IMG/VR virus record: IMGVR_UViG_3300043464_002149
DNA length: 64,000 nt
Source: a virus
Taxonomy: Duplodnaviria > Caudoviricetes
Reading direction: 5' to 3' (one strand)
Shown: positions 1 to 64,000 of the stretch, piece after piece
Layout of the letters: every line of letters starts with the position of its first letter
Numbering within the stretch: the first letter of the stretch is position 1
Translations under genes and position numbers: made by a program
The notes under the pieces: generated by a model
Seen by the model: only the letters and a program-made list of their open reading frames with translations
What the model was told of the DNA's origin: nothing
Databases searched by the model: none

Positions 1-588
1 AACATATTTTGGATCTTCAATTAAAATTCCATGGTTCCCATTACCACTTTTATCAAAGGTTTTAAATTTAGAATTTTGTTGGAAATCAATATTAATATAC
101 ATATTTTTCTTTGTATAATCAAATGATGAATCATATATTATTATTTGATTGATCTCCCCGTTAAACCATTTTTCATTTTCATTATTATACGGATAAAGAG
201 CGCCAATTAGTATCTTTTTATTTGAATAATCAACAATATTACCCTTAATTTTTGAGTCCATTAATATATCATTGAAATAAAGACTAATATACTCAGAAAC
301 AGTCACTTTTATATCCATTATTTGTCTAATATCATCAACTACAAATCTAACATCATTGTAGATGTGTCCTGTTGTATACCAAACAAACTTAACAATATTT
401 GGGAACTCTAAAAATAGCCCCATAGGGTAACCGTCTTTAGAGATCACACAAGATTCATTCTCGATAAAATCAATTAACTTAAAATTAGCGTGTATTGTAA
501 AATCATTCTCTATTGAGGAATAATCTTTAATATTCGTATTATTCTTTGTTTTATTTGGAATGAAATATGATGTTTTATTGAATATCAT
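1..588 (-). CDS. LamG/concanavalin A-like domain protein (partial, runs off the window)
   Basis: Not in the ORF track. Read by hand from ATG at 588: MIFNKTSYFIPNK...ILIGALYPY...WFNGEINQIIIYD...FDKSGNGNHG, open to position 1. The IG...F.G.I..I.IY and D.SGNGNHG motifs are LamG-like. Confidence 0.7.
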   Translation of the reverse strand, partial: MIFNKTSYFIPNKTKNNTNIKDYSSIENDFTIHANFKLIDFIENESCVISKDGYPMGLFLEFPNIVKFVWYTTGHIYNDVRFVVDDIRQIMDIKVTVSEYISLYFNDILMDSKIKGNIVDYSNKKILIGALYPYNNENEKWFNGEINQIIIYDSSFDYTKKNMYINIDFQQNSKFKTFDKSGNGNHGILIEDPKYV

Positions 589-1957
589 GATAAAATTTTT
601 CTAGCTCTGGGAAAGTTTTAACGAAGTTTGTGCCTCTTCTTCTGTCATGTTCATCGACAAAAATTTTAAAATCTTTCTTATTTGTTTTTAACCATTCTTC
701 ATCTTCCTTAACCAACATCCAGTCATGGATTCTATTTAGTTTATTGATTTCAATATCTGTAAAACCAAAACCATCCATACCAACTCTAACTTGTTCATAA
801 AAATCCATTAATTGCGCTTGTTCTTTTACTTCTTTTATCCAATAATCATCTACGATTTTAACGGTCTGATACTCTGGGTATCTAAGGTATGAAGAATCTA
901 AAATAATTGACGATCCATAGTATCTATAAGGATTATGGTATTCCTCTTTTAATTTATATACGTTTTTAATTAGTTCTTTATAATTTGGTATTGACAACGC
1001 ATTATATGTTGACATAATAATGATTGTAAGTGATGGGATCTCTTTTAATAAGATATTAATTCTATCCCAAACCAAATTAAAGTTCATCCCATTTCTAATA
1101 TATTCTGCCTGTTTTCCCCATGAATCTACACTAGTGAAAAGAATCACTTCATTAACCCTACCTTCATCAATTATTCTTTTTATTTTATTTAAAAAATCAT
1201 TAAATAACTTATCTGGTGCACCCAAATTGGTGTTTAAGGATAAATTTAAATTTTTATTTGGGTTGGGGTTTTCTATAATATAATCTAAAACCTTAAATGT
1301 GTCTTTAGATAGTAGTGGTTCTCCACCAGTAATTCTAAATGTGTGTAAATCTCTGTATAATTCTGGCCACCACTTCCAAAATGATTCAACATATGGGTTA
1401 TACTCATTGTGTGGAATTGGCATTTTGTTTTCGGCTTTTAACCAATCAAGATTACCAAAATCATTTGATGTTGGGTATTTACCATGTTGTAATATTTCTT
1501 GCATCCACTGTGACGAATATGATGGGCCGCAGTATGAACACTTGTAGTTACAATGATTACTAAAGGAAACTTCAACATACTTGGGATTGTAGTTTTCATC
1601 CCAATTAAGGTTTTTTATTTCATTAAGAAACGGCTTAGACCAGGGCTCAGATGATTTATAGGTTCGATCTGAAAATGCGTTAGACGAGTCTTCAATATTC
1701 CAACAGTAACCACATTCTTTCGGTTTCCCACCCTCTAACATCAACTTTCTTTGTTCCTTTTTGAACTGCGTGTTATGCAATGCGGATGGGTTATTACTTA
1801 ATTCATCCAACGGTATAAAATGTGGCGAGGGGTGATGACACGAATGAGTTTGCCCCATTTGTAAATGTAGCGTAACCTGTGTCCATTTCGCTAAACAAAA
1901 CCCACAGCCAACTGAATTCAATTCTTTTCTGGTCTTATCAAAAATTTCATTTAGCAT
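575..1957 (-). CDS. radical SAM protein with N-terminal twitch/SPASM-like Fe-S domain
   Basis: CX3CX2C motif (CNYKCSYC), ITGGEP motif, N-terminal Cys set CLAKW...SCHH...ECGYCW. Confidence 0.9.
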   Translation of the reverse strand: MLNEIFDKTRKELNSVGCGFCLAKWTQVTLHLQMGQTHSCHHPSPHFIPLDELSNNPSALHNTQFKKEQRKLMLEGGKPKECGYCWNIEDSSNAFSDRTYKSSEPWSKPFLNEIKNLNWDENYNPKYVEVSFSNHCNYKCSYCGPSYSSQWMQEILQHGKYPTSNDFGNLDWLKAENKMPIPHNEYNPYVESFWKWWPELYRDLHTFRITGGEPLLSKDTFKVLDYIIENPNPNKNLNLSLNTNLGAPDKLFNDFLNKIKRIIDEGRVNEVILFTSVDSWGKQAEYIRNGMNFNLVWDRINILLKEIPSLTIIIMSTYNALSIPNYKELIKNVYKLKEEYHNPYRYYGSSIILDSSYLRYPEYQTVKIVDDYWIKEVKEQAQLMDFYEQVRVGMDGFGFTDIEINKLNRIHDWMLVKEDEEWLKTNKKDFKIFVDEHDRRRGTNFVKTFPELEKFYHDIQ

Positions 1958-1960
1958 TTT

Positions 1961-2542
1961 CTATATTTTATGTAAGAAGTTACAATTGTTTGTTAAATCG
2001 TAACTTTTATTGTGTATAAACTTATCAAATGTATGCTCCGATATTAATACATCATCTTTCTTAATAGATAGATAAGAAAGAACACCATCAAAGTAATTTA
2101 AATTGAAACCATTCTTGGGAAAATTACCGGAACCGAAAATGATATGTGGTCTTTCATCACTAACCAACTTTGTACTCAAATCAATATCAAATAATAACTC
2201 ATCATTTATAGATAGTTTTATATTAAAACCACTTTTTATTATTTCTAAGCTATATTTTTTATTTGGCACCCATTGATAATTTTTGGTTAAATATTTTGTA
2301 TCATTTCCTTCCTCACTATAAACCATCAACAAACCGTGGCTTTCAATATCAATCCCAAAATATGTTGGTAACTTAGCGAACAGAGTCATTTTTTCATTAA
2401 CAATGTTAGATAATTTAAATTCCAATGAAAAATTGAAATCACCTTCGTAATCAAATATTTTATTACTTGGGTATTCAATAAAATTATCGACAAGAAAGTC
2501 TGGCCACATTACCCAAATATTATCTTTATTTATTTTTAACAT
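1961..2542 (-). CDS. LamG/concanavalin A-like domain protein
   Basis: FNFSLEF, IIFGSGN...YFDGVLSYL and YDLTNN motifs resemble the LamG fold. Confidence 0.6.
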   Translation of the reverse strand: MLKINKDNIWVMWPDFLVDNFIEYPSNKIFDYEGDFNFSLEFKLSNIVNEKMTLFAKLPTYFGIDIESHGLLMVYSEEGNDTKYLTKNYQWVPNKKYSLEIIKSGFNIKLSINDELLFDIDLSTKLVSDERPHIIFGSGNFPKNGFNLNYFDGVLSYLSIKKDDVLISEHTFDKFIHNKSYDLTNNCNFLHKI

Positions 2543-3908
2543 CGTTATATAAGCTTTTTAATTGTGGGAAAGTTGAAATGAAATCTGTTCCCCTTCTTTC
2601 ATCATATTCGTCAACAAATGCTACGAAATCTTTTCTGTTTTGTTCAACATCAAAGGTATCATCATTCGCTATTGCATAATCATAAATTCTCTTTATTTTT
2701 TGTACCTCAACATCTGAAAACCCAACATTGTCATAATTAAATTCTGGGGTAGCATAATAAAACGCTTTTTTTGCCGACTCTAAAATAAGTTCTTTATGTT
2801 CTTTATCTAAAATCTTCACAGATAAATGTTTAGGCCATCTTAAATAAGAAGTATCTAACTGTATTGCAGAAATCCAATATCTAAGATCGTTAGCATGTTT
2901 TTTCTTCATAAGAAATGTTTGTTCTATAACATCACTGTATGTAAAGACAGATAACGCATTAAATGTTGCCATAACATTAATTGTTACTTTGGGTAGCTTT
3001 GTTAATATTTTATCTACATTCAACCAAAATTTTTCATAATCTAGACCGTATCTAACATATTCCGCTTGTTTATCTTTTGCCTCAACTGAAGTAAAAATAA
3101 TTAATTCTTTCACTTTATTATTATCACATAAATCTTTAGCAATTTCAATAAACCTATCTATTAAGTTATCCGGAACACCTAAGTTACTATTAATCGCCAA
3201 TGACAAATTAGGATTATCCTCCCAATTTGTTTGAATATATTCTAAAACCTTAAAGGTATCTTTAGCTAATAATGGTTCACCGCCGGTAATTCTAAATGTG
3301 TGTAGATCTTTATATAAATTTGGCCACCATTCCCAAAACGCCTCTAGATATGGGTTATGTTCTGAGTGTTTATATGGCATTTCTTTTTTCGCCTCTAATT
3401 CTTTAATGTTGTTATAATTGGTTGATGTTTTATAACCACCAAACTTTTCTATCTCCTCAACCCATTTCGAAGAATATTGAGGGCCACAATATGCACATTT
3501 GAAATTACAAGTATTAGAAAAAGAAACTTCGACATATCTTGGGTTAAATTCTTCTCGCCAATGAGACTCTTTTATTTGCTCAAAATATGGTAATGACCAT
3601 GGTTCGGATGATTTAAAAACACGATCAGAAAAATTATTACTGTTGTCTTCTATATTCCAACAATAGTTACATTCTTTTGGTTTCCCCCCTTCCATCATTT
3701 CCTTTCTTTGCATCTTTTTATAACGAGTATTATGTAATGCTGATGGATCTCTTTTTATCTCTGCTATCGGGATTTTATGTTGAGCTGGGTGGTGGCAAGA
3801 GTGTGTTAAACCAATACCTAAATGCATGGTAACTTGTGTCCATTTTGCTAAACAAAACCCACAACCAACACCATCTAATAACTCTTTTGTGTCTTTAAAA
3901 TTATTCAT
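2526..3908 (-). CDS. radical SAM protein with N-terminal twitch domain (paralog of 575..1957)
   Basis: CNFKCAYC, ITGGEPLL, ECNYCW; also 460 aa and colinear with 575..1957. Confidence 0.9.
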   Translation of the reverse strand: MNNFKDTKELLDGVGCGFCLAKWTQVTMHLGIGLTHSCHHPAQHKIPIAEIKRDPSALHNTRYKKMQRKEMMEGGKPKECNYCWNIEDNSNNFSDRVFKSSEPWSLPYFEQIKESHWREEFNPRYVEVSFSNTCNFKCAYCGPQYSSKWVEEIEKFGGYKTSTNYNNIKELEAKKEMPYKHSEHNPYLEAFWEWWPNLYKDLHTFRITGGEPLLAKDTFKVLEYIQTNWEDNPNLSLAINSNLGVPDNLIDRFIEIAKDLCDNNKVKELIIFTSVEAKDKQAEYVRYGLDYEKFWLNVDKILTKLPKVTINVMATFNALSVFTYSDVIEQTFLMKKKHANDLRYWISAIQLDTSYLRWPKHLSVKILDKEHKELILESAKKAFYYATPEFNYDNVGFSDVEVQKIKRIYDYAIANDDTFDVEQNRKDFVAFVDEYDERRGTDFISTFPQLKSLYNDVKNK

Positions 3909-5102
3909 TTAAAACATTATTTCAATCCATGGACAGATTTCTTTGTAATCAGTATTCCTCATACTATCTAATTTTTCCAAGTATTCTTTTAAATCATTTT
4001 TAGTTTGATTACCCCTTATTATCGATGAGTCAATTTTTAAATGATTAATAAAATCATTCATTATTGATACCGTTTTACTATAGTATTCTTTTTTACTTAA
4101 ATTTTCATTTATGTAATCAATTACTTTATTTTTAAATTCTGTTGGTGCCGCACCTACCGCAAACCAGTAAGGTGTTGTCGCCCAGTGAATGTGTATCAAA
4201 TCTTTTTTAGTATAGTTGTTATCTAAAACATAATCAATAAAGTCAAAGGTATGAAATACATTCATCATTGTGATAGTATATTCAATTTCAGCATTAACAT
4301 TTGGGTGTGTTAAATTGAAATCCGCAATTTTTTTGATATTATCAAAGAACTTTTCAGAGATGAATCCAGTTCTCTGAAACTCACCAACCTTTCCGTATCC
4401 ATCACATGAACACCCAATTATTACGTTTTTGAATTTTTTTAATGCTTCAAGAATATCAATTTGTTTATATTTTAAATTCGATAAATTAGAATTTATATAA
4501 ACATTAATATTCTTTGCTTGATCTTCACTAAATCTATCAATTAGTTTGAATACATCTTCATTAATAAACGGTTCGCCTCCAGCGATATAAAGATGTTCAA
4601 TATAATTTAAATCTTCATCAGAAAATTTATTAACTGGGTCTTCACCAATCTTATAATGCTTACTATAAAGGTTGTTCATACCAACACCATAAATTTCAAT
4701 CAAATCATCAAGCCACGACGATGATAATGTTGGGCCACACATTCTACATTTAAAATTACATAAGTTGGAAAATCTCACGTCCAAATACTGTAACTTATTT
4801 ATAGAATAATCTTCATTAAACAATTCTGGATCATCAAACTTTTCTTTCCAGTTATTATTCCAAACATCTTTTAGGGTGTTACCCTTTTTAAAACAAATAT
4901 CACATGGTTTAGGGGTTATACCATTATCCATGTCTTCTCTTAGTTTTTTGAATTGTTTACTGTTTAATAGATCCATTACATTATCATAATCGGACCACAG
5001 TAATTTTTCTTCAAAATTATCAGCAACACAACAAGGTCTAACTAACCCATCTGGGTTTACATACAAAGAAGTATATGCTAAAATACATTGAGTATCTTTC
5101 AT
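3909..5102 (-). CDS. radical SAM protein with N-terminal SPASM/twitch domain
   Basis: CNFKCRMC, IAGGEP; N-terminal CILAY...VNPDGLVRPCC...PCDIC is SPASM/twitch-like. Confidence 0.9.
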   Translation of the reverse strand: MKDTQCILAYTSLYVNPDGLVRPCCVADNFEEKLLWSDYDNVMDLLNSKQFKKLREDMDNGITPKPCDICFKKGNTLKDVWNNNWKEKFDDPELFNEDYSINKLQYLDVRFSNLCNFKCRMCGPTLSSSWLDDLIEIYGVGMNNLYSKHYKIGEDPVNKFSDEDLNYIEHLYIAGGEPFINEDVFKLIDRFSEDQAKNINVYINSNLSNLKYKQIDILEALKKFKNVIIGCSCDGYGKVGEFQRTGFISEKFFDNIKKIADFNLTHPNVNAEIEYTITMMNVFHTFDFIDYVLDNNYTKKDLIHIHWATTPYWFAVGAAPTEFKNKVIDYINENLSKKEYYSKTVSIMNDFINHLKIDSSIIRGNQTKNDLKEYLEKLDSMRNTDYKEICPWIEIMF

Positions 5103-6496
5103 TTCATTTTACAATTTATAAATTTTGTGTTAGGGTATGTTAAATCATCAATATTATCTATTTCCAAAACATTTAATATTTGTGATAAACCATCGTTTTT
5201 ATATTCTATTTTTTTCTGTTGCATTTCTGTAACAAACCTTTTTTCATTTCTAGCTGTTGTTTCCCCCTTTGCCCATTTTCCATTTACAAACCCTTCATCA
5301 ATATGAGGTAAACAATAGAACCTACTATCTCTACGATATGGAATAACATTTTCAATCACTTCAATATCTTCTTTAGTGAATTGTACATTTTGATTTATAA
5401 AAGCCACATTATTAAAATCAGAATTTAAAATCAAATTGTCGGTATTTTGATCCATCTCTTTTATATTGTCAAAAAATCTATTATAAATTTTAACATCTGA
5501 GATTTTACCTTTGTAATAAACATTTGAATGGTTACAAAAACCGATTAAAAAAGGTTTGATAGCATCATGCGTTTTTAAATCATTACCAATTGAGAACGGT
5601 GTGTTTTGTTTTACCCCATTCATTTGACAAATTAGTTCATCATTTACATAAAAGTACACTTTTTTCTCCTCACTATTAAAACTTAATGTTACTTGTGTCC
5701 ACAACCCTTCAAACCTCTTAGCCCAGTTATAGTGATGCATACCATTTCTGTCAAATAATTGCATTGTTACTGCTCTAGAATTATTGAAAGACATTCCCCA
5801 AGTCCAGCTACCATCTTTTCTAATTAACGGGTATTCAACAAAAATTCTTTGTTCATCACCAACAAGCCAAATAGGTACTTTATCATTTTGTTGTTCAGCA
5901 TTAAAGGTTATTGTAATTGTATGGTCATTATGTAAACACGAACTTATTTCTCTACTCGTAGGGAACGTTAAAAAAGAATTTGAACCATTAAAGTTAGCAA
6001 CAATCTTATCGGTTTCTTTTCTAATAACTCTACCGGTTGTTAAACCTTCAAAATAACATCTCCAAAATAAATCATCATCTTCTTGCCCCCAATCCCAATA
6101 ATCATTTGAATAACCATTGGTTGCTTCCGTTTGCTCCTTATTGAAAAGGACGACACCACCAAAGTATTGATCATAACCTAAGTTATAACCATATTTGGAA
6201 AGTTTTGTTGCTATGTGCATTGGTGTTTGATCTGGATAAGAATAATCAGCTTCTTCTTGTGGTAACATATCTACATCATGCCACGCTATATAATCACATC
6301 CGTCTTCGAATGCTACATGTGCTGCAATATTTTTCATTGCCCCCCTATTAAATAATTTATCATCAATCTGATGACCGACATAAAACGAATGGTTAATACC
6401 CCTTTCATTTAAATGATTTGATAAATGTGGTATTAACCTATCAATATGTTCTTTTCTGTTTCTATATGGTATACAAATACCTAATTTATGCGTCAT
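5099..6496 (-). CDS. GT7 (galactosyltransferase-like) glycosyltransferase with inserted LamG domain
   Basis: IPYRNR, FNRGAMKN, WHDVDMLP, YFGGV, GYSNDYWDWGQEDDDLFWR, then a LamG-like block (WTQVTLSF, YKGKISDVKIYNR), then a GT7 tail (LPH...NDGL). Confidence 0.85.
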   Translation of the reverse strand: MTHKLGICIPYRNRKEHIDRLIPHLSNHLNERGINHSFYVGHQIDDKLFNRGAMKNIAAHVAFEDGCDYIAWHDVDMLPQEEADYSYPDQTPMHIATKLSKYGYNLGYDQYFGGVVLFNKEQTEATNGYSNDYWDWGQEDDDLFWRCYFEGLTTGRVIRKETDKIVANFNGSNSFLTFPTSREISSCLHNDHTITITFNAEQQNDKVPIWLVGDEQRIFVEYPLIRKDGSWTWGMSFNNSRAVTMQLFDRNGMHHYNWAKRFEGLWTQVTLSFNSEEKKVYFYVNDELICQMNGVKQNTPFSIGNDLKTHDAIKPFLIGFCNHSNVYYKGKISDVKIYNRFFDNIKEMDQNTDNLILNSDFNNVAFINQNVQFTKEDIEVIENVIPYRRDSRFYCLPHIDEGFVNGKWAKGETTARNEKRFVTEMQQKKIEYKNDGLSQILNVLEIDNIDDLTYPNTKFINCKMK

Positions 6497-7920
6497 ATTC
6501 CTACATTAACGTGTAAAATTTTATTATTATGTGTTTTACCATGTTCAATGAAATTTAAATCAGATAAACCATCTTCTTTCATTAAATGGGTGTTTAGTGA
6601 AACTTCATTATGAAACCTTAATTGGTTCCACCTTGTTGCTTGATCTTTCCAACGGTTCCCTAAAAAACCATTTTCTTCATGTTTTAAAGATTTGAATAAA
6701 GATCTTCTTCTATAAGGTATTTTTACTTCTTTATAGTTAGTATATTCTTGACTTATTATTTCGCAATTCACTATTTTACCATCATTACCATTATTTGTTA
6801 AATCTTTTAATTTGTAATTTTCGATATGATCCGCTTCATAATATATTTTAAGCGAGTTTTGTGAATGATATTTTCCAAATGATTCGTTTAAATAATGATT
6901 TGTATTATATGATAATTCTTTAATTTCTTCATCACTTAACATTTCATCATAATAAGCAAAAGAATCTATTTTCCCTTTAAAAAAATTAGGTATCTTCTCT
7001 CTGTCTGGTTTACCCACACCTAAGTAAAAATTTGGTTCTTTTCTGTAAAAATATAATTTTTTAAATTGTTCGGTTTGACCTAAAAATTCACCGTCTTGAT
7101 ATACTTTAATTATATTGTTTTCTCTATCTAAAACAATCACCATATTTGTTTTATAGTTTGTTTTGATTTTGGAATTAATGAAGTATGGATTATATGAGCT
7201 ATCAAAAGCACAAAAATTATATCTCATAAATGAATTGTAGCAAATAGCAAAATCCCAACCAGGAATGCTAAACACAGTAAATTCATCAGATTCTTTGGTA
7301 TGATCCAAAACAATTTTTTCTGGATAAAATGAAATAAAAAAAGTTGCATTATTATTTAAATCTATTGTGTTTTTACATTCAACATATGCATCAACACCAT
7401 TAAACATTAACGCTTTATCACTCTTAGTCAAGTTTTTAAATTCAAGAGTATCTAAATCTAAACCATTTACTACACATCTTAATAAAAGTTCTGTATCTTC
7501 ATAACCCCACCCCCAATACTTGTTTGAGTATCCGTTAATTTTTTCGAAATCTTCAATGGTAAACATCGTAACCCCACCAAAATATTCATCAAATATTTCT
7601 CTCTTTTTCTCACCTTCTTCTAGTTTAAAATCAGTTGCAAGATGTAATGGTTTTTTTGAATATGAATAATCAACATTTATTGGTAACATATCAACATCAT
7701 GAAAAACAATGTAGTCACAATTTAATATTTTTGCATAGGTATATCCTATGTTCAATAACATACCTCTATTAAATTGTTTAGCATTGTCCTGATTAATTAC
7801 TATAATCTCATAGTTAATTTCCTTATTTTTAAAATACTTCGCCATGTGACTTGAAAATAACCTCAAATCACGCTGTCTGTTTCTATAAGGAACTATGATA
7901 CCAAGTTTGTGTTTATCCAT
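6493..7920 (-). CDS. GT7 glycosyltransferase with inserted LamG domain
   Basis: IVPYRNR, FNRGMLLNIG, FHDVDMLP, YFGGVT, GYSNKYWGWGYEDTELLLR; LamG block (FKGKIDSFAYYD, DLTNNGNDG); tail LKH...EDGLSDL. Confidence 0.85.
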   Translation of the reverse strand: MDKHKLGIIVPYRNRQRDLRLFSSHMAKYFKNKEINYEIIVINQDNAKQFNRGMLLNIGYTYAKILNCDYIVFHDVDMLPINVDYSYSKKPLHLATDFKLEEGEKKREIFDEYFGGVTMFTIEDFEKINGYSNKYWGWGYEDTELLLRCVVNGLDLDTLEFKNLTKSDKALMFNGVDAYVECKNTIDLNNNATFFISFYPEKIVLDHTKESDEFTVFSIPGWDFAICYNSFMRYNFCAFDSSYNPYFINSKIKTNYKTNMVIVLDRENNIIKVYQDGEFLGQTEQFKKLYFYRKEPNFYLGVGKPDREKIPNFFKGKIDSFAYYDEMLSDEEIKELSYNTNHYLNESFGKYHSQNSLKIYYEADHIENYKLKDLTNNGNDGKIVNCEIISQEYTNYKEVKIPYRRRSLFKSLKHEENGFLGNRWKDQATRWNQLRFHNEVSLNTHLMKEDGLSDLNFIEHGKTHNNKILHVNVGI

Positions 7921-8116
7921 TAATAGTAGGGTCTTTTGGTTTTGTTGTGTCGTGCCACTCGGATAAGTAATATTGAATTCTATCGCTCCATTCCTTTTTA
8001 TCTATTTCTTCAAACCAAATCGTTAGTGCATCTAATGAATTAGCGATCTTTTCAAGTGCTTTTACTTTTCTTTCTTCTAACTTTTGAAGTTGTTCTTCTT
8101 TTTCTGATTTTGTCAT
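7913..8116 (-). CDS. hypothetical protein
   Basis: 67-aa ORF overlapping both neighbours in operon fashion. Confidence 0.65.
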   Translation of the reverse strand: MTKSEKEEQLQKLEERKVKALEKIANSLDALTIWFEEIDKKEWSDRIQYYLSEWHDTTKPKDPTING

Positions 8117-8964
8117 ATCGATATTATTTTTTTTATTAGTTTATCCCATTGTTTATATCTTTTGAATTCTACCTGGCCATTACTGGTTTCAAACATAAAC
8201 TCAGGATTATTTAAATTTATTTTAAATTTACTTTTTACTAGTTCTTTATACATTATACGATACTCATCAGAGTATGAATATTCTTTGTTAACATCAGCAA
8301 CTGCTTTTATTCTTTCTATTGATGTTTTATCCCATTTAAAGTGGTGTACTTGAACAAATGAGTGTGGGTTAATTAATGGATGATTCCATCCTTGCCACCT
8401 CCAAGTAGTTTGCCCATTAATTTTCGCATAATGTTGTCCAGATGTGATTTCAATATACCCCTTCATTATACAAGCTTTATTTGGACACGCTTTACTCATT
8501 GGATATCTAAAAAATCCCATGTTTGGAAACTGTTTAAAGATATTTTCATCATCTTTTAATTCAACAAATTCACCATGTGGTCCAATTCTATCAATAAACC
8601 CACCTCTAACTAAATCCCAACCGTATTCATTACAATTTGAAATTAATTTTTTTAAATTATCGTTAGGGTATAAATGAAACTCATCAATATCGGCAATAAT
8701 CCACCAATCATCAGGGTTTTTAGATTTTATTAAATTGTATAATGCGGTGACCTTTTCCCAATCAAAAACGCGGTCTTCAATTGTTTTAACAATTTTAACA
8801 TTCTTGTAATTTTTAATGATATTCTTAACATCATCAATTAATGTGGGTTGTATAAGTGATTGATATACAATGAATTGTATTTCATCAACATACTTGGTGT
8901 AGTGATCAATAAAATGTGGGATAAGACTTGTTCCGTGACCTACAACTGAAAGTGCTCTAATCAT
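8113..8964 (-). CDS. GT-A fold glycosyltransferase-like protein (GT2/GT92-like)
   Basis: WWIIADIDEF DxD motif, HFIDHY near the N-terminus, late HHFKW motif. Confidence 0.7.
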   Translation of the reverse strand: MIRALSVVGHGTSLIPHFIDHYTKYVDEIQFIVYQSLIQPTLIDDVKNIIKNYKNVKIVKTIEDRVFDWEKVTALYNLIKSKNPDDWWIIADIDEFHLYPNDNLKKLISNCNEYGWDLVRGGFIDRIGPHGEFVELKDDENIFKQFPNMGFFRYPMSKACPNKACIMKGYIEITSGQHYAKINGQTTWRWQGWNHPLINPHSFVQVHHFKWDKTSIERIKAVADVNKEYSYSDEYRIMYKELVKSKFKINLNNPEFMFETSNGQVEFKRYKQWDKLIKKIISI

Positions 8965-9707
8965 TTTTTCCTGTTAATAATGGTAATACCGCTTGAAGAC
9001 GGTTTATCCATTAATATACGGAAATTATGTAAATTAATCAAGTTCCACTCGTTGTTTTTTTCGAGCTCTTTTACCAATCTAGATGGGCCTTTAAATGAAT
9101 AGTGGTCTTTTTTTGCATCTTCAGAAACTATTAAAGTCTCCTCATAATTTGGGTCGGTGTCGTGAATAATAATAACACCATTATCGGATAATATTTTTGA
9201 ATATAACTCGAAATCGGATTTAACCCCTTCATAAGAATGGTCACCATCGATCCAGAGTAAATCTATTTTAATATCCTGTCTAATAAAAAAGTCATAGTAG
9301 GCATCGACTGAAGTCGCTTTAATAAGGCGCGGGTAAAACGTGCTCCTGAAGAATGAGGACTCGTTTTCAAGGTCGTTAGGGCCACCAATACCGTTACAAG
9401 CGTCAACAAGATAAGTAGCGCCAATATCCCCCCAATTATAATCACTGTTTCCATCAAATATTTTTTGTTTATGTAAATCAATTCTAGCTTGTGTCATGAT
9501 TCTGGGGATAAAACCACCACCAGATCCAATACATACACAATTTTTTGCTCTCATATGCTGTATAAGAGAATACACAATAATACCGTCTCCCATATGTAAA
9601 TCTGTGGCACCATGCGTCCAGCGATAAGGTACAGGTTCATCATTATTGTTAGTGATGTTCTTTCTAATATATTCTTCATTTGTTATCATTTCATCCATTC
9701 TGGCCAA
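8961..9707 (-). CDS. class I SAM-dependent methyltransferase (Methyltransf_24-like)
   Basis: VCIGSGGG SAM-binding loop and LWIDGDHSYEGVKSDF...GVIIIHDT. Confidence 0.85.
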   Translation of the reverse strand: MARMDEMITNEEYIRKNITNNNDEPVPYRWTHGATDLHMGDGIIVYSLIQHMRAKNCVCIGSGGGFIPRIMTQARIDLHKQKIFDGNSDYNWGDIGATYLVDACNGIGGPNDLENESSFFRSTFYPRLIKATSVDAYYDFFIRQDIKIDLLWIDGDHSYEGVKSDFELYSKILSDNGVIIIHDTDPNYEETLIVSEDAKKDHYSFKGPSRLVKELEKNNEWNLINLHNFRILMDKPSSSGITIINRKK

Positions 9708-10429
9708 AATTCAGGTCTAGTGTATCTTCTACTAACACTCTCAATTTTGTCTTTTAATAAGTTATAAAGATCTAAATCTCTTTCAACATTTATTTCAGAT
9801 AATTTTGATGCGATCTGTATTGATATACCCTCACCCGCACCATTTATTTCTTTATTAATAAATAAATCAGAAAACTCTTTGGCTAATTGTAATTTTTCAT
9901 AATACCCATAGAAAGAATTCTGATTAAATCCTTTTTTATTAATTATTAAAAAATACTCCCATAATGTTGGGAAGTCAATATATTTTGAATATAATCTATT
10001 AGCATATTCGTGATAATATTTCCATTCGGGATTATCTGTAACAATTAAATCTTTAACCCAACCTTTTCCACACTTATGATTTTCTAATGTATCAATATAA
10101 CTAATACCTTCTTTAAAGTCAAATAGTTTTATTTCATTTAGAATTGAATAATCTTTAATGTATGTATCGGCGTCAAGTAGAATGCAAATATCGTGTTGTT
10201 TAAGAACATACTTTGGTAAAATCATTTTATCAGCATATGATTTATATGTTCTATTGTATTCAAATACATGAACGTTTTGTGTGAGGTATTTTTTTGTGAA
10301 ATATTCAGTGTCTTCTGTTAATATATAACAACTAAAACCATGATCAAGAATATTATCTATTTTTTCTACCGTTCCCTTGTAGTAATATTCTTCACCAAAA
10401 CAGAAAATACCAAAACCTATGTTATTCAT
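9686..10429 (-). CDS. putative glycosyltransferase-like protein
   Basis: CILLDADT DxD motif and ILTED motif, inside the GT cluster; family not recognised. Confidence 0.5.
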   Translation of the reverse strand: MNNIGFGIFCFGEEYYYKGTVEKIDNILDHGFSCYILTEDTEYFTKKYLTQNVHVFEYNRTYKSYADKMILPKYVLKQHDICILLDADTYIKDYSILNEIKLFDFKEGISYIDTLENHKCGKGWVKDLIVTDNPEWKYYHEYANRLYSKYIDFPTLWEYFLIINKKGFNQNSFYGYYEKLQLAKEFSDLFINKEINGAGEGISIQIASKLSEINVERDLDLYNLLKDKIESVSRRYTRPEFWPEWMK

Positions 10430-10448
10430 AGGGATAATTTAAGAAAAA

Positions 10449-10625
10449 TTATTCAGATTGTGTAGCGCTTCTTTCTTGCATTAATTCAAGATAAAATTCA
10501 TTTGCATTTAAATCAGTGTCAAATGTGTCTTTTTTAATTTGACCATCAGTATCAACATATTCAACTATATAATATCCAGACATATTACTATTGTCTTGAT
10601 ACATGTTAATAAATTTTCTACTCAT
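10449..10625 (-). CDS. small acidic hypothetical protein (58 aa)
   Basis: Hand-translated MSRKFINMYQDNSNMSGYYIVEYVDTDGQIKKDTFDTDLNANEFYLELMQERSATQSE; start overlaps the upstream stop. Confidence 0.6.
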   Translation of the reverse strand: MSRKFINMYQDNSNMSGYYIVEYVDTDGQIKKDTFDTDLNANEFYLELMQERSATQSE

Positions 10626-10740
10626 TGTCTAAATTGTTTTGAGCTTCTTCTAATGTATAATATATACCAATAAGGTCAGCACCATCAAGCACAAACCAAC
10701 ATTGAATACCATCTTTATCTATACCTTCTTCTATTCTCAT
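10618..10740 (-). CDS. small hypothetical protein (40 aa)
   Basis: Hand-translated MRIEEGIDKDGIQCWFVLDGADLIGIYYTLEEAQNNLDNE; ATGA coupling to the upstream gene. Confidence 0.55.
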   Translation of the reverse strand: MRIEEGIDKDGIQCWFVLDGADLIGIYYTLEEAQNNLDNE

Positions 10741-10940
10741 AGATCAAAATCATTTTGAACAACAGTTAATTCACCAAATAGTGATGATAGTTGTTGTATT
10801 GTGTCATTTATTTTTTCACCATCCATTACAATTTCTTCCATGTAATTGTGATAACGAACGTCATTAAAAATAATTGTTTCACCATCTTTAATGGTTATTT
10901 CAAATTTCTCGTCTGATATTTTTTCTATTGTTATATCCAT
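10737..10940 (-). CDS. small acidic hypothetical protein, possibly fibre-associated
   Basis: 67-aa ORF directly downstream of the lectin genes. Confidence 0.6.
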   Translation of the reverse strand: MDITIEKISDEKFEITIKDGETIIFNDVRYHNYMEEIVMDGEKINDTIQQLSSLFGELTVVQNDFDL

Positions 10941-10951
10941 AATATTAAATA

Positions 10952-11722
10952 TTAAATGTCTGTAAATGCTAAGAAAGCAGCGCCGTAGTTATGATAATCA
11001 GAACCAGAACTATCCCAATACGGTCCATCAACGTAACCACCACCAGCAAAATAATTTCCTGACCAACAACATCCATACCAAAATGGATTGTTATTATATT
11101 GACCAGAACACCCGCAACCGTTTCCGTTTGCGTTATCGAATGTTGATAAACTATACTGATTTACCGCATGATAAGCGTACCAACCTGGTGTAGATCCGCC
11201 AACATCATTAACTATTGATCTTGGGTATAAAAAAGAATAATTACTAGCCCAGCCACTATATTTCCATCTTGATCTTTTGGTATGTGAACCAGATAATCCC
11301 GTTGCTGAAGTTGAAACATATTGATTGACAGTGTTTCCTAAGTATGGCCAATAGTTTAATCCGACCCATAAATTAAAATTTAAATTAGCGTCATATGTTC
11401 CTCTAGTATTAACAACCGCACCAGTTGCGTTTGCAAATGTTAAGTTATTCATTCCACCAGTATTGATTCTATTGGCTATAACCATAGTCCACACTCTTGT
11501 TGAATCAAAATCAAAATTTAGATAAAATTGATTTGCTCCCAATCCACCTGGATTCAACCAATAAATTCCATTGGTTGTTATACCAGCATTAAACTTTAAA
11601 TAGTTTGCAGATGGTGCTGCCTTTTCTGCTGTTGATCCATCTAATAATAACGTAAAATTAGATGTCCCAGATGAGTCGAAAGACCTTGTACCTAACTGTG
11701 ATGTACCGATGAATATTGACAT
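10952..11722 (-). CDS. fibrinogen C-terminal-like (FReD) domain protein, putative receptor-binding/lectin
   Basis: NGIYWLNP...WTMVIANR...STFDNAN..CGC...NPFWYGCCWSGN matches the FReD pattern (STxDxD, CA, WWYxxC). Confidence 0.7.
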   Translation of the reverse strand: MSIFIGTSQLGTRSFDSSGTSNFTLLLDGSTAEKAAPSANYLKFNAGITTNGIYWLNPGGLGANQFYLNFDFDSTRVWTMVIANRINTGGMNNLTFANATGAVVNTRGTYDANLNFNLWVGLNYWPYLGNTVNQYVSTSATGLSGSHTKRSRWKYSGWASNYSFLYPRSIVNDVGGSTPGWYAYHAVNQYSLSTFDNANGNGCGCSGQYNNNPFWYGCCWSGNYFAGGGYVDGPYWDSSGSDYHNYGAAFLAFTDI

Positions 11723-11725
11723 AAT

Positions 11726-12523
11726 TTATGCAAATAATGTTGTCCCCATTTGTGTAAATAGGTTGCTATAATAATTATAGACTTCGTTTATTCTTGTTGA
11801 GTTTAAATCAACATTCCATACCATACAAGAGTGTAAATACCCCACTTCCATTATTCCCGTATATCCATTACCTATTCTCACTGTACTTGATCTTAATATG
11901 TTTGTATCGCTTCTATTACCATAATCAGTTACCCAACCAGATTGTGATGTGTAGTAAAACCCGCTAGAGTGATTTGCTGTACCTTTAATTGCAATAAAAT
12001 TCCACTGATTTAATGTATATGCTTTAGTGCTTGCATAATCATATGTACCTTCTTGTCCACCGGCTCTATAATAAGAAAGAGTATTAGCTACTTCCCATGT
12101 TGTTGCTAATTCCTGTTGATACGATGCATATGATGTACCCGCCTTTTCAAATAAATTGTGTCTCGCGCTATTAGAAGGAAACCAATATATCAAAACTAAC
12201 GTAAATGCCCCTCTCAAGTCAACTCTATCTGCTTGTGTGCTATTTGCACTTTCCCACCAACTTTGACCATTAAACGCTATTGCTGGTACACTATTAACCC
12301 AAACTTTAGGTGTTGGTGTTGTTGCATAGGGTTCACCACTATTTCTGCTATTAAAACACATACCATAAACCGAATCACACCATGTAGATGAACCACCTTG
12401 GTAGTTATTCGCATTTAAATCTAACACCAATCCATCTGTGGGGAAATTATAAAATGATTTAATTTCTGCCCCAGAATTGGCACTTGATGACGATATACTA
12501 TTTCCACCTATTATTAAACTCAT
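11726..12523 (-). CDS. LamG/concanavalin A-like virion protein
   Basis: TDGLVLDLNA, WNFIAI, IGNG...YLHSCMVWNVDLN. Confidence 0.75.
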   Translation of the reverse strand: MSLIIGGNSISSSSANSGAEIKSFYNFPTDGLVLDLNANNYQGGSSTWCDSVYGMCFNSRNSGEPYATTPTPKVWVNSVPAIAFNGQSWWESANSTQADRVDLRGAFTLVLIYWFPSNSARHNLFEKAGTSYASYQQELATTWEVANTLSYYRAGGQEGTYDYASTKAYTLNQWNFIAIKGTANHSSGFYYTSQSGWVTDYGNRSDTNILRSSTVRIGNGYTGIMEVGYLHSCMVWNVDLNSTRINEVYNYYSNLFTQMGTTLFA

Positions 12524-13956
12524 TATAATCCGAATCTTGCTTTTTGTGTTCTAAAAGCTTGACCTGCTTCATCAGCAGATAAAACTCTGTTATATACTTT
12601 ACATAATCCCATTTGACCATCAATACTAAAGCCAGTATTTCCTCCCCAAGATCCATAAGGATATAAAGTGAAAACACCAGCGCCAACATTTGCATTTCCC
12701 GCTGATGGTGCGTCACCAGTTATCCCGTGACTTCTTGATCCACTAAATTCACCACCATTTATATAGTAACCCATGTTTGTTGAATCTGCCCAACAAACAA
12801 TGTGCGTCCATGTATTGTTAGATAGTGTTCTAGCAAACCCAATATCAGTAGCTGTTGAACCAGCGAATAAATAGAATGAACCAGGGAATATCCAAATATT
12901 ATATTGTCCAGAACCATTCCATGGTTTTGTGAAATAAACACCACCAGTATCAGATGATTTTACCCACATTTCGATTGTCATTGTTGAACGACCGATAGCA
13001 CCATTTGGTGACCATGCAAAATCTGGGGCACTTCCACTGAAAATACCCATTCCACCAACACCATCAAAATTAATTATACCCTCGTTACTAGAACTATAAG
13101 AATATCCATTATAAAGTGTTAATGTTCTGCTATTACCGCTTAGATCTGTCATAGATCCACCACTACCAGGGTATGAAGCTAATGATGCTGGATCAACCCA
13201 AGCTTGTAAGCCTCTCGTTATACCATGATATTTTTCTCTTGTTGCAAAATAATTTTGTAGAACCTCAGATGGTGTTAATGCTCTATTGTAAATTCTAACT
13301 TCAGCTATACTACCACTAAACTGTCTTGAAGACCCTTCTCTACCAATACTTAAATCTGTACCTGGCGCTCCTCCATTTGTTGTGGAAGCCATTCCAACAA
13401 AAGTTCCATTAACATATTGATATAATTTATCAGCCCTTCCGTCCCAAACCGTACACCAATGATGCCAAGTTTTTCTTGCTGACGGGCCGTTTGTTTCATG
13501 ATATCCATTACTAGTACTACAATACCAATATGTTGACAAATATTGATTTGATTTATTCCAACTCATATATTGCCCACAACCACCACCAGTTAATAATATA
13601 ATTGTTCCTCTATCGCCAGATGTTACTTCAGATGCTGCGGCATATATCCACGCCTCAAAAGTTCCTTGAACGTTTGGTTGTGTGCCGCCATATGTGCCAT
13701 TTATCCATGCGCCATCAAAGTTCATGTTAAATCCTTTCACACCATTAAACGTCGATGTACCCATACCGTTTAGTATAGATAAATTACTATGGTCCCTGGC
13801 AATATTATTCCATGTGCTACCACCATTTGGATAAGAATAAAAGTTGTTTACATCATAGTAGGCTTGAAGACCTGCTCTAATAATATTTTCTTTGAATATA
13901 CCACCAGATGTTATGTCATCTTTATCCAACACATTTGTTTTTACATATACTGGCAT
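12523..13956 (-). CDS. tandem two-LamG-domain virion protein
   Basis: Two units ending FSGSIAEVRIYNRALT and DGQMGLCKVYNRVLS; WHHWCTVWDG and WTHIVCWAD. Confidence 0.85.
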   Translation of the reverse strand: MPVYVKTNVLDKDDITSGGIFKENIIRAGLQAYYDVNNFYSYPNGGSTWNNIARDHSNLSILNGMGTSTFNGVKGFNMNFDGAWINGTYGGTQPNVQGTFEAWIYAAASEVTSGDRGTIILLTGGGCGQYMSWNKSNQYLSTYWYCSTSNGYHETNGPSARKTWHHWCTVWDGRADKLYQYVNGTFVGMASTTNGGAPGTDLSIGREGSSRQFSGSIAEVRIYNRALTPSEVLQNYFATREKYHGITRGLQAWVDPASLASYPGSGGSMTDLSGNSRTLTLYNGYSYSSSNEGIINFDGVGGMGIFSGSAPDFAWSPNGAIGRSTMTIEMWVKSSDTGGVYFTKPWNGSGQYNIWIFPGSFYLFAGSTATDIGFARTLSNNTWTHIVCWADSTNMGYYINGGEFSGSRSHGITGDAPSAGNANVGAGVFTLYPYGSWGGNTGFSIDGQMGLCKVYNRVLSADEAGQAFRTQKARFGL

Positions 13957-13957
13957 A

Positions 13958-16900
13958 CTATATAATTTCCTCTAATGATATTTTAAATTTCTTTCCGTTG
14001 TTATTGTTTATAATATACAGATTTTCCGCTCCTTCCTGAATAGTCCAATTACCATTTGTTCCATCAACATCATTACCTTCAGGTTTACCCATATTACTTA
14101 AGTGTAAGTCGTTTGTATAAACGTTTCTCCAACCAAAAGACGCTGTACCCAAATCATATGTATTATTAGCAAACGGTCTTAAATGTCCGTCAGATTGTAA
14201 TCTAACTCTCTGTACTGCATTTGACCACAAATCCATATTACCAAAGTCTGTATAAATGTTTAAACCACCATCACCAGCCCATGATGATGTGTTTTGATTT
14301 CCAATCCAAATATATCCATTTCTACTACCTGCTCTCATATTAAGTTGGCAATACTGATCAGCACTTGTGCTGGTATTTTCAAATCTAACCATTTCGTTAG
14401 ACCCTCTAACATGAAATTTAAGTGCAGGACTAGCGCCGACACCAACACTTCCATCCATTCTAACATCACCACCCATCCAAACATTTCCATTGTTACCATA
14501 GATAGACATTCTACTACCACCATTACCAACAAAAACATATTCGTTCGGATTGTCGCTGTTTCCCCAAATGTTGCCAGGACCACTAGCGCCATTTGTACCA
14601 TATTGTGCACTAGCATTACCAGCCCAGAATAACCCCCACCCATTATTACTACCAGGTGCACCTGCAACAATTGACATCCATCCACTATAGTCAGCCCCAA
14701 ATCTAAATGGTGCATTACCATCTCCATTACCAGAACTTGTTATTGCACCAGTAACAGAGTTAAATGTAACATTACTGTTTGTATTCAAGTTTTGGTTTGC
14801 AGAATAACCGGCACCAGACATTGCATAAGATGTGAAGTTACCTGAATGTAAAAGGGTTCTTGAAGTTGATCCATCATAAAATGCACCACCACCATATACA
14901 TACGTGCTTCCAGTCCCCTTAATATACGTTCCCAACCCACTAGTTGTATTGTAACCAAAAGAATCTGATTGGCCCGAAAAATTGATTGCGGTTCCGCTAG
15001 ATACTGTTGTAATTACACCAGTCATTGTACCACCACCTAAAGGTAATGCGTATGAGTTATAGTTACCAGCTGTTAATATTAAACTATTATTTGCGAAAAG
15101 ACCTGTTGTTGATGCTTTTGTTGTTAGATATTGATATGCAGAACCATTGTATAGAGCTATACCTGCCCTGCCATAATTAGCACCAGCAGCTGTTGTTGAG
15201 TACATGTGAAGTGTACCTAAGTCACCATCATATCCACTTTCATTCCATCTTGCATCAGATTTTATTACACCTGAGCCATAATTCCAGAAAACATCATGAC
15301 ATCCAACAACTTGTTCTGAATCGGTATTACTACTTAAAGCCCCTAAGCTGTTTAATGTTTGGTCACCAGTATTTGTTCCCGATGAACTTCCGCTAAAGTT
15401 TGATGCACCAATAGTACCACTAATAGTTAAATTTCCACTAGTTGATAAAGTGAAGTGTTTGTTTGCCGAACCAGCACCCATAGATATTTCACCACTATGA
15501 TTTAAGGCTATATATGTATTTGATGGTGTATATGAACTATTGCTAGTACCTAAAAATATATCAATACCACCATCTCCCAAATATGTTCTTGCTCCCGAAG
15601 CAAATGAATCACTAACACTATCCATTTGAATTCTAAATAACCCATTTGTATCTCCACTATCACCATTAATTGTTAGTGGTTGTGTTGATGTCGTTGCTTG
15701 GGTATATGTTCCGTTGTTAGTTAATCCTGCAAATGTAGGTGAACTTGATGTTAGAACCGCTTGATTTAAAACAGAACCATATCCAGTTGTGGATGATAAT
15801 GTGATTTGTGCAGATCCAGAGACCGTTCCGCTTGGTAATCCTGCAATGATTTGTGCGGAACCAGAAACAGTACCACTCGGTAATGCCGCAACAATTTGAG
15901 CCGATCCAGAAACAATACCACTTGGTATGTTAGATAAACTTGGGTAAGATATTTGAGAAGAACCAGATACTACACCCTCAGCATTCAATCTTGTTTTTAT
16001 TCCTGTTGAATAATTTGTTGTTGCCGTTAAATCAATTTGAGATGATCCTGAAACTAACCCACTAGGAATCCCCGAGATTGAACCAAATGATATTTGACTA
16101 GATCCAGAAACCAATGTTGGTTTATCTGTAATCCCATTAAAAGATATTTGAGCAGACCCAGAAACAACACTTATACCATTAAAGAATGAACCTGAATGTA
16201 TTGTTGTTCCGGCTAGTACTTGTGAAGATCCGGATACTAAACCAGAAGGAACACCAGTTATACTTCCGAATGCAATTTGTGATGAACCTGATACTAATGT
16301 TGGTTTATCAGTTATTCCATTAAAAGAAACTTGACTTGATCCAGAAAAAACACCTTCAGCATTTAATCTATTTTTAATTGTTGTATTAATAGAAGATGTA
16401 AATGAATTTAAACTTCCTGTTGCTGTTTCTATATTACCTAATCTTGTATTAGTAGATGATGTATATGAATTTAAACTTCCTGTAGATGTTTCAATTGATG
16501 TTAATCTACTACCAGCACTTGAGGTAAAACTATTTAAACTACTAGTTGCTGTATGAATAGCGGATATATTTGTATTATTACTACTTGTGTAACTATTCAA
16601 ACTACTAGTTGCTGTGTGAATAGCACTTATATTTGTGTTATTAGAACTAGTATAAGAGTTTAAACTACTTGTTGCTGTATGTAATGCATTTATATTCGTA
16701 GTGTTACTACTTGTATATGAATTTAACGAACTAGTAGTAGCTTGTAATGTACCTATAACTGTATTGTTACTACTTGTATAACTATTAAGACTACTTGTTG
16801 CTGTATGAATTGCATTAATGTTAGTAGTATTACTACTTGTATATGAATTTAATGAGCTAATCGCCGTATTATTACTACTCGTATATGAATTTAAACTAGC

Positions 16901-19900
16901 TGTTGTGCTCTCAAGTGCACTTACGTTTGAAGTTACATTTAAATTAGTCCCAACACCATTAGCCAATGTTGAGATATCAAGATATGCTCCTCTCGCATTA
17001 CCACCTTGTTCAAAAATTCTTAATCTATTTTGCCAAACATCGATTGTCACACCTTCACCTGAAAGTGTTGTGTTGGTTGTTGCTTTACCCAATAAAATTT
17101 CACCTCCTTCATCCCCACCTGTAGCATTTACTGTTATTTTATTTCCGCCAGCAACAATTAATGAACCTGTAATTTCAGTATTTGAATTAACACTTACCTT
17201 TGTTCCTGTGTCGGTAATATTACTATCACCAACGTGTTCAGCATTTACTGATTTTAATATTTTATTTGTTGTTGGGTACAATTCAGAACCAAGACTATTA
17301 ATACTTTGTGGACCCATTAATAATACTGAAGATGTTACTGTCGATTGATTTTGATGAACAAATATCCATTGGTCATTAATTGAATCAAATAACATTGAAC
17401 CAGAGACAGTTGGGGAAGACCCACTATCGATAACCGCCAACCCACCGAATCTCGTTTCAGGATTTTGAGCATTTACTGTGATTAAATTAGTACCAATGTT
17501 TAAAGTACTTTGAGAAACGAAATTAATTGAAGATGAACCACCAACAATTAAATTTTGTGAAATAAATAATGAACCTGTAATTGTTTGACTACCTTGGAAA
17601 ACATTGCTACCTGTTGTTGCGTAACTTCCAGTTTTACCTTCAATGGATGTTAGTCTATTATCTTGTCCTAGATCAGTTGTTGCTAATGATGAACTAAATG
17701 TATTATAACCTGTTGTTTGTGTTAATGATACTTGAGCAGAACCAGATATAACATCATCAGTATTAAGTTTATTCTTAATTGTTGTATTGATTGATGATGT
17801 AAATGTGTTTAAACTTGAGGTTGATGTATGAATAGCATTTATGTTTGTGTTATTACTACTTGTATAAGAGTTTAAACTTCCTGTAGATGTTTCAATTGAT
17901 GTTAATCTACTACCAGCACTTGATGTGAATGTATTCAAACTACTAGTTGATGTTTCAATTGTTGACAATCTAGTGTTTGTACTAGAAGTATAGCTGTTTA
18001 AGCTACTCGTTGCTGTGTGAATAGCATTGATATTTGTTATATTAGAGCTAGTGTATGTATTTAAACTACCAGTAGTTGTTTCTAACGCTGTTAATCTACT
18101 ATTTTGTGTATTGTTTGTTGTATTATTAGAACTTGTATAAGAATTAAAATCTGTTCTAATACTACCAGATGCTGTTTCTAATAATGATAATCTAGTATTA
18201 GCACTTGAGCTAAATGTGTTTAAACTTCCTGTCGATGTTTCTATATTATTTAATCTACTATTTGTACTAGATGTGTAAGAATTTAAACTAGATGTAGTCG
18301 ATTCAATTGAACTCAATCTTACACCTGCACTTGATGTAAATGAATTTAAGCTACCTGTAGATGTTTCAATATTTCCTAATCTTGTATTCGTTGATGATGT
18401 AAATGTATTTAATGAACTAGTGGTAGATTCTATTACCCCTAATTTAGTATTTGTACTTGATGTAAAACTATTTAAACTACCTGTTGCAGTGTGAATAGCA
18501 TTAATGTTTGTAGTGTTTGAACTTGTATAAGAATTTAAACTACCTGTTGTAGTTTCAATACTACCTATTTTTGTATTAAGTGATGAACTTAATGATTGTA
18601 AGTCAATACCATCAACTGTTCCCGTTAAATCTATTGATCCAGATACAACAATATCATTTGCAAACACGACCGGTGTACCACCAACAGAAGATTGGATTTT
18701 TTGACCACTTAATACCTCGACAGGCCCTTTTAACATTATCTTACCATTGGTTGGATCTAATAAAATATCACCGTCCGCGCTAGATTTTAATTCAATATCA
18801 CCATCGGCAGTTTGTAAAATAATTGAGTCTGTTGTGCCCTCTAAAATTTTAATTGATTGACCAGAATCTGTTGTGATTGTTAATTCTTGAGCTGTAGATG
18901 ATAATACTTTTGTCCCATCAATATATAATGAACCTGATGAGATATAAACATCTCTCCATTGATATTCGGTGCTACCTAAATCATATGTATTATCTACTGA
19001 TGGTAATATTGATCCACTGTGTGTTTGTGTACCCTTGAATAAATTTGAACCAGTTGTTGCAAAACCGTATGCTGTAACTTGCGCTGAACTTGATACTAGA
19101 TTTGATCCGTTTAATATTTGTGATGAACCAGAAATTACACCATCATTATCTAATTTAGATTTAATTGTTGTGTTAATAGAAGAAGTAAAACTATTTAAAC
19201 TTCCACTACTTGTTTCTAACGCAGTTAATCTGTTATCTTGATTTAAATCTATTGTTGCAATTGAACTTGATAAACTTCCAATACTACTTGTTAAAGATGA
19301 ACTTAAACTTGTAATCGTTGATGTTAAACCACTTGTTGTTGTTGCAACACTTGAACTTAAGCTTGATATGGTGCTTGTTAAACCACTAGTTGTTGTTGCA
19401 ACACTTGAACTAAGACTATCAAAACTATTTGAAATACTTGAACTAAATGTACTATATCCAGTAGTTCCAGTTATATTAACTTGTACACTACCTGAAATAA
19501 CATTGTCACTGTCTAATTTTGACTTGATCGTTGTATTAATAGATGAAGTAAAACTATTTAAACTTCCTGATGATGTTTCAAGTGATGAAACTCTATTATT
19601 ATTACTTGATGTATATGATTGGAAAGTTGTTTCATCTAACTTTCCTGTTCCAATTGCTTGACCATTTAATGAAATTGAACCGGTTATCTGAACAGAGCCG
19701 GTAAATTGATGCACATCGTTGTTATCGTTACCAAATGCTGAAGAACCACTAGCAAAACTTGTGGTCATATAAATTACTGATGAACTTACAATATACTCAT
19801 TAGCAATAAGTGCTCCGGTAACCGATAAATTACCCTGAATTTGAGTGTTTTTATTAACAGTGAATCCTGATGTGGTAATAGATGCTGTAGCGTCTCCACT

Positions 19901-20041
19901 TGCTATTTGTGAAAGGTTTAAACCGGTGACACCTGAGGCTTGAATCCCAGATAATCCCGAACCATCACCAATAAATGAACCAGTAAAGGCTGAGGCTGTG
20001 ACAGACCCCGAAATATTGAGTAACGAACCGTATAATTCCAT
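13958..20041 (-). CDS. long Ser/Thr-rich tail fibre B (2027 aa)
   Basis: Many TSSLNSYTSS coiled-coil-like repeats, SGSSQI repeats, and a C-terminal NTYDLG..W.NVYTNDLHLSN...WTIQEG..LYIINN motif typical of phage fibres. Confidence 0.85.
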   Translation of the reverse strand: MELYGSLLNISGSVTASAFTGSFIGDGSGLSGIQASGVTGLNLSQIASGDATASITTSGFTVNKNTQIQGNLSVTGALIANEYIVSSSVIYMTTSFASGSSAFGNDNNDVHQFTGSVQITGSISLNGQAIGTGKLDETTFQSYTSSNNNRVSSLETSSGSLNSFTSSINTTIKSKLDSDNVISGSVQVNITGTTGYSTFSSSISNSFDSLSSSVATTTSGLTSTISSLSSSVATTTSGLTSTITSLSSSLTSSIGSLSSSIATIDLNQDNRLTALETSSGSLNSFTSSINTTIKSKLDNDGVISGSSQILNGSNLVSSSAQVTAYGFATTGSNLFKGTQTHSGSILPSVDNTYDLGSTEYQWRDVYISSGSLYIDGTKVLSSTAQELTITTDSGQSIKILEGTTDSIILQTADGDIELKSSADGDILLDPTNGKIMLKGPVEVLSGQKIQSSVGGTPVVFANDIVVSGSIDLTGTVDGIDLQSLSSSLNTKIGSIETTTGSLNSYTSSNTTNINAIHTATGSLNSFTSSTNTKLGVIESTTSSLNTFTSSTNTRLGNIETSTGSLNSFTSSAGVRLSSIESTTSSLNSYTSSTNSRLNNIETSTGSLNTFSSSANTRLSLLETASGSIRTDFNSYTSSNNTTNNTQNSRLTALETTTGSLNTYTSSNITNINAIHTATSSLNSYTSSTNTRLSTIETSTSSLNTFTSSAGSRLTSIETSTGSLNSYTSSNNTNINAIHTSTSSLNTFTSSINTTIKNKLNTDDVISGSAQVSLTQTTGYNTFSSSLATTDLGQDNRLTSIEGKTGSYATTGSNVFQGSQTITGSLFISQNLIVGGSSSINFVSQSTLNIGTNLITVNAQNPETRFGGLAVIDSGSSPTVSGSMLFDSINDQWIFVHQNQSTVTSSVLLMGPQSINSLGSELYPTTNKILKSVNAEHVGDSNITDTGTKVSVNSNTEITGSLIVAGGNKITVNATGGDEGGEILLGKATTNTTLSGEGVTIDVWQNRLRIFEQGGNARGAYLDISTLANGVGTNLNVTSNVSALESTTASLNSYTSSNNTAISSLNSYTSSNTTNINAIHTATSSLNSYTSSNNTVIGTLQATTSSLNSYTSSNTTNINALHTATSSLNSYTSSNNTNISAIHTATSSLNSYTSSNNTNISAIHTATSSLNSFTSSAGSRLTSIETSTGSLNSYTSSTNTRLGNIETATGSLNSFTSSINTTIKNRLNAEGVFSGSSQVSFNGITDKPTLVSGSSQIAFGSITGVPSGLVSGSSQVLAGTTIHSGSFFNGISVVSGSAQISFNGITDKPTLVSGSSQISFGSISGIPSGLVSGSSQIDLTATTNYSTGIKTRLNAEGVVSGSSQISYPSLSNIPSGIVSGSAQIVAALPSGTVSGSAQIIAGLPSGTVSGSAQITLSSTTGYGSVLNQAVLTSSSPTFAGLTNNGTYTQATTSTQPLTINGDSGDTNGLFRIQMDSVSDSFASGARTYLGDGGIDIFLGTSNSSYTPSNTYIALNHSGEISMGAGSANKHFTLSTSGNLTISGTIGASNFSGSSSGTNTGDQTLNSLGALSSNTDSEQVVGCHDVFWNYGSGVIKSDARWNESGYDGDLGTLHMYSTTAAGANYGRAGIALYNGSAYQYLTTKASTTGLFANNSLILTAGNYNSYALPLGGGTMTGVITTVSSGTAINFSGQSDSFGYNTTSGLGTYIKGTGSTYVYGGGAFYDGSTSRTLLHSGNFTSYAMSGAGYSANQNLNTNSNVTFNSVTGAITSSGNGDGNAPFRFGADYSGWMSIVAGAPGSNNGWGLFWAGNASAQYGTNGASGPGNIWGNSDNPNEYVFVGNGGSRMSIYGNNGNVWMGGDVRMDGSVGVGASPALKFHVRGSNEMVRFENTSTSADQYCQLNMRAGSRNGYIWIGNQNTSSWAGDGGLNIYTDFGNMDLWSNAVQRVRLQSDGHLRPFANNTYDLGTASFGWRNVYTNDLHLSNMGKPEGNDVDGTNGNWTIQEGAENLYIINNNNGKKFKISLEEII

Positions 20042-20057
20042 TAATTTATAGTTTAAC

Positions 20058-20065
20058 TATAAATA
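20058..20065 (-). promoter_or_regulatory. TATTTATA upstream motif (representative instance)
   Basis: Also at 27544, 29716, 32807, 33585, 36176, 38223, 40060, 41761, 44082, 46755, 55026, 59458, 60662 and 61335, and on the + strand at 48501 before a + gene. Confidence 0.6.
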
Positions 20066-20095
20066 TTAACAGAACTGATTAGGGTAGGGATTATT

Positions 20096-20923
20096 TTAAC
20101 AAACAGTACAGCCGGGGTCATAATTGTATAATTGACACCCATAACCACAATCATAGTATTTTTCGAATCTTGTTCTAAAGAATTGATAATTTTGTAAAAT
20201 CTCAGCGTTCGTTAATTCTACATCATAAATTACAACTGCGGCCACTCTAACATAAGCATTTTCGATAGTTAAATTTGAATTCATTGCTATAGTCATTCTT
20301 TGTACTGCACTCTGACTAAATCCCCCACCAATTGAGGCAGATGCTTCTTGTAACCCATTAACGTGAACAAATGCGGTGTTATTTTGTGTCCATTTATATG
20401 AAATTATTCTATATGGATCATTTGCGGCTTTTATACTGGTTGTTGGGTATAGACCACCAACACCACCATAAGATGCTCTCCACCATAAACCATGTTTTGA
20501 TTCATCACATGATGCTAGTGTAAAAAAATCACTATAATCGTTATTTACACTACTACCATCGTTAAAACTAACCAATCTACTACAACCACCAAAATTGGTG
20601 TTGTTAATACTTGACATCATTATCATCACCGTACCGGCCGCACCTACATTGTGTGAAATACTTCCCGCCCTTGTGGCATAATCGTTTGAACCACTAAATT
20701 GGAAAGCAGTTGCTCTATTATAAACACCATATACTGGACTATTAACTAATGTGAAATCGTAACCATTTCCACTTAAATCATACCAAATATTCCCATTACC
20801 GGGATATGAATTACCGTTTTGAGCATCCAAATAAAGCATCATACCTCTTCTAACGATTGACGTTGAATTGATTAATCCTGTCTCTATATTATCTAATATG
20901 TTTCCACCTACATCAAACGGCAT
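20096..20923 (-). CDS. LamG domain virion protein
   Basis: GMMLYLDA.N..SYPGNGNIWYDLSGNG; VAAVVIYDVELT. Confidence 0.8.
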   Translation of the reverse strand: MPFDVGGNILDNIETGLINSTSIVRRGMMLYLDAQNGNSYPGNGNIWYDLSGNGYDFTLVNSPVYGVYNRATAFQFSGSNDYATRAGSISHNVGAAGTVMIMMSSINNTNFGGCSRLVSFNDGSSVNNDYSDFFTLASCDESKHGLWWRASYGGVGGLYPTTSIKAANDPYRIISYKWTQNNTAFVHVNGLQEASASIGGGFSQSAVQRMTIAMNSNLTIENAYVRVAAVVIYDVELTNAEILQNYQFFRTRFEKYYDCGYGCQLYNYDPGCTVC

Positions 20924-20935
20924 ATTTTTTCTTTT

Positions 20936-21652
20936 TTATCTACCAAATCGAACTCTTTGAGAGGCAAAGTCTTGTATAACTTGTGCATCACTAAAAGCAA
21001 CGTTATATACTTTAGCATTTGCGATTATACCCGCAAATCTTGCCGCCCAACTACCACCTATTATATCAATTGGGTTGTTATTACCGGATGGTGAACTACC
21101 AGCACTAAGGTCTTTTATACCATTTACATACATATCCATTGTTGTATTGGTTCTATTAACCCAAGTTAAGTGTTGCCATAGATTATTATTTACTGTTGTC
21201 GATCCTATTAATCTAAACCACCCACCACTATATGACCAATAAGATATTCTACCAGAATTTATTCCTATTGACGAATACACAGGACCACCGCTTGAATTAC
21301 TGAATATTGCACCGGCACCTAAACCATCTGCGGATGTTCCAGTTCTAACCCACGCTGATATTGTCCAAGCAACATTACCATTACCTAAATTAAATGTAGT
21401 CATCATACCATAATCATCACCACCGTCAAAACTAAGTTGACCACCTGTTGTGGTACTATAAGTTGGCCCATTATATAATGTTATAGTTCTGCCGTTTCCA
21501 GTTAAGTCAGTCCAACTACTTCCACTACCCGGATATGAAGTAGCGATTCCAGCATCCCAATAATATAATAATCCACTTGTGATTACTGACGAATCATTAA
21601 GTAGTTTTACACCTAAGGAATTTAATTCATTACCACTTAAATTAATCGGCAT
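20936..21652 (-). CDS. LamG domain virion protein
   Basis: GLLYYWDAG..TSYPGSGSSWTDLTGNG; WQHLTWV; FAGIIANAKVYNVAFS. Confidence 0.85.
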   Translation of the reverse strand: MPINLSGNELNSLGVKLLNDSSVITSGLLYYWDAGIATSYPGSGSSWTDLTGNGRTITLYNGPTYSTTTGGQLSFDGGDDYGMMTTFNLGNGNVAWTISAWVRTGTSADGLGAGAIFSNSSGGPVYSSIGINSGRISYWSYSGGWFRLIGSTTVNNNLWQHLTWVNRTNTTMDMYVNGIKDLSAGSSPSGNNNPIDIIGGSWAARFAGIIANAKVYNVAFSDAQVIQDFASQRVRFGR

Positions 21653-21653
21653 A

Positions 21654-21905
21654 TTATAATCTGTTTAATTCACTATTTGTCCATTCTTCAGTTGCAAGAA
21701 TTTCCAAAATTTCAAAATTATAGTACTCTCTAGACTTAGTTAATAAATCATTAACACATTCAGGCATAACCCCTTCATATTTAACAAAGGTTTTATTACC
21801 GTCAACTGATTTACGTAACGTTTCTATCGAATCTTCTTTCACTTCATTAAAATTGATTTTATCAGCTTCTGAAAAATCAAATATTACATATTTTAATTCA
21901 CTCAT
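21654..21905 (-). CDS. small phage protein accompanying the fibre gene
   Basis: 83 aa; LRKSVDGNKTFVKY...EILEILATEEW, a pattern I associate with small proteins next to phage fibre genes. Confidence 0.6.
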   Translation of the reverse strand: MSELKYVIFDFSEADKINFNEVKEDSIETLRKSVDGNKTFVKYEGVMPECVNDLLTKSREYYNFEILEILATEEWTNSELNRL

Positions 21906-21906
21906 T

Positions 21907-24900
21907 TTAATGTACTTTTTTTGCTGGTGCTATTGATGGATCAACTTCTTGTAATAAGAATTTGAACACTTTATTTGTTTTATTATTATATATAAATAAA
22001 TCTTCTTCTCCTTCCACAATTGTATAATCACCAATTCCGTTTGACATCGATAAGTCAGAAGTAAATACTGTATTCCATCTTGAGGAGGATGAACCTAAAT
22101 TATAAGTTGAATTAGCTTTAGGTATGATGCTTCCATGTGTGTGTAATCCTCCCTCAACCCACATGTCAACTCTTCTATCTGATGAACCACTACTGGAAGA
22201 CATACCAACAATATTTAACGAATTTACTTGGTGATATCCCACAGATATTTGTGCGGAATTTGTTTCTTTACCACTATTAGCACCTCCAAAAATAATTCCG
22301 TTTGCACTAATTTTCATATTAGCGGTTGGTGTGTCTACCGTAACCGCCTGATGTACATTTAATACACCGTTGTTGTTAATTGTAAATAAGTTTAATGTAT
22401 CGGCCTCATTGTTGAACCTATAACCATGAGTCGCGTTTCCTGTAAAATATGCACTACCGCTACCTAATTTATAAACCCCATTAACTGTTAATGAACCCGT
22501 ATCAAACACGGAACCAGATGCATCTCTTTTCATATAGAACATTCTATACCATGCTGAACCATTGTTTACATAAAATTCAAAATCATGTGGTGAACCCGCA
22601 GCCGTTTGTATTGCACCATATTCAACACCCCCTTTAGCAAATCTTAGGTCATTATCAGTTGAAGTATTTAGGCTATCTAATCTAAGTGCAAAACTAGTAT
22701 TACCATCATTCTTAAATGTTGCATTATTTGTTGAATTTAGTGAAGATGATAGTGTTAAACCAACAAAAGTGGGACTATTACTTGTACCTAAATTTTGGTT
22801 GATGGTATATGCGGTAATATTACCTGCAGTTGTTGCACTGGTTGCTGTTCCAGCACTATCAGCATAACCCGCATAAATTTTATACCAAGAACCCCATGTG
22901 CCCGCCTCTCTTGTTCTAAAAGAAAAATATCTGTCCGATGAATTATATCTCGGAATTGCCATTTGCATTGCATATTGTGAATATGTATAATCATTACCTA
23001 ATCCAAGAGAAATACCATAAAACTGACCAGAACCTGTACCCGGCCCATTAGTTGTTCCCTGTATGAAATATGGACCATATACACTTACCGAATCAAAGTC
23101 AGTTGGGCTTCCGTGATTTCTACCTCTATTATTAAAAATTTGATTTATTGTTAATCCTTCTAAACCGCTTGAGTTTGATGCTAATGTTGCGGTAGCCGCA
23201 TTACCTGTTATATTTGTTTGGTCTCCGGTATTTGTTCCAGATAAATTAGCCGCACTTAAATTACCGGCAAATGTTGCGGTAGCATTAGAAGATATTGTTA
23301 ATACATCGTTACCATACGTCCATGAATATATTTTCATGTTATCTTCACCTGACCCATTACCCACTCTAATTTGCCATTGTTTAGCACCAGATGCCCCCCA
23401 AGTATTTGTTCCAACTTGAAATCTAATGTGTGCTTGATTTATACCACTAACTAATGTTCCACCATATTGAGTTCCTGGGGTTGTGCTAGTATTATAAAAA
23501 TGACTTTGTACAAATGGTTCATCAATTCTTGAATAACCAACACTTAATAAACCAGTCATTGTACCACCACCCAATGGTACTGAATATGATGAATAGTTAC
23601 CTGCGTGTAAAATAGCATTACTATTAAAACTGAAATTATCTCTAGCAACAGTGAATATAGATGTAAATGTTGCTGAACCACCAATGGTCGCCCCAGAGAA
23701 CACGTTTAAATCCATACCACCACCAGAAGTATTGAAATTTAAGTACGCACCAGTAGTACTTGTTGCTTGCCATCCACCATTAAAAAACGCACCTCTACTT
23801 ATAATACCACTATCTGATGTTATAAAAATACCATTTGCGGTTGATCCAAATAATGCTACAGTTTGATAGTTTGTTGTACTTGGTTTATTGAATGTATAAT
23901 ATGATGTACCTGAAACAGTTAACCCGGCTGATGATGTTATTCCTGGTGCTGTTAGTGCTCCAGTCATTGTATCACCGGCCTTTTGTACAAAAGTTGATGT
24001 TAATTGCGCAGAACCTGAAACTATACCACTTGGAATACTAGATATACTACTATATGTTATTTGGCTTGAACCGGATACCAAACCAGAAGGAATACTACTT
24101 ATTGAACCAAATGTTATTTGTGAAGAACCAGACACTAAACCAGAAGGTACACCGGTTATACCACCAAATGATATTTGTCCTGAACCTGATACAACAGTTA
24201 TTCCATTAAAGAACGAACCAGAGTGTATTGTTGTTCCGGCAAGTACTTGTGAAGAACCTGATACAGTTCCAGCAGGTAATGCTGAGACAACTTGTGCTGA
24301 ACTTGATAATACGTTTTCAGCATTCAATCTTGTTTTAATACCTGAAGAATAGTTTGTTGTTGCAGTTAAGTCAATTTGTGCTGAACCAGAAACAATTCCA
24401 CTAGGGATTCCTGATATACCACTATATGTGATTTGAGATGAACCAGAAACAATACCACTTGGTATGTTTGATAAACTTGGGTACGATACTTGTGAAGATC
24501 CAGAAACAATACCACTTGGCACATTACTTAATCCTGTATATGATACTTGTGAAGAACCAGACACCAAACCTGAAGGTACCCCCGATACTGAACCAAATGA
24601 AACTTGACTTGATCCTGATAATACGCCTTCAGCATTCAATCTATTTTTAATTGTTGTGTTGATTGAACTTGTAAAAGTATTTAAACTACTTGTACTAGTT
24701 TCAATCGCGTTAACTCTACTATTATTGCTTGATGTATATGAATTAAAATCTGTTCTAATACTTCCACTAGCAGTTTCTAAAGAACTTAATCTTGATGATG
24801 CTGATGACGTAAATGTATTTAAAGAACCTGTTGTACCTTCTATAACACCAAGTCTTGTATTGTTAGATGATGTGTATGAATTCAAACTTGCCGTTGCTGT

Positions 24901-27507
24901 TTGAATTGCATTAATATTTGTTGTATTAGATGATGTGTAACTGTTTAATGAGTTAACTGAAGATTGTATTGTTGTAATGTTTGTTCCACCAACTGTACCC
25001 GTTACAACCAAACCACCAGTAATTTCAGTATTTGAATTAATTGATACTATTGTACCATTGTCACTAATATTACTGTCACCAAGGTGTTCAGAATTGATTG
25101 ATTTGACTACTCTGTTTGTTGTAGGATAAATTTCAGAACCCAAACTGTCAAAACTTTCAGGACCCATTAACACAACGGAAGAAGTTGTTGGACTACCTGC
25201 AATTGCCTGGTGAACAAATATCCATTGGTCGTTTGTTGAATCAAATAACATTGATCCAGATACTTGCGGCGAAGATCCACTATCAATAACACTTAATCCA
25301 CCAAATCTTATATTTGGATTCTGTGCATTTACTGTAATGATATTATCAGCGATGTTTACCACCGAAGAACTAATATGTTGAATCGAAGATGAACCAGCGA
25401 TAATTAAATCTTGTGAAACAAATAATGAACCGGTAATAATTTGATTACCTATAAAGGTGTTACTACCAGTAGTTGCGTAACTACCTGTCTTTCCTTCAAT
25501 AGAACTTAATCTATTATCTTGTCCTAAATTATATGTTGCAACAGATGTACTTAAGTTATTTGTTGTTGTAGCAACTGAACTTGATAAAGCACCAGCGCTA
25601 CTTGAAATTGAAGAACTAAATGTTGAATATCCTGTTGTATCCGTAATATTAATTTGAACAGAACCAGATATTACACCTTCAGTATTTAATCTATTTTTAA
25701 TAGTAGTGTTAATAGAACTAGTAAAAGTATTTAAACTGCTAGTTGATGTTTCAATTGATGTTAATCTACTACCAGCACTTGAGGTAAAACTATTTAAACT
25801 TCCACTACTTGTTTCAAGATTTGATAAACGAGTGTTGGCAGAAGATGTAAATGTATTTAAAGAACCTGTTGTTGTTTCAATAACACCAAGTCTTGTATTA
25901 TTAGATGATGTATATGAATTTAATGAAGCTGTAGTTGTTTCTATTACACCTAATTTAGTATTTGTACTAGATGTAAAAGTGTTTAAACTACTTGTTGTAG
26001 TTTCAATAGCCCCCAATCTTGTGTTTGTACTTGAGGTAAAACTATTTAAACTTCCAGCACTAGTTTCAAGATTAGAAACCCTTGTATTAATAGAAGAACT
26101 AAAATCAGTTAAATTAATTCCTTCAATTGTTCCAGTAATATCAATAGAACCAGATACAACAATATCACTTGCAAAAACAACTGGTGTTCCGTTAACTGAT
26201 GATTGAATCTTATTTCCGTTTAAAATTTCAACGGCACCTTTCAACATGATTTTACCATTTGTTGGGTCTAATAAGATATCACCATCGGCATTTGATTTTA
26301 ATTCAATATCACCGTCAGCTGTTTGAAGAATGATTGAATCTGTACCACCTTCTAAAATCTTAATTGATTGGCCATTATCGGTTGTGATTTGTAATTCTTG
26401 TGCAGTACTACTAATAACTTTGGTTCCGTCGATGTAAAGAGATCCAGAAGAAATATAAACATCTCTCCATTGATAATCTGGGCTACCTAAATCATATGTA
26501 TTATCAACAGAAGGTATAATTGAACCAGATAATGTTTGAGTTCCTTTAAATAAATTAGATCCAGTTATAGCAAACCCATAATTGGTTATTTGAGTAGAAC
26601 TTGAAACAACATTAGAACCATTTAATATTTGTGATGAACCAGATATAACACCATCAGCATTAAGTTTATTCTTAATTGTTGTATTAATTGATGATGTAAA
26701 TGAGTTTAAACTAGAAGTAGATGTTTCAATAATTCCCAATCTTACATCATTACTAGAAGAATAGGAATTTAAACTACTTGTACTTGTCTCAATCGCGTTT
26801 AATCTATTATTGGTACTCGAACTGAATGTATTTAAACTTCCTGTTGAAGTTTCAACTGTTGTTAATCTATTATTAACTGATGAACTAAAACTGTATAAAC
26901 TAGCTGTTGCGGATTCAATTGAATTAAATCTACCGTTTGCACTACTTGTAAATGTGTTTAAAGAACTTGTTGTTGAATCAATAACATTTAATTTATTTTC
27001 TAAACTATTTGTATAATTGTTAAGACTTGATGTAAAAGTTTTAATTGAACTTGAAAATAAAGCAAATTCAACTTCATTCACAAAAGAAGCATCTAATGAG
27101 GAACTAAATGATTCTAACGAACCTACTCTTGAATTAAATGAAGAACTATGGCTAATATAAGATGTTGTAAACGAATTATATGAACTTGTTAAACCATTAA
27201 AATCTGACGTTGCAACTTTATAAGATGAGGTATATGTTTGAAATGTTGTTTCATCCAATTTACCTGTACCAATTGCTTGTCCATTTAGTGTGATTGAACC
27301 AGTAATATTAACTGATCCAGTAAGTGTATGGGTATCATCAAATGTGTTACCAAAGGCTGTAGACCCCGATTCAAAAATTACTGATGATGTGGTGATTGAA
27401 GTATGAAGTTCATCTACCGTTAATGTTCCCCTAACCCTTAAATCCTGCTCAAAATCGGCAGAACCGGACACAATAAGTCCGTTTTTAACTTTAAATTCGT
27501 TTGCCAT
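21907..27507 (-). CDS. long Ser/Thr-rich tail fibre A (1866 aa), paralog of 13958..20041
   Basis: MANEFKVKNGL start, TSSLNTFTSS repeats, blocks shared with fibre B, C-terminal TYNLGS..RWNTVFTSDLSMSN..YTIVEG.EDLFIYNN. Confidence 0.85.
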   Translation of the reverse strand: MANEFKVKNGLIVSGSADFEQDLRVRGTLTVDELHTSITTSSVIFESGSTAFGNTFDDTHTLTGSVNITGSITLNGQAIGTGKLDETTFQTYTSSYKVATSDFNGLTSSYNSFTTSYISHSSSFNSRVGSLESFSSSLDASFVNEVEFALFSSSIKTFTSSLNNYTNSLENKLNVIDSTTSSLNTFTSSANGRFNSIESATASLYSFSSSVNNRLTTVETSTGSLNTFSSSTNNRLNAIETSTSSLNSYSSSNDVRLGIIETSTSSLNSFTSSINTTIKNKLNADGVISGSSQILNGSNVVSSSTQITNYGFAITGSNLFKGTQTLSGSIIPSVDNTYDLGSPDYQWRDVYISSGSLYIDGTKVISSTAQELQITTDNGQSIKILEGGTDSIILQTADGDIELKSNADGDILLDPTNGKIMLKGAVEILNGNKIQSSVNGTPVVFASDIVVSGSIDITGTIEGINLTDFSSSINTRVSNLETSAGSLNSFTSSTNTRLGAIETTTSSLNTFTSSTNTKLGVIETTTASLNSYTSSNNTRLGVIETTTGSLNTFTSSANTRLSNLETSSGSLNSFTSSAGSRLTSIETSTSSLNTFTSSINTTIKNRLNTEGVISGSVQINITDTTGYSTFSSSISSSAGALSSSVATTTNNLSTSVATYNLGQDNRLSSIEGKTGSYATTGSNTFIGNQIITGSLFVSQDLIIAGSSSIQHISSSVVNIADNIITVNAQNPNIRFGGLSVIDSGSSPQVSGSMLFDSTNDQWIFVHQAIAGSPTTSSVVLMGPESFDSLGSEIYPTTNRVVKSINSEHLGDSNISDNGTIVSINSNTEITGGLVVTGTVGGTNITTIQSSVNSLNSYTSSNTTNINAIQTATASLNSYTSSNNTRLGVIEGTTGSLNTFTSSASSRLSSLETASGSIRTDFNSYTSSNNSRVNAIETSTSSLNTFTSSINTTIKNRLNAEGVLSGSSQVSFGSVSGVPSGLVSGSSQVSYTGLSNVPSGIVSGSSQVSYPSLSNIPSGIVSGSSQITYSGISGIPSGIVSGSAQIDLTATTNYSSGIKTRLNAENVLSSSAQVVSALPAGTVSGSSQVLAGTTIHSGSFFNGITVVSGSGQISFGGITGVPSGLVSGSSQITFGSISSIPSGLVSGSSQITYSSISSIPSGIVSGSAQLTSTFVQKAGDTMTGALTAPGITSSAGLTVSGTSYYTFNKPSTTNYQTVALFGSTANGIFITSDSGIISRGAFFNGGWQATSTTGAYLNFNTSGGGMDLNVFSGATIGGSATFTSIFTVARDNFSFNSNAILHAGNYSSYSVPLGGGTMTGLLSVGYSRIDEPFVQSHFYNTSTTPGTQYGGTLVSGINQAHIRFQVGTNTWGASGAKQWQIRVGNGSGEDNMKIYSWTYGNDVLTISSNATATFAGNLSAANLSGTNTGDQTNITGNAATATLASNSSGLEGLTINQIFNNRGRNHGSPTDFDSVSVYGPYFIQGTTNGPGTGSGQFYGISLGLGNDYTYSQYAMQMAIPRYNSSDRYFSFRTREAGTWGSWYKIYAGYADSAGTATSATTAGNITAYTINQNLGTSNSPTFVGLTLSSSLNSTNNATFKNDGNTSFALRLDSLNTSTDNDLRFAKGGVEYGAIQTAAGSPHDFEFYVNNGSAWYRMFYMKRDASGSVFDTGSLTVNGVYKLGSGSAYFTGNATHGYRFNNEADTLNLFTINNNGVLNVHQAVTVDTPTANMKISANGIIFGGANSGKETNSAQISVGYHQVNSLNIVGMSSSSGSSDRRVDMWVEGGLHTHGSIIPKANSTYNLGSSSSRWNTVFTSDLSMSNGIGDYTIVEGEEDLFIYNNKTNKVFKFLLQEVDPSIAPAKKVH

Positions 27508-27558
27508 ATTATATTAGTTTCACTGTCCACTAATGTGTTACTAATAAATACTTACTTT

Positions 27559-29652
27559 TTAACAAGCGTAAGTGTTAATTACATATCCTTGGCTATCAAT
27601 TTGCAATGTTGTACCATAATCGGCATTAGAATTACCATAATACTTGCTACCACCGTTAAATGGTGTTGTCATTGATGAATTTGTGTAGAATCTTGTGATA
27701 TCTAACCAATCAACTGCATTACCATATACGGTTTGACTTGTTCCAAATAATCCAGAACAATAGTCAGGAGCAGTACTACCACTACTAATTAAAAAATTCG
27801 TTGCAGTTGGGGTAGGTGTTGGTGTTGGTGTAGATGTTACAGTCGGTGTTGCGGTAGGTGTAGATGTTACAGTTGGTGTAGGGGTTGAAGTAACAGTTGC
27901 TGTTGGTGTAGGGGTTGAAGTAACAGTTGCTGTTGGTGTAGGGGTTGAAGTAACAGTTGCTGTTGGGGTTGGTGTCGCTTGAATACCAGACGATTCCCCA
28001 AGTGCTCTATATAATACCTCAACTGTCCAAGTCCCTGAGCTTATTGTTGCGTTTAATCTACCAGTTCCTGAAACATTAAATCCAACAGCACTAGTATTAC
28101 CTAAGTCAATTGTTGTTGTTTCGTTATATGATGAGTTCATGCCATCCCAAACGCTCATAATGTTTCCAGCCCTCATATTAGAACCATTCTTAACAACATA
28201 ATCAAAGAATGCACCATCAAAAGAACCCAAATTAAAAATTTCAGTATTACTTGAGATAGTTGTTCCTGTTGCACATATTTTTGCGTTGTTTATTGTTAAA
28301 CAACCATTGATTGTTTGATTACCATTAAACGTATTTGAACCGGTTGTTGCATAACCTAAGTTGGAGATTTGTGAACTACCACTTATTAAATTAGTATTTG
28401 TGAAATTTATACTAGAAGCGTTAACAGAACCAGAAATTATATGACCACCCTTTGCAACATTTAAATGACCTGAAACAGGTATTGAAAAATAAACCTCAAT
28501 ATTATCACCATCAATAGATTTAATTTCTTGTGGGAAAATTATTTTTCTATTGTTATCATAAACAGTAACAATTGGATAATCTGTCCCCATATTATGATTA
28601 ACAGACCAAGTTGTTGCTGAAGCGAATTGTTGTGTCATTCCACCAGGGCCAGTACCAAGTGACGCAATCACTTTACCGGTTTGTGCCGATGGGAATGTAA
28701 TTGTTGCCGTGTCAGAATTTACAGCTGTTATTTGTGAAGGTAAAATAACTCTATCATTTGTATCGAAAATCTGAAAGATAGGGTATTTTTGACCTAGGTT
28801 ATGATTGAACGTCCAAGTTGTACTAGGTGTTGTTTGATCTAATTTAACAAAACCGCCACCACTTGACCCACCACTTCCACCAGCACCCGCATTAAGAGCA
28901 AATGATGCAGTTAACGCATATGATGAACTAAGAACCGTCATTGACGATGTTTCACTAGTTAATACAACACTTGATGTGAAATTATCTAATGATGATAGAT
29001 GATTATCTGTTGAACTTGTAAAAGAATTAAAACTATTTGTTAAACTATCTAATGAACCAGTTACATTATCAATTCTTGTATTAAGAGATGATGATAATGT
29101 AAGTGTACTAAACTTTAATTCTTTTGTATATCCGTTTGTATTGGTATCAGTATTTGATACTGTGATATCAATACCACCATCACTAATAACTTCAAATGCA
29201 TCAGATCCGGTTGCTCTTAACATTCCAGAGCCTGAAACAAAAATATCTCTAAAATGTGAACCGATTGAAATAAATGCAGTTCCTGGTGCAGATTCGCTTA
29301 CATTTAAACCAGTATCGGAATCAAAATGTAATTTTGAGAATTGTTTATCATAATTGTTCCCATCAACATCTGATCCAGTAACTACAAATGGTACGTTTGT
29401 CAACCCACTCGCATTACCAATAAATGAACCTGTAAAATTTGATGCTGATATAGCACCTACTAAATTAATTGAACCAGTATTAACAGTGTTTGTAACAACC
29501 AATTCTTGTACTGAGGGTCCCCCTGAACCGGATACCGCCATAAAGACTTTACCATCGGCGGTATTAAGCGCTAATTCTCCAAGTTGTAAGTTAGTGTTAG
29601 TTGGTTTTTGACCAGATACACTACTTCTACGCAGTTTTACTATTTGTGCCAT
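27559..29652 (-). CDS. tail fibre/tail-associated protein with HNLG repeats and PT linker
   Basis: MAQIVKLRRS...LGELALNTADGKVF N-terminus (tropism-determinant-like); two TW.(F/V)NHN(L/M)G..YP units; TPTPT linker. Confidence 0.7.
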   Translation of the reverse strand: MAQIVKLRRSSVSGQKPTNTNLQLGELALNTADGKVFMAVSGSGGPSVQELVVTNTVNTGSINLVGAISASNFTGSFIGNASGLTNVPFVVTGSDVDGNNYDKQFSKLHFDSDTGLNVSESAPGTAFISIGSHFRDIFVSGSGMLRATGSDAFEVISDGGIDITVSNTDTNTNGYTKELKFSTLTLSSSLNTRIDNVTGSLDSLTNSFNSFTSSTDNHLSSLDNFTSSVVLTSETSSMTVLSSSYALTASFALNAGAGGSGGSSGGGFVKLDQTTPSTTWTFNHNLGQKYPIFQIFDTNDRVILPSQITAVNSDTATITFPSAQTGKVIASLGTGPGGMTQQFASATTWSVNHNMGTDYPIVTVYDNNRKIIFPQEIKSIDGDNIEVYFSIPVSGHLNVAKGGHIISGSVNASSINFTNTNLISGSSQISNLGYATTGSNTFNGNQTINGCLTINNAKICATGTTISSNTEIFNLGSFDGAFFDYVVKNGSNMRAGNIMSVWDGMNSSYNETTTIDLGNTSAVGFNVSGTGRLNATISSGTWTVEVLYRALGESSGIQATPTPTATVTSTPTPTATVTSTPTPTATVTSTPTPTVTSTPTATPTVTSTPTPTPTPTATNFLISSGSTAPDYCSGLFGTSQTVYGNAVDWLDITRFYTNSSMTTPFNGGSKYYGNSNADYGTTLQIDSQGYVINTYAC
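27872..27966. repeat. perfect 30-bp tandem repeat (3 copies) encoding ATVTSTPTPT
   Basis: gttggtgtaggggttgaagtaacagttgct at 27872, 27902 and 27932. Confidence 0.9.
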
Positions 29653-29710
29653 ATATATGGGTCCCTCAAAATTGTTGTGGTATATACCACTGTTAATAAC
29701 CTATGTAGGT
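29649..29710. promoter_or_regulatory. three clustered dyad-symmetric elements in a 5' leader
   Basis: CCATATATATGG 29649-29660, GTGGTATATACCAC 29677-29690, ACCTA-TG-TAGGT 29699-29710. Confidence 0.45.
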
Positions 29711-29747
29711 CTTACTATAAATACATAAAAAATATGATTGTGTAAAT

Positions 29748-29776
29748 AAAAAAGGGAGGTTTTTATCCTCCCTTTT
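29748..29776 (-). terminator. intrinsic terminator
   Basis: AAAAGGGAGG stem paired with CCTCCCTTTT, with a T-run on the minus strand, after 29800..32781. Confidence 0.75.
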
Positions 29777-29799
29777 ATTTTTTATCCTAATATAAACGT

Positions 29800-32781
29800 T
29801 TAGTACGTTCCGCCATCGATCACTGTAGAAAACTTAAGTGCCCCATCTGAATTTTTATATCCTAAAATTCCATCAAGTACATCTGTTGTTTCTGTTGTTG
29901 ACACAAAACCAACCACATTACTTGAATTTCTAAACATAATAGCAGATGTGTTGTTTCCATTATCTGTTCCACCTGAATATGAAAGTGTGAAGTTACCGCT
30001 TATCGCCGTATCACCACTACTTGAATCAACCGTAAATTTATTTGTATTAAAAGATAATGTTGTACCACTATATCTTAGTAAACTATCACCAATTGTATTT
30101 GTTCCCGTTGCAATTGGGAAATATGTGTCAGTTAAACTATTTTCTGAACCGTATGTTCCAGCTGTTGTACCAATCATTTTACTTGATTGACCACTTGAAG
30201 AAACAAACATCCAGTAATCATTCAATGAATCCCAAACTACAGATCCAGAAATCCCTGAAGAACCAGAATCTATAACTTCAAATCCAGCATATCTTTCAAA
30301 TGGTGAATATGCATTTAATCTTATAATGTTATCATCCAATTCAATTGTTTGTGATTGAATAATTACATTTGTTGCTGAACCTAATACTTCTAAGTTACCA
30401 GATACATATAAATTTGATTGTAGTTGAGTATTTCCCGTTACTGTTAGTACACCATTTACAGTTAAGTCACCATTGTTTGTTAAACCATTTGTGGTTAATG
30501 AACCTGAAGTTCTAACGTCTCCATCATTTGTGTCAACTTCGAATTGACCGTTTCCGATTTTGAAAACAGTACCATTATAAGTAAATCCTGAACTATCAAT
30601 TAATGAACCACCAGCACCTACGGTTACAATTCTGTCTTGTGTTAAATCTTCAACGGTTGCGGACGCTAATGTTGCTTCACTATCAACATTAATTGTTGAT
30701 TTAAATTGTGCAGAACCTGTAACATCTAAAGTTGAATTCATACCTACAGCCCCTCTTAATTCTGATGTAGAGTTTACTTGTAAGGTTGATTTTAAAGTTG
30801 CAGAACCTGTAACATCCAAACTTGAGTTCATACCTACAGCACCTTTAAGTTGTGATGTTGAATCAACCTGTAATGTTGATTTTAAAGTTGCTGAACCTGT
30901 TACATCCAAAGTTGAGTTAAGCCCTGTCGCCCCTTGAACTTCTAATGTTGATTTTAAAATTGCTGAACCTGTTACATCCAAAGTTGAGTTAAGTCCTGTC
31001 GCCCCTTTAACTTCTAATGTTGAATTTAGAGTTGATGAACCTGTAACATCCAAAGTTGAGTTAAGTCCTGTTGCACCTTTAACTTCTAATGTTGAATTTA
31101 GAGTTGATGAACCTGTAACATTTAATGAAGAACTAACAATTACACCGTTTACACCAACAAGTGTTGCTGTTTGTGCACTATCATTAATCATTAAGTAATT
31201 GGTGTCGTCACCAAAGAAACTTAAACCATTACTAGATTTAATGTGTACATCACTTGCGCCTGTGTTATAAATTTCAAAATATCTTCCGTCGATTTGATCG
31301 GGTTGTAAATAAAGTGAACCAGTACCTAAAATTTTGTCAGTGAACACTGAACCTGTTACTTGTAATGATGAACTAACAATTACACCATTTACACCAACAA
31401 GTGTTGCTGTTTGTGCCGAGTCGTCAATTTTTAAGTAATTCGTATCATCACCAAAGAAGTTAAAATCTGTATTACCTTTAAAGTGAATATCATTACCCGA
31501 AGGTGATGCAGTATTATAAATTTGAAAAAATCTCGAGTCATTTAAATCAGGTTTTAAATATAATGAACCCGTTCCTTGGATATTTGTAACCTCAAGTGCT
31601 CCTGATAAGTTTAAATTACCATTATCAAAAGTTAAACCACTGTAATCTGTTATTAAACCATTAGCACCAGCTACTACTAATCTTTTTTCTGTTAATGCAT
31701 CATTAAAAATTGATCCAGAAACTACTACTTGATCTCCACCACCTGTTCCTAAGTATGATGAACCACTAACAACCAAATCTTCAAATACAGTAATTCCATC
31801 AAGTGAAATTGATTGTGCTTCTAAAATATTAACATATGCTGTTCCACTAACATGTAAATTTCTCCAATTTTTGTCTGTTGAACCTAAATCAAATGAATCA
31901 TGAACATCAGGAACGATTGAAGAACTAACTTCACCGGCAAGAATAATATTATCGGCACTTGAATCACCGACAGTAATATTACCTTTCATAACAATTGAAC
32001 CAGAGGTTCTTATATCACCAGTTGTTGTATCAATTTGGAAATTACCTTGTCCAATATCAAATTTATTACCATCAAATGTTAAGTTAACACTGTCTTCTAA
32101 TAATCCACCAGTACCAACAAGAACTAATCTATTATCTGTTAGACCTGTTACAGTAACTGAACCATTTAAAATAGTATTACCTGTAACATTAAGAGCACCA
32201 CCTAAATCGGTTGTGCCAGAAACTTTTAAATTATTTGAAATATGAACATTTGAACCAGATATTGTTGAACCTGTGATATTAGTAACATTTAAATTACTAC
32301 CAGTTAATGAAGTAATATTACCATTCGTTGTAGTAAGTGTTGCACCAGTTAAATTTGTTACATTTGCATTACTACTTGTAAGTGAAGTAATATTTGAATT
32401 TGTGCTGGTGATTGTAGTTCCAGTTAAATTTGTTATTGTAACATTACTAATGGTATTTCCCTCAATATTACCAGTAAGGTCTAATCTAGCATTACCGTCT
32501 TTACTAAGAATATAAAGAGACTTATTACCTGACGCATAAAATGGTGTCCCATCAACTACTGAACCGTGTGAACCAACTGTAATTGTTGGAGCCGCAGCAC
32601 CTTGATAAATCTTTGAAACTGATCTATAAGCGCCCGCCACACCTTCTGTTTCACCCACAAAAAGAAAAGGACCATTAAGGTCACCTATTGATCCTGTGGC
32701 TACTACAAGTTCAGAAATTCTGGCTGTAACATCTTTTAATTGGGTAATACTACCTCTTCTGTGTTTAATTATTTGTGCCAT
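29800..32781 (-). CDS. tail fibre-like protein with beta-repeat shaft
   Basis: MAQIIKHRRG start; STLDVTGSSTLNSTLEVKGATGLN repeats; internal duplication; C-terminal IDGGTY. Confidence 0.75.
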   Translation of the reverse strand: MAQIIKHRRGSITQLKDVTARISELVVATGSIGDLNGPFLFVGETEGVAGAYRSVSKIYQGAAAPTITVGSHGSVVDGTPFYASGNKSLYILSKDGNARLDLTGNIEGNTISNVTITNLTGTTITSTNSNITSLTSSNANVTNLTGATLTTTNGNITSLTGSNLNVTNITGSTISGSNVHISNNLKVSGTTDLGGALNVTGNTILNGSVTVTGLTDNRLVLVGTGGLLEDSVNLTFDGNKFDIGQGNFQIDTTTGDIRTSGSIVMKGNITVGDSSADNIILAGEVSSSIVPDVHDSFDLGSTDKNWRNLHVSGTAYVNILEAQSISLDGITVFEDLVVSGSSYLGTGGGDQVVVSGSIFNDALTEKRLVVAGANGLITDYSGLTFDNGNLNLSGALEVTNIQGTGSLYLKPDLNDSRFFQIYNTASPSGNDIHFKGNTDFNFFGDDTNYLKIDDSAQTATLVGVNGVIVSSSLQVTGSVFTDKILGTGSLYLQPDQIDGRYFEIYNTGASDVHIKSSNGLSFFGDDTNYLMINDSAQTATLVGVNGVIVSSSLNVTGSSTLNSTLEVKGATGLNSTLDVTGSSTLNSTLEVKGATGLNSTLDVTGSAILKSTLEVQGATGLNSTLDVTGSATLKSTLQVDSTSQLKGAVGMNSSLDVTGSATLKSTLQVNSTSELRGAVGMNSTLDVTGSAQFKSTINVDSEATLASATVEDLTQDRIVTVGAGGSLIDSSGFTYNGTVFKIGNGQFEVDTNDGDVRTSGSLTTNGLTNNGDLTVNGVLTVTGNTQLQSNLYVSGNLEVLGSATNVIIQSQTIELDDNIIRLNAYSPFERYAGFEVIDSGSSGISGSVVWDSLNDYWMFVSSSGQSSKMIGTTAGTYGSENSLTDTYFPIATGTNTIGDSLLRYSGTTLSFNTNKFTVDSSSGDTAISGNFTLSYSGGTDNGNNTSAIMFRNSSNVVGFVSTTETTDVLDGILGYKNSDGALKFSTVIDGGTY
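30680..31130. repeat. imperfect 36/72-bp coding tandem repeats
   Basis: About six copies of a 24-aa unit (STLxVTGSxxLxSTLxVxGAxGxN) in 29800..32781. Confidence 0.8.
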
Positions 32782-32826
32782 CTTTCTTTTTTAATTGTTT
32801 TATTTATATAAATACTTTATTTTTAA

Positions 32827-33564
32827 TTAGAAAAAGCCGTCACCACAGTCGATGACAGAATTTTTATTACGGTCACTTAGTGCCCCTAAATTTTCTATCA
32901 CTAACGATGCTGAGACTATTTGGCTGTTAACAATATTTTTAACTATTGCCATAGCACCAGATACCGTTAATGTGTCTTTATCATGTGTTGTTTGAACTAA
33001 AGTAGTGCCACCTTCAACTTTTAGGTCGCCTATAATTCTAACCGAACCACTCATTAATATTGTTGAACCGTCATCAGAAACCCTAGAATTTACTAAAGTT
33101 CCGCTTGGACCAGCTTTTTGTAAATAATCAATAGTACCAGTACCACCTAACAATAAAGGAAGTTCAGACCCTAAAGGACCGGCGATCCACCTGTCATTAG
33201 CTGAATCCCATAAAAATGAACCTGAAATTGTGTTTGGCGCGGTTGGATCTTTTATTAATAGACCACCAAAAGCAGCTGAACTACCGTTTAATTCTACGAT
33301 ATTGTCACCTATGGTCACAACATTAGATTCAACGGAAGTTGTTGTTCCTTTTACTGTAAGGTTACCACTAACAACCAAATTACCTGGTATATCAAGGTCA
33401 CCATCAATACTTAAAGAGCCGGAACTATATAAATTTTTAGCATAAACCGCTTCTAAGTAATTAGAACCGGGTCCACCCAATATAACCAAAGAAGCTGATC
33501 CACTAGAGTTTAATGGAACGTTTTGGGTGTCTATCTGTAACCAATTTATCTGTTGTAAAGGCAT
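32827..33564 (-). CDS. tail fibre-related structural protein
   Basis: GNLTVKGTTTSVES...DNIVELNG block similar to the LDDNIIRLNA/DNIITVNA blocks of the neighbouring fibres; ends IDCGDGFF. Confidence 0.65.
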   Translation of the reverse strand: MPLQQINWLQIDTQNVPLNSSGSASLVILGGPGSNYLEAVYAKNLYSSGSLSIDGDLDIPGNLVVSGNLTVKGTTTSVESNVVTIGDNIVELNGSSAAFGGLLIKDPTAPNTISGSFLWDSANDRWIAGPLGSELPLLLGGTGTIDYLQKAGPSGTLVNSRVSDDGSTILMSGSVRIIGDLKVEGGTTLVQTTHDKDTLTVSGAMAIVKNIVNSQIVSASLVIENLGALSDRNKNSVIDCGDGFF

Positions 33565-33613
33565 GTAAAAGTAAAGTCTTTTACATAAATACTTTTATTA
33601 TGGTTCTTCGCAT

Positions 33614-33644
33614 AAAAAAGGGGAATTTTTTTAAATCCCCCTTT
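33614..33644 (-). terminator. intrinsic terminator
   Basis: Minus strand AAAGGGGGAT-loop-ATTCCCCTTT followed by TTT. Confidence 0.7.
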
Positions 33645-33652
33645 CATTTTTT

Positions 33653-33925
33653 TTACAGATATTTTTTTATTTTTTCTATTGCTTCTTCTTTAGTGTTAAA
33701 ATCCCTCCCCGCAACAAATATTGGCCCAGAAAGGGTTTGAGGATCTTGTAAATAAACCGTTGGTAATGCATCTAGGTTTGTTAGTTTGATAACCTCGTCA
33801 TAAATTTTTCTATTTTTATTAACCTCAAACTCATCATATTCTATTCCCTGTTTGCTTAATTCTTCCTTTAATACTTTACAATGAGAACAGCCATTAATTG
33901 TGAATATGTTAATAGAATAACCCAT
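33653..33925 (-). CDS. glutaredoxin-like protein
   Basis: GCSHC CxxC motif and LPTV cis-Pro motif. Confidence 0.85.
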   Translation of the reverse strand: MGYSINIFTINGCSHCKVLKEELSKQGIEYDEFEVNKNRKIYDEVIKLTNLDALPTVYLQDPQTLSGPIFVAGRDFNTKEEAIEKIKKYL

Positions 33926-33926
33926 T

Positions 33927-34232
33927 TTACAAATCGTTTAATATTTTTTTATAGAATCCATCTGAATTAGCTCCACTTGATCTATCTATCAATTCTCCGT
34001 TTTTATATATTATAACCGTTGGTACAGATCTAATACCCATTTTCATTGAATGATCTGTGTTTTCATCAACATCAACAGATACAAATTTTGCATTTGGGTA
34101 CTCTGATTCTAATGCTGTTAGTCTAGGCATTAAAGTTTTACAAGGGCCACACCACTTGGCGAAATAATCCACCAAAACAACTTTGTCTTGGGTTAATAAT
34201 TGTTCTACAACATCTCCTGATACGTTTTCCAT
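33927..34232 (-). CDS. trxA: thioredoxin
   Basis: WCGPCK active site and GIRSVPT. Confidence 0.92.
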   Translation of the reverse strand: MENVSGDVVEQLLTQDKVVLVDYFAKWCGPCKTLMPRLTALESEYPNAKFVSVDVDENTDHSMKMGIRSVPTVIIYKNGELIDRSSGANSDGFYKKILNDL

Positions 34233-34235
34233 AAT

Positions 34236-35306
34236 TTAAAATCCTATTTTACTTGTTTTTTTATTTGACGATTTATGAACCTCAACATCTACATTATATA
34301 TATCTGCTAAAACCATTCCTTGGTCCGATATAAAATCTTTTTTTAGATGTTTTAATAGTTTATTTGTTTCTTCGATTGATAATTTATCAAACTTATGTTC
34401 TGCTATCAATCTACCCTTTCTTAACAGTGCTTGATCAATTCTCTCCCTTTTCATATTAAAGGTAGCAATCACTTGGATATTCAAACAATCCCCCAATATA
34501 CCATCGGTTAGGTTTAATAAATTGGAAACCCCGGATGCTGAACCATTACCTTCTCTATCTGAGATTACTCTTTCAGCATCCTCAATAATAAGAACAGTAT
34601 TTCTATGATCCATTAAAAATGGTATAATACTTGGCTCAGATAACATCTCAGCCATTGATGGTGGAATAAATAAAATATCTTTATCCTTAACCAATTTTGT
34701 TAAGTACTTTATATATGACGTTTTACCAGTACCTGGTTCGCCATGTAATAAAATAATACCTTTATCGTTTGGTTTATTTAATCTTTTTACAATAATATCG
34801 TGTACTTGTTTGAAGTCTTCACCATAGTTAAAGATCAAATCAATATCCGGAACAGCAAGATCATACTCTTCAGTATCTAAATGTCCCATTTCACTTTTAA
34901 CAAGATTGATATTTGCTTTTTTCTTATTCTTCGCAAATTTCTTAATCTCATTAAAATTTATTTGCTCTTGTAATTCACCTTCAGTAATATCATAGAAAAA
35001 ACTAAGAATAATTAATGGGTTTTTTTCTGTGGTCTTACCATGCGAAAAAGACACAAACATTTTTCTTTCGTAGTTCACAAATAAACGTTCAGACGAATTC
35101 ATCTCACGGTTTGAAAGTTCGATTCGTGAGATCTCAGAAAAATCATGACTTTTAAAATACGCTATGATATCGTGTGAATACGTTTGCTTATATGAATGTT
35201 TAGATGGGATTGAATTGAAATGAATCAAAAACATCTGTTCTATCGGAGCTTCATTTCCGTAAGATGTTTCATATAAACTATAGTTTTGTGGATACTCTAT
35301 CTTCAT
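34236..35306 (-). CDS. AAA+ ATPase
   Basis: Walker A LHGEPGTGKT, Walker B LIIEDAE, LLNLTDG, ALLRKGRL arginine finger. Confidence 0.9.
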   Translation of the reverse strand: MKIEYPQNYSLYETSYGNEAPIEQMFLIHFNSIPSKHSYKQTYSHDIIAYFKSHDFSEISRIELSNREMNSSERLFVNYERKMFVSFSHGKTTEKNPLIILSFFYDITEGELQEQINFNEIKKFAKNKKKANINLVKSEMGHLDTEEYDLAVPDIDLIFNYGEDFKQVHDIIVKRLNKPNDKGIILLHGEPGTGKTSYIKYLTKLVKDKDILFIPPSMAEMLSEPSIIPFLMDHRNTVLIIEDAERVISDREGNGSASGVSNLLNLTDGILGDCLNIQVIATFNMKRERIDQALLRKGRLIAEHKFDKLSIEETNKLLKHLKKDFISDQGMVLADIYNVDVEVHKSSNKKTSKIGF

Positions 35307-35344
35307 GTATTAAATATACATGAAAAAAATCATAAAACAAAATG

Positions 35345-35638
35345 CTAATTCATTGAAGTTGGGGGGAAATCTTTAAAAAACATAAAAAGGCCATCTTCGC
35401 TATAAAAAACGTCCTGTCTGCTAACAGTAACAGCTAATATTGTTTTACGTAATAATTCAAATTGCTCTCTGGTTAACTCTGGCTGCCCATTATCTTCAAA
35501 GTTTTTTTCAGAAATAATAGTCAGATGTTTATAAAATTCATCGACGTCAGAGTTACCAATGAAATATTCTCTTGCTTCATTATTTGAGTTTAAATAATTT
35601 TTTACCTTCTGTAAATAAACAAGTATTTCTGTCTGCAT
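35345..35638 (-). CDS. hypothetical protein
   Basis: 97-aa ORF in the operon. Confidence 0.6.
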   Translation of the reverse strand: MQTEILVYLQKVKNYLNSNNEAREYFIGNSDVDEFYKHLTIISEKNFEDNGQPELTREQFELLRKTILAVTVSRQDVFYSEDGLFMFFKDFPPTSMN

Positions 35639-35640
35639 CT

Positions 35641-36162
35641 TTAAACTTTTGATATCTGTTCAATACTAACCTCAACTATAGTATCTCGTCCAAAAACTTT
35701 AACATTAAGTTGAACTTTATCATTATAGATATGGCTAACAACCCCATTAAATGACGCAAATGGGCCTTCATTAATAACAGCGTTTTCTCCTATCACGAAT
35801 TTAATGCTTTTACTTTCTTTGTGTTTTTCTAACAGTTCGTCTTTTAAAATTTTATTGATATCGTCTTCGCTCATTCTTCTTGGTTTTTTGTCACCAAGCA
35901 TACCCATAACCGCCGGAAATGCCGCAACCGTTTTTAATTGGTCTTCAGTTAGCTGATTTTGAGATTCAAAGTAAAGGTAGCCATTATATATGATTTTCTC
36001 TCTAGAAACTTTCTTTTTTCTAAGAACCACGAATTCTTTTTCCATAGGGCAGACAAATCTATCAATAAACCCAATCTTGCCCAACCCAATTTGTGTGTTG
36101 AATTGTTCACTTAGTTGTCTTTCCTTACCGGGCATCACCTTTATTACATACCATTTAGACAT
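35641..36162 (-). CDS. nusG: transcription termination/antitermination factor NusG family
   Basis: KWYVIKVMPGKE, YNGYLYFE NGN domain; KOW motif AVINEGPFASFNGVV...VKVFGRDTIVEV. Confidence 0.9.
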   Translation of the reverse strand: MSKWYVIKVMPGKERQLSEQFNTQIGLGKIGFIDRFVCPMEKEFVVLRKKKVSREKIIYNGYLYFESQNQLTEDQLKTVAAFPAVMGMLGDKKPRRMSEDDINKILKDELLEKHKESKSIKFVIGENAVINEGPFASFNGVVSHIYNDKVQLNVKVFGRDTIVEVSIEQISKV

Positions 36163-36272
36163 ATTAGTTTTTTTATATAAATATTTATTTTTTTATCCTA
36201 ACATTAATATAGGGATAAATTTCAAAATAAGCAAATGTTTGGTTTTTAGGAAAAAATTAGTTATAATTAAAT

Positions 36273-36425
36273 ATGTCTTGCACGAGTTGTAAAAAAAAGA
36301 AGTCATTTATCGAAGAAAAGGAAGAACTGTTATCAGGTTTTAATAGTTCTGCTATTGGATTTGCTATAATTTGGTCTATTTTGGCTCTATATGGGCTTTA
36401 TTCTTTAATTATGTTATTTGTATGA
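36273..36425 (+). CDS. small membrane protein with N-terminal CxxC (50 aa)
   Basis: Hand-translated MSCTSCKKKKSFIEEKEELLSGFNSSAIGFAIIWSILALYGLYSLIMLFV; TATAAT at 36262; ATGA coupling to the next gene. Confidence 0.6.
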   Translation: MSCTSCKKKKSFIEEKEELLSGFNSSAIGFAIIWSILALYGLYSLIMLFV

Positions 36426-37072
36426 GTAAGGAGCCAAAATATATGATCGTTGTCATGTTGAATAAAAAAAGAAAAAAAGTTCTTTATAAAAGCAACAGGA
36501 GAACAACCATTAACGAATACTGGAGAGAGTGTAAAACACAAAAAAAACCCCCATATTGTGCAGAAAATAGGGGTAGATCAAGAGCTAAGTTAAACTTTCA
36601 TTTAATGCTCGTTTATCCCAACAATAGATGGGCAAAAAACGATGAGAAATTTCATATTACTGATCATTTAGGTAGAAGCCAGGAGGTTTTTATTGAAAGT
36701 GATGACTATAGAATTAAGGAAATTATTCCTTGGTGGGAACCTGAAAAGATATATGACTTTCAGCAGAAAAAACACATCTATTTTGAAGAGATGTTCGATA
36801 TTATTAATAAAATATCCGAGTATGCTCAAATCTTCACACTTAATAATAAAATTTTTGTACAGATTGATGATGATGTCACTGTGTATAAAAACAAAAACCT
36901 CAACGATACGCAGAGGTTATTTACATTATTACAATCAGAGCTGTTAAAAAAGAAAAGAACAAACTTTATGTTTGTTAAGGATGTTACATCGTATCAAAGA
37001 AAATTACTTTATGATATATTAGAACCGAAGGGGTTCTCTAGAAATGAGTTGTTTAGGCATTACTCATATTAA
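36422..37072 (+). CDS. hypothetical basic protein
   Basis: The start is better placed at 36422 (MSKEPK), coupled to the upstream stop, than at 36371. Confidence 0.7.
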   Translation: MSKEPKYMIVVMLNKKRKKVLYKSNRRTTINEYWRECKTQKKPPYCAENRGRSRAKLNFHLMLVYPNNRWAKNDEKFHITDHLGRSQEVFIESDDYRIKEIIPWWEPEKIYDFQQKKHIYFEEMFDIINKISEYAQIFTLNNKIFVQIDDDVTVYKNKNLNDTQRLFTLLQSELLKKKRTNFMFVKDVTSYQRKLLYDILEPKGFSRNELFRHYSY

Positions 37073-37286
37073 ACACAATATTAACATCACCAATTCTAAT
37101 GTTAAATGTATTTTTGGGTCTTTCACTCATAAATCTGCCCTTAGTTTCAACCATTTTATAAATTCGAAAGAATTCATTTTCAGGCACTTCTAATACTAAT
37201 GTTTGACTTTTTGAGTTAACATTAATTTTTTCTAATAGGTCGGATACAATTGCTAGCTGATTAAAAACATCACCTTTTTTTTCCAT
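37053..37286 (-). CDS. hypothetical protein
   Basis: ATG at 37286 (MEKKGD). Confidence 0.6.
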   Translation of the reverse strand: MEKKGDVFNQLAIVSDLLEKINVNSKSQTLVLEVPENEFFRIYKMVETKGRFMSERPKNTFNIRIGDVNIVFNMSNA

Positions 37287-37473
37287 AACCAAAAATTATA
37301 AGTAATTTATCCCATATAGATATTTTCTTTTTTGGTTTTTGAATAAACATCTGGGATTTATCGAGTGACTTAATTTCTTTTAGTTGGTTTTTTTTGTGTT
37401 CCAGTATTTCCTTCTTGTCCTTCTCCATCTCTTTCGAGAGCCAACTCATCCCCTGTTGAATCTTCTTGTCCAT
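37270..37473 (-). CDS. small basic protein
   Basis: 67 aa; overlaps the upstream gene by 104 nt. Confidence 0.55.
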   Translation of the reverse strand: MDKKIQQGMSWLSKEMEKDKKEILEHKKNQLKEIKSLDKSQMFIQKPKKKISIWDKLLIIFGYGKKR

Positions 37474-37843
37474 TTTCAGTGATAAAATTTATTTCTTTCA
37501 ATTTATGTAACGACTCATGTTTGAATAGGGTTTCTAATTCTCTAACCTTTTCTTTAAAAAGTCTTTCCTTTTCTTCCAATTCAATATTAAATTTAATTAT
37601 TTCTTCAGCACATATCCTGGCGGTATCATAACCGTCTTGTGTAGCTAATGAAATAACAGATACTAATTGACTCTTATCATTCTTATCTTGAACTTTGAGT
37701 TGTAGCGATTTATATTGCGATACAATATTTTGTATGTTCTCTAGTCTCCAGGTTGTTGGTATCCTTAGATCTAAACTAACGTTGTCACTAATCTCTCTTA
37801 GAGAAAAGAAATATGGCCTTAAATTTGAAATTAATTCGTACAC
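37370..37843 (-). CDS. hypothetical coiled-coil protein
   Basis: GTG start, 157 aa. Confidence 0.65.
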   Translation of the reverse strand: MYELISNLRPYFFSLREISDNVSLDLRIPTTWRLENIQNIVSQYKSLQLKVQDKNDKSQLVSVISLATQDGYDTARICAEEIIKFNIELEEKERLFKEKVRELETLFKHESLHKLKEINFITENGQEDSTGDELALERDGEGQEGNTGTQKKPTKRN

Positions 37844-38025
37844 TATATTGTAATTAAAAATGTTATTATAAAAGATACTGCAACGTAAATTAACATTTCA
37901 GTAATTTTATTTATTGTCATTGGTTTCGGATTATCGCTTCTTAGCATCATAATAAATTCAACTGCATATCTCAGTAAAAAAACAATACTAAAAACGAAGA
38001 AAAATAAACTAGTTATCTTGATCAT
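37843..38025 (-). CDS. small two-TM membrane protein
   Basis: Two hydrophobic segments in 60 aa. Confidence 0.6.
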   Translation of the reverse strand: MIKITSLFFFVFSIVFLLRYAVEFIMMLRSDNPKPMTINKITEMLIYVAVSFIITFLITI

Positions 38026-38197
38026 GATTCTTGATTTCGTCTAATATTTCTTTTCTATATACACCAATAAGGGCTTTAAGCTCCTGCGCGTGTTTTCTAG
38101 CTCGAATAGATGCACTTCGATTACCCTTGATAAAAACTTTTTGGGTATCAACAGACATTTTTTCAACTAAGTCTTTTATTTTTTTTAATGTTTCCAT
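38009..38197 (-). CDS. histone H1-like (Hc1) nucleoid protein
   Basis: KVFIKGNRSASIRARKHAQELKAL resembles the Hc1 family core (KGNKAAGxRARK..xEL). Confidence 0.7.
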   Translation of the reverse strand: METLKKIKDLVEKMSVDTQKVFIKGNRSASIRARKHAQELKALIGVYRKEILDEIKNHDQDN

Positions 38198-38269
38198 TTT
38201 TTAGATATTTTATCTATAACAATATAAATAAAAATATCCAGTTTTTAAAGCCAAAAACGAGATTTTTTT

Positions 38270-38722
38270 TCACTTTTTGATATTTGCTTCTAAAATCTTA
38301 TAGATTTCAGTAAGCATATCTAGCTCGGATCTGGTTTTTCTGTAGTCGAATTGGAACAGTTTTGTGAAGTATTCTTTGATTCTGTTGTTGGAGCTATTTT
38401 CGTTTAAATAAAAAGCTTCGTAGAAGAAATTCCATAAATAATCGCGGTGTTGACCGGATTCTCTGAATCTAATTGATTCTTTTTCAAAGTTTTTGATAAC
38501 CTTGTTCCAACACCAATTAAAATGATTTTTTTGTTCTTGTTCAGTAATAATAACATCTGGACCTAGATAGGTTTCATCTATTGTATCATGTAGAGAAAGA
38601 ACAAAATCGTGAAATAATTCGACTTTCTCTCGTATGATATTATACGCTTTATACCAAACTTCTATTTGATTACGGAAATTTTCAGATGCAATAAATTCTA
38701 AATAACTTTCGTCCTTTTTCAT
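38270..38722 (-). CDS. hypothetical protein
   Basis: 150-aa aromatic-rich ORF. Confidence 0.7.
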   Translation of the reverse strand: MKKDESYLEFIASENFRNQIEVWYKAYNIIREKVELFHDFVLSLHDTIDETYLGPDVIITEQEQKNHFNWCWNKVIKNFEKESIRFRESGQHRDYLWNFFYEAFYLNENSSNNRIKEYFTKLFQFDYRKTRSELDMLTEIYKILEANIKK

Positions 38723-38773
38723 ATTACTTATATACCTTTAATATAAGGATAAAAGAAATGAAAAAAAAGAGAG

Positions 38774-40054
38774 TTATTGAGTTTTCTTATTGTAAGAAGC
38801 CATTTGTTTCATTCTTTGAATTTCTTCAGAAATTATGTTTTCAGCTACTTGTTTAGATTCCTTAACTTCTCTTGAGGGTTGCACATCTTTTTTGTACATT
38901 GGCATGTTTCCCTCTTCTTTATCTTTTCTCTTAACCTTTTTAATAATTTTTTCACCTAACTTACTTGGGACAACATTTGCAGCATCTTGTGAATTACCCA
39001 TTTTGCTATCTCCTTTTAATGCCATTTCATGTCTGTCCTGCGCTTCTTTTGATGGATCTACATCATAGATTAAATCTTCTAATCCACCACCTCTGTGATC
39101 AGCAACTTCTTCAGATTCTTTTTCATCCGCTCTTCTTGCTTTTACTTCCCCACCAATTTGATTTGGAAATTCTGGATTATCGTTACCATCAAAATTTAAA
39201 TACTCTTTGATCTTTTGTTCAACATCAGATAATGCTTCATTATTTTGTGAACCACTTCCTTTGTGTGACTTCTCATATGTTTCCATACCTGGAACAGCTT
39301 CACTTACCATCTTTTTGATAAGGCTTACTAATTCCGATTCACTTAAACGAATTGATTTTTTAGACTCATACATACTATCTCCACATTCACAGATTTCCTT
39401 ACCACATTTTTCACATGTTTCCCCTTCTTCCATAGAATTACTACCACATTCATAACACTCTTCTTCTCCCTCCTCAACATCAAATTCTTTCCCATCAACA
39501 GTAAATGAATCATCACCATCTTCTTTCGCTTTAGCTAAAGCACCAGTAAATGCGTTACCTTCTTTTGGTTCTGTTTTCTTTACTTTAATTTTAGATTTTA
39601 ATTCTGGCATATCATAATCCTCCAAAATTTCAAAAACACGACTTGCTGGAACTTTCTCACCATACATTTCACATAATTCTTCTAATGCATCTTGTGCATC
39701 TGGTACTACATCACCAGCTTTTTTAGCTAATTTTAATACTTGTTCCATTGTAAAATGGCCCTTATGTGTTGATTCGTTCATATTTTTCATGTTTTCTAAT
39801 TTTTCTGACATTTTATCTAATTCTTCAAATGATAATTTTTCACCAGGCTCAATTATTAATTCTTGATCTGGATTATCTTTTTTATATGTTTCTAAGGCTT
39901 TTTGAGCTTCTTCTTCAGTTTCAAACTGTTCAATAGGTTCACCTTGTTTATTCTTAATAATATAAACCTCATCTGAAATCCCTTCCAGAATAGCTTTTTT
40001 TATTTCTCTGGTAATTGATTCTTTTATAATATTTTTTAATTCTTCGGTTTTCAT
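38774..40054 (-). CDS. acidic putative head/virion-internal protein
   Basis: Glu-rich, with repeated helical motifs (LKNIIKES, RLSESELVSLIKKMVSE, IISEEIQRMKQM). Confidence 0.55.
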   Translation of the reverse strand: MKTEELKNIIKESITREIKKAILEGISDEVYIIKNKQGEPIEQFETEEEAQKALETYKKDNPDQELIIEPGEKLSFEELDKMSEKLENMKNMNESTHKGHFTMEQVLKLAKKAGDVVPDAQDALEELCEMYGEKVPASRVFEILEDYDMPELKSKIKVKKTEPKEGNAFTGALAKAKEDGDDSFTVDGKEFDVEEGEEECYECGSNSMEEGETCEKCGKEICECGDSMYESKKSIRLSESELVSLIKKMVSEAVPGMETYEKSHKGSGSQNNEALSDVEQKIKEYLNFDGNDNPEFPNQIGGEVKARRADEKESEEVADHRGGGLEDLIYDVDPSKEAQDRHEMALKGDSKMGNSQDAANVVPSKLGEKIIKKVKRKDKEEGNMPMYKKDVQPSREVKESKQVAENIISEEIQRMKQMASYNKKTQ

Positions 40055-40055
40055 A

Positions 40056-40991
40056 TTAAATAAATATCTGTTTAATCTGATTTATTACCAATCTCTCAAC
40101 TTCTTTAAATGGTAGATTGTATTTGATTGCGTTTTCTTGAATTGCTTTATCTAAATCTTGAGATTCCAATAATTCTAAAACATTTTTATCCCCTTGATTA
40201 CAGTATGGGAATTTTTTACATTTATCAGCTATTTTAACAAACTTACCACCTGGACCGCCCCACTTCGGAAAATTTTTGTCTTTAACTGCCCTTCCTTTAT
40301 AAATCGTATCTGGGCCACCAATACTTAATGGGTTTTTTCTACCTTTTGTACCACCAAATAAAGGAACATCATATGAACCAGAAGAACTACCATCAGTTAC
40401 TTCGTCAATCTCTTGTTCTTGTTCGGTCATATTATGTATCTTGGTTATATGTTTCTTTTTAATAACTTGACCAAAAGCTGGAGCGCTATAAGCACCAGAT
40501 GAATCACCACCTGTCATTTCTTTCGCTTCTATTTTTTTCTTTTTACCCTGACAATGTGCTTTCTGGCTAAATCCTTTAGGGTTATTACAGTCAATCGAAT
40601 CTTTATATTTTTTAGTCCACTTTTCGTTCATTTCTTCTCTATTTGAAAGGTCAACAACCCATAATTTAGGGTTTATTCCGTTTTTAATTAGACCAGCTAA
40701 TCTAGTGTTACCACCCAATAAATCATAATCATCTTCAGAAAACTTTACAACAATCGGAATTTCAATTCTACCTTTTTCAAAATCCCTTTCAAATCTATCT
40801 TTCTTTTCTTGTTCTAAAGAATCATAATCTAAATTAACGTTGTTTAAAACGTCTTTAATCTTTTCGTAATTAGTTATAACAAAATTTTGACTAGCGAGTT
40901 CAAGCCAACCTTTTCTCCCCATCTCTTCGAATTCAGGATAACGAGCCGCTTCATACCACTCCCTATTAAAATTAGGTTTTACATATTTCAT
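40056..40991 (-). CDS. ParB/Srx-like N-terminal domain protein with phage DCxNPKGFSQKAHC motif
   Basis: IPIVVK....DLLGGNTRL is ParB-like; KYKDSIDCNNPKGFSQKAHC motif. Confidence 0.55.
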   Translation of the reverse strand: MKYVKPNFNREWYEAARYPEFEEMGRKGWLELASQNFVITNYEKIKDVLNNVNLDYDSLEQEKKDRFERDFEKGRIEIPIVVKFSEDDYDLLGGNTRLAGLIKNGINPKLWVVDLSNREEMNEKWTKKYKDSIDCNNPKGFSQKAHCQGKKKKIEAKEMTGGDSSGAYSAPAFGQVIKKKHITKIHNMTEQEQEIDEVTDGSSSGSYDVPLFGGTKGRKNPLSIGGPDTIYKGRAVKDKNFPKWGGPGGKFVKIADKCKKFPYCNQGDKNVLELLESQDLDKAIQENAIKYNLPFKEVERLVINQIKQIFI

Positions 40992-41230
40992 TACTTAACG
41001 TTCTTTAATGCACTAACCCAGAAGTTATTTCTGGTCCATAAAGTTTTATATAGTTCAACAACAACTTTAGTGGCTAGATCAACGATCTTATCATCTATTT
41101 TTTTTGTACCTAATTCTTTTTGAATTATCTTAACCACAATGTCATTAGCCTTGGTTGTATCAAGGAAATCTTTAATCTCCTTTTTTACAATCTTTTCAAT
41201 CTCTTTTTTATCATCATTTGTTAATGCCAT
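40991..41230 (-). CDS. hypothetical protein
   Basis: 79-aa ORF coupled to the next gene. Confidence 0.65.
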   Translation of the reverse strand: MALTNDDKKEIEKIVKKEIKDFLDTTKANDIVVKIIQKELGTKKIDDKIVDLATKVVVELYKTLWTRNNFWVSALKNVK

Positions 41231-41232
41231 TG

Positions 41233-41718
41233 TTAGTTATTTTTTCTATTGTTCATTATTTCAATTACAACATCTTCAAACGTATGTTGGAATTTTTCCA
41301 ATTTGCTAATTGTCTCAACAGTTTCAGCCTCAATTTTTAGCATATTAGCATTTAAATATAAACCTCTTTCGTTACCAGCAATAAGAACAAAACTTAAATC
41401 ATTTTCAATGGTACCATCAAGTCTAACTGAATCAACATAAACATTAAAACCTTCTTCAAAATTGGCTAGCTCACTTACTTGTGACTTAAAATTCTGTATT
41501 AATTGATTTAATGATCCTTTTTCTTCTTCAGACAACGAAAGGTCTTCTTGATCTGTACTATGGATTTTTACTTCCACATTATCGTTAAGAACAAGGTTAA
41601 ATAATTTTTCATCTTCTTCTTTTAGGATGCTCTTTGATTTTACATTTTCATTAAGATTTCTCATTGTATTGAGCATCTTTTTTATAGAATCATATCCTGG
41701 GTTCTGTTTGTGTAACAT
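41233..41718 (-). CDS. hypothetical protein
   Basis: First ATG at 41718; the track start at 41727 is TTG. Confidence 0.65.
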   Translation of the reverse strand: MLHKQNPGYDSIKKMLNTMRNLNENVKSKSILKEEDEKLFNLVLNDNVEVKIHSTDQEDLSLSEEEKGSLNQLIQNFKSQVSELANFEEGFNVYVDSVRLDGTIENDLSFVLIAGNERGLYLNANMLKIEAETVETISKLEKFQHTFEDVVIEIMNNRKNN

Positions 41719-42313
41719 TTTCTTCAAATATATTAAAATTAAACGATGGGTTTATATCTGTATAAATATCGGAGAAATTCGATTTACTGACTATTCCATT
41801 GAAGTTTTTAGCGTTCTCGAAGAATCCGGAAGATGGGACAGATTGATAAGGTATATCATAATGAGCACAAAGTAACAAACATAGGTCTGCTAATGCGTTT
41901 AATTGCTCTTTTGAATAGGTGTCCCAGTAGAAATACCCTCTCCAACCTCTTAGATGTGGTTCCCCTCTAAAAATGTCGTTAATCCAGTTACTGTAGGTTC
42001 CCATGATGGTGTTCTTGTTTAACCACCCTAGATTTTCAATAGCAATTTTGATTTGTTTTCTATCAACAGAGCTTTCACCAAAGGTTTTGGTCATGTAATC
42101 AGGCTCAATTAATTTGTAGATTTTACCAGTTTTGGTGATACAAAAATGAGGTATATCCTCATACTTTCCTTCCCTTCGGTATTTTAACATCTTAATAAAA
42201 TCGTCAATTCTCCTTTTGGTATCATAAAGAAGAATTTGGGTTTTATTATATTTTTTCTTTTTGTGATTTAAGTTTTTTAAATCAAAAGCTTCTGCGCCTA
42301 GAATTTCTAACAT
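41690..42313 (-). CDS. N-acetylmuramoyl-L-alanine amidase (Amidase_2)-like protein, Zn ligands apparently degenerate
   Basis: PHFCITKTGKIYKL, IAIENLGWL, YSKEQLNALADL...YDIP; LLYDT and SKSN sit where HxT and SH normally occur. Confidence 0.7.
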   Translation of the reverse strand: MLEILGAEAFDLKNLNHKKKKYNKTQILLYDTKRRIDDFIKMLKYRREGKYEDIPHFCITKTGKIYKLIEPDYMTKTFGESSVDRKQIKIAIENLGWLNKNTIMGTYSNWINDIFRGEPHLRGWRGYFYWDTYSKEQLNALADLCLLLCAHYDIPYQSVPSSGFFENAKNFNGIVSKSNFSDIYTDINPSFNFNIFEENVTQTEPRI

Positions 42314-42617
42314 TTCTTTGGAATGTTTTATTGCTTATTATTGGTTGCGATTCTTCTATATTTCCATCTTCCCAATATAAATCATCCGGCGTATCGCTTG
42401 GCGTAGCTGAAGGAGTAAACGTCTCTGTTGGCGTTTCTGTTGGGGTTTCTGTTACAGTTTCTGTCGGTGTAGGCGTTGGTGTAACAGTTTCTGTTGGTGT
42501 TGGTGTGGGGGTGCTAGTCTCTGTTGGACTAGGTGTTGGCGTCTCAGTCGGTGTTGAAGTTGGTATTAAATCGGGGGTAGACTGAGGTGTTTCTGTAATA
42601 AAAAGTGTCGTTATGAT
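42282..42617 (-). other. Met-less Pro/Thr-rich reading frame reachable by -1 slip from 42611..43783
   Basis: After TTA AAA AAA AAA the -1 frame reads IITTLFITETPQSTPDLIPTSTPTETPTPSPTE...DDLYWEDG...RNSRRRSF* (111 aa, TGA at 42282-42284). Confidence 0.7.
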
Positions 42618-43783
42618 TTTTTTTTTAAGTCATCATCCTCGTCTTCCTGGATATGATCTCGCCAAAAACTATCATTATTTATCTCTTGAAATTCCTCTTC
42701 TCTAGGTATTGAATTGTCAATATTATATTTCTGCACTTCTTCAACAGCTTCAAACGGTACTGGCACAGTTTCTTCCGGTTCAGTAACCTCCTGTCCTTCA
42801 TAAACCTCAATAGTGTCTTGGACAGTATTTTCCGTATTTAGATCTATAGCGTAAAAATTTTGTTGTTCTTCCTCTTCGGTTGGTTCTATTGTAGAAACAA
42901 TCTCATCGTCTGTATCAAGTTTTCTTTCATATTCATCTTGATTCATTTCCATGACTTCTTCATCTGATAATGCTGGAACAATAGTTTCAACTTCATCTTT
43001 TACTAATGGATTATCAAATGGTTCATTATATAAACCTAATTCTTCATCTAATCTCATCATTTCACTGAGGATCTCATCTATTTTTTCTTTAGATGGTGTT
43101 TCATTTACTTTAGGTTGTTCTTGAACATTTTCTTTATATTTTTTGGCAGCTGCTTTTAACGCATCGTTAGGCTCAGGTGGATTTTCAAAATATCTTTGTA
43201 GAATTTCTAAATCTCTTTCGGTTAATTTAAGCCTAGCAGATTCATCAGCAAGATCAGCATTAATTATATTGTCTTGTATTTGTTTATCAATACTAGGTTT
43301 AACATCTTCTTTTAATCTGTCTTCTTCTGTAAATTTAACTAACATATGTAAGAATGATAATGAAATCATCGGTAACATACCGCCAGCAAATAATGCTAAA
43401 AATCTTTTGTGACCAACAAGATTTGTTGGTTCTACACCCATGAACTCTAACAATGGTGCAACAAGGTCTACCCAATCTTTAAATGATTGTGAATTAATAT
43501 CAATAAATGAATAAGCAAAAAATATGTTTCCAATAAACTGAACCAAAGTAACAATAGCAAATGGGAAGTAAACCTTTCTACCCATGTCAGCAGATATTGC
43601 AGCTAATGCTGATAACGCAGCTATTTCAATACCAATAGATAGGTATAATGCCCAACTTACTGGGTTTGAAATACCGTACCATATTGTAACGTGTGATATT
43701 GAAACTATCGCCACGGTAATGATAGGTACTAAAAACGCTGTTATAATTAGCGTTTTATAATTTTTGTTTATCCAATTTTTCAT
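42611..43783 (-). CDS. multi-pass membrane protein with long acidic C-terminal tail
   Basis: About four hydrophobic helices in the first ~150 aa, then an acidic low-complexity tail; ends in an A10 run. Confidence 0.75.
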   Translation of the reverse strand: MKNWINKNYKTLIITAFLVPIITVAIVSISHVTIWYGISNPVSWALYLSIGIEIAALSALAAISADMGRKVYFPFAIVTLVQFIGNIFFAYSFIDINSQSFKDWVDLVAPLLEFMGVEPTNLVGHKRFLALFAGGMLPMISLSFLHMLVKFTEEDRLKEDVKPSIDKQIQDNIINADLADESARLKLTERDLEILQRYFENPPEPNDALKAAAKKYKENVQEQPKVNETPSKEKIDEILSEMMRLDEELGLYNEPFDNPLVKDEVETIVPALSDEEVMEMNQDEYERKLDTDDEIVSTIEPTEEEEQQNFYAIDLNTENTVQDTIEVYEGQEVTEPEETVPVPFEAVEEVQKYNIDNSIPREEEFQEINNDSFWRDHIQEDEDDDLKKKS

Positions 43784-43784
43784 A

Positions 43785-44078
43785 TTAATATTTACCCAAC
43801 TCTTTTGTCAATGTTGTTATTTCCTCATCAATTTTTGTTTGACGTTGAACATCTAACATTTTTCTGTCGGTCGCCTGGATCATTCTTTTTTCAGACTTAA
43901 GCCCTTCGATTTGTAAAACAATATTCAATTCTTTCTTTGTGTATGTCGAATCTTTAATTGTTTTAATCTCGTTTTTTATTTTAGTTATCTCTCTAGTATC
44001 ACTACATCCTTTAAAGAATGTTAATAAAGTGATGGCTAATACAATAACAGTAAAATTCGATTCAATAAACTTTTTCAT
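43785..44078 (-). CDS. signal-anchored or lipoprotein-like coiled-coil protein
   Basis: Hydrophobic N-terminus ending FFKGC, followed by a predicted coiled coil. Confidence 0.6.
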   Translation of the reverse strand: MKKFIESNFTVIVLAITLLTFFKGCSDTREITKIKNEIKTIKDSTYTKKELNIVLQIEGLKSEKRMIQATDRKMLDVQRQTKIDEEITTLTKELGKY

Positions 44079-44080
44079 TT

Positions 44081-44890
44081 TTATAAATATTTTAAGAGAG
44101 AAAAGCTTTCATTTCTAAGCTTTTTTATTGCTTTATCTTTTAGTTGTCTAATTCTTTCTTTAGTGCAACCAAATTCTTCACCCAGGTCGTCTAAATTCTT
44201 TTCAGTACCTGTTAAACCAAAATAACCTTCAATAATTGCGCTCTCTCTTTCATCCAAGAAAGACATCATGTACTTGATTCTATGTTTTAGATCCTCAGCA
44301 CTATTAGCCATATCTTCAGGAGACGTAGCGTTTGGGTTTGCAATTATTTCAAGTAATGTGTCACCTTCTTCATTTATTTCTCTAAATAAATCAATAGTGG
44401 TTGGAATCCCTGTCAATGGAACTTCTCTGTACTCAAGATAAAAACCATCTTCATTTGATGCTTCTTCTTTTTTCTGTCTTTGTGCTTCTTGAATTACATT
44501 TGATGGAATTCTTATTGTTCTAGCATACTCATTCAATGAATAAAGTATTTGTTGTTTTATCCACCAAACAGCATATGAAATAAATTTAAAGCCCGATGTG
44601 ATATCATAACGTTCAATCGCTTTGATTAATCCTATGTTACCTTCGGAAATTAAATCCGAAACATCAAGACCTTGATTTTGATATGTCTTAGCAATTGAAA
44701 TTACGAATCTTAAATTACCCTTGACAACCTCATCGGTTAATTTCTGTCGCTCCGATTTCGATAAATTCTTTTCTTTGAGTTTGAGAAAAATTTCATTTTC
44801 TCTCTCATGAGTTATCACTGGGATTTTTTTGAGATCTTTGATGTAATAGTTGATCTCATCTGTTCTTACGATTGGAGCGGTCTTTTTCAT
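44081..44890 (-). CDS. RNA polymerase sigma-70 family factor (regions 1.2-4)
   Basis: GNLRFVISIAK, DLISEGNIGLIKAIERYD...FKFISYAVWWIKQ, RTIRIP, region 4 HTH LDDLGEEFGCTKERIRQ. Confidence 0.93.
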   Translation of the reverse strand: MKKTAPIVRTDEINYYIKDLKKIPVITHERENEIFLKLKEKNLSKSERQKLTDEVVKGNLRFVISIAKTYQNQGLDVSDLISEGNIGLIKAIERYDITSGFKFISYAVWWIKQQILYSLNEYARTIRIPSNVIQEAQRQKKEEASNEDGFYLEYREVPLTGIPTTIDLFREINEEGDTLLEIIANPNATSPEDMANSAEDLKHRIKYMMSFLDERESAIIEGYFGLTGTEKNLDDLGEEFGCTKERIRQLKDKAIKKLRNESFSLLKYL

Positions 44891-44936
44891 TTGTTAAAAG
44901 TAAAAGGTTTGTTTAGCTAAAATAAACAAAAAAAAC

Positions 44937-45377
44937 CTATTTACCAAATTCATCAAGAAATTTTTTTTCATCTTCCGTTAAACTCTCCATTCCTTGATCT
45001 TGTATCTTTTCTAAAATGTCATCTAATTCAAACTTTTTGTTTAACTTTCTAATTGAAACCTTAAACGCATCGTGTGAGGAATTTTGTGGTTTGAAAATGA
45101 ATTCCCTAAGTGCTTCTGGTATTTCGGCCCAAAAAACATTCTCCTTTTCAAAAATAAAATAAAATCTAATATGTTCTAAATCTAGAAGCTTTTTTAAGTC
45201 TTCTATAAGGGTTTCTTTATCTTTTTCGCTGTCAAAAATAATGATACAGTTTCCGAGGCTTTCTATGACATACTTGACCCCTGATTCTGAAACCTGAGTA
45301 AAATGTTCCATGCAGAAGAATTCTAAGTCTTCATGATCCTCAAACGCCCCATATATAAAGAGTATGTATGATTTCAT
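44937..45377 (-). CDS. hypothetical protein with C-terminal DUF6576-like helix pair
   Basis: ELDDILEKIQDQGMESLTEDEKKFL. Confidence 0.55.
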   Translation of the reverse strand: MKSYILFIYGAFEDHEDLEFFCMEHFTQVSESGVKYVIESLGNCIIIFDSEKDKETLIEDLKKLLDLEHIRFYFIFEKENVFWAEIPEALREFIFKPQNSSHDAFKVSIRKLNKKFELDDILEKIQDQGMESLTEDEKKFLDEFGK

Positions 45378-45410
45378 AGTTAACGATAGGTAATATAAAA
45401 TGAAATAAAA

Positions 45411-46058
45411 CTATTTCTTTTTCTTTAGGTTTATCTTCCAATAAACCCCACCACCAACATATGGCTGAAATTCACCAGTTAAACCGTTCACAACCGTGTT
45501 ATTAACCCCAGCTGATACTTTGTATAATCTATCGTTTTTATCCTTTAAAATAAAGCCTAAACCCATTAATCTCACAACATTAAGCCTGTCAAAGTTTGCA
45601 TCAAACCCAAAGTACATTTGAGTTTTTTTGGGCTCCAGGGTGTAAATCGTGTCTTTAACTACTTTTTGTTTAACTTTTGCATCAAAACTCCTAGACAAAA
45701 CTTTATTTTCACTAATGGTTTCTTTTAATTCAATAACACCTAAACCGTTAGGTAATGTTAAATTATCATTAGTTTCAACTTTTGCATAGTAATTCTTAAG
45801 AATTGCTGCACTATCTACAGAGATTAGTACGGTGTCGTGTACAGCATATGGTATTTGAACTTCATATGGTACATCAACTTCGACCTCAACCAGTGAATCA
45901 ACGAAAATGGTATCATGCACTGGATAAGGTACAGAGTCAATTATTTGATGGTACTTAGTTCTATTGGGGATTATTCCTTTTGGGTTAATTGCTACAATAG
46001 CTGTTGTTGCTATTAATAGTATTATAATAATATTCCTAATATCTAAGTATTTTTTCAT
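45411..46058 (-). CDS. membrane-anchored protein with PVHDT repeats
   Basis: N-terminal TM; VPYPVHDT/IPYAVHDT; beta-rich C-terminus ending GGGVYWKI. Confidence 0.6.
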   Translation of the reverse strand: MKKYLDIRNIIIILLIATTAIVAINPKGIIPNRTKYHQIIDSVPYPVHDTIFVDSLVEVEVDVPYEVQIPYAVHDTVLISVDSAAILKNYYAKVETNDNLTLPNGLGVIELKETISENKVLSRSFDAKVKQKVVKDTIYTLEPKKTQMYFGFDANFDRLNVVRLMGLGFILKDKNDRLYKVSAGVNNTVVNGLTGEFQPYVGGGVYWKINLKKKK

Positions 46059-46059
46059 T

Positions 46060-46476
46060 TTATTTAAGTAATAACATTGAAGTTGCGATTATCCCAACAA
46101 AAGAACCAACCTTATATAAAAAGGTCTTTCTTCTTTGTCCTTTTAGTTCTTTTAATAAACTTTCCGATTTAGATCTTTCTAAGTCAAATTGTTGATCTTT
46201 TTTGGTGATAATCAATTCAAGATTAGAAATCTTTTGATCTTTAAGTGTGTCTTTTTGTTTAAACAAACCTATTTGTTCGTCCTTAAGACCGATAACCTTA
46301 TTTAATTCCTTGATTTCCTCAACTGCGCCATCACCTTTTATTAAATCTTTAATTACCAGTTTTGCAACAGGTACCTTTAAAGGAACTAAAGTATCAATAT
46401 TGGTCTTTGTAACGGTCTGTGAAAAACTTTTCAAGGTCACTAAAGTTATAATTGTTAACAGAATCAATTTTTTCAT
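46060..46476 (-). CDS. signal-peptide coiled-coil protein with C-terminal TM (spanin-like candidate)
   Basis: MKKLILLTII...SFSQ signal, coiled coil, C-terminal hydrophobic segment. Confidence 0.5.
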   Translation of the reverse strand: MKKLILLTIITLVTLKSFSQTVTKTNIDTLVPLKVPVAKLVIKDLIKGDGAVEEIKELNKVIGLKDEQIGLFKQKDTLKDQKISNLELIITKKDQQFDLERSKSESLLKELKGQRRKTFLYKVGSFVGIIATSMLLLK

Positions 46477-46738
46477 GTGTTTGTGTTTTAATAATTGTTA
46501 TGTTTTTACTAACGTTATTGATGTCTCCATCAAGATTATCGATTTCCTTATCGATAGTTAAAATTTGTTGGGTTAAAGCTGTGTTTACGTCTTGTATAGA
46601 ATCAATTTCAGTTTGAATCGAATCTATCTTAGCATTATATCCAGCAACATCAGTTCTGATACTGTGACCTTGAAAAATGCTATAAGCGGCCAAACAAACT
46701 ATAATACCCAATAAAATGTTTTGTTTATTAATTTTCAT
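46394..46738 (-). CDS. N-terminal TM plus coiled-coil protein (i-spanin-like candidate)
   Basis: ATG at 46738 (MKINKQNILLGII); heptad IDSIQTEIDSIQDVN. Confidence 0.55.
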   Translation of the reverse strand: MKINKQNILLGIIVCLAAYSIFQGHSIRTDVAGYNAKIDSIQTEIDSIQDVNTALTQQILTIDKEIDNLDGDINNVSKNITIIKTQTHEKIDSVNNYNFSDLEKFFTDRYKDQY

Positions 46739-46766
46739 ATATAATAGCTTTCTATATAAATACAAA

Positions 46767-46787
46767 GAGGTCGCAAAAAGCGACCTC
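46767..46787 (-). terminator. GC-rich hairpin, probable terminator
   Basis: GAGGTCGC-N5-GCGACCTC perfect 8-bp stem with only a short T tract after it. Confidence 0.6.
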
Positions 46788-46813
46788 AAGTAAGACCTTG
46801 TGATTAGTTATTG

Positions 46814-47581
46814 TTAGTATTTTGTTCCGCAGTGTGGACAGAACTTATGGTTATCTTTTTTACGTTTCGCACCACACTCTGTGCAATAAACGACCAAATC
46901 CTCTATAACAAGCGGTCTGGTTGATTGTGGTTTAATTTTCCACCAATTCGTCTGAAATGGGAAAGTATAAAATGACGAGTTATCATATGTGAATGATTGA
47001 CTTGAATTTGATCCCTTTTCCACTCTACCAGTTTCAAGGCTCCTTAATGAGTTTGTGTTAACAGTCCCACTAGTTAACGAAGTGTTGTAAAAGGTACTTG
47101 TACTTGATGTGGTAAATGTTGCGTTACCATAATAAGGACTACCGGTTGTTGTGCTTCCCCAACCAAAATTTGGATTATTAATTGTTACAGTACCACTATT
47201 AAAATTATATGATGATGTTTTTACCTCATCATAGAATTTAACAACCACATCACCATTATTAGCAATAGCTTGTTGTACTTCCTCATTATTCCCATTTACA
47301 ACGTATGTTTCAAACAAAAACTTCTTTGCCTCATCAAGGTATCTTTCGAGGAATACGCGTTCACCAGGACGAAGAATAATACCATTACCGATGGAATTAC
47401 CGTTCATCTCGATTTTTGCTAAAACTTTATTTTGTGTGGGATTGTAAAGTTCGATTTCGAACTCATCACCGTTGTTAAGATATACGGTGTCAATGTGCTG
47501 TTTTAATCTTTGTTTACCTTTGGTAATGAAAGATTGTGGCACAGCAAAACCAGTTGTGTTAACTGAAATTCTTCTGTTCAT
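46814..47581 (-). CDS. hypothetical protein with C-terminal zinc ribbon
   Basis: CTECG...FCPHCG at the C-terminus; N-terminal beta domain (FEIELYNP, LRPGERVFLERYLD); S/T/N-rich linker. Confidence 0.75.
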   Translation of the reverse strand: MNRRISVNTTGFAVPQSFITKGKQRLKQHIDTVYLNNGDEFEIELYNPTQNKVLAKIEMNGNSIGNGIILRPGERVFLERYLDEAKKFLFETYVVNGNNEEVQQAIANNGDVVVKFYDEVKTSSYNFNSGTVTINNPNFGWGSTTTGSPYYGNATFTTSSTSTFYNTSLTSGTVNTNSLRSLETGRVEKGSNSSQSFTYDNSSFYTFPFQTNWWKIKPQSTRPLVIEDLVVYCTECGAKRKKDNHKFCPHCGTKY

Positions 47582-47589
47582 TTCCTTAT

Positions 47590-47680
47590 ATTTTTTTTGT
47601 ATTTGAACCCGAATTCGCTGGTATCAATTCCAACTCAAATGCCACAAGGACACTTCCGATTCAACCACAAGGTCTAATAA
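47590..47680 (-). ncRNA. candidate structured 5' leader RNA
   Basis: Minus-strand hairpin AUUUGAGUU/GGUUCAAAU plus GAAUU/AAUUC with G-U pairs; GC-richer than the surrounding intergenic DNA. Confidence 0.4.
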
Positions 47681-47698
47681 TAAGTATATAAAAAACAT

Positions 47699-47730
47699 AA
47701 AAAAAAGGAAAGTTAAAAACCTTCCTTTTT
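47699..47730 (-). terminator. intrinsic terminator after clpP
   Basis: AAAAAGGAAGGTT-TTT-AACTTTCCTTTTTTT; the G-U pair fits the minus strand. Confidence 0.8.
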
Positions 47731-47755
47731 AAAAAAAAACGTGAATACAACTAAC

Positions 47756-48430
47756 CTATTTTTTCTTTTTAACAATTTCATCAATAATACCGTATGCTAA
47801 TGCATCTTCAGCAGATAACCACAAATCTCTAGATGCGTCTTGCATTACTTGCTTTCCATCCTTATCACAATAACCACCCAATAAATCAAAAAGTAAATTA
47901 TTAAGTTTTTCCCATTCAATCATATCGATCTTAGCATCTTGAATGTTCCCGTGAAATCCACCACTGGATTGATGCAACATGGTTCTAGAAAATCTAAGAG
48001 ACCCTCTTTTACCTTTTGTTCCGGCGCCTAATAAAATAGACCCCATCGAAGCTGCCATTCCTGTATTAATTGTTCTAATATCAGATGTAATGTATTCCAT
48101 AACATCAACCATTGATAGACCAGATTTAACTGAACCACCTGGGCTGTCAATGTGCATGGTAATATCATTATTATCTAAACTATCCAAGAACATTAACTGA
48201 GCTTGAACAACAGTTGACATGTGATCGTTTACCTCACCTGCCACCCAGATAATTCTTTCCATCATTAATCTACTGAACACATCCATTACTGTTACATTCA
48301 ATGATCTTTCCTCAAGAATGTATGGTGTTAAACTGCTCTCAATATTTTTATTGAAATTGTGTAAGTCTAAAGAAGAGATTCCTCTATCTTTCGCATAAAG
48401 ACCAAAATGTCTTAAATCTTTTTGATTCAT
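47756..48430 (-). CDS. clpP: ATP-dependent Clp protease proteolytic subunit
   Basis: DVFSRLMMERII, IDSPGGSV, catalytic Ser in GMAASMGS, His in MLHQ, Asp in RDLWLSAEDA..YGIIDEI. Confidence 0.95.
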   Translation of the reverse strand: MNQKDLRHFGLYAKDRGISSLDLHNFNKNIESSLTPYILEERSLNVTVMDVFSRLMMERIIWVAGEVNDHMSTVVQAQLMFLDSLDNNDITMHIDSPGGSVKSGLSMVDVMEYITSDIRTINTGMAASMGSILLGAGTKGKRGSLRFSRTMLHQSSGGFHGNIQDAKIDMIEWEKLNNLLFDLLGGYCDKDGKQVMQDASRDLWLSAEDALAYGIIDEIVKKKK

Positions 48431-48455
48431 ATAATTAGTATTTCAACTGTATAAG

Positions 48456-48463
48456 CAAATATA
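48456..48463 (-). promoter_or_regulatory. Bacteroidota-type -7 promoter element TAnnTTTG
   Basis: TATATTTG on the minus strand 25 nt upstream of clpP; no correctly spaced -33 element found. Confidence 0.4.
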
Positions 48464-48505
48464 GTTAAAAGTGACCAATAAAAAAAACAATATTGTAAAA
48501 TATTT

Positions 48506-49327
48506 ATGAATATGCTTAAATTTAAAAATGTAATTAATGAAATGATGGTTAGTTCCCTTCCTAGTCAAAAATTATTAAGATGGTTTCTAGATAGGGTTGA
48601 TCATACTTTTGTTTTTTTTGATACCGAAACAACTGGTTTGGATAGAAACCCATCTGATAAGCCGATTAACCAGTTGACACAAATTGGCGCCATTGCAACT
48701 CAAATCAATGGTGAAACATTACGTTTTTTTGAGTTGGATAGATTTAATATAAAAATTAAATTAAATGATGATTTGAGGGGCCAAATGCAAGATGAACCAG
48801 ATGCCCCAGAAGATCCTGAAAGCCCTGAATATAAAAAATGGTTGTTTGGTACTAAAAAAGGTATTTTAAAGTATAACCATTATGATTTAGAAAATTCTGA
48901 ATCTTTTGAAGAAGAAAGAGAGGCACTTAAAAAATTCGAAGCATTTTTAAGAAATTATGATAATGTCACTTTAATTGCTCACAACGCACCGTTTGATTTA
49001 AAATGGATAGAATTTCACGAAGCATTTAAGGATAGCACTGACGAAATAATCGATAGTATAGATTTCTTTAGGAATTTTTTCTTCCCAATATTAGGTATGT
49101 TGGCTAGAGACAAAGCTAAATACCAATATAAGTATGATCAATTTAAGTCAACTAGTAATGACAATAAATCAGCAGCACTAGGTAATATCGCAGCCGGATT
49201 TGCAGATGAGGTAAACCAATTAAAAGCAAAATTAAAAGGTGCTCATGATGCTGTTGTCGACTGCGAAATAACCGTGGATGTGCTTGAAAAGGGGTTATTG
49301 ATGGTATATCAACATTTAAATGATTAA
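48506..49327 (+). CDS. DEDDh 3'-5' exonuclease (DnaQ-like)
   Basis: ExoI FFDTETTGL, ExoII LIAHNAPFD, ExoIII AHDAVVDC; the start may be 48512. Confidence 0.9.
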   Translation: MNMLKFKNVINEMMVSSLPSQKLLRWFLDRVDHTFVFFDTETTGLDRNPSDKPINQLTQIGAIATQINGETLRFFELDRFNIKIKLNDDLRGQMQDEPDAPEDPESPEYKKWLFGTKKGILKYNHYDLENSESFEEEREALKKFEAFLRNYDNVTLIAHNAPFDLKWIEFHEAFKDSTDEIIDSIDFFRNFFFPILGMLARDKAKYQYKYDQFKSTSNDNKSAALGNIAAGFADEVNQLKAKLKGAHDAVVDCEITVDVLEKGLLMVYQHLND

Positions 49328-51657
49328 CTAATCCCTTTTGAAATATAATCAATCGAAGAAACGTTTTCCTCTTTTTTAACCATGATCATGTTATCAGACC
49401 AGTTCCTAATCAATGGATTGTGTGAGATAACAAAGATATGTTCAAAGTAGTTTTTGATTTTTTTAAAGAACTCACCAACCATATCTAAATTCTCATCAGC
49501 AATTTTACCAAAGACTTCATCCATAACAACAATATTTGGTTTAGGTAATGAAGATACTTTAGTAAGAACGCTTCTTAATGCTAATGACGAAATTGTTCTC
49601 TCATAACCAGATCCAGAAGTTAATGGTTTAACAACTCTTGTTTCAGAATCAATCATGAGAAATTCTAATTCGTTTTTATCATTAATGTTTAATTCTAAAT
49701 TGAAGTAGCAGCTATCTGAAAGTAATCTACTTAGTTCTTGATTGATAAGTGGTATCATGTTTTTCAAAATTGTTTTTGAAATACCGTTTTTACCATATGT
49801 CATTAAGTAAACCTTAAACACCCCTTGAAGTTCTTCTTCCGCTTTAATCTTTGTGATTAACTCGTTACAAAGTTTTATCTTTTCCTCCATTGCTGTGATA
49901 TTCATTTTGTTTCTTTCAATTGTATTGTTCGAAACACGTATATCAGCATTAACAGTTTCTAGTTTAGTTCTAAGAGACAATAACTCACCATCTATTTTTT
50001 GATTTTCATCTAACTTCTTTCTGTTATTCTCATAGTTATCTAACTTGGCTTGTTTAAGATTGATTTCTAAATCCTTTTGATCCGCTTCGAGTTCATAACG
50101 AGCCTTTCTAAGTTTGTTTCTCTCATAATTGTCAAACTCAGACTTAAGTGATTCAAACCCGTCTGATTGCTTTTTTAAAGCGTCAAGTTCGGCTTGTTGT
50201 TCATCAGCACCAGAAGATACTTCCTGAATTTCTTTTTTTAATTTTTCAATCTCGTCAGTGTGATCAACTTCATCCAAAGCTCTTTTACAAGTTGGACAAA
50301 TTTTACCCTCTTCTAATTGCTTAACAAGTTTTTCTTTCTCTGTTTTTGTATGTTTAAACGCAACAATTAATGAATAAACATCACCCATTTTCTCCTTCAA
50401 TACTTTGTGATCATCTTCACTATAGTATTGAGAAGGTTCTTTAACATCAATAGCCTCTGCATTTCGTTTGCTAGTTCCTTTTTGTGTCTTTAAATCTTCA
50501 ATTTCACGTTGAAGAGATGTTGGATTAGTTCTAATTAATTCTTGATCAATATCATTTGATCTTAAGCCTAGAATTAATTCTCTCCTGTCTTCTAACTCTT
50601 TTAATTTATTTGCGTAATCAACTAAAAGATTAGTGTGTTCAAAAATATCATCTTTTGAGTTTTCAATACTATTGTTACTTGCTTCAATGTCTGCTTCAAG
50701 TTGTACAATATTATTAGTATTGCTAATTAATTTTCTAGACCAATCGTTATAGATCTCTTTACAGATTTCTTCTTTTTGTTTTAAACTTTCCAAACCTAAA
50801 AACTTAGTAAGGATTTGCCCCCTAGCTGTTGGTTTAGATTCAATCAATTCCTCTAGGTTATAACCTGTAGTAAGAATAGTTGATAAGAAATCTTCTTGAG
50901 TACCAATCGCCGAAGCAATAAAAGTTTCAGTTTCTCTTCTCTGTTCTCCGGTTAGATTTTCTAATTCACCATCTTCCTTTTCTTTATAGAATTCTAAATC
51001 ACTTTTAACAGTGTACTCACCAGATCTTGATTTCTTTCTAGTCAGTGTTCTAGATATCACATAGTTTTCACCATCGATTGTGATGTAACCTTTTACAATT
51101 ACTTCATCATCGTCAGTAAACTTATTAAAAATCTCCCCATTGGTTTTTGTTTTAGTTGTTGCATTGAAGAACAAAAACATTAATAGATCAACACTAGATG
51201 TTGACTTACCACCAAAATTTCTAGGATTAGATTCAATAACAGTAATACCATTCAATTCCGTAAAGTCGATTGAATTGTCTTTACCAAAAGAAAGAAAATT
51301 AGAAAATTCTACTTTTTTGATAAACCATTTGTTGTATCTTACTTTATTCTCATTGATCTTATCGATTTGAGAATTAACACGATTATCTAACCTATCCAAT
51401 AATTCCCATTTGATATTGACTTTGTTTTCACTTAAGAAATCCTTCATCAATGTTTTCTGGTACTGGTGGTCCAATATGTTGTCAGTAACTTCTAGAGTCT
51501 TAAGCTTGGTATTCTGTTTTTGACTAAGCGTTTTTGTAATAACCTGTACATGTGTTGCATTATACTTGTTTTGAAAGTATGTTTTAACACGTTTAATTCT
51601 TTCAGGGGTGAAGTTTTCTGCAACGTCTTCCCACTCAACTTTAATAAAAGGATTCAT
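49324..51657 (-). CDS. sbcC: SbcC/Rad50 (gp46-like) ATPase with ~110-aa N-terminal extension
   Basis: FSNFLSFG, Walker A NFGGKST, zinc hook CPTC, signature SGSGYE, Walker B VVMDEVFG, H-loop VISHN. Confidence 0.92.
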   Translation of the reverse strand: MNPFIKVEWEDVAENFTPERIKRVKTYFQNKYNATHVQVITKTLSQKQNTKLKTLEVTDNILDHQYQKTLMKDFLSENKVNIKWELLDRLDNRVNSQIDKINENKVRYNKWFIKKVEFSNFLSFGKDNSIDFTELNGITVIESNPRNFGGKSTSSVDLLMFLFFNATTKTKTNGEIFNKFTDDDEVIVKGYITIDGENYVISRTLTRKKSRSGEYTVKSDLEFYKEKEDGELENLTGEQRRETETFIASAIGTQEDFLSTILTTGYNLEELIESKPTARGQILTKFLGLESLKQKEEICKEIYNDWSRKLISNTNNIVQLEADIEASNNSIENSKDDIFEHTNLLVDYANKLKELEDRRELILGLRSNDIDQELIRTNPTSLQREIEDLKTQKGTSKRNAEAIDVKEPSQYYSEDDHKVLKEKMGDVYSLIVAFKHTKTEKEKLVKQLEEGKICPTCKRALDEVDHTDEIEKLKKEIQEVSSGADEQQAELDALKKQSDGFESLKSEFDNYERNKLRKARYELEADQKDLEINLKQAKLDNYENNRKKLDENQKIDGELLSLRTKLETVNADIRVSNNTIERNKMNITAMEEKIKLCNELITKIKAEEELQGVFKVYLMTYGKNGISKTILKNMIPLINQELSRLLSDSCYFNLELNINDKNELEFLMIDSETRVVKPLTSGSGYERTISSLALRSVLTKVSSLPKPNIVVMDEVFGKIADENLDMVGEFFKKIKNYFEHIFVISHNPLIRNWSDNMIMVKKEENVSSIDYISKGIS

Positions 51658-51702
51658 ATCTGTTAAAGATAATTGTTTTAACTTGAAATTAAAAATTTTT
51701 TC

Positions 51703-52017
51703 TTACTTAATTCGGCTTTCTTCAAAGAATTCAACGACACCGTTGATTGCCCAAACAACACCACATGTAAACACACCATCAAAAAAGATAGCAGGTAACC
51801 AGTGAATGTCCAGAATTAGTTCAGATGGTCCACTTAAACATATGGATAAGAAAAACCCAACCCATGTTGAAGTACACATCATGCAACCTATTAATTCGCC
51901 AAAGAACTTGGAATTTCTTTTGATCCACTCTCTTGGTGTTTCAAAGATCGATCCGTAAACTAAAATTGTTGACATCCCATATCCCATGAATGCCCATAAA
52001 AATAACATTGCTCCCAT
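51703..52017 (-). CDS. DUF1360-like membrane protein
   Basis: FETPREW...GELIGCMMCTSTWVG with TM helices. Confidence 0.65.
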   Translation of the reverse strand: MGAMLFLWAFMGYGMSTILVYGSIFETPREWIKRNSKFFGELIGCMMCTSTWVGFFLSICLSGPSELILDIHWLPAIFFDGVFTCGVVWAINGVVEFFEESRIK

Positions 52018-52028
52018 AATTTTAAATT

Positions 52029-52529
52029 TTATTCATCATATAGATTATTCAAATCACTACCTTTTAGATATTTTGCTTTATTCATTTTTTCTAAAGCATT
52101 TGTTATCTGGGATAGTTCATTTTTTAATTTTTCATTTTCTTCTTTTATTGTTTTAAGCTCCTCGTCATTAATGATTATTTTTTCAACAGGTACTTCTTTT
52201 ATCACCTCTTTAATAATCACTTGTTTTTCTCCTTTGACTTCAACCGGAACTTCCTTGATTACTTCTACAATCCTTTCAACTGGAACTTCTTTTATTACTT
52301 CAACAGTTTTAATAACCTCAACAATCTTTTCTACCGGTATTTCTTTTATAACCTCCTTGATTACTTCAACATCTCTACCCTTGGCTGTTGTTGGTGTCTC
52401 ACCATATTTTTCAATAGTGAAACCTCTTTGAAATATTTTTTTAGCAGTCCCTTCAATATCACTAATCTGATTTATTTCACAATATTTTATGAATTCATCA
52501 TCCAGCGTTAACGAGTTCTTCTTTTTCAT
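52029..52529 (-). CDS. protein with EVIKEVPVE repeats and C-terminal coiled coil
   Basis: About seven K/E/V/I/P repeat units. Confidence 0.7.
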   Translation of the reverse strand: MKKKNSLTLDDEFIKYCEINQISDIEGTAKKIFQRGFTIEKYGETPTTAKGRDVEVIKEVIKEIPVEKIVEVIKTVEVIKEVPVERIVEVIKEVPVEVKGEKQVIIKEVIKEVPVEKIIINDEELKTIKEENEKLKNELSQITNALEKMNKAKYLKGSDLNNLYDE

Positions 52530-53313
52530 CTTGGATGTTGTTTATATCTGAAATTGTGAAATGCATGTATGGCTGATTATTAGGTAAATCGAAGAAATCA
52601 TATTTTTTACTTTCCATGTCATAGATACCATAACCATGATGTTTAACGGTCTCACCAAAATTCTGTTGAATCAATGAGCCTACCATACTAGCTAAACCTC
52701 CTCCAGGTAATTTAAATGTTTGTCTTTTGTGAATATCACCACATAGAAGTAAATCTAAACCAACAAAATTTAAACGATCATAACCATCTTCGAATTTAAA
52801 ACCAAGATCCGTTGACATACCTTGAATAGCTCCGTGAAATAAACCAACTTTAAATTTACCATCAGCTTTAAAATCTGGTCTCTCATTATGTTGATATAAT
52901 GAGTAGACTACCCAGTCAATATTCTCGTCAGAGTAAACCCCTTTGTCTTTATAATAAACAATATTATCATTGTTCAATAATTCAACAACAGGTGTTATAC
53001 TATCCAATCTCTGAACGTTATTTTCTAAGAAGTCATGGTTACCAGGGATGATAACAACTTTACCATAATTGGTTAATTCTCTCAAAAACCAACTAGTTAA
53101 AAGAAGTTGCTCATTCGAGATATTAATTTTTTGATGCGCGATATCACCCGCAATAACAATTCTAATTTCGTTGTGCGATATACCTTCATCTGCCCATTCT
53201 AAAAATTTAACACCGATTTCTTTCAACAATTTTTCAAACTGTTCTTTATACAAATCATGCAACTGAATTGTACGAATATGAAGATCAGCAATGTGTATTA
53301 TTTTCTTTATCAT
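52498..53313 (-). CDS. sbcD: SbcD/Mre11 (gp47-like) metallophosphoesterase nuclease domain
   Basis: IHIADLH, IAGDIAH, IPGNHD, LFHG, CGDIHKRQ, VGSL. Confidence 0.9.
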   Translation of the reverse strand: MIKKIIHIADLHIRTIQLHDLYKEQFEKLLKEIGVKFLEWADEGISHNEIRIVIAGDIAHQKINISNEQLLLTSWFLRELTNYGKVVIIPGNHDFLENNVQRLDSITPVVELLNNDNIVYYKDKGVYSDENIDWVVYSLYQHNERPDFKADGKFKVGLFHGAIQGMSTDLGFKFEDGYDRLNFVGLDLLLCGDIHKRQTFKLPGGGLASMVGSLIQQNFGETVKHHGYGIYDMESKKYDFFDLPNNQPYMHFTISDINNIQDEKEELVNAG

Positions 53314-54077
53314 TATGCAACATATTTAAACATATCCTCAATTTCTTTACGCATATCAGCACACTTAAAAACTTTATAAGTGTCATTACCTTCAAATAAC
53401 CAAACAAAATATAAATCACCAATTTTTAAGTTAGTGTTTTTCTCAATAATATATTTGTATAGACTGGTTTGAAGACTGTATGTATTATATTCACATTCAT
53501 CTAAATGTGAAATTGGTCTTTTAAATCTATTACCAAAATCACTCTTGGTATTGATCGCTTTATTTGTTTTCCAATCCCATATTTGAATTTGGTTGGTTTT
53601 TTTATTCCAAAATAATTGGTCAATCATACCACAGATACCCAACTCTTCATCACCAATAACAAATTCACTTTTTAAAGGAATTAAGTTTGCTTTACTATCG
53701 TTATAAAAATTATCAAATAATTTAACACATTTATCATATGCCGGTTTAACAATGTCTTCACCAAAACGATTAACCGCAATTGATGGATCGTATGGAAATA
53801 TTTTATTATTCCAGTGGTTTTCAGCATAATCGTGAACAGCACTACCTTTAATTGTACTGTAATCTCTTTTGTGATCCCATTCTGCTAACACTTCTTCTTT
53901 AATCAATCCGTGTTTGTTCGCATACTTTGTAGCCTGACCATCACTGTCAAATTTGTTTTTAAATTTTCCAATAAATGTTGTTGCTGATGTCAAAAGTTTG
54001 TCACCAATATAATAATGGTGTGGTTCATCATGATACTTGATGTGATCAAACTTGTTTAATTCTAATAGTAATTCCAT
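53313..54077 (-). CDS. PD-(D/E)XK nuclease (Cas4-like/exonuclease V-like)
   Basis: GSAVH, SEF, GICGMID, IWDWKT, YSLQTSLY. Confidence 0.85.
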   Translation of the reverse strand: MELLLELNKFDHIKYHDEPHHYYIGDKLLTSATTFIGKFKNKFDSDGQATKYANKHGLIKEEVLAEWDHKRDYSTIKGSAVHDYAENHWNNKIFPYDPSIAVNRFGEDIVKPAYDKCVKLFDNFYNDSKANLIPLKSEFVIGDEELGICGMIDQLFWNKKTNQIQIWDWKTNKAINTKSDFGNRFKRPISHLDECEYNTYSLQTSLYKYIIEKNTNLKIGDLYFVWLFEGNDTYKVFKCADMRKEIEDMFKYVA

Positions 54078-54078
54078 A

Positions 54079-55017
54079 TTAATCTAATTGTATTTTTTCT
54101 AAATTCTGAAAATCACCTTTTAAATCTGCGATATCTTTATCCATTGGCATTTTAACAACCCAAACTTTTAAAAATAACTTACCAGTATTTAACTTATGAT
54201 ATAATTTTTGTGCATCTTCCCACGCATCTCCATCTAAAACAATCACAATTTCTTTTGCGTTTGCATATAATTTAGAGTAAAGAAATTCACCCATAACTTT
54301 ACCAAGCATCGCAATAGAGTTGTCAACAAAAATACTATCAAAAGCACCTTCAACCAAATAAACTGTTTTGTTCCAATCTATTAATTGTTCATTAAAGATG
54401 ATAGTTTCTTTTTGTACATCTGGGTTCTTATACTTCATCTTAGTTTTTGTTAAATAAGATCTTGCAATGAAGTAATTTAATTTACCATTTATATCATATG
54501 ATGGAATAATAATCCTATTAGCGAATAATCCATCAAATGCGAATCCAATATTATGTTTTTTTAACATATCATCGGTGATGTTTCGACTTTTTATGTACGA
54601 ATATGCCTGTCTATAGTGATGTGTTAGTTTCAAACCCATACTAGGATTTAAAAATGGGATGAATTCTTTTGGAAGATTGGCAATTTTTGTCACTTTTTGT
54701 GTTTGCTCAACATCTTCTGGGCGCATCAGTTCATAAAATTGTAACTGTTTCTTTGTCCCATATCTTTTTACAAGCCTGTGTAAATTGCCGTGAGTATCAT
54801 GTGTTTCCCCACATGACCAACACTTGTATACCCCAATTCTATAATTAATTTCAAGGTTTCCTTTGCCGTCCCCCTCATCTAAACCCTTGATTTCGTGAGA
54901 ACAAACGGGGCAATCAAAGGATATTTGACCTTTGTAGTCGTTGTGCATTTTGTAGTTACCAAGAATATCTTCTAGTAACTCGACAATTTGTTCGAAATCG
55001 GTGTTTATTGTAGTCAT
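54079..55017 (-). CDS. DNA primase (zinc finger plus TOPRIM)
   Basis: DCPVC...KCWSC zinc finger, RIIIPSYD, YLVEGAFD, VLDGDA; real start 55017. Confidence 0.88.
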   Translation of the reverse strand: MTTINTDFEQIVELLEDILGNYKMHNDYKGQISFDCPVCSHEIKGLDEGDGKGNLEINYRIGVYKCWSCGETHDTHGNLHRLVKRYGTKKQLQFYELMRPEDVEQTQKVTKIANLPKEFIPFLNPSMGLKLTHHYRQAYSYIKSRNITDDMLKKHNIGFAFDGLFANRIIIPSYDINGKLNYFIARSYLTKTKMKYKNPDVQKETIIFNEQLIDWNKTVYLVEGAFDSIFVDNSIAMLGKVMGEFLYSKLYANAKEIVIVLDGDAWEDAQKLYHKLNTGKLFLKVWVVKMPMDKDIADLKGDFQNLEKIQLD

Positions 55018-55044
55018 ATGGTAAATATAAATAAAAAAAACCAT

Positions 55045-55079
55045 AAAAAAAAATCCCCGAAGACACCACTCTCCGGGGA
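55045..55079 (-). terminator. strong intrinsic terminator
   Basis: TCCCCGGAGA-GTGGTG-TCTTCGGGGA followed by T9. Confidence 0.85.
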
Positions 55080-55149
55080 ACCAACCAAAATGTAAATAAA
55101 TTTACATTCCCGCCTACATTATTAAATATAATATAAAAAAGACTTTTTA

Positions 55150-55353
55150 TCAAACATTAGTTGCCATTTTTTCTTTAGTCTTCTTTTCTTTCACAATACC
55201 GATTGGATAATAAGCTACATTATCGATAGAAATTGAGCTTATTTTGTTACCAGTGTTTTGATTTGTAACATTAATTCTTTTAGTAATACTTGTATCATAG
55301 ATCACACCTTCTAATACAACTTTTCCGTCAGCCATTCTTTTTACTTTTTTCAT
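55150..55353 (-). CDS. hypothetical protein
   Basis: 67-aa ORF starting 4 nt after the resolvase gene. Confidence 0.55.
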   Translation of the reverse strand: MKKVKRMADGKVVLEGVIYDTSITKRINVTNQNTGNKISSISIDNVAYYPIGIVKEKKTKEKMATNV

Positions 55354-55356
55354 TTT

Positions 55357-55959
55357 TTAATCGTTTTCTTTTAACATGTTTATATAACCAATAACAGCTG
55401 TCGCAGCATCTGCCATATCATAGTTCTCTTTTTTTAAACTTCCTGTTTTACCATACAACCAAGTAACTTCAGTACAAACCGCATTCACGTGTTCCCAAAT
55501 AACATGCTTCTTATCAATATCTTTCGGATAACCACCGAATAAAACATTTTTACCCTTACCATTATCACCAACTAAATCAGGGAATGCAAATTTTCTTGCA
55601 TTGTATGTTGAAATAAAAGTAGGGACAATACCTAACACATCATAAACAGCCTTACAAATCATTGTATTATAACGAAGTAGCGTTCCGACAGTGTAAACAT
55701 TATTAGAATTTAATAAAGGTTCTTCAATAATGACTTTAACAATACCTAGATTTTTGTATTCTTCTAGGTGGTTTTTAAACGCATCCGCCTTTTTCATCAA
55801 TTCCTCTAATTTGTCTTCTGGTTGTGGTTTTACCTTTGGTGAAAAATGAGTTAATTCCAATAATTTTTTACCAGTTAGGTCAAATATTGCCCAACCAATT
55901 GTCTTGGTTGAAATATCTAAACCAAGAATTTTCGATTTGTTTTTGAATTTAAGATCCAT
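55357..55959 (-). CDS. RuvC-like Holliday junction resolvase
   Basis: ILGLDIST.TIGWA, VIIEEP, YDMADAA acidic residue pattern. Confidence 0.85.
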   Translation of the reverse strand: MDLKFKNKSKILGLDISTKTIGWAIFDLTGKKLLELTHFSPKVKPQPEDKLEELMKKADAFKNHLEEYKNLGIVKVIIEEPLLNSNNVYTVGTLLRYNTMICKAVYDVLGIVPTFISTYNARKFAFPDLVGDNGKGKNVLFGGYPKDIDKKHVIWEHVNAVCTEVTWLYGKTGSLKKENYDMADAATAVIGYINMLKEND

Positions 55960-55966
55960 AAAACAA

Positions 55967-55995
55967 ATTATAAGGAAAAATAAAATTATTGTAAA
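55967..55995 (-). promoter_or_regulatory. sigma70-type promoter
   Basis: TTTACA-N17-TATAAT on the minus strand, ending 7 nt before the ATG at 55959. Confidence 0.6.
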
Positions 55996-55999
55996 CCCT

Positions 56000-58114
56000 T
56001 TAGAAGTCTATTCTAACAGAAAACACCTGATTACCCGTTCTTTCTAGTGGTTTTGCTAATTTACCGCTAACTAGAGGCTCTTTATTTTCATTTAATAAAG
56101 CAATCTCTGTTATTCTTTTTGGTAAACCAGTCACATAAGTTGGGTTTTGTGTTGTTAAAAACTGAGTTCCTGGTAAATTCACCATAAAGTTCATAACTTC
56201 AACATCAGTTGCTCTTGTTAATTGAATCGCGCCTGGAAATGGTTGTGAATCCCCAAATTGTGGTAATGTTGGTTGATCAACATTAGGTAATGCTCCAAGA
56301 TATGTTTCAATATCATATGGAGATGCTGTGTTGTACATATCACCAGTTATAACAAATTGATACCCACACATATTTGTTTTAGATATTAAATTACCTACAG
56401 TATGACCAGATATTTGAGATGTTAAATCAATTATCTTCCACCCGTCAGAAGAAGGTTGGTTTCCTGTTTGAACAACTTGTACTAATGCATAAAACTTATT
56501 TGCAGTAAATCCAGTAAAATATGATGAGTCGCTTAAAAATCTAAAATCACCTGTTTCAAATCTAAATCCAATATTTGAATTTGTTGTTCCTGTAATTTCA
56601 CCATAGTAATTGCAATGCATACCATTTCTATATGTGTCTCCAGTAAATTGGAACATGTATGTAACCCAAGCTGTTTGGCCTGTTAATACAACCGGATCTA
56701 AATCATAAAACGTTGGTAAGTCAACTGGTACTGTATTAAATCTTGGTGCTGGTAATGTATATTTTCTATTTGATTTATATTCAAGTACTGCAACTAATTC
56801 TTGGTCATCAAACACAACAATTTTTTTATCTACAAATACTTTACCTACACGAACACCTTGTTCATCTAATAAAAATCTAAACTTAAGATTATTACTATTT
56901 GGTTTTGTATTTTTTGTTGATGAAACATAATAGTCTGTTGTATCCATTACAAACTTTGCTCCGATTGTTGTGCCAGTATTTCTATGGTAGAATACAAATG
57001 GAATATAAACTTCAAAATGATTTATATCTGAAACTAATTCATCTGGATCATATGTATAATATTCGTCAGTTGAACTACTACCGATATAATCATCATATTT
57101 AAAAAATCTTTCAGGGTCATTGACAATGTCCCCCAATTCTGAATAATGAATTACCGCAATACATCTTTGATTTACTGGTTTTACATCAACTCTTTCACCA
57201 AATGAATTTGTGTATGATGTTGGATTGGTTATTGTACCTCCTGTTAAATTAGTAAATGTTTGTCCTGAATTAGATGTATACCCTAGATATTCTTTTAATG
57301 ACGCAAATTGTGTACCAGTATATCCACTAAGTGTTTCATCTAATGTACCACCACCCACATCCATACCTGCTGGTCTTTGTGTCCAAATTGTTTCTAATGT
57401 CCAAGGATCATGTTGTGCTAAATTATCAACCGGTAATGGTGAACACACACTTGAACCTGCTGGTGCTTCTGGATATTCTAAACCACATTTATTACAAACA
57501 ACTTGTGCATAGCCAGATTGTGTAGATAAATTTGGCATTGGTCTATCAAAAGTTAATTCTGTTGCACCAACATTTGTTATTTTATAAACTAAACTTTGTG
57601 AAACACCACTGATTACATAATTTTCACTTACAAATTGATTTTTAAAAACTATCGTTACAAATTGACATTGTGAAAAACCTGTTGCGTTAGGTACAGATAA
57701 AATATTAGTACCATCAACTTCAGATAAAGCTATTTCTTTTACTAAACATTCAACAGTTGTACCAGTACATGGACTAGCATTATATGGTTTATAATTTGAA
57801 ACAAATCCAGCTGGACCCATTGCATTTTTTAATGTTGTTGTAATAGATTGTTCGATCGCATTACCATAATTAATTGTATCGTTAGCCGCTAATAGATATG
57901 GGTATTTAATATGTTGATCACCATCCATTGGTGATAATACTCTTTGTCTTGGGGTTGAGCCTGTTCCTGTAAATCCACTAAATGCGTAATCAAATTCAGA
58001 ATCACCTACCTGAAAATATTTTATTACGAAATTACCTTCGGCAATAGATTTTCTACCCTTTCTGGTTATCCTTGCGGATAAAAACTCTGAATTATTACTA
58101 TTTAAAAAGCTCAT
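56000..58114 (-). CDS. virion structural protein (tail/baseplate-associated)
   Basis: ARITRKGRKSIA..F.IKYFQVGDSE and ITEIALLN..KEPL..GKL resemble tail-collar/baseplate termini. Confidence 0.6.
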   Translation of the reverse strand: MSFLNSNNSEFLSARITRKGRKSIAEGNFVIKYFQVGDSEFDYAFSGFTGTGSTPRQRVLSPMDGDQHIKYPYLLAANDTINYGNAIEQSITTTLKNAMGPAGFVSNYKPYNASPCTGTTVECLVKEIALSEVDGTNILSVPNATGFSQCQFVTIVFKNQFVSENYVISGVSQSLVYKITNVGATELTFDRPMPNLSTQSGYAQVVCNKCGLEYPEAPAGSSVCSPLPVDNLAQHDPWTLETIWTQRPAGMDVGGGTLDETLSGYTGTQFASLKEYLGYTSNSGQTFTNLTGGTITNPTSYTNSFGERVDVKPVNQRCIAVIHYSELGDIVNDPERFFKYDDYIGSSSTDEYYTYDPDELVSDINHFEVYIPFVFYHRNTGTTIGAKFVMDTTDYYVSSTKNTKPNSNNLKFRFLLDEQGVRVGKVFVDKKIVVFDDQELVAVLEYKSNRKYTLPAPRFNTVPVDLPTFYDLDPVVLTGQTAWVTYMFQFTGDTYRNGMHCNYYGEITGTTNSNIGFRFETGDFRFLSDSSYFTGFTANKFYALVQVVQTGNQPSSDGWKIIDLTSQISGHTVGNLISKTNMCGYQFVITGDMYNTASPYDIETYLGALPNVDQPTLPQFGDSQPFPGAIQLTRATDVEVMNFMVNLPGTQFLTTQNPTYVTGLPKRITEIALLNENKEPLVSGKLAKPLERTGNQVFSVRIDF

Positions 58115-58136
58115 ATCTTTGTATTAATCTTTTATA

Positions 58137-59453
58137 TTATATTGATTGACAACTTCCTGCTGAACTGAAATAACCAGCATTAGATGGGTGGAACACTTGT
58201 TTTGTTTGGCCATCATAACATAACCAATAATTATTTCCAGTACCAAGTCCGGTTAATCCTGATGCGGTATATGTTGTTGCGTTACAGAATGTTGCAGATG
58301 GACTACCTAAATCAAAAGTATATGCCGTTCCTGAAGAACATTGTGACGATGATGGTTTTGTTGATGAGATAACTAGGTTTGCGAATGCTGTATTGTTAGG
58401 TGCTGATGCACAAGTAACATTATAGTCTTCGTTTGTTGACTGATCTGGACCAGAACTATCACCAACTAATATTGCATAATTACCATTTGTTAAACCTGTA
58501 ACAGTTCCATTATCTGATTGATTTCCAGTTGGGAATCCTTCAGGCCCTGAAATAATTGACCAGTAATAACCTGAACCAGTTCCACCACCAGTAATGTTAA
58601 CCGTTAATGTACCAGCATAGTTAGTACAACCAGTTGTTACTGTAAATGTTAATGGTGTTGCTGACGCACAACCAATAGTTACTGACCACGCATCTGATGG
58701 ATTAGGTGGATCAGCATCTGGGTTAGCTGGACCTACATCAACACGTAATTCATAAGACATACCTGCTTGGTATTCAAACGTAAATGAACCTGAACCATCA
58801 GGATCAGTTAAACTTCCAGCCGTACCCCAAGGTCCTGCATATGTATTATCAGATCCAACCCAACCGCTATTTGCTACTAACATACTATTTCCATAAATGT
58901 TAAATCTATTTGGTCTGTCATTACCAGTGTATGTTATCGTTATAGTGTCACCATCGGTAGCATCAGATAGATCCAAATACTTAGTTTGTGTTGTAAATGT
59001 AGAAGGTGTATATGTATCCGATACAGTATCACCACATCCATATGTTACTACTGTTGGAGTGGCTGTTGGTGTAGGTGTAGGTGTTGCAGTTGCTGTTGGC
59101 GTAGATGTTGCAGTTGCAGTAGGTGTTGGTGTACCACTACTTGTTGGTGTAGGTGTTGCCGTTGGTGTACTAGTCACAGTTGGTGTTGGTGTCGCAACAG
59201 CTCCCGGTAAACCAGTGATCGAAATACATTGTGTTGTTCCTGAACAGCTTCCACCATCAACTTTAACAAATAAACTTACAACATTATCCGGTATTCCTGT
59301 TATTGTTTTTGGAAATCCAGATACTGCTTGTGATGTAACTAAACTAGAGCAGCCACTACCACAAGACGCACCTGTACAACCTGATATTGATACAGTTTGT
59401 CCTGTAATTCCTTTACCTATTGTTCCTAAATCTACTGAAGCGCTAAATGCCAT
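58137..59453 (-). CDS. Cys/Thr/Gly-rich virion appendage protein with PT linker
   Basis: TPTPT linker between small Cys-containing beta domains. Confidence 0.65.
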   Translation of the reverse strand: MAFSASVDLGTIGKGITGQTVSISGCTGASCGSGCSSLVTSQAVSGFPKTITGIPDNVVSLFVKVDGGSCSGTTQCISITGLPGAVATPTPTVTSTPTATPTPTSSGTPTPTATATSTPTATATPTPTPTATPTVVTYGCGDTVSDTYTPSTFTTQTKYLDLSDATDGDTITITYTGNDRPNRFNIYGNSMLVANSGWVGSDNTYAGPWGTAGSLTDPDGSGSFTFEYQAGMSYELRVDVGPANPDADPPNPSDAWSVTIGCASATPLTFTVTTGCTNYAGTLTVNITGGGTGSGYYWSIISGPEGFPTGNQSDNGTVTGLTNGNYAILVGDSSGPDQSTNEDYNVTCASAPNNTAFANLVISSTKPSSSQCSSGTAYTFDLGSPSATFCNATTYTASGLTGLGTGNNYWLCYDGQTKQVFHPSNAGYFSSAGSCQSI

Positions 59454-59483
59454 ATCTTATAAATATTTATTTTATTTTTTTAA

Positions 59484-60656
59484 TTAATCTGATGGTAATA
59501 ATTCACCACCGCCACCTCCGGTCCCACCGCCGCCACTTCCGCCGCCACTTCCGCCGCCGCCAATTCCTCCATCACCACTATCTGTTGGTGTTGGTGTTGG
59601 TGTAACGGTTGGTGTTGGTGTTGGTATAATACACAAAGAATGGCCAGCTGTTAATACGCCATACGAATCAATTGATACTGTTTCGGGCTGGCAAGTACTT
59701 TCTTGACCACAATCTACAAATGAGGATGTTGTTATATCAACATAATTTGATAGTTGACCTGCAGTTATTGTTATATCAAATTGATCTGGTGATTGAGTAC
59801 CATAACACAAGTTTCTAGTGGCGTAAACACGTGCTGTTACATTAACAGACGAAGTTGCACTTAATGTGGCGGTAACTCTTGTAGTTGTAACATTATATGG
59901 GCCTTGATTTAGACAATTTATTTGAGTATAACTATCTGATAGACTAATACTTACACAACCACCTTCTGTTGTTTGTGTTACCGTTGGTGTAGGTGTTGGG
60001 GTTACTGTTGGCGTAGGTGTTGCAGTTGCTGTTGGGGTGCTAGTTGCTGTAGGTGTAGAAGTCGCAGTTGGTGTAGACGTACTTGTTGGTGTTGGCGTAG
60101 ACGTACTTGTTGGTGTTGGCGTAGACGTACTTGTTGGTGTTGGTGTTGATGTTTCACCTTCTGTAACTGTTGGGGTGGCTGTTGGTGTAGGCGTTGGTGT
60201 AGGTGTGGCAGTCGGTGTAGGGGTAATAACCGCTTCATATACTGATGAACCATTTTCAAATACACAATCTACTGTAGGTGTAGGTGTTGGTGTAGAAGTT
60301 GGTGTTGGTGTTGGTATAAGATATGATGATGTTCCACCAGTAAATAAACAACAATATATACAATCATCATAAATTTCCTGATGATTTGTAAATATGTTTT
60401 CAATTATATAATCACCAGTTACCGTGTCTAATATTTTAAACCAATATTGTGTACTATATGAAGCATTTGTAAATGTTATAGGATTTGTATTATAATAAGA
60501 ACCATCAGAACTTGCTTGATATGTTGTACCAGAATTTGGGTAATATGTATAACCAGTTGCTACAACAGATTCGTTACCTGCTGTTGCCCCAGTTTTATAT
60601 AACAACTTAAATGGGTTTGGTGAAACAATACCTTTTAATTTTAGATTTAATCCCAT
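59484..60656 (-). CDS. virion appendage protein with long PT linkers and Gly-rich tail
   Basis: First ATG at 60656 (MGLNLK); ~100-aa TP/TS tract. Confidence 0.65.
60067..60138. repeat. 24-bp tandem repeat (3 copies) encoding TPTSTSTP
   Basis: gttgg(t/c)gtagacgtacttgttggt at 60067, 60091 and 60115. Confidence 0.85.
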
Positions 60657-60691
60657 ACTACATAAATACAACTTTAATAAAATATAAATAA

Positions 60692-60717
60692 AAAACCCCT
60701 CGTTTTGAAGGGGTTTT
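60692..60717. terminator. probable bidirectional intrinsic terminator
   Basis: AAAACCCCT-N8-AGGGGTTTT. Confidence 0.7.
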
Positions 60718-60739
60718 ATTAATTATATTTAAATCACCT

Positions 60740-61318
60740 TTAAAGATTGGAATCTGAGTCTATTACTAATGCAACATAGTCTAACCCACTACTAGCTTGA
60801 ACGGTATGTGTGTATTGATTAGTACCTCCAACCGAGCTAGGACAAGTTGATGAACCGTTACCTGCCATTGGATATGTGTCTTGGCTAGTAAACACAACAC
60901 TATCATTTAAAGATAAACCTGAGATTGTTCCAATTAATCCACAATTTGATGGTAATGGGGTAACTACAATCAAACTAAATGATTGACCGCCATTAACAGT
61001 ATAAGTTATTGTTGCATTTTGTGGTGTAATATTTAAATCTTTACCATAAACTTCTAGGTCAACACCAGTTGATGGGCATATAATACCTGTTTCCCAAGCT
61101 TGTGTAGTTCCAGCGCATTCGCCGCCACTTGTTATTGTACCACCACTAATGTTATCATAAATTGTATTAATTGTTACACCTGTTGCTAATTGTGATTTTG
61201 TTGCACCAGTTACCAACCAATAAGTACTACCATCGCAAGTTGTACCTGAAATGTTAAAAGGCCCAGCAACATATGTTGCTCCTGTATAAAGTGAGTTTAG
61301 TGTGAACGTAATTTCCAT
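60740..61318 (-). CDS. Thr/Gly-rich virion protein
   Basis: YVAGPFNISGT N-terminal module; composition matches its neighbours. Confidence 0.6.
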   Translation of the reverse strand: MEITFTLNSLYTGATYVAGPFNISGTTCDGSTYWLVTGATKSQLATGVTINTIYDNISGGTITSGGECAGTTQAWETGIICPSTGVDLEVYGKDLNITPQNATITYTVNGGQSFSLIVVTPLPSNCGLIGTISGLSLNDSVVFTSQDTYPMAGNGSSTCPSSVGGTNQYTHTVQASSGLDYVALVIDSDSNL

Positions 61319-61371
61319 TGTTTTTTGTTTTTAATATAAATATCTGTTTATTTCAATTTATTTTATTTTTT

Positions 61372-64000
61372 TTATACTTGTGCACCACCTCCTCCGCCGG
61401 TACAATCATTACATGAAGTCCATACTGTTGAATACGATCCATCCGTTAAATGTGTCGCCTCTTGATCACATGTAGTACCAACATAATAATCTACTTGTAA
61501 ACACACATTATTTACTTTAACCGCTTTAGTTCCACCTAAGAATGCGCTAACCAATAAATCTGGTGATGTCATATAACCAACTAGATTATTGGTACAATTA
61601 ATTACTTGATACTTGTAATAAACCGCTTCATCCGCTAATACCGTAATTCCACTATTAGTCACACAACCATTAGCATCTGTAACTTCAACACAATAACCAC
61701 CAGACGTTAATCCTGTAACATTTCTACTAGTATCACCAGATGTGACATTTGTATATGTAGCTATTAATGTTCCGCCGCATGTTGTGTATGGCGCCGATTC
61801 ATCTTCATATAAACGATACGTTTTAGGCCATACACCACCAGTTGATGAAATTGTTAAGCTACCAGCACTTGGGTTTGCACATGTTGGATCAACAGCATTA
61901 GTTATTGAAGCACTTTGAGCTGTTGGTTGTGAAATTCCAACTTCGTATACCGCAACACAACCTTGTGAATCTTTAATATATATGCTATAAAGATCTGATG
62001 ATAAATTACTAAATGTTGTTGGGAATGATAGATAATTAGATCCATCAATTGAAAGCGTATAAACCCCGCTATTACCACCTTGAGGGCTTGATACCGAAAT
62101 TGAACCGTTTGAACCACCATTACATGTTACATTTGTTTGTGTAATAGTTGCACTTGGCGCACTCTTAGTCATATCAACAGTTATTGTTGAAGATTCGCAA
62201 CCAATAGTATCTCTAGATTGGAAAGTATGTGATGTGGCACTTAAATTATTAAATGTTGCATTGCTTGTCCAAGATCCAGAATTTACTCTATATTGATATG
62301 AACCATTACCACCAGATGCTGTTAATGTTACTGAACCATTACTTCCATTGTAACATGTTGTATATGTTATTGAAGAAGTTCCAACTGTAACTTGTGATGG
62401 TACAGTAATTGTTGCTGAATATGTTTGTACACAATCGGACCCATCTTTAATATAAATTGTATAATCGCCACCAGAAAGTGAACCATAATTTTGAGGTAGA
62501 CTAGCGTATGTACCACCAGCATTTAATTTAGACTGATATCCCGAACCAGCCCCACCTGTTCCATTTGAGACAGTAATTAAACCAGTACCCCCAAAACAAT
62601 TAGGATTACTAACATTCACTGTTGCGTTCGGTGCCGATTTACTCAATGTTTGTGTTGTAGTTGCAATACAACTATTGGCATCTGAAATATATAAAGTGTA
62701 TGTACCTGTACCCAATCCAGTAAACGAAGTTCCAGATTGATAATTTACACCATTTTTTGAATATACATATGGTGAAGTTCCTCCAGATCCGCTAACCGTA
62801 ATTGATCCGTCTGAACCATTCCAACATGTTGGATTTGCTGACGAACTAACACTAATAGAAAGCGCTGATGGTTGTGTAATTGTAACAGAAGTTGATCCAA
62901 CGCAATCATTTGCATCTTTTGCATATATTGTGTATGTACCAGGACCTAATCCACTAAATTCTTTTGGAATTGAGAAATAATTTATACTATCAATTGATGT
63001 TGTATATGGATTACCAATTCCTCCTGTACCTCCAGTTACTGTAATTGATGTTGTACCACCATTACAAGCGATATTATTATATGATACAGTAGGTGAAGGC
63101 GCTGTTCTATTAATGTTTCTTGCAATTGTATCTGTACAATCATTTGCATCTTTAACATATCCTGTATAGTTTCCATTTGGTAAACCAGTAAATGTACCAC
63201 TTGATTGATAGTTAATACCATCAATAGAATATGCATATGGTGGTGTACCACCAGTACCATGAAAAGATACACTACCATCACTTAAGTTATAACAAGATGG
63301 TGGCCAGTTATTATCACCAAAACCGCTGGCAACAAGAGGTGCTGCTGGTTGAGTGATTGTTATGCTGTACGTATTTTCACAATCAGAACTATCTTTAACA
63401 TAAATCGTATATGAACCCGCAGCTAAACCAGTATATGTTCTCGATGTTGTAATAACTTGATAAGTTCCACCTGAATTTAATTTTGTTGCGTATGGTCCAC
63501 CTTGTCCACCAGATAAACCAGATACTGTAATACTACCAGTTGATAAACCATAACACCCAACATTAACTTGTGATGTTGTTGCGGTTACTTGTGTTCTGTT
63601 TAATGTTACTGATGTTGATCCAGTACAACCATTATTATCTTTTGCATAAATTGTATATGAACCATTTGCTAGATTACTAAAAGTTGTTCCTGTTTGATAT
63701 GTTGATCCATCTTTTGAATATGTAAATCCAATACCAGATCCACCAGATGCTGTTGATACTGTAATGCTACCATTGGTACCACTAAAACAAGTTGGGTTTG
63801 TACCACTTGCACTAACAGATACGGTATTTGGTTCTGAAACAAATACACCCGTACTACCAACTTCACCATACGAATCTTTTGCATTAATTGTATATGAACC
63901 CGAAGTTAAACCGCTAAATGTTGTCGATGATTGATAATTTATTCCATCTTTTGAATATGTATAACTTGCAGTTCCTCCGGTAACACCTGAAACGGTTATA
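61372..64000 (-). CDS. SprB-repeat protein (partial; starts beyond the window)
   Basis: The frame of 61372..62715 (TTG start in the track) reads open from 63999, about 875 aa; repeats of NPTCxxxxDGSIxVxxSGGxxPYxYSxDG...F.GL..G.YTIY.KD.NxC. Confidence 0.85.
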   Translation of the reverse strand, partial: ITVSGVTGGTASYTYSKDGINYQSSTTFSGLTSGSYTINAKDSYGEVGSTGVFVSEPNTVSVSASGTNPTCFSGTNGSITVSTASGGSGIGFTYSKDGSTYQTGTTFSNLANGSYTIYAKDNNGCTGSTSVTLNRTQVTATTSQVNVGCYGLSTGSITVSGLSGGQGGPYATKLNSGGTYQVITTSRTYTGLAAGSYTIYVKDSSDCENTYSITITQPAAPLVASGFGDNNWPPSCYNLSDGSVSFHGTGGTPPYAYSIDGINYQSSGTFTGLPNGNYTGYVKDANDCTDTIARNINRTAPSPTVSYNNIACNGGTTSITVTGGTGGIGNPYTTSIDSINYFSIPKEFSGLGPGTYTIYAKDANDCVGSTSVTITQPSALSISVSSSANPTCWNGSDGSITVSGSGGTSPYVYSKNGVNYQSGTSFTGLGTGTYTLYISDANSCIATTTQTLSKSAPNATVNVSNPNCFGGTGLITVSNGTGGAGSGYQSKLNAGGTYASLPQNYGSLSGGDYTIYIKDGSDCVQTYSATITVPSQVTVGTSSITYTTCYNGSNGSVTLTASGGNGSYQYRVNSGSWTSNATFNNLSATSHTFQSRDTIGCESSTITVDMTKSAPSATITQTNVTCNGGSNGSISVSSPQGGNSGVYTLSIDGSNYLSFPTTFSNLSSDLYSIYIKDSQGCVAVYEVGISQPTAQSASITNAVDPTCANPSAGSLTISSTGGVWPKTYRLYEDESAPYTTCGGTLIATYTNVTSGDTSRNVTGLTSGGYCVEVTDANGCVTNSGITVLADEAVYYKYQVINCTNNLVGYMTSPDLLVSAFLGGTKAVKVNNVCLQVDYYVGTTCDQEATHLTDGSYSTVWTSCNDCTGGGGGAQV

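Follow-up and report, generated by a model that had tools for sequence, protein, structure and literature searches.

Introduction

Good evidence exists for programmed transcriptional slippage in IS elements, in RNA viruses and in a handful of bacterial genes. In the tssM1 gene of Citrobacter rodentium, which encodes an inner-membrane protein, a run of 11 A's precedes the stop codon, extra A's have been demonstrated in the mRNA and both length variants of the protein are required (PMC4256274). In a Roseiflexus transposase of the IS630 family, a 5'-adjacent stem-loop beside a motif of ~10 nt is known to stimulate slippage by RNA polymerase (RNAP) (Penno et al. 2015, as cited in PMC5009743). The literature that we searched contained no description of a dsDNA phage gene family in which transcriptional slippage is conserved.

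Here we describe a phage locus that shares features with both systems. As in C. rodentium tssM1 and in Yersinia pseudotuberculosis tssM (PMC4256274), a long A run lies directly before the stop of a membrane-protein gene (11 A's there, 10 here), the downstream frame encodes a C-terminal part and two length variants have a common N-terminus, the fusion of the frames by an extra A being only proposed for the phage. The tssM genes encode instead a component of the bacterial T6SS, unrelated to the phage protein, are found in a few strains and have no described 5' hairpin; slippage has been shown experimentally for tssM1, whereas the phage case, whose layout is held across a large family, is known from sequence. 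The likeness to the Roseiflexus element lies in the terminator-like geometry, with a hairpin directly 5' of a tract of hybrid length (~10 nt). The element uses a heteropolymeric T5C5 motif and undergoes a specific 1-nt deletion, whereas the phage run is a homopolymer at which the conserved ORF needs +1 (or -2) nt, and the phage hairpin, a candidate stimulator, is AT-rich and weaker than its counterpart there.

A preliminary description of this DNA had drawn an analogy with the tail chaperone G/GT, which holds for the outcome, namely two products with a common N-terminus of which the minority product has a -1-frame C-terminal extension (predicted here), and does not extend to family or mechanistic kinship. 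G/GT of phage lambda involves a short slippery heptamer, -1 ribosomal slippage and a soluble tail chaperone, whereas the gene studied here encodes a membrane protein with four predicted transmembrane (TM) helices, has non-structural neighbours (a sigma factor and an amidase-like gene) and combines a homopolymer of 10 nt with a hairpin on its 5' side.

Results

A hidden frame opens at an A10 run in a membrane-protein gene

The locus lies in a 64-kb stretch of DNA, called the window below. The source is a very large freshwater phage, and the genes of the locus are all on the minus strand. The features are as follows, in the direction of transcription, with the motifs after the ORF that contains them:

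42611..43783, minus strand: membrane-protein ORF in the zero frame, 390 aa, with the 3' end GAC TTA AAA AAA AAA TCA TAA
43130..43279, minus strand: TacA/DUF1778-like C-terminal (toxin-binding) motif, residues 169-218 of the membrane protein
42627..42660, minus strand: RNA hairpin, GAG.AUCAUAUCC ... GGAU.GAUGACUU, the last base of its 3' arm directly preceding the first A of the run
42630..42635, minus strand: TGA TGA closing the -1 frame, just 5' of the run
42617..42626, minus strand: A10 run, the proposed slippage site, containing an in-phase A_AAA_AAA
42611..42613, minus strand: TAA, the zero-frame stop, one codon past the A10 run, giving the protein end DLKKKS
42282..42629, minus strand: -1 frame extension, 115 codons stop to stop and 111 beyond the K-run, with its TGA stop at 42284..42282
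42386..42366, minus strand: DDLYWED motif of the extension, -1 frame
42317..42285, minus strand: basic end of the extension, RNVRNSRRRSF, -1 frame
41690..42313, minus strand: downstream Amidase_2-like gene, 207 aa, with its ATG at 42313

This layout bears out what the preliminary description had read from the letters: the 3' end of the membrane-protein gene as given above, a -1 frame that is shut by TGA TGA and then stays open for 111 codons with no Met, a protein-like PT/E tract with a basic end (51 of the 115 residues are P or T) and an ORF that occupies an otherwise empty gap of ~300 nt and overlaps the start of the amidase gene. The gap measures 297 nt (42314..42610) and is filled by the extension, which overlaps the amidase-like ORF by 32 nt with the amidase-like ATG placed inside the N-V codons of the RNV motif; 49 of 58 distinct relatives likewise have the ATG within RNV, with an overlap of 32 or 35 nt. 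Gene callers uniformly truncate the protein at this site and leave ~300 nt seemingly empty.

The A10 run is the longest homopolymer of the window. With a GC content of 32.6%, ~1.7 T10 runs are expected per window, so that a T10 by itself is not improbable and the feature that goes beyond chance is the whole arrangement conserved in relatives. Although 79% of the Lys codons in the genes of the window are AAA, AAG interrupts 13 of their 14 KKK tripeptides, and the sole all-AAA one is the A10 site; pure A9 runs are avoided elsewhere among these genes. The membrane-protein family does not always avoid A runs, since some relatives have extra in-frame A9 or A10 runs in the middle of the gene.

The split arrangement is conserved in relatives

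We compared the locus with 160 related metagenome and viral loci. A run of 9 to 11 A's before the stop, followed in the -1 frame by RNVxNxxRR, the conserved C-terminal motif, was found in 88 of the 160 loci, in 78 distinct sequence contexts, so that homologs do keep the A run, the in-frame stop and the -1 ORF, as the preliminary description had proposed to check; in none of the 160 was the motif in the +1 frame. The slippery heptamer that had been pointed out at the run, A_AAA_AAA, is in phase with the zero frame in all 78 contexts, and none of them has a G interrupting the run, while the flanks differ from one context to another. Run length was A10 in 61 contexts, A11 in 11 and A9 in 6, 2 of the latter being in-frame short forms. 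The zero-frame stop follows the run within 0-12 nt in all relatives of the frame-shift type, and in many relatives the -1-frame TGA overlaps the first A, which makes the run itself the only possible shift window.

The hidden frame evolves as coding sequence

Between the window and one related locus (L081), the hidden frame has accumulated 8 synonymous substitutions and 1 non-synonymous substitution; among close relatives its differences lie mostly at third codon positions, and every indel in it is a multiple of 3. Across the family the motifs LYWE and RNVxNxxRR are conserved, LYWE being kept where no other gene overlaps. On these sequence comparisons, the hidden frame is under purifying (coding) selection. 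Part of the conservation of the basic tail may stem from the amidase-like gene, because the tail overlaps the N-terminus which that gene encodes.

A hairpin abuts the run, and slippage by RNA polymerase is the probable mechanism

The arrangement points to a conserved and selected frame switch at the A10 run, which probably works by hairpin-assisted transcriptional slippage and would yield a 390-aa and a ~500-aa form. Faithful transcripts would be translated into the 390-aa form, ending one codon past the run. While the run is copied as an rA:dT hybrid, the hairpin in the nascent RNA, which reaches up to the first A, would fold in the RNA exit channel and destabilise the upstream end of the hybrid, and a fraction of the transcripts would gain one A (or lose two). 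Translated in the ordinary way, these slipped transcripts would join the -1 frame to the membrane protein and produce the ~500-aa form, in which a PT-rich linker, the conserved LYWE motif and the basic RNVxNxxRR tail follow the common part; its translation would end 32 nt within the downstream amidase-like gene. We infer that RNA polymerase, rather than the ribosome, is the site of the shift, and likewise the direction and rate of slippage, the need for both isoforms and a set ratio between them. The initial suggestion of a programmed frameshift or transcriptional slippage giving two predicted isoforms thus gains support from the 88 loci and 78 contexts, from the purifying selection on the hidden frame and from the natural fusions described below.

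The hairpin of the window taken alone is modest (-7.8 kcal/mol, z -1.6). At family level, an abutting hairpin (gap 0) of -4 kcal/mol or better was predicted in 52% of 60 distinct contexts, as against 2% of 1500 control positions, a clear abutting hairpin being absent in about a third of the contexts. The stem covaries: 89-97% of the cells are paired, a share that drops to 16-67% on sliding the partner, and compensatory double changes are seen at 4-5 stem pairs; within the clade of the window, 8 pairs show changes, which are one-sided only. No stimulatory structure was found in the 60 nt 3' of the run (mean z -0.36, ~-1 kcal/mol in the window clade). None of 42 genes has a visible Shine-Dalgarno sequence in front of it, and the 5' flank of the run is the arm of the hairpin. 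Transcriptional slippage is favoured over a ribosomal -1 shift because the abutting hairpin covaries, no downstream structure is present and Shine-Dalgarno sequences are not used. A neighbouring phage gene encodes a sigma-70-type factor, which implies that a multisubunit RNAP transcribes the locus, and slippage of this kind is documented in that class of enzyme. Between the membrane-protein and amidase-like genes, matches to an internal promoter or to a terminator did not rise above background.

The alternative that survives best, which we nonetheless consider unlikely, is that the mRNA is uniform and some ribosomes slip on the Lys codons, by a programmed -1 frameshift or by sliding on A_AAA_AAA. 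It would account for the in-phase heptamer in 78 of 78 contexts, ribosomes are known to slide on iterated AAA codons (PMC4363877), so that translation may contribute to the shift, the avoidance of pure AAA runs elsewhere fits it as well as it fits RNAP slippage, and the same main product, ...DLKKKIITT..., is predicted under either mechanism. Against it, 7 A's would be sufficient, yet the run is always of 9-11 with no AAG, neither a downstream structure nor a Shine-Dalgarno-type stimulator accompanies it, and the conserved hairpin, on the 5' side, would sit unfolded within the ribosome during the shift. Hairpins 5' of a shift site have been reported as attenuating -1 frameshifting.

The run length is very unlikely to be a switch at the DNA level or an artefact

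More than 4000 homologs of the membrane protein were found, all viral or metagenomic. Among the best 120 of them, 114 end at the K-run and none is the fused ~500-aa form; three clusters (P0057, P0064 and P0098) read +1 past the run, as if it were one A shorter. As many as 14 independent contigs yielded an identical zero-frame protein.

These counts bear on two further explanations of the split. Homopolymer tracts are classic contingency loci, and replication slippage could create heritable A10 and A11 subpopulations of the phage that make either the short or the long protein, the three A9-like clusters being then variants of this kind. We give this phase variation very little credence, since a run length that fuses the frames occurs in 0 of the 88 frame-shift-type loci and in 0 of the 120 clusters, the length is tightly kept at 10±1 with compensating frame contexts, and the hairpin has no place in it. 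The preliminary description had named a homopolymer assembly error as its main alternative; an error of sequencing or assembly would hide a real A11 genome with a single ~500-aa ORF. Long homopolymers are prone to such errors, and the three clusters that read +1 do reveal some noise in run length; an error is nevertheless very unlikely here, because no close relative has the fused A11 form, up to 14 contigs agree on the zero-frame protein and the same split recurs in 88 loci recovered through many assemblies and pipelines independent of one another, where A9, A10 and A11 contexts all need -1. Moreover, in-frame A10 runs were read correctly in similar assemblies (L027 and L047), and an error would leave both the abutting hairpin and the retained pure A run unexplained.

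Natural fusions carry the same tail in frame

In four groups of related loci (L027/L030, L028, L047 and L061), the same C-terminal tail, with LYWE and RNVxNxxRR, is fused in frame 0, and three of these lineages (L027/L030, L028 and L047) have kept an in-frame A10 at the junction. In a tree of the family, used only for the nesting of in-frame forms as it omitted most short forms (tblastn matches starting at residue 3), the in-frame forms fall inside groups of frame-shift forms in at least three places. In L027/L030, stops lie 2-7 nt off in both other frames, so that slippage there would lead to the short form. By analogy this is the inverse layout, like that of Thermus thermophilus dnaX (tau/gamma, made through slippage at an A9 run; PMC5009743), in which the long product results from standard decoding, as it would in L027/L030 and L047; in the window, by contrast, a slip would be required for the long product, and its protein is unrelated to that of Thermus.

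It is scarcely credible that the extension is never fused, whether translated from a non-canonical start of its own or a mere spacer kept open through PT-like repeats: such repeats are stop-free in the -1 frame by composition, and some GTG or TTG occurs in its first half in 42 of 69 relatives, but the first half of the window's -1 frame has no ATG, GTG or TTG, ATG is found there in only 8 of the 69, many relatives whose extensions are not PT-rich still hold LYWE and RNV...RR, the -1 frame opens precisely at the run and the same sequence is covalently in frame in the four fused groups.

The membrane protein carries an antitoxin-like motif

Hydropathy predicts four TM helices in residues 11-149 of the membrane protein, followed by a strongly acidic tail, and the distribution of K+R suggests an N-in/C-in topology. 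Residues 169-218 (LTERD...NPPEPN.ALK.AA) match PF08681 with 22-27 bits, the cut-off being 21. The motif was also aligned with PDB entry 7zg5_C (E 2.9e-4; LTERD...NPP.PNE.L.AA), KacA (5zgn) was matched as well, and the Atlas clusters retrieved with it are 81-96% TacA1. The match covers only positions 38-80 of the 80 of PF08681: the N-terminal ribbon-helix-helix half is absent, and the 4-TM domain stands in its place. No GNAT toxin gene is adjacent, the neighbours being the sigma factor and the amidase-like gene. The latter matches PF01510 (E 2.1e-8), beginning only at profile position 37. Neither PHROGs nor NCBIfam gave a match, whether for the membrane protein, for the fusions that bear the extension or for the neighbouring genes, and the AlphaFold2 model of the 390-aa protein (pLDDT 47.5) was too poor for fold comparison. 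An o-spanin-like lipoprotein embedded in the PT-rich frame was also considered and rejected, the frame lacking a start codon, a Cys and a lipobox.

The placing of the extension recalls spa13/spa32 and mxiE of Shigella (T3SS slippage; PMC5009743), where slippage adds a C-terminal extension of ~112 aa, the coding sequence of which runs into the beginning of the next gene, and slippage may for this reason affect the expression of the downstream gene. Those genes belong to an operon of a bacterial virulence plasmid and encode unrelated proteins; in the phage, the coupling is only inferred.

Taken together, these observations allow a broader proposal, which we advance tentatively and regard as possible rather than probable. 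The hairpin and the A10 run, with their terminator-like geometry and rA:dT hybrid, would form a dedicated RNAP slippage cassette, maintained throughout a large family of freshwater phages of very large size whose hosts are probably Bacteroidota. It would set the isoform ratio of a membrane-anchored TacA-like (antitoxin-mimic) protein and tune the downstream amidase-like protein, which lacks a zinc site, by bringing ribosomes to its start, and lineages would have flipped repeatedly between slipping for the long form and slipping for the short one. The family supplies dozens of natural variants of the cassette, which differ in the sequence of the stem, the size of the loop and the length of the run (9-11) and include both frame layouts, and therefore a ready-made mutational series for the cooperation of a hairpin with a homopolymer of hybrid length in RNAP realignment. 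A predicted two-isoform membrane protein with an antitoxin-like motif, encoded beside an amidase-fold protein, is also a possible entry to the biology of phage-host conflict in uncultured freshwater phages.

Among 50,697 phage records, none matched the region at the nucleotide level, and a protein search returned one match, of 31%, in an unannotated 462-kb uncultured phage.

Layout and conservation of the A10 site

The membrane-protein gene, which lies on the minus strand like all genes near the site in the window, ends in an A10 run, longer than any other homopolymer in the window (64 kb, 32.6% GC). The site comprises these features:

43783..42611, minus strand: membrane-protein ORF, 390 aa, ending GAC TTA AAA AAA AAA TCA TAA
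42635..42630, minus strand: TGA TGA closing the -1 frame upstream of the run
42629..42282, minus strand: open -1 frame (the extension), 115 codons
42626..42617, minus strand: A10 run at the end of the membrane-protein gene

The extension is PT-rich, includes DDLYWED and ends in RNVRNSRRRSF*, and none of ATG, GTG and TTG occurs within its first half. It occupies the 297-nt gap ahead of the Amidase_2-like gene and overlaps the ATG of that gene (42313) by 32 nt. When rechecked, the preliminary description of the gene end, A10 run, -1 stops, open frame, PT tract, basic end, gap and overlap was correct in all details.

The membrane protein has more than 4000 homologs, exclusively from viral or metagenomic sources. 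Its extreme C-terminus, DLKKK-S, is conserved as strongly as the transmembrane core in an alignment of 23 homologs with identity down to 61%, and the K-run forms the C-terminal end in 114 of the 120 best homolog clusters. The fused form of ~500 aa was found in none of these 120, and 3 of them (P0057, P0064 and P0098) have +1-frame sequence (DLKKNHNDTF...) beyond the K-run, as with one A fewer, reflecting either run-length polymorphism or assembly noise.

We compared 160 related loci: 80 came from metagenomes and 80 from IMG/VR, the latter on contigs of very large phages, as long as 335 kb. The A-run, the in-frame stop and the -1 ORF are kept together in 88 of them, where a run of A9-A11 adjoins the stop and the -1 frame carries the motif [RK]N[VI]..N..RR, which appears in the +1 frame in 0 of the 160. 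The 78 distinct sequence contexts have A10 (61), A11 (11) or A9 (6, including 2 in-frame short forms), with flanks that vary from one to another (gatgA10ttag, cttA10tcataa, gttA10gttcag and others). In many contexts the run's first A is part of the TGA of the -1 frame, and the 0-frame stop follows the run after 0-12 nt, so that the frames can be joined at the run only.

Coding character of the -1 frame and selection on the run

When the extension is compared with that of its closest relatives (86-96% identical), substitutions are concentrated at its own third codon positions, with 8 synonymous and 1 non-synonymous change against the related locus L081, and every length difference is a multiple of three. 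Across the family its composition ranges from PT-rich to acidic, while two elements are kept, the basic end and a (D/E)LYWE..D motif after which NPNQVIYDLENNKTIIP often stands. This comparative evidence shows the hidden -1 frame to be under coding selection.

In the 47 ORFs of the window AAA provides 79% of Lys codons, and about half of the KKK tripeptides would therefore be expected to be pure A9. AAG is present in 13 of the 14, and the sole pure A9 is the one at this site; long coding A runs are thus avoided in the window and kept here alone. The codon pattern argues that the homopolymer at the site is selected, and A9 avoidance in coding sequence implies a phage-host system prone to errors on long A runs. 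The proposal of a genuine recoding site, by frameshifting or slippage, is borne out by the conserved run, stop and coding -1 frame, and judged from sequence comparison the A10 site is real and conserved.

Hairpin and mechanism

A predicted RNA hairpin lies upstream, its 3' end directly adjoining the run's first A; the gap is zero in 55% of 60 distinct contexts, and 52% have both zero gap and -4 kcal/mol or better. For comparison, shuffles gave 1%, and 2% was obtained both at 1500 other positions within these genes and ahead of other [GT]AAA sites. Its stems are clade-specific (CATCATC/GATGATG, CATCTTC/GAAGATG, CAACTAACTC/GAGTTAGTTG and CTTCGTCA/TGACGAAG). Pairing covers 89% and 97% of the cells in two clade alignments and falls to 16-67% when the partner is slid; 5/10 and 4/7 pairs show both-sided changes. 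The window hairpin (42660..42627) has -7.8 kcal/mol and a z of -1.6 taken alone, and in its own clade the changes are one-sided only, with pairing preserved.

No structure recurs consistently in the 60 nt 3' of the run, where z averages -0.36 and the window clade folds at about -1 kcal/mol. Ahead of 42 start codons of the window, the A/T-rich 28 nt show no visible Shine-Dalgarno-like sequence. Such A/T-rich upstream regions lacking a Shine-Dalgarno are typical of Bacteroidota and their phages; this lack and the PT linkers together suggest a host of Bacteroidota type.

A hairpin directly 5' of a ~10-nt tract has the geometry of an intrinsic terminator. It is shared by Roseiflexus IS630, the sole case in which a stimulator of RNA-polymerase slippage has been characterised; there, as at the window site, a 5' hairpin stands next to the slippage tract (PMC5009743). 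Nine A/T in a row are enough for efficient slippage in vivo (PMC5009743), and in the inner-membrane gene tssM1 an A11 run before the stop, comparable to the A10 ahead of the window gene's stop, gives mRNAs with 10-15 A's and two length variants, both required (PMC4256274). Two genes upstream lies a phage gene for a sigma-70-type factor, implying transcription by a multisubunit RNAP. Given the absence of downstream structure and Shine-Dalgarno, the covarying 5' hairpin, the slippage precedents and the sigma factor, hairpin-assisted transcriptional slippage is probably the mechanism, ahead of ribosomal -1 shifting or sliding.

Ribosomal shifting or sliding on A_AAA_AAA (PMC4363877) appears unlikely, since the 5' hairpin would be unfolded within a ribosome sitting on the run and the structure and Shine-Dalgarno signals are missing; both processes could contribute, and the main junction peptide, DLKKKIITT, is identical under either. 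Homopolymer assembly error, the main alternative in the preliminary description, is very unlikely. Many independent assemblies share the arrangement, no close relative has an A11 fused form and in-frame A10 runs are correctly read elsewhere; such an error would also account for neither the hairpin nor the codon evidence. Fused run-length variants occur in 0/88 loci and 0/120 clusters, giving no support to DNA-level phase variation, and independent translation of the extension is not supported either, as only 8/69 relatives have an ATG in its first half and independent initiation is therefore not conserved. By its sequence features the site would be of a known kind, homopolymer transcriptional slippage, the new elements being the covarying 5' hairpin, the phage gene family and the natural occurrence of both frame layouts.

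In-frame and short relatives

Loci L027/L030, L028, L047 and L061 carry the same tail in frame 0, as a single ORF of 406-521 aa, and L027/L030, L028 and L047 retain an in-frame A10 at the homologous junction. The abutting hairpin is absent from the in-frame relatives checked (n=4). In L027/L030 both other frames hit stops 2-7 nt past the run; standard decoding would give the long form and slippage the short form, the inverse arrangement known from Thermus dnaX (PMC5009743). A tree built on the first 230 residues, from which most short forms were left out and in which L103 was labelled continuous in error, places in-frame forms within groups of frame-shift forms on at least 3 occasions.

Short forms of 225-270 aa (~45 loci) lack the acidic region and the run and end in ..KKVLSYLRRDA*. 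They form a sister group (L073-L080 and L122-L160), also without the extension, whose final codons contain the ATG of the downstream gene; in L148 and L149 an in-frame A9 is placed 26 nt ahead of the stop. Further in-frame A9/A10 runs occur in the acidic middle of the gene (L027:4237-4246; L047 codons 265 and 451; L061 codons 255 and 348; also L038, L046, L063, L065, L068, L101 and L114), mostly with stops close by in the other two frames, and slippage there may yield truncated forms as further products.

The membrane protein and its neighbours

Hydropathy places four hydrophobic helices in residues 1-150, N-in/C-in by the positive-inside rule; the AF2 model is helical, with low confidence. 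Residues 169-218 (43130-43279, minus strand) match the C-terminal toxin-binding half of DUF1778/TacA antitoxins (motif LTERD...NPPEPN.ALK.AA; Pfam PF08681 score above the gathering threshold; PDB 7zg5_C, E 2.9e-4), a TacA/DUF1778-like motif thus being fused behind the 4-TM domain. The remainder is acidic and disordered (72 D+E per 240 residues), and the long form would gain a linker, the LYWE motif and the basic end from the extension. Our best guess is a putative membrane-tethered antitoxin mimic, with the tail modulating activity or partners; its targets may be host GNAT toxins.

The basic end of the extension overlaps the first 10-11 codons of the Amidase_2-like gene, whose ATG falls inside the N-V codons of RNV in 49/58 relatives (overlap 32/35 nt), and part of the motif conservation may therefore be due to that gene. 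On slipped mRNAs translation would end 32 nt into it, making coupling of its expression possible; at spa13/spa32, slippage may likewise affect how the downstream gene is expressed (PMC5009743). In the Amidase_2-like protein (41690-42313, minus strand) the Pfam match begins only at profile position 37, and ILLYDT stands at the expected place of the zinc-binding His motif. Directly upstream of the membrane-protein gene, a 97-aa ORF (43785-44078, minus strand) has an N-terminal hydrophobic segment ending in the lipobox-like FFKGC, followed by a coiled-coil-like remainder, and possibly encodes a small lipoprotein or spanin-like protein beside the membrane and amidase-like genes.

Follow-up and report, generated by a model that had tools for sequence, protein, structure and literature searches.

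A gene for a zinc-ribbon protein in a large phage genome is flanked by AGACCTTGTG at 46793-46802 and its exact reverse complement at 47666-47675, and this arrangement raises the question of whether the two repeats act as DNA or as parts of one RNA. An earlier reading of the 64-kb stretch analysed here (the window), made from its letters without database searches (the sequence-only reading), had extended the repeats to a 14-bp helix between the leader and trailer of the mRNA and had proposed a self-contained unit, with the decayed ends of a mobile cassette as the alternative. Comparison with related phages indicates that the inverted repeats very probably form, as RNA, the two strands of a helix, designated P0, which joins the start of the mRNA to bases past the stop codon (Table 1).

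Table 1. Features of the zinc-ribbon gene, its flanks and its upstream neighbour, in window coordinates.
Feature	Coordinates	Strand	Remarks
clpP	47756..48430		Pfam CLP_protease, E 2e-54
Terminator-like hairpin after clpP	47702..47730	minus	13-pair stem (47730..47702), then U tract; upstream boundary of the unit
Promoter-like -10 box TATACTTA	47681..47688	minus	5 nt upstream of the P0 5' strand; putative function
P0 5' strand AGACCUUGUGGUUG	47662..47675	minus	Probably the first bases of the mRNA; conserved, or changing together with the trailer
Y-shaped leader element	47604..47663	minus	Three-way junction predicted by RNAalifold
P1	47663..47654 with 47613..47604	minus	Encloses P2 and P3
P2	47653..47649 with 47643..47639	minus	Hairpin
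Second 'core' copy GUCCUUGUG	47643..47651	minus	Last 3 bases of the P2 5' arm, loop and first base of the 3' arm
P3	47634..47630 with 47621..47617	minus	Hairpin
SD-like box UAUAAGG	47584..47590	minus	Within the A-rich unpaired start region; possible alternative partner of the P0 5' strand
Coding sequence, 255 aa	46814..47581	minus	Ig-like beta-sandwich, disordered S/T/N-rich linker, C-terminal zinc ribbon
P0 3' strand UAAUCACAAGGUCU	46793..46806	minus	Starts 8 nt past the stop codon and stops 5 nt short of the terminator hairpin
Intrinsic terminator	46758..46787	minus	8-pair GC-rich stem (hairpin 46787..46767) and U tract; separated by 5 nt from the P0 3' strand

The complementarity itself was confirmed: read in the direction of the mRNA, AGACCUUGUGGUUG (47675..47662) pairs with UAAUCACAAGGUCU (46806..46793) over 14 contiguous positions, 12 of them Watson-Crick and both others G-U, with a calculated energy of -19.1 kcal/mol. 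Shuffled leaders and trailers reached 14 bp in 0.8-1% of trials; among real segment pairs sampled along the window with an identical geometry the share was 1.2%, a rate that, applied to about 60 genes, leads one to expect about one such gene per window. Judged from the window alone, P0 could be a product of chance. It is the strongest leader-trailer helix among the window's 62 ORF models, the runner-up having an energy of -15.1 kcal/mol; this weaker bracket, of 13 bp, surrounds the gene at 49324..51657, and its 'trailer' lies within a convergent neighbouring gene. When the ensemble of the full 916-nt mRNA was modelled, the P0 pairs had probabilities of 0.75-1.0 and the A-rich start region was unpaired, and the 5' strand was likewise paired in full-length models of seven other representatives.

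Searches with the neighbourhood (blastn) and the protein (tblastn) found relatives in uncultured phages of 460-640 kb and in Prevotella Lak phages, and the family comprises at least 539 relatives in IMG/VR. The helix was sought between a leader region (130-60 nt upstream of the start codon) and a trailer region (stop codon to +55) in 97 distinct leader and trailer pairs from uncultured large phages, and 80 of them contained one that was uninterrupted and reached -12 kcal/mol or better, with four more between -12 and -9, whereas shuffled trailers gave 1 of 97 by the same measure. These helices represent 37 sequence versions with uninterrupted lengths of 11-16 bp; where positions were listed, the 5' strand starts ~92-107 nt before the start codon and the 3' strand mostly 6-18 nt after the stop. 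Closely related IMG/VR loci with both flanks available (60-84% protein identity) carry a helix of 12-16 bp at the same position in 30 of 31 cases, and in one locus (L030) a substitution in the trailer shortens the helix to 9 bp. The sequence-only reading had named a lack of complementarity or of compensatory changes in homologs as what would refute it; the helix passed this comparison, and across genomes P0 is far beyond chance.

In clade A, the sequence hardly changes over the ~115 nt that run from the TATACTTA box up to the start codon, while the sequence further upstream and the downstream terminator stems vary between loci. The 12 core P0 pairs never vary in this clade (covariation 0.050 observed vs 0.049 in shuffles), so a helix and a conserved sequence motif are indistinguishable there. 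The compensatory evidence comes from more distant lineages. In clade B, strands such as UAGCUGUUCGCU / AGUGAACAGCUA, UAUAGCUGUUAU / AUAACAGCUAUA and AUAGCUGUUCAA / UUGAACAGCUAU, among others, occupy the same place as P0; an alignment of 17 whole mRNAs shows double-sided changes at five P0 pairs, with 93% of cells paired vs 34-42% in slid controls, and none of 500 shuffles was as good. A third clade carries UCUCACUUUGUU / AACAAAGUGAGA, and 80 further loci (42-84% identity) contributed versions that include AAACCUUGUGAU / AUCACAAGGUUU, UGAAACCUUGUUG / UAACAAGGUUUCA and GAAACCUUGUUGAUG / UAUCAACAAGGUUUC. When leaders and trailers were exchanged in silico among 11 representatives, own leader with own trailer gave -13.8 to -19.9 kcal/mol in 10, the exception (L049) having a helix broken by one mismatch, vs -1 to -9 kcal/mol for cross-clade combinations. 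In another locus (L058), both P0 strands were lost together while the gene, leader hairpins and terminator were retained.

No helix was evident in the Lak phages or in two other large-phage homologs (LR756508 and LR756504), in which the leader covariance model also found no match, and the protein therefore does not need the helix. ClpP is up to 96% identical in syntenic relatives in which the 255-aa protein is only 60% identical; the leader is near-invariant while this protein diverges, which places the leader under much stronger constraint than the protein. The conservation of the ACCUUGU core across many lineages hints at an additional, sequence-specific constraint on the RNA beyond pairing.

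The predicted boundaries of the transcription unit lie close to the two strands. The sequence-only reading had described the unit as isolated by hairpins, and both hairpins stand, one after clpP and one after the trailer. Conservation in clade A starts at the promoter-like box (TATACTTA or TATATTTA), and in other clades TATA-rich boxes lie 0-6 nt upstream of the longest paired run, with ATATATA(A/G) in clade B; transcription may start with the first paired base. Nearly all relatives, in all clades, have a terminator after the trailer strand, and the sequences of its stem differ between loci, unlike the adjacent 3' strand of P0, which is invariant or co-varying. With the box and the terminator bracketing both strands, the predicted product is a complete monocistronic mRNA closed end to end. 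Metatranscriptome contigs from four freshwater and river studies match the gene body and trailer of the phage and its relatives; they cover only 46794..47622, reaching the trailer and stopping short of the 5' strand, and, being contigs, they cannot show transcript ends. The runs had been found using this gene, and contigs cannot rank genes, so the parts that they leave uncovered carry no weight.

The 94-nt leader is structured in its own right. A 'long G-U-rich hairpin' had been described before the start codon; the structured leader was borne out, and the single hairpin gave way to a three-way junction when 38 diverse leaders were folded with RNAalifold, with compensatory double changes in 12 of 19 pairs. 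Clade B leaders have the same architecture, again with covariation. The innermost 2-3 of the 14 P0 pairs share bases with the outer pairs of P1, so that P0 may in effect be 12 bp long and stacked on P1. Nucleotides UUGAG in the junction between P2 and P3 are conserved beyond the needs of pairing, as is the ACCUUGU core. Folded alone, the window's leader is thermodynamically ordinary (z = -1.31). A covariance model built from the leaders had one match in the 64-kb window, at 92 bits for a leader that is itself in the training alignment, and found no second copy above noise in the same 64 kb; it weakly recovered the leaders of distant homologs (E 4e-6 for L062 and 0.003-0.006 for L063 and L034). 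The suggested Rfam comparison gave no match at the gathering score across 46300-48000, the best scores being 11-21.5 bits against gathering scores of 38-97 (E 0.25-10). The leader is a candidate new RNA family.

Two other features of the leader were discarded. The repeat of the core GUCCUUGUG that had been singled out earlier is present, and the corresponding stretch reads CCUUGAG, CCUCGUG, CCCAGAG or CUCAGUG in relatives; this free variation shows that it is not a conserved repeat. The duplicated CCUUGUGG had been considered as an alternative pairing register and was rejected since the second CCUUGUG is not conserved in relatives. A closing helix between UUGUG and UACAA, present in the minimum-energy fold of the leader alone, was also rejected, with 75% of cells paired vs up to 82% in slid controls and no covariation.

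Taken as a whole, the data are best explained by a closed monocistronic mRNA in which P0 protects the message, an explanation that we consider probable. The gene would be transcribed as its own monocistronic mRNA from the TATACTTA box to the intrinsic terminator, and the first 12-14 nt of this mRNA would pair with a segment of the 3' UTR as P0. This helix would adjoin the Y-shaped leader, in which P1 encloses P2 and P3; beyond the leader element comes an A-rich start region that stays unpaired and contains an SD-like AAGG. A paired 5' terminus stabilises mRNA. By analogy with the hbs mRNA of Bacillus subtilis, discussed below, the closed form may hide the 5' end from 5'-end-dependent decay and may shield nearby endonuclease sites; the 3' strand is made last, so only complete transcripts would gain such protection. 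The function of P0 may be protection from decay or the licensing of complete transcripts.

Readings in which the repeats do not act within a mature mRNA have to be weighed against this one. As DNA, they might be the terminal inverted repeats of a mobile cassette, the sites at which an invertible segment recombines, or a pair of operators for a DNA-binding protein. The gene's neighbours do differ from one phage lineage to another (clpP synteny is kept in 23 of the loci examined), and two copies of a protein-bound site would likewise change in concert. However, no transposase or recombinase lies inside the unit, whose protein combines a beta-sandwich with either a zinc ribbon or a SHOCT tail; homology does not end at the repeats and runs past the left one into the promoter-like box; and every set of flanks inspected has the box upstream and the terminator or U tract downstream, with no flipped copy. 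The mobile cassette of the sequence-only reading is disfavoured on these grounds. Its argument from G-U pairs held up: read on the coding strand, most non-Watson-Crick positions are G-U, relatives carry A-U or G-C in their place, and the first position flanking the Watson-Crick run is of G-U type in 59 cases and A-C type in 15, counts that are not phylogenetically independent. This skew, together with the position of the 5' strand next to an RNA structure with its own covariation, favours pairing in the sense RNA and makes a DNA-level role very improbable. A somewhat better, though still poor, prospect is that P0 forms in transcripts reading through from clpP and is cut by RNase III or another double-strand-specific nuclease, which would release or destroy the monocistronic mRNA. 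The bracketing by leader and trailer resembles the stems of rRNA operons, P1 and the terminator hairpin could both stack with P0, and the icaR 3' UTR of Staphylococcus aureus reportedly pairs with the Shine-Dalgarno region, blocking translation and creating an RNase III site. RNase III substrates are stems of roughly 20 bp, or about two helical turns, and P0 falls short of this usual length at 11-16 bp in all its versions, coaxial stacking with P1 being possible; the processing role raised earlier lost ground accordingly. The promoter-like box at the 5' strand and the terminator after clpP also make the unit look autonomously transcribed.

The rival to protection that we take most seriously, while thinking it unlikely, is a sensor of transcript completeness acting on translation. 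In nascent or truncated transcripts, CCUUGUG of the 5' strand would pair with UAUAAGG of the start region and block initiation; the trailer, made last and mimicking the start region, with which it shares AAGG, would capture the 5' strand in the stronger P0 and free the start region, so that only complete mRNAs are translated. Across 38 leaders, 90% of cells in the CCUUGUG and UAUAAGG pairing are paired vs 39-50% in slid controls, and one pair covaries (UA 16, GU 6, GC 4), while 1 of 500 shuffles did equally well. A-type leaders show almost no variation in AAGG even though any SD-like 4-mer occurs in only 7 of the window's 62 ORF models. Such SD-poor starts and the Prevotella Lak phage relatives suggest that the host group may be Bacteroidota, and Shine-Dalgarno initiation is likely to be largely absent in the probable hosts. 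The modelled 5' fragment forms the alternative helix, and the full-length model does not, in three of eight representatives, but its modelled probability is near 0 in the window's own sequence and in four other representatives. Clade B, moreover, has neither AAGG nor an evident equivalent, and the helix was derived from the same sequences that were then scored, in an A/U-rich region that inflates pairing counts. If such a sensor were real, both translation and protection would be confined to full-length transcripts, and very large phages in general could be using such a strategy of gene expression. Hardly credible, by comparison, is an operator formed by P0 and the three-way junction of the closed RNA, at which the gene's own product, or a different phage protein, would bind and repress its own translation in the way that T4 gp32 does at its own leader. 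The extra conservation of UUGAG and ACCUUGU and the zinc ribbon of many family members would suit a bound protein. Clade B, however, keeps P0 and the Y-shaped leader while a SHOCT domain replaces the zinc ribbon, which speaks against the autoregulation by the encoded protein that had been proposed, and the generic Ig-like sandwich fold yielded no nucleic-acid-binding relative. Circularisation of the mRNA is unsupported: the four metatranscriptome runs contained no back-joint, which is of little informative value in contigs, and the only joint seen in them skips 277 nt.

The end-to-end closure favoured here has precedents among bacterial mRNAs. In the hbs mRNA of B. subtilis, the structured 5' UTR contributes 14 nt that pair, at -19 kcal/mol, with a fully complementary site directly before the terminator, restricting cleavage by RNase Y and linking stability to intact ends, as verified by compensatory mutants (PMC5737220, Braun, Durand & Condon 2017), and the S. 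aureus icaR mRNA is reported to pair its 3' UTR with its own 5' UTR, which controls the fate of the mRNA (PMC3868564). The hbs interaction is the closest known case to P0, which has almost the same length, energy and placement, with contiguous 5'-UTR and 3'-UTR complementarity (14 bp, -19.1 kcal/mol) before a terminator. The hbs 5' strand lies downstream of two leader hairpins, whereas that of P0 is probably at the extreme 5' end, and the leader of P0 is a three-way junction specific to a phage gene family. Pairing in hbs was established by mutagenesis in one species, whereas for P0 a natural surrogate takes the place of mutagenesis, namely covariation across ~100 phage lineages, with 37 versions, the double-sided changes of clade B and the joint loss of both strands in L058. 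P0 further differs from icaR in that the start region is left free in the models, while the icaR pairing is said to cover the Shine-Dalgarno region.

The other parallels are looser. In the tac-fbi fold-back of the hok mRNA (hok/sok of plasmid R1), the 5' end pairs with the 3' end, which makes the mRNA compact and stable; whether it can be translated depends on the state of its 3' end, 3' trimming being the activating step, and the product is a small membrane toxin under antisense RNA control. Pairing between the ends of a full-length mRNA is common to hok and P0. The phage gene, on the other hand, lacks a toxin-like peptide and an antisense partner: the product is a soluble-looking beta-sandwich protein of 255 aa, and no antisense promoter was evident by inspection. 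The leader-trailer stems of rRNA operons are longer, serve as RNase III substrates and flank non-coding RNA. They share with P0 the bracketing of a whole gene by complementary segments in one transcript, but P0, of 11-16 bp, surrounds a protein-coding gene with an apparent promoter and terminator of its own.

Literature word searches found no described phage equivalent, a result that is not proof of absence. End-to-end pairing in bacterial-type mRNAs had been represented by a few single-species cases (hbs, icaR and hok), each established by mutagenesis, and the same layout is now backed by natural compensatory evolution across ~100 lineages of uncultured large phages. The structure is well supported by these comparisons, and P0 represents a rare known mRNA architecture that is here joined to a new structured leader RNA. 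The phage loci also provide a sequence-diverse test set for the effect of mRNA closure on decay and translation; the role of the encoded protein is not revealed by the P0 finding.

That protein is a member of a phage-specific family. Its zinc ribbon matches Pfam PF13240 at 24.8 bits (cut-off 25), and Pfam and PHROGs returned nothing for the family beyond the zinc ribbon or the SHOCT tail that takes its place in clade B, whose proteins have ~30% identity. Foldseek gave no match in the PDB at E 0.001 or better, and ESM Atlas matches were viral 'hypothetical protein' clusters only. An AlphaFold model (mean pLDDT 64) has an Ig-like beta-sandwich at ~16-119, completed by strands 181-188 and 210-218, and then the linker and zinc ribbon; the best VIA-align score (Z 6.7) fell among generic Ig-like, MSP and PapD-like sandwiches. 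In the window, the gene is flanked by clpP on one side and by the gene for a small coiled-coil membrane protein on the other.

The untranslated leader of the bracketed gene and the protein that it precedes have diverged at very different rates. At L025 and L085, two homologous phage loci that are clpP-syntenic with the window, ClpP is 96% identical to that of the window and the bracketed protein only 60%, yet hardly any change is seen in the 94-nt leader. An ultra-conserved untranslated region precedes a fast-evolving protein. The sequence UAAGGA, 4 nt ahead of the AUG, is also nearly invariant, despite the SD-poor character of the window, where a comparison of all ORF starts found an SD-like 4-mer upstream in only 7 of 62 ORF models, a scarcity typical of Bacteroidota-type initiation.

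The protein belongs to a family with at least 539 relatives in IMG/VR. Alignment A1 revealed an N-terminal β-sandwich retained across clades, an invariant ETGRVEKG motif, and an S/T/N-rich linker of widely varying length, while the C-terminal module is a zinc ribbon or SHOCT depending on the clade. Metatranscriptome contigs from four freshwater or river studies match the bracketed gene and several relatives, which suggests that this family is expressed in nature; one such contig extends into the terminator of a relative.

Coordinates of features associated with the bracketed gene and of those compared with it
Feature	Position	Strand	Location or remark
Bracketed gene	46814-47581	-	window; alignment A1
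UAAGGA region	47584-47592	-	window
Metatranscriptome matches	46797-47622		window
Replaced leader and retained trailer strand	1300-1500 and 2432		L054
Post-terminator motif	46740-46766	-	window; also after terminators in L003-L031 and L040-L057
Second-ranked bracket	49324-51657	-	window; coordinates of the SbcC-like gene inside the bracket

The distantly related clade-B locus L054 retains the trailer strand ATAACAGCTA, and in place of the leader stands the last part of a different ORF (...AYGFIWSYNKI). We read this ending as similar to the C-terminal portion of homing-endonuclease-type proteins. An insertion may have split leader from gene there. The leader/trailer complementarity ranking second in the window (UUGAUGGUGUGUU / GAUAUACCAUCAA; 13 bp, -15.1 kcal/mol) has its 3' partner within a convergent exonuclease gene and is probably due to chance.

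A few bases ahead of the next gene's start, the terminator is followed by a TTTG-TATTTATA motif in clade A, the close relatives, and by TATATATA in clade B. Both look similar to the box that lies upstream of the helix, and they may represent the promoter motif of this phage group.
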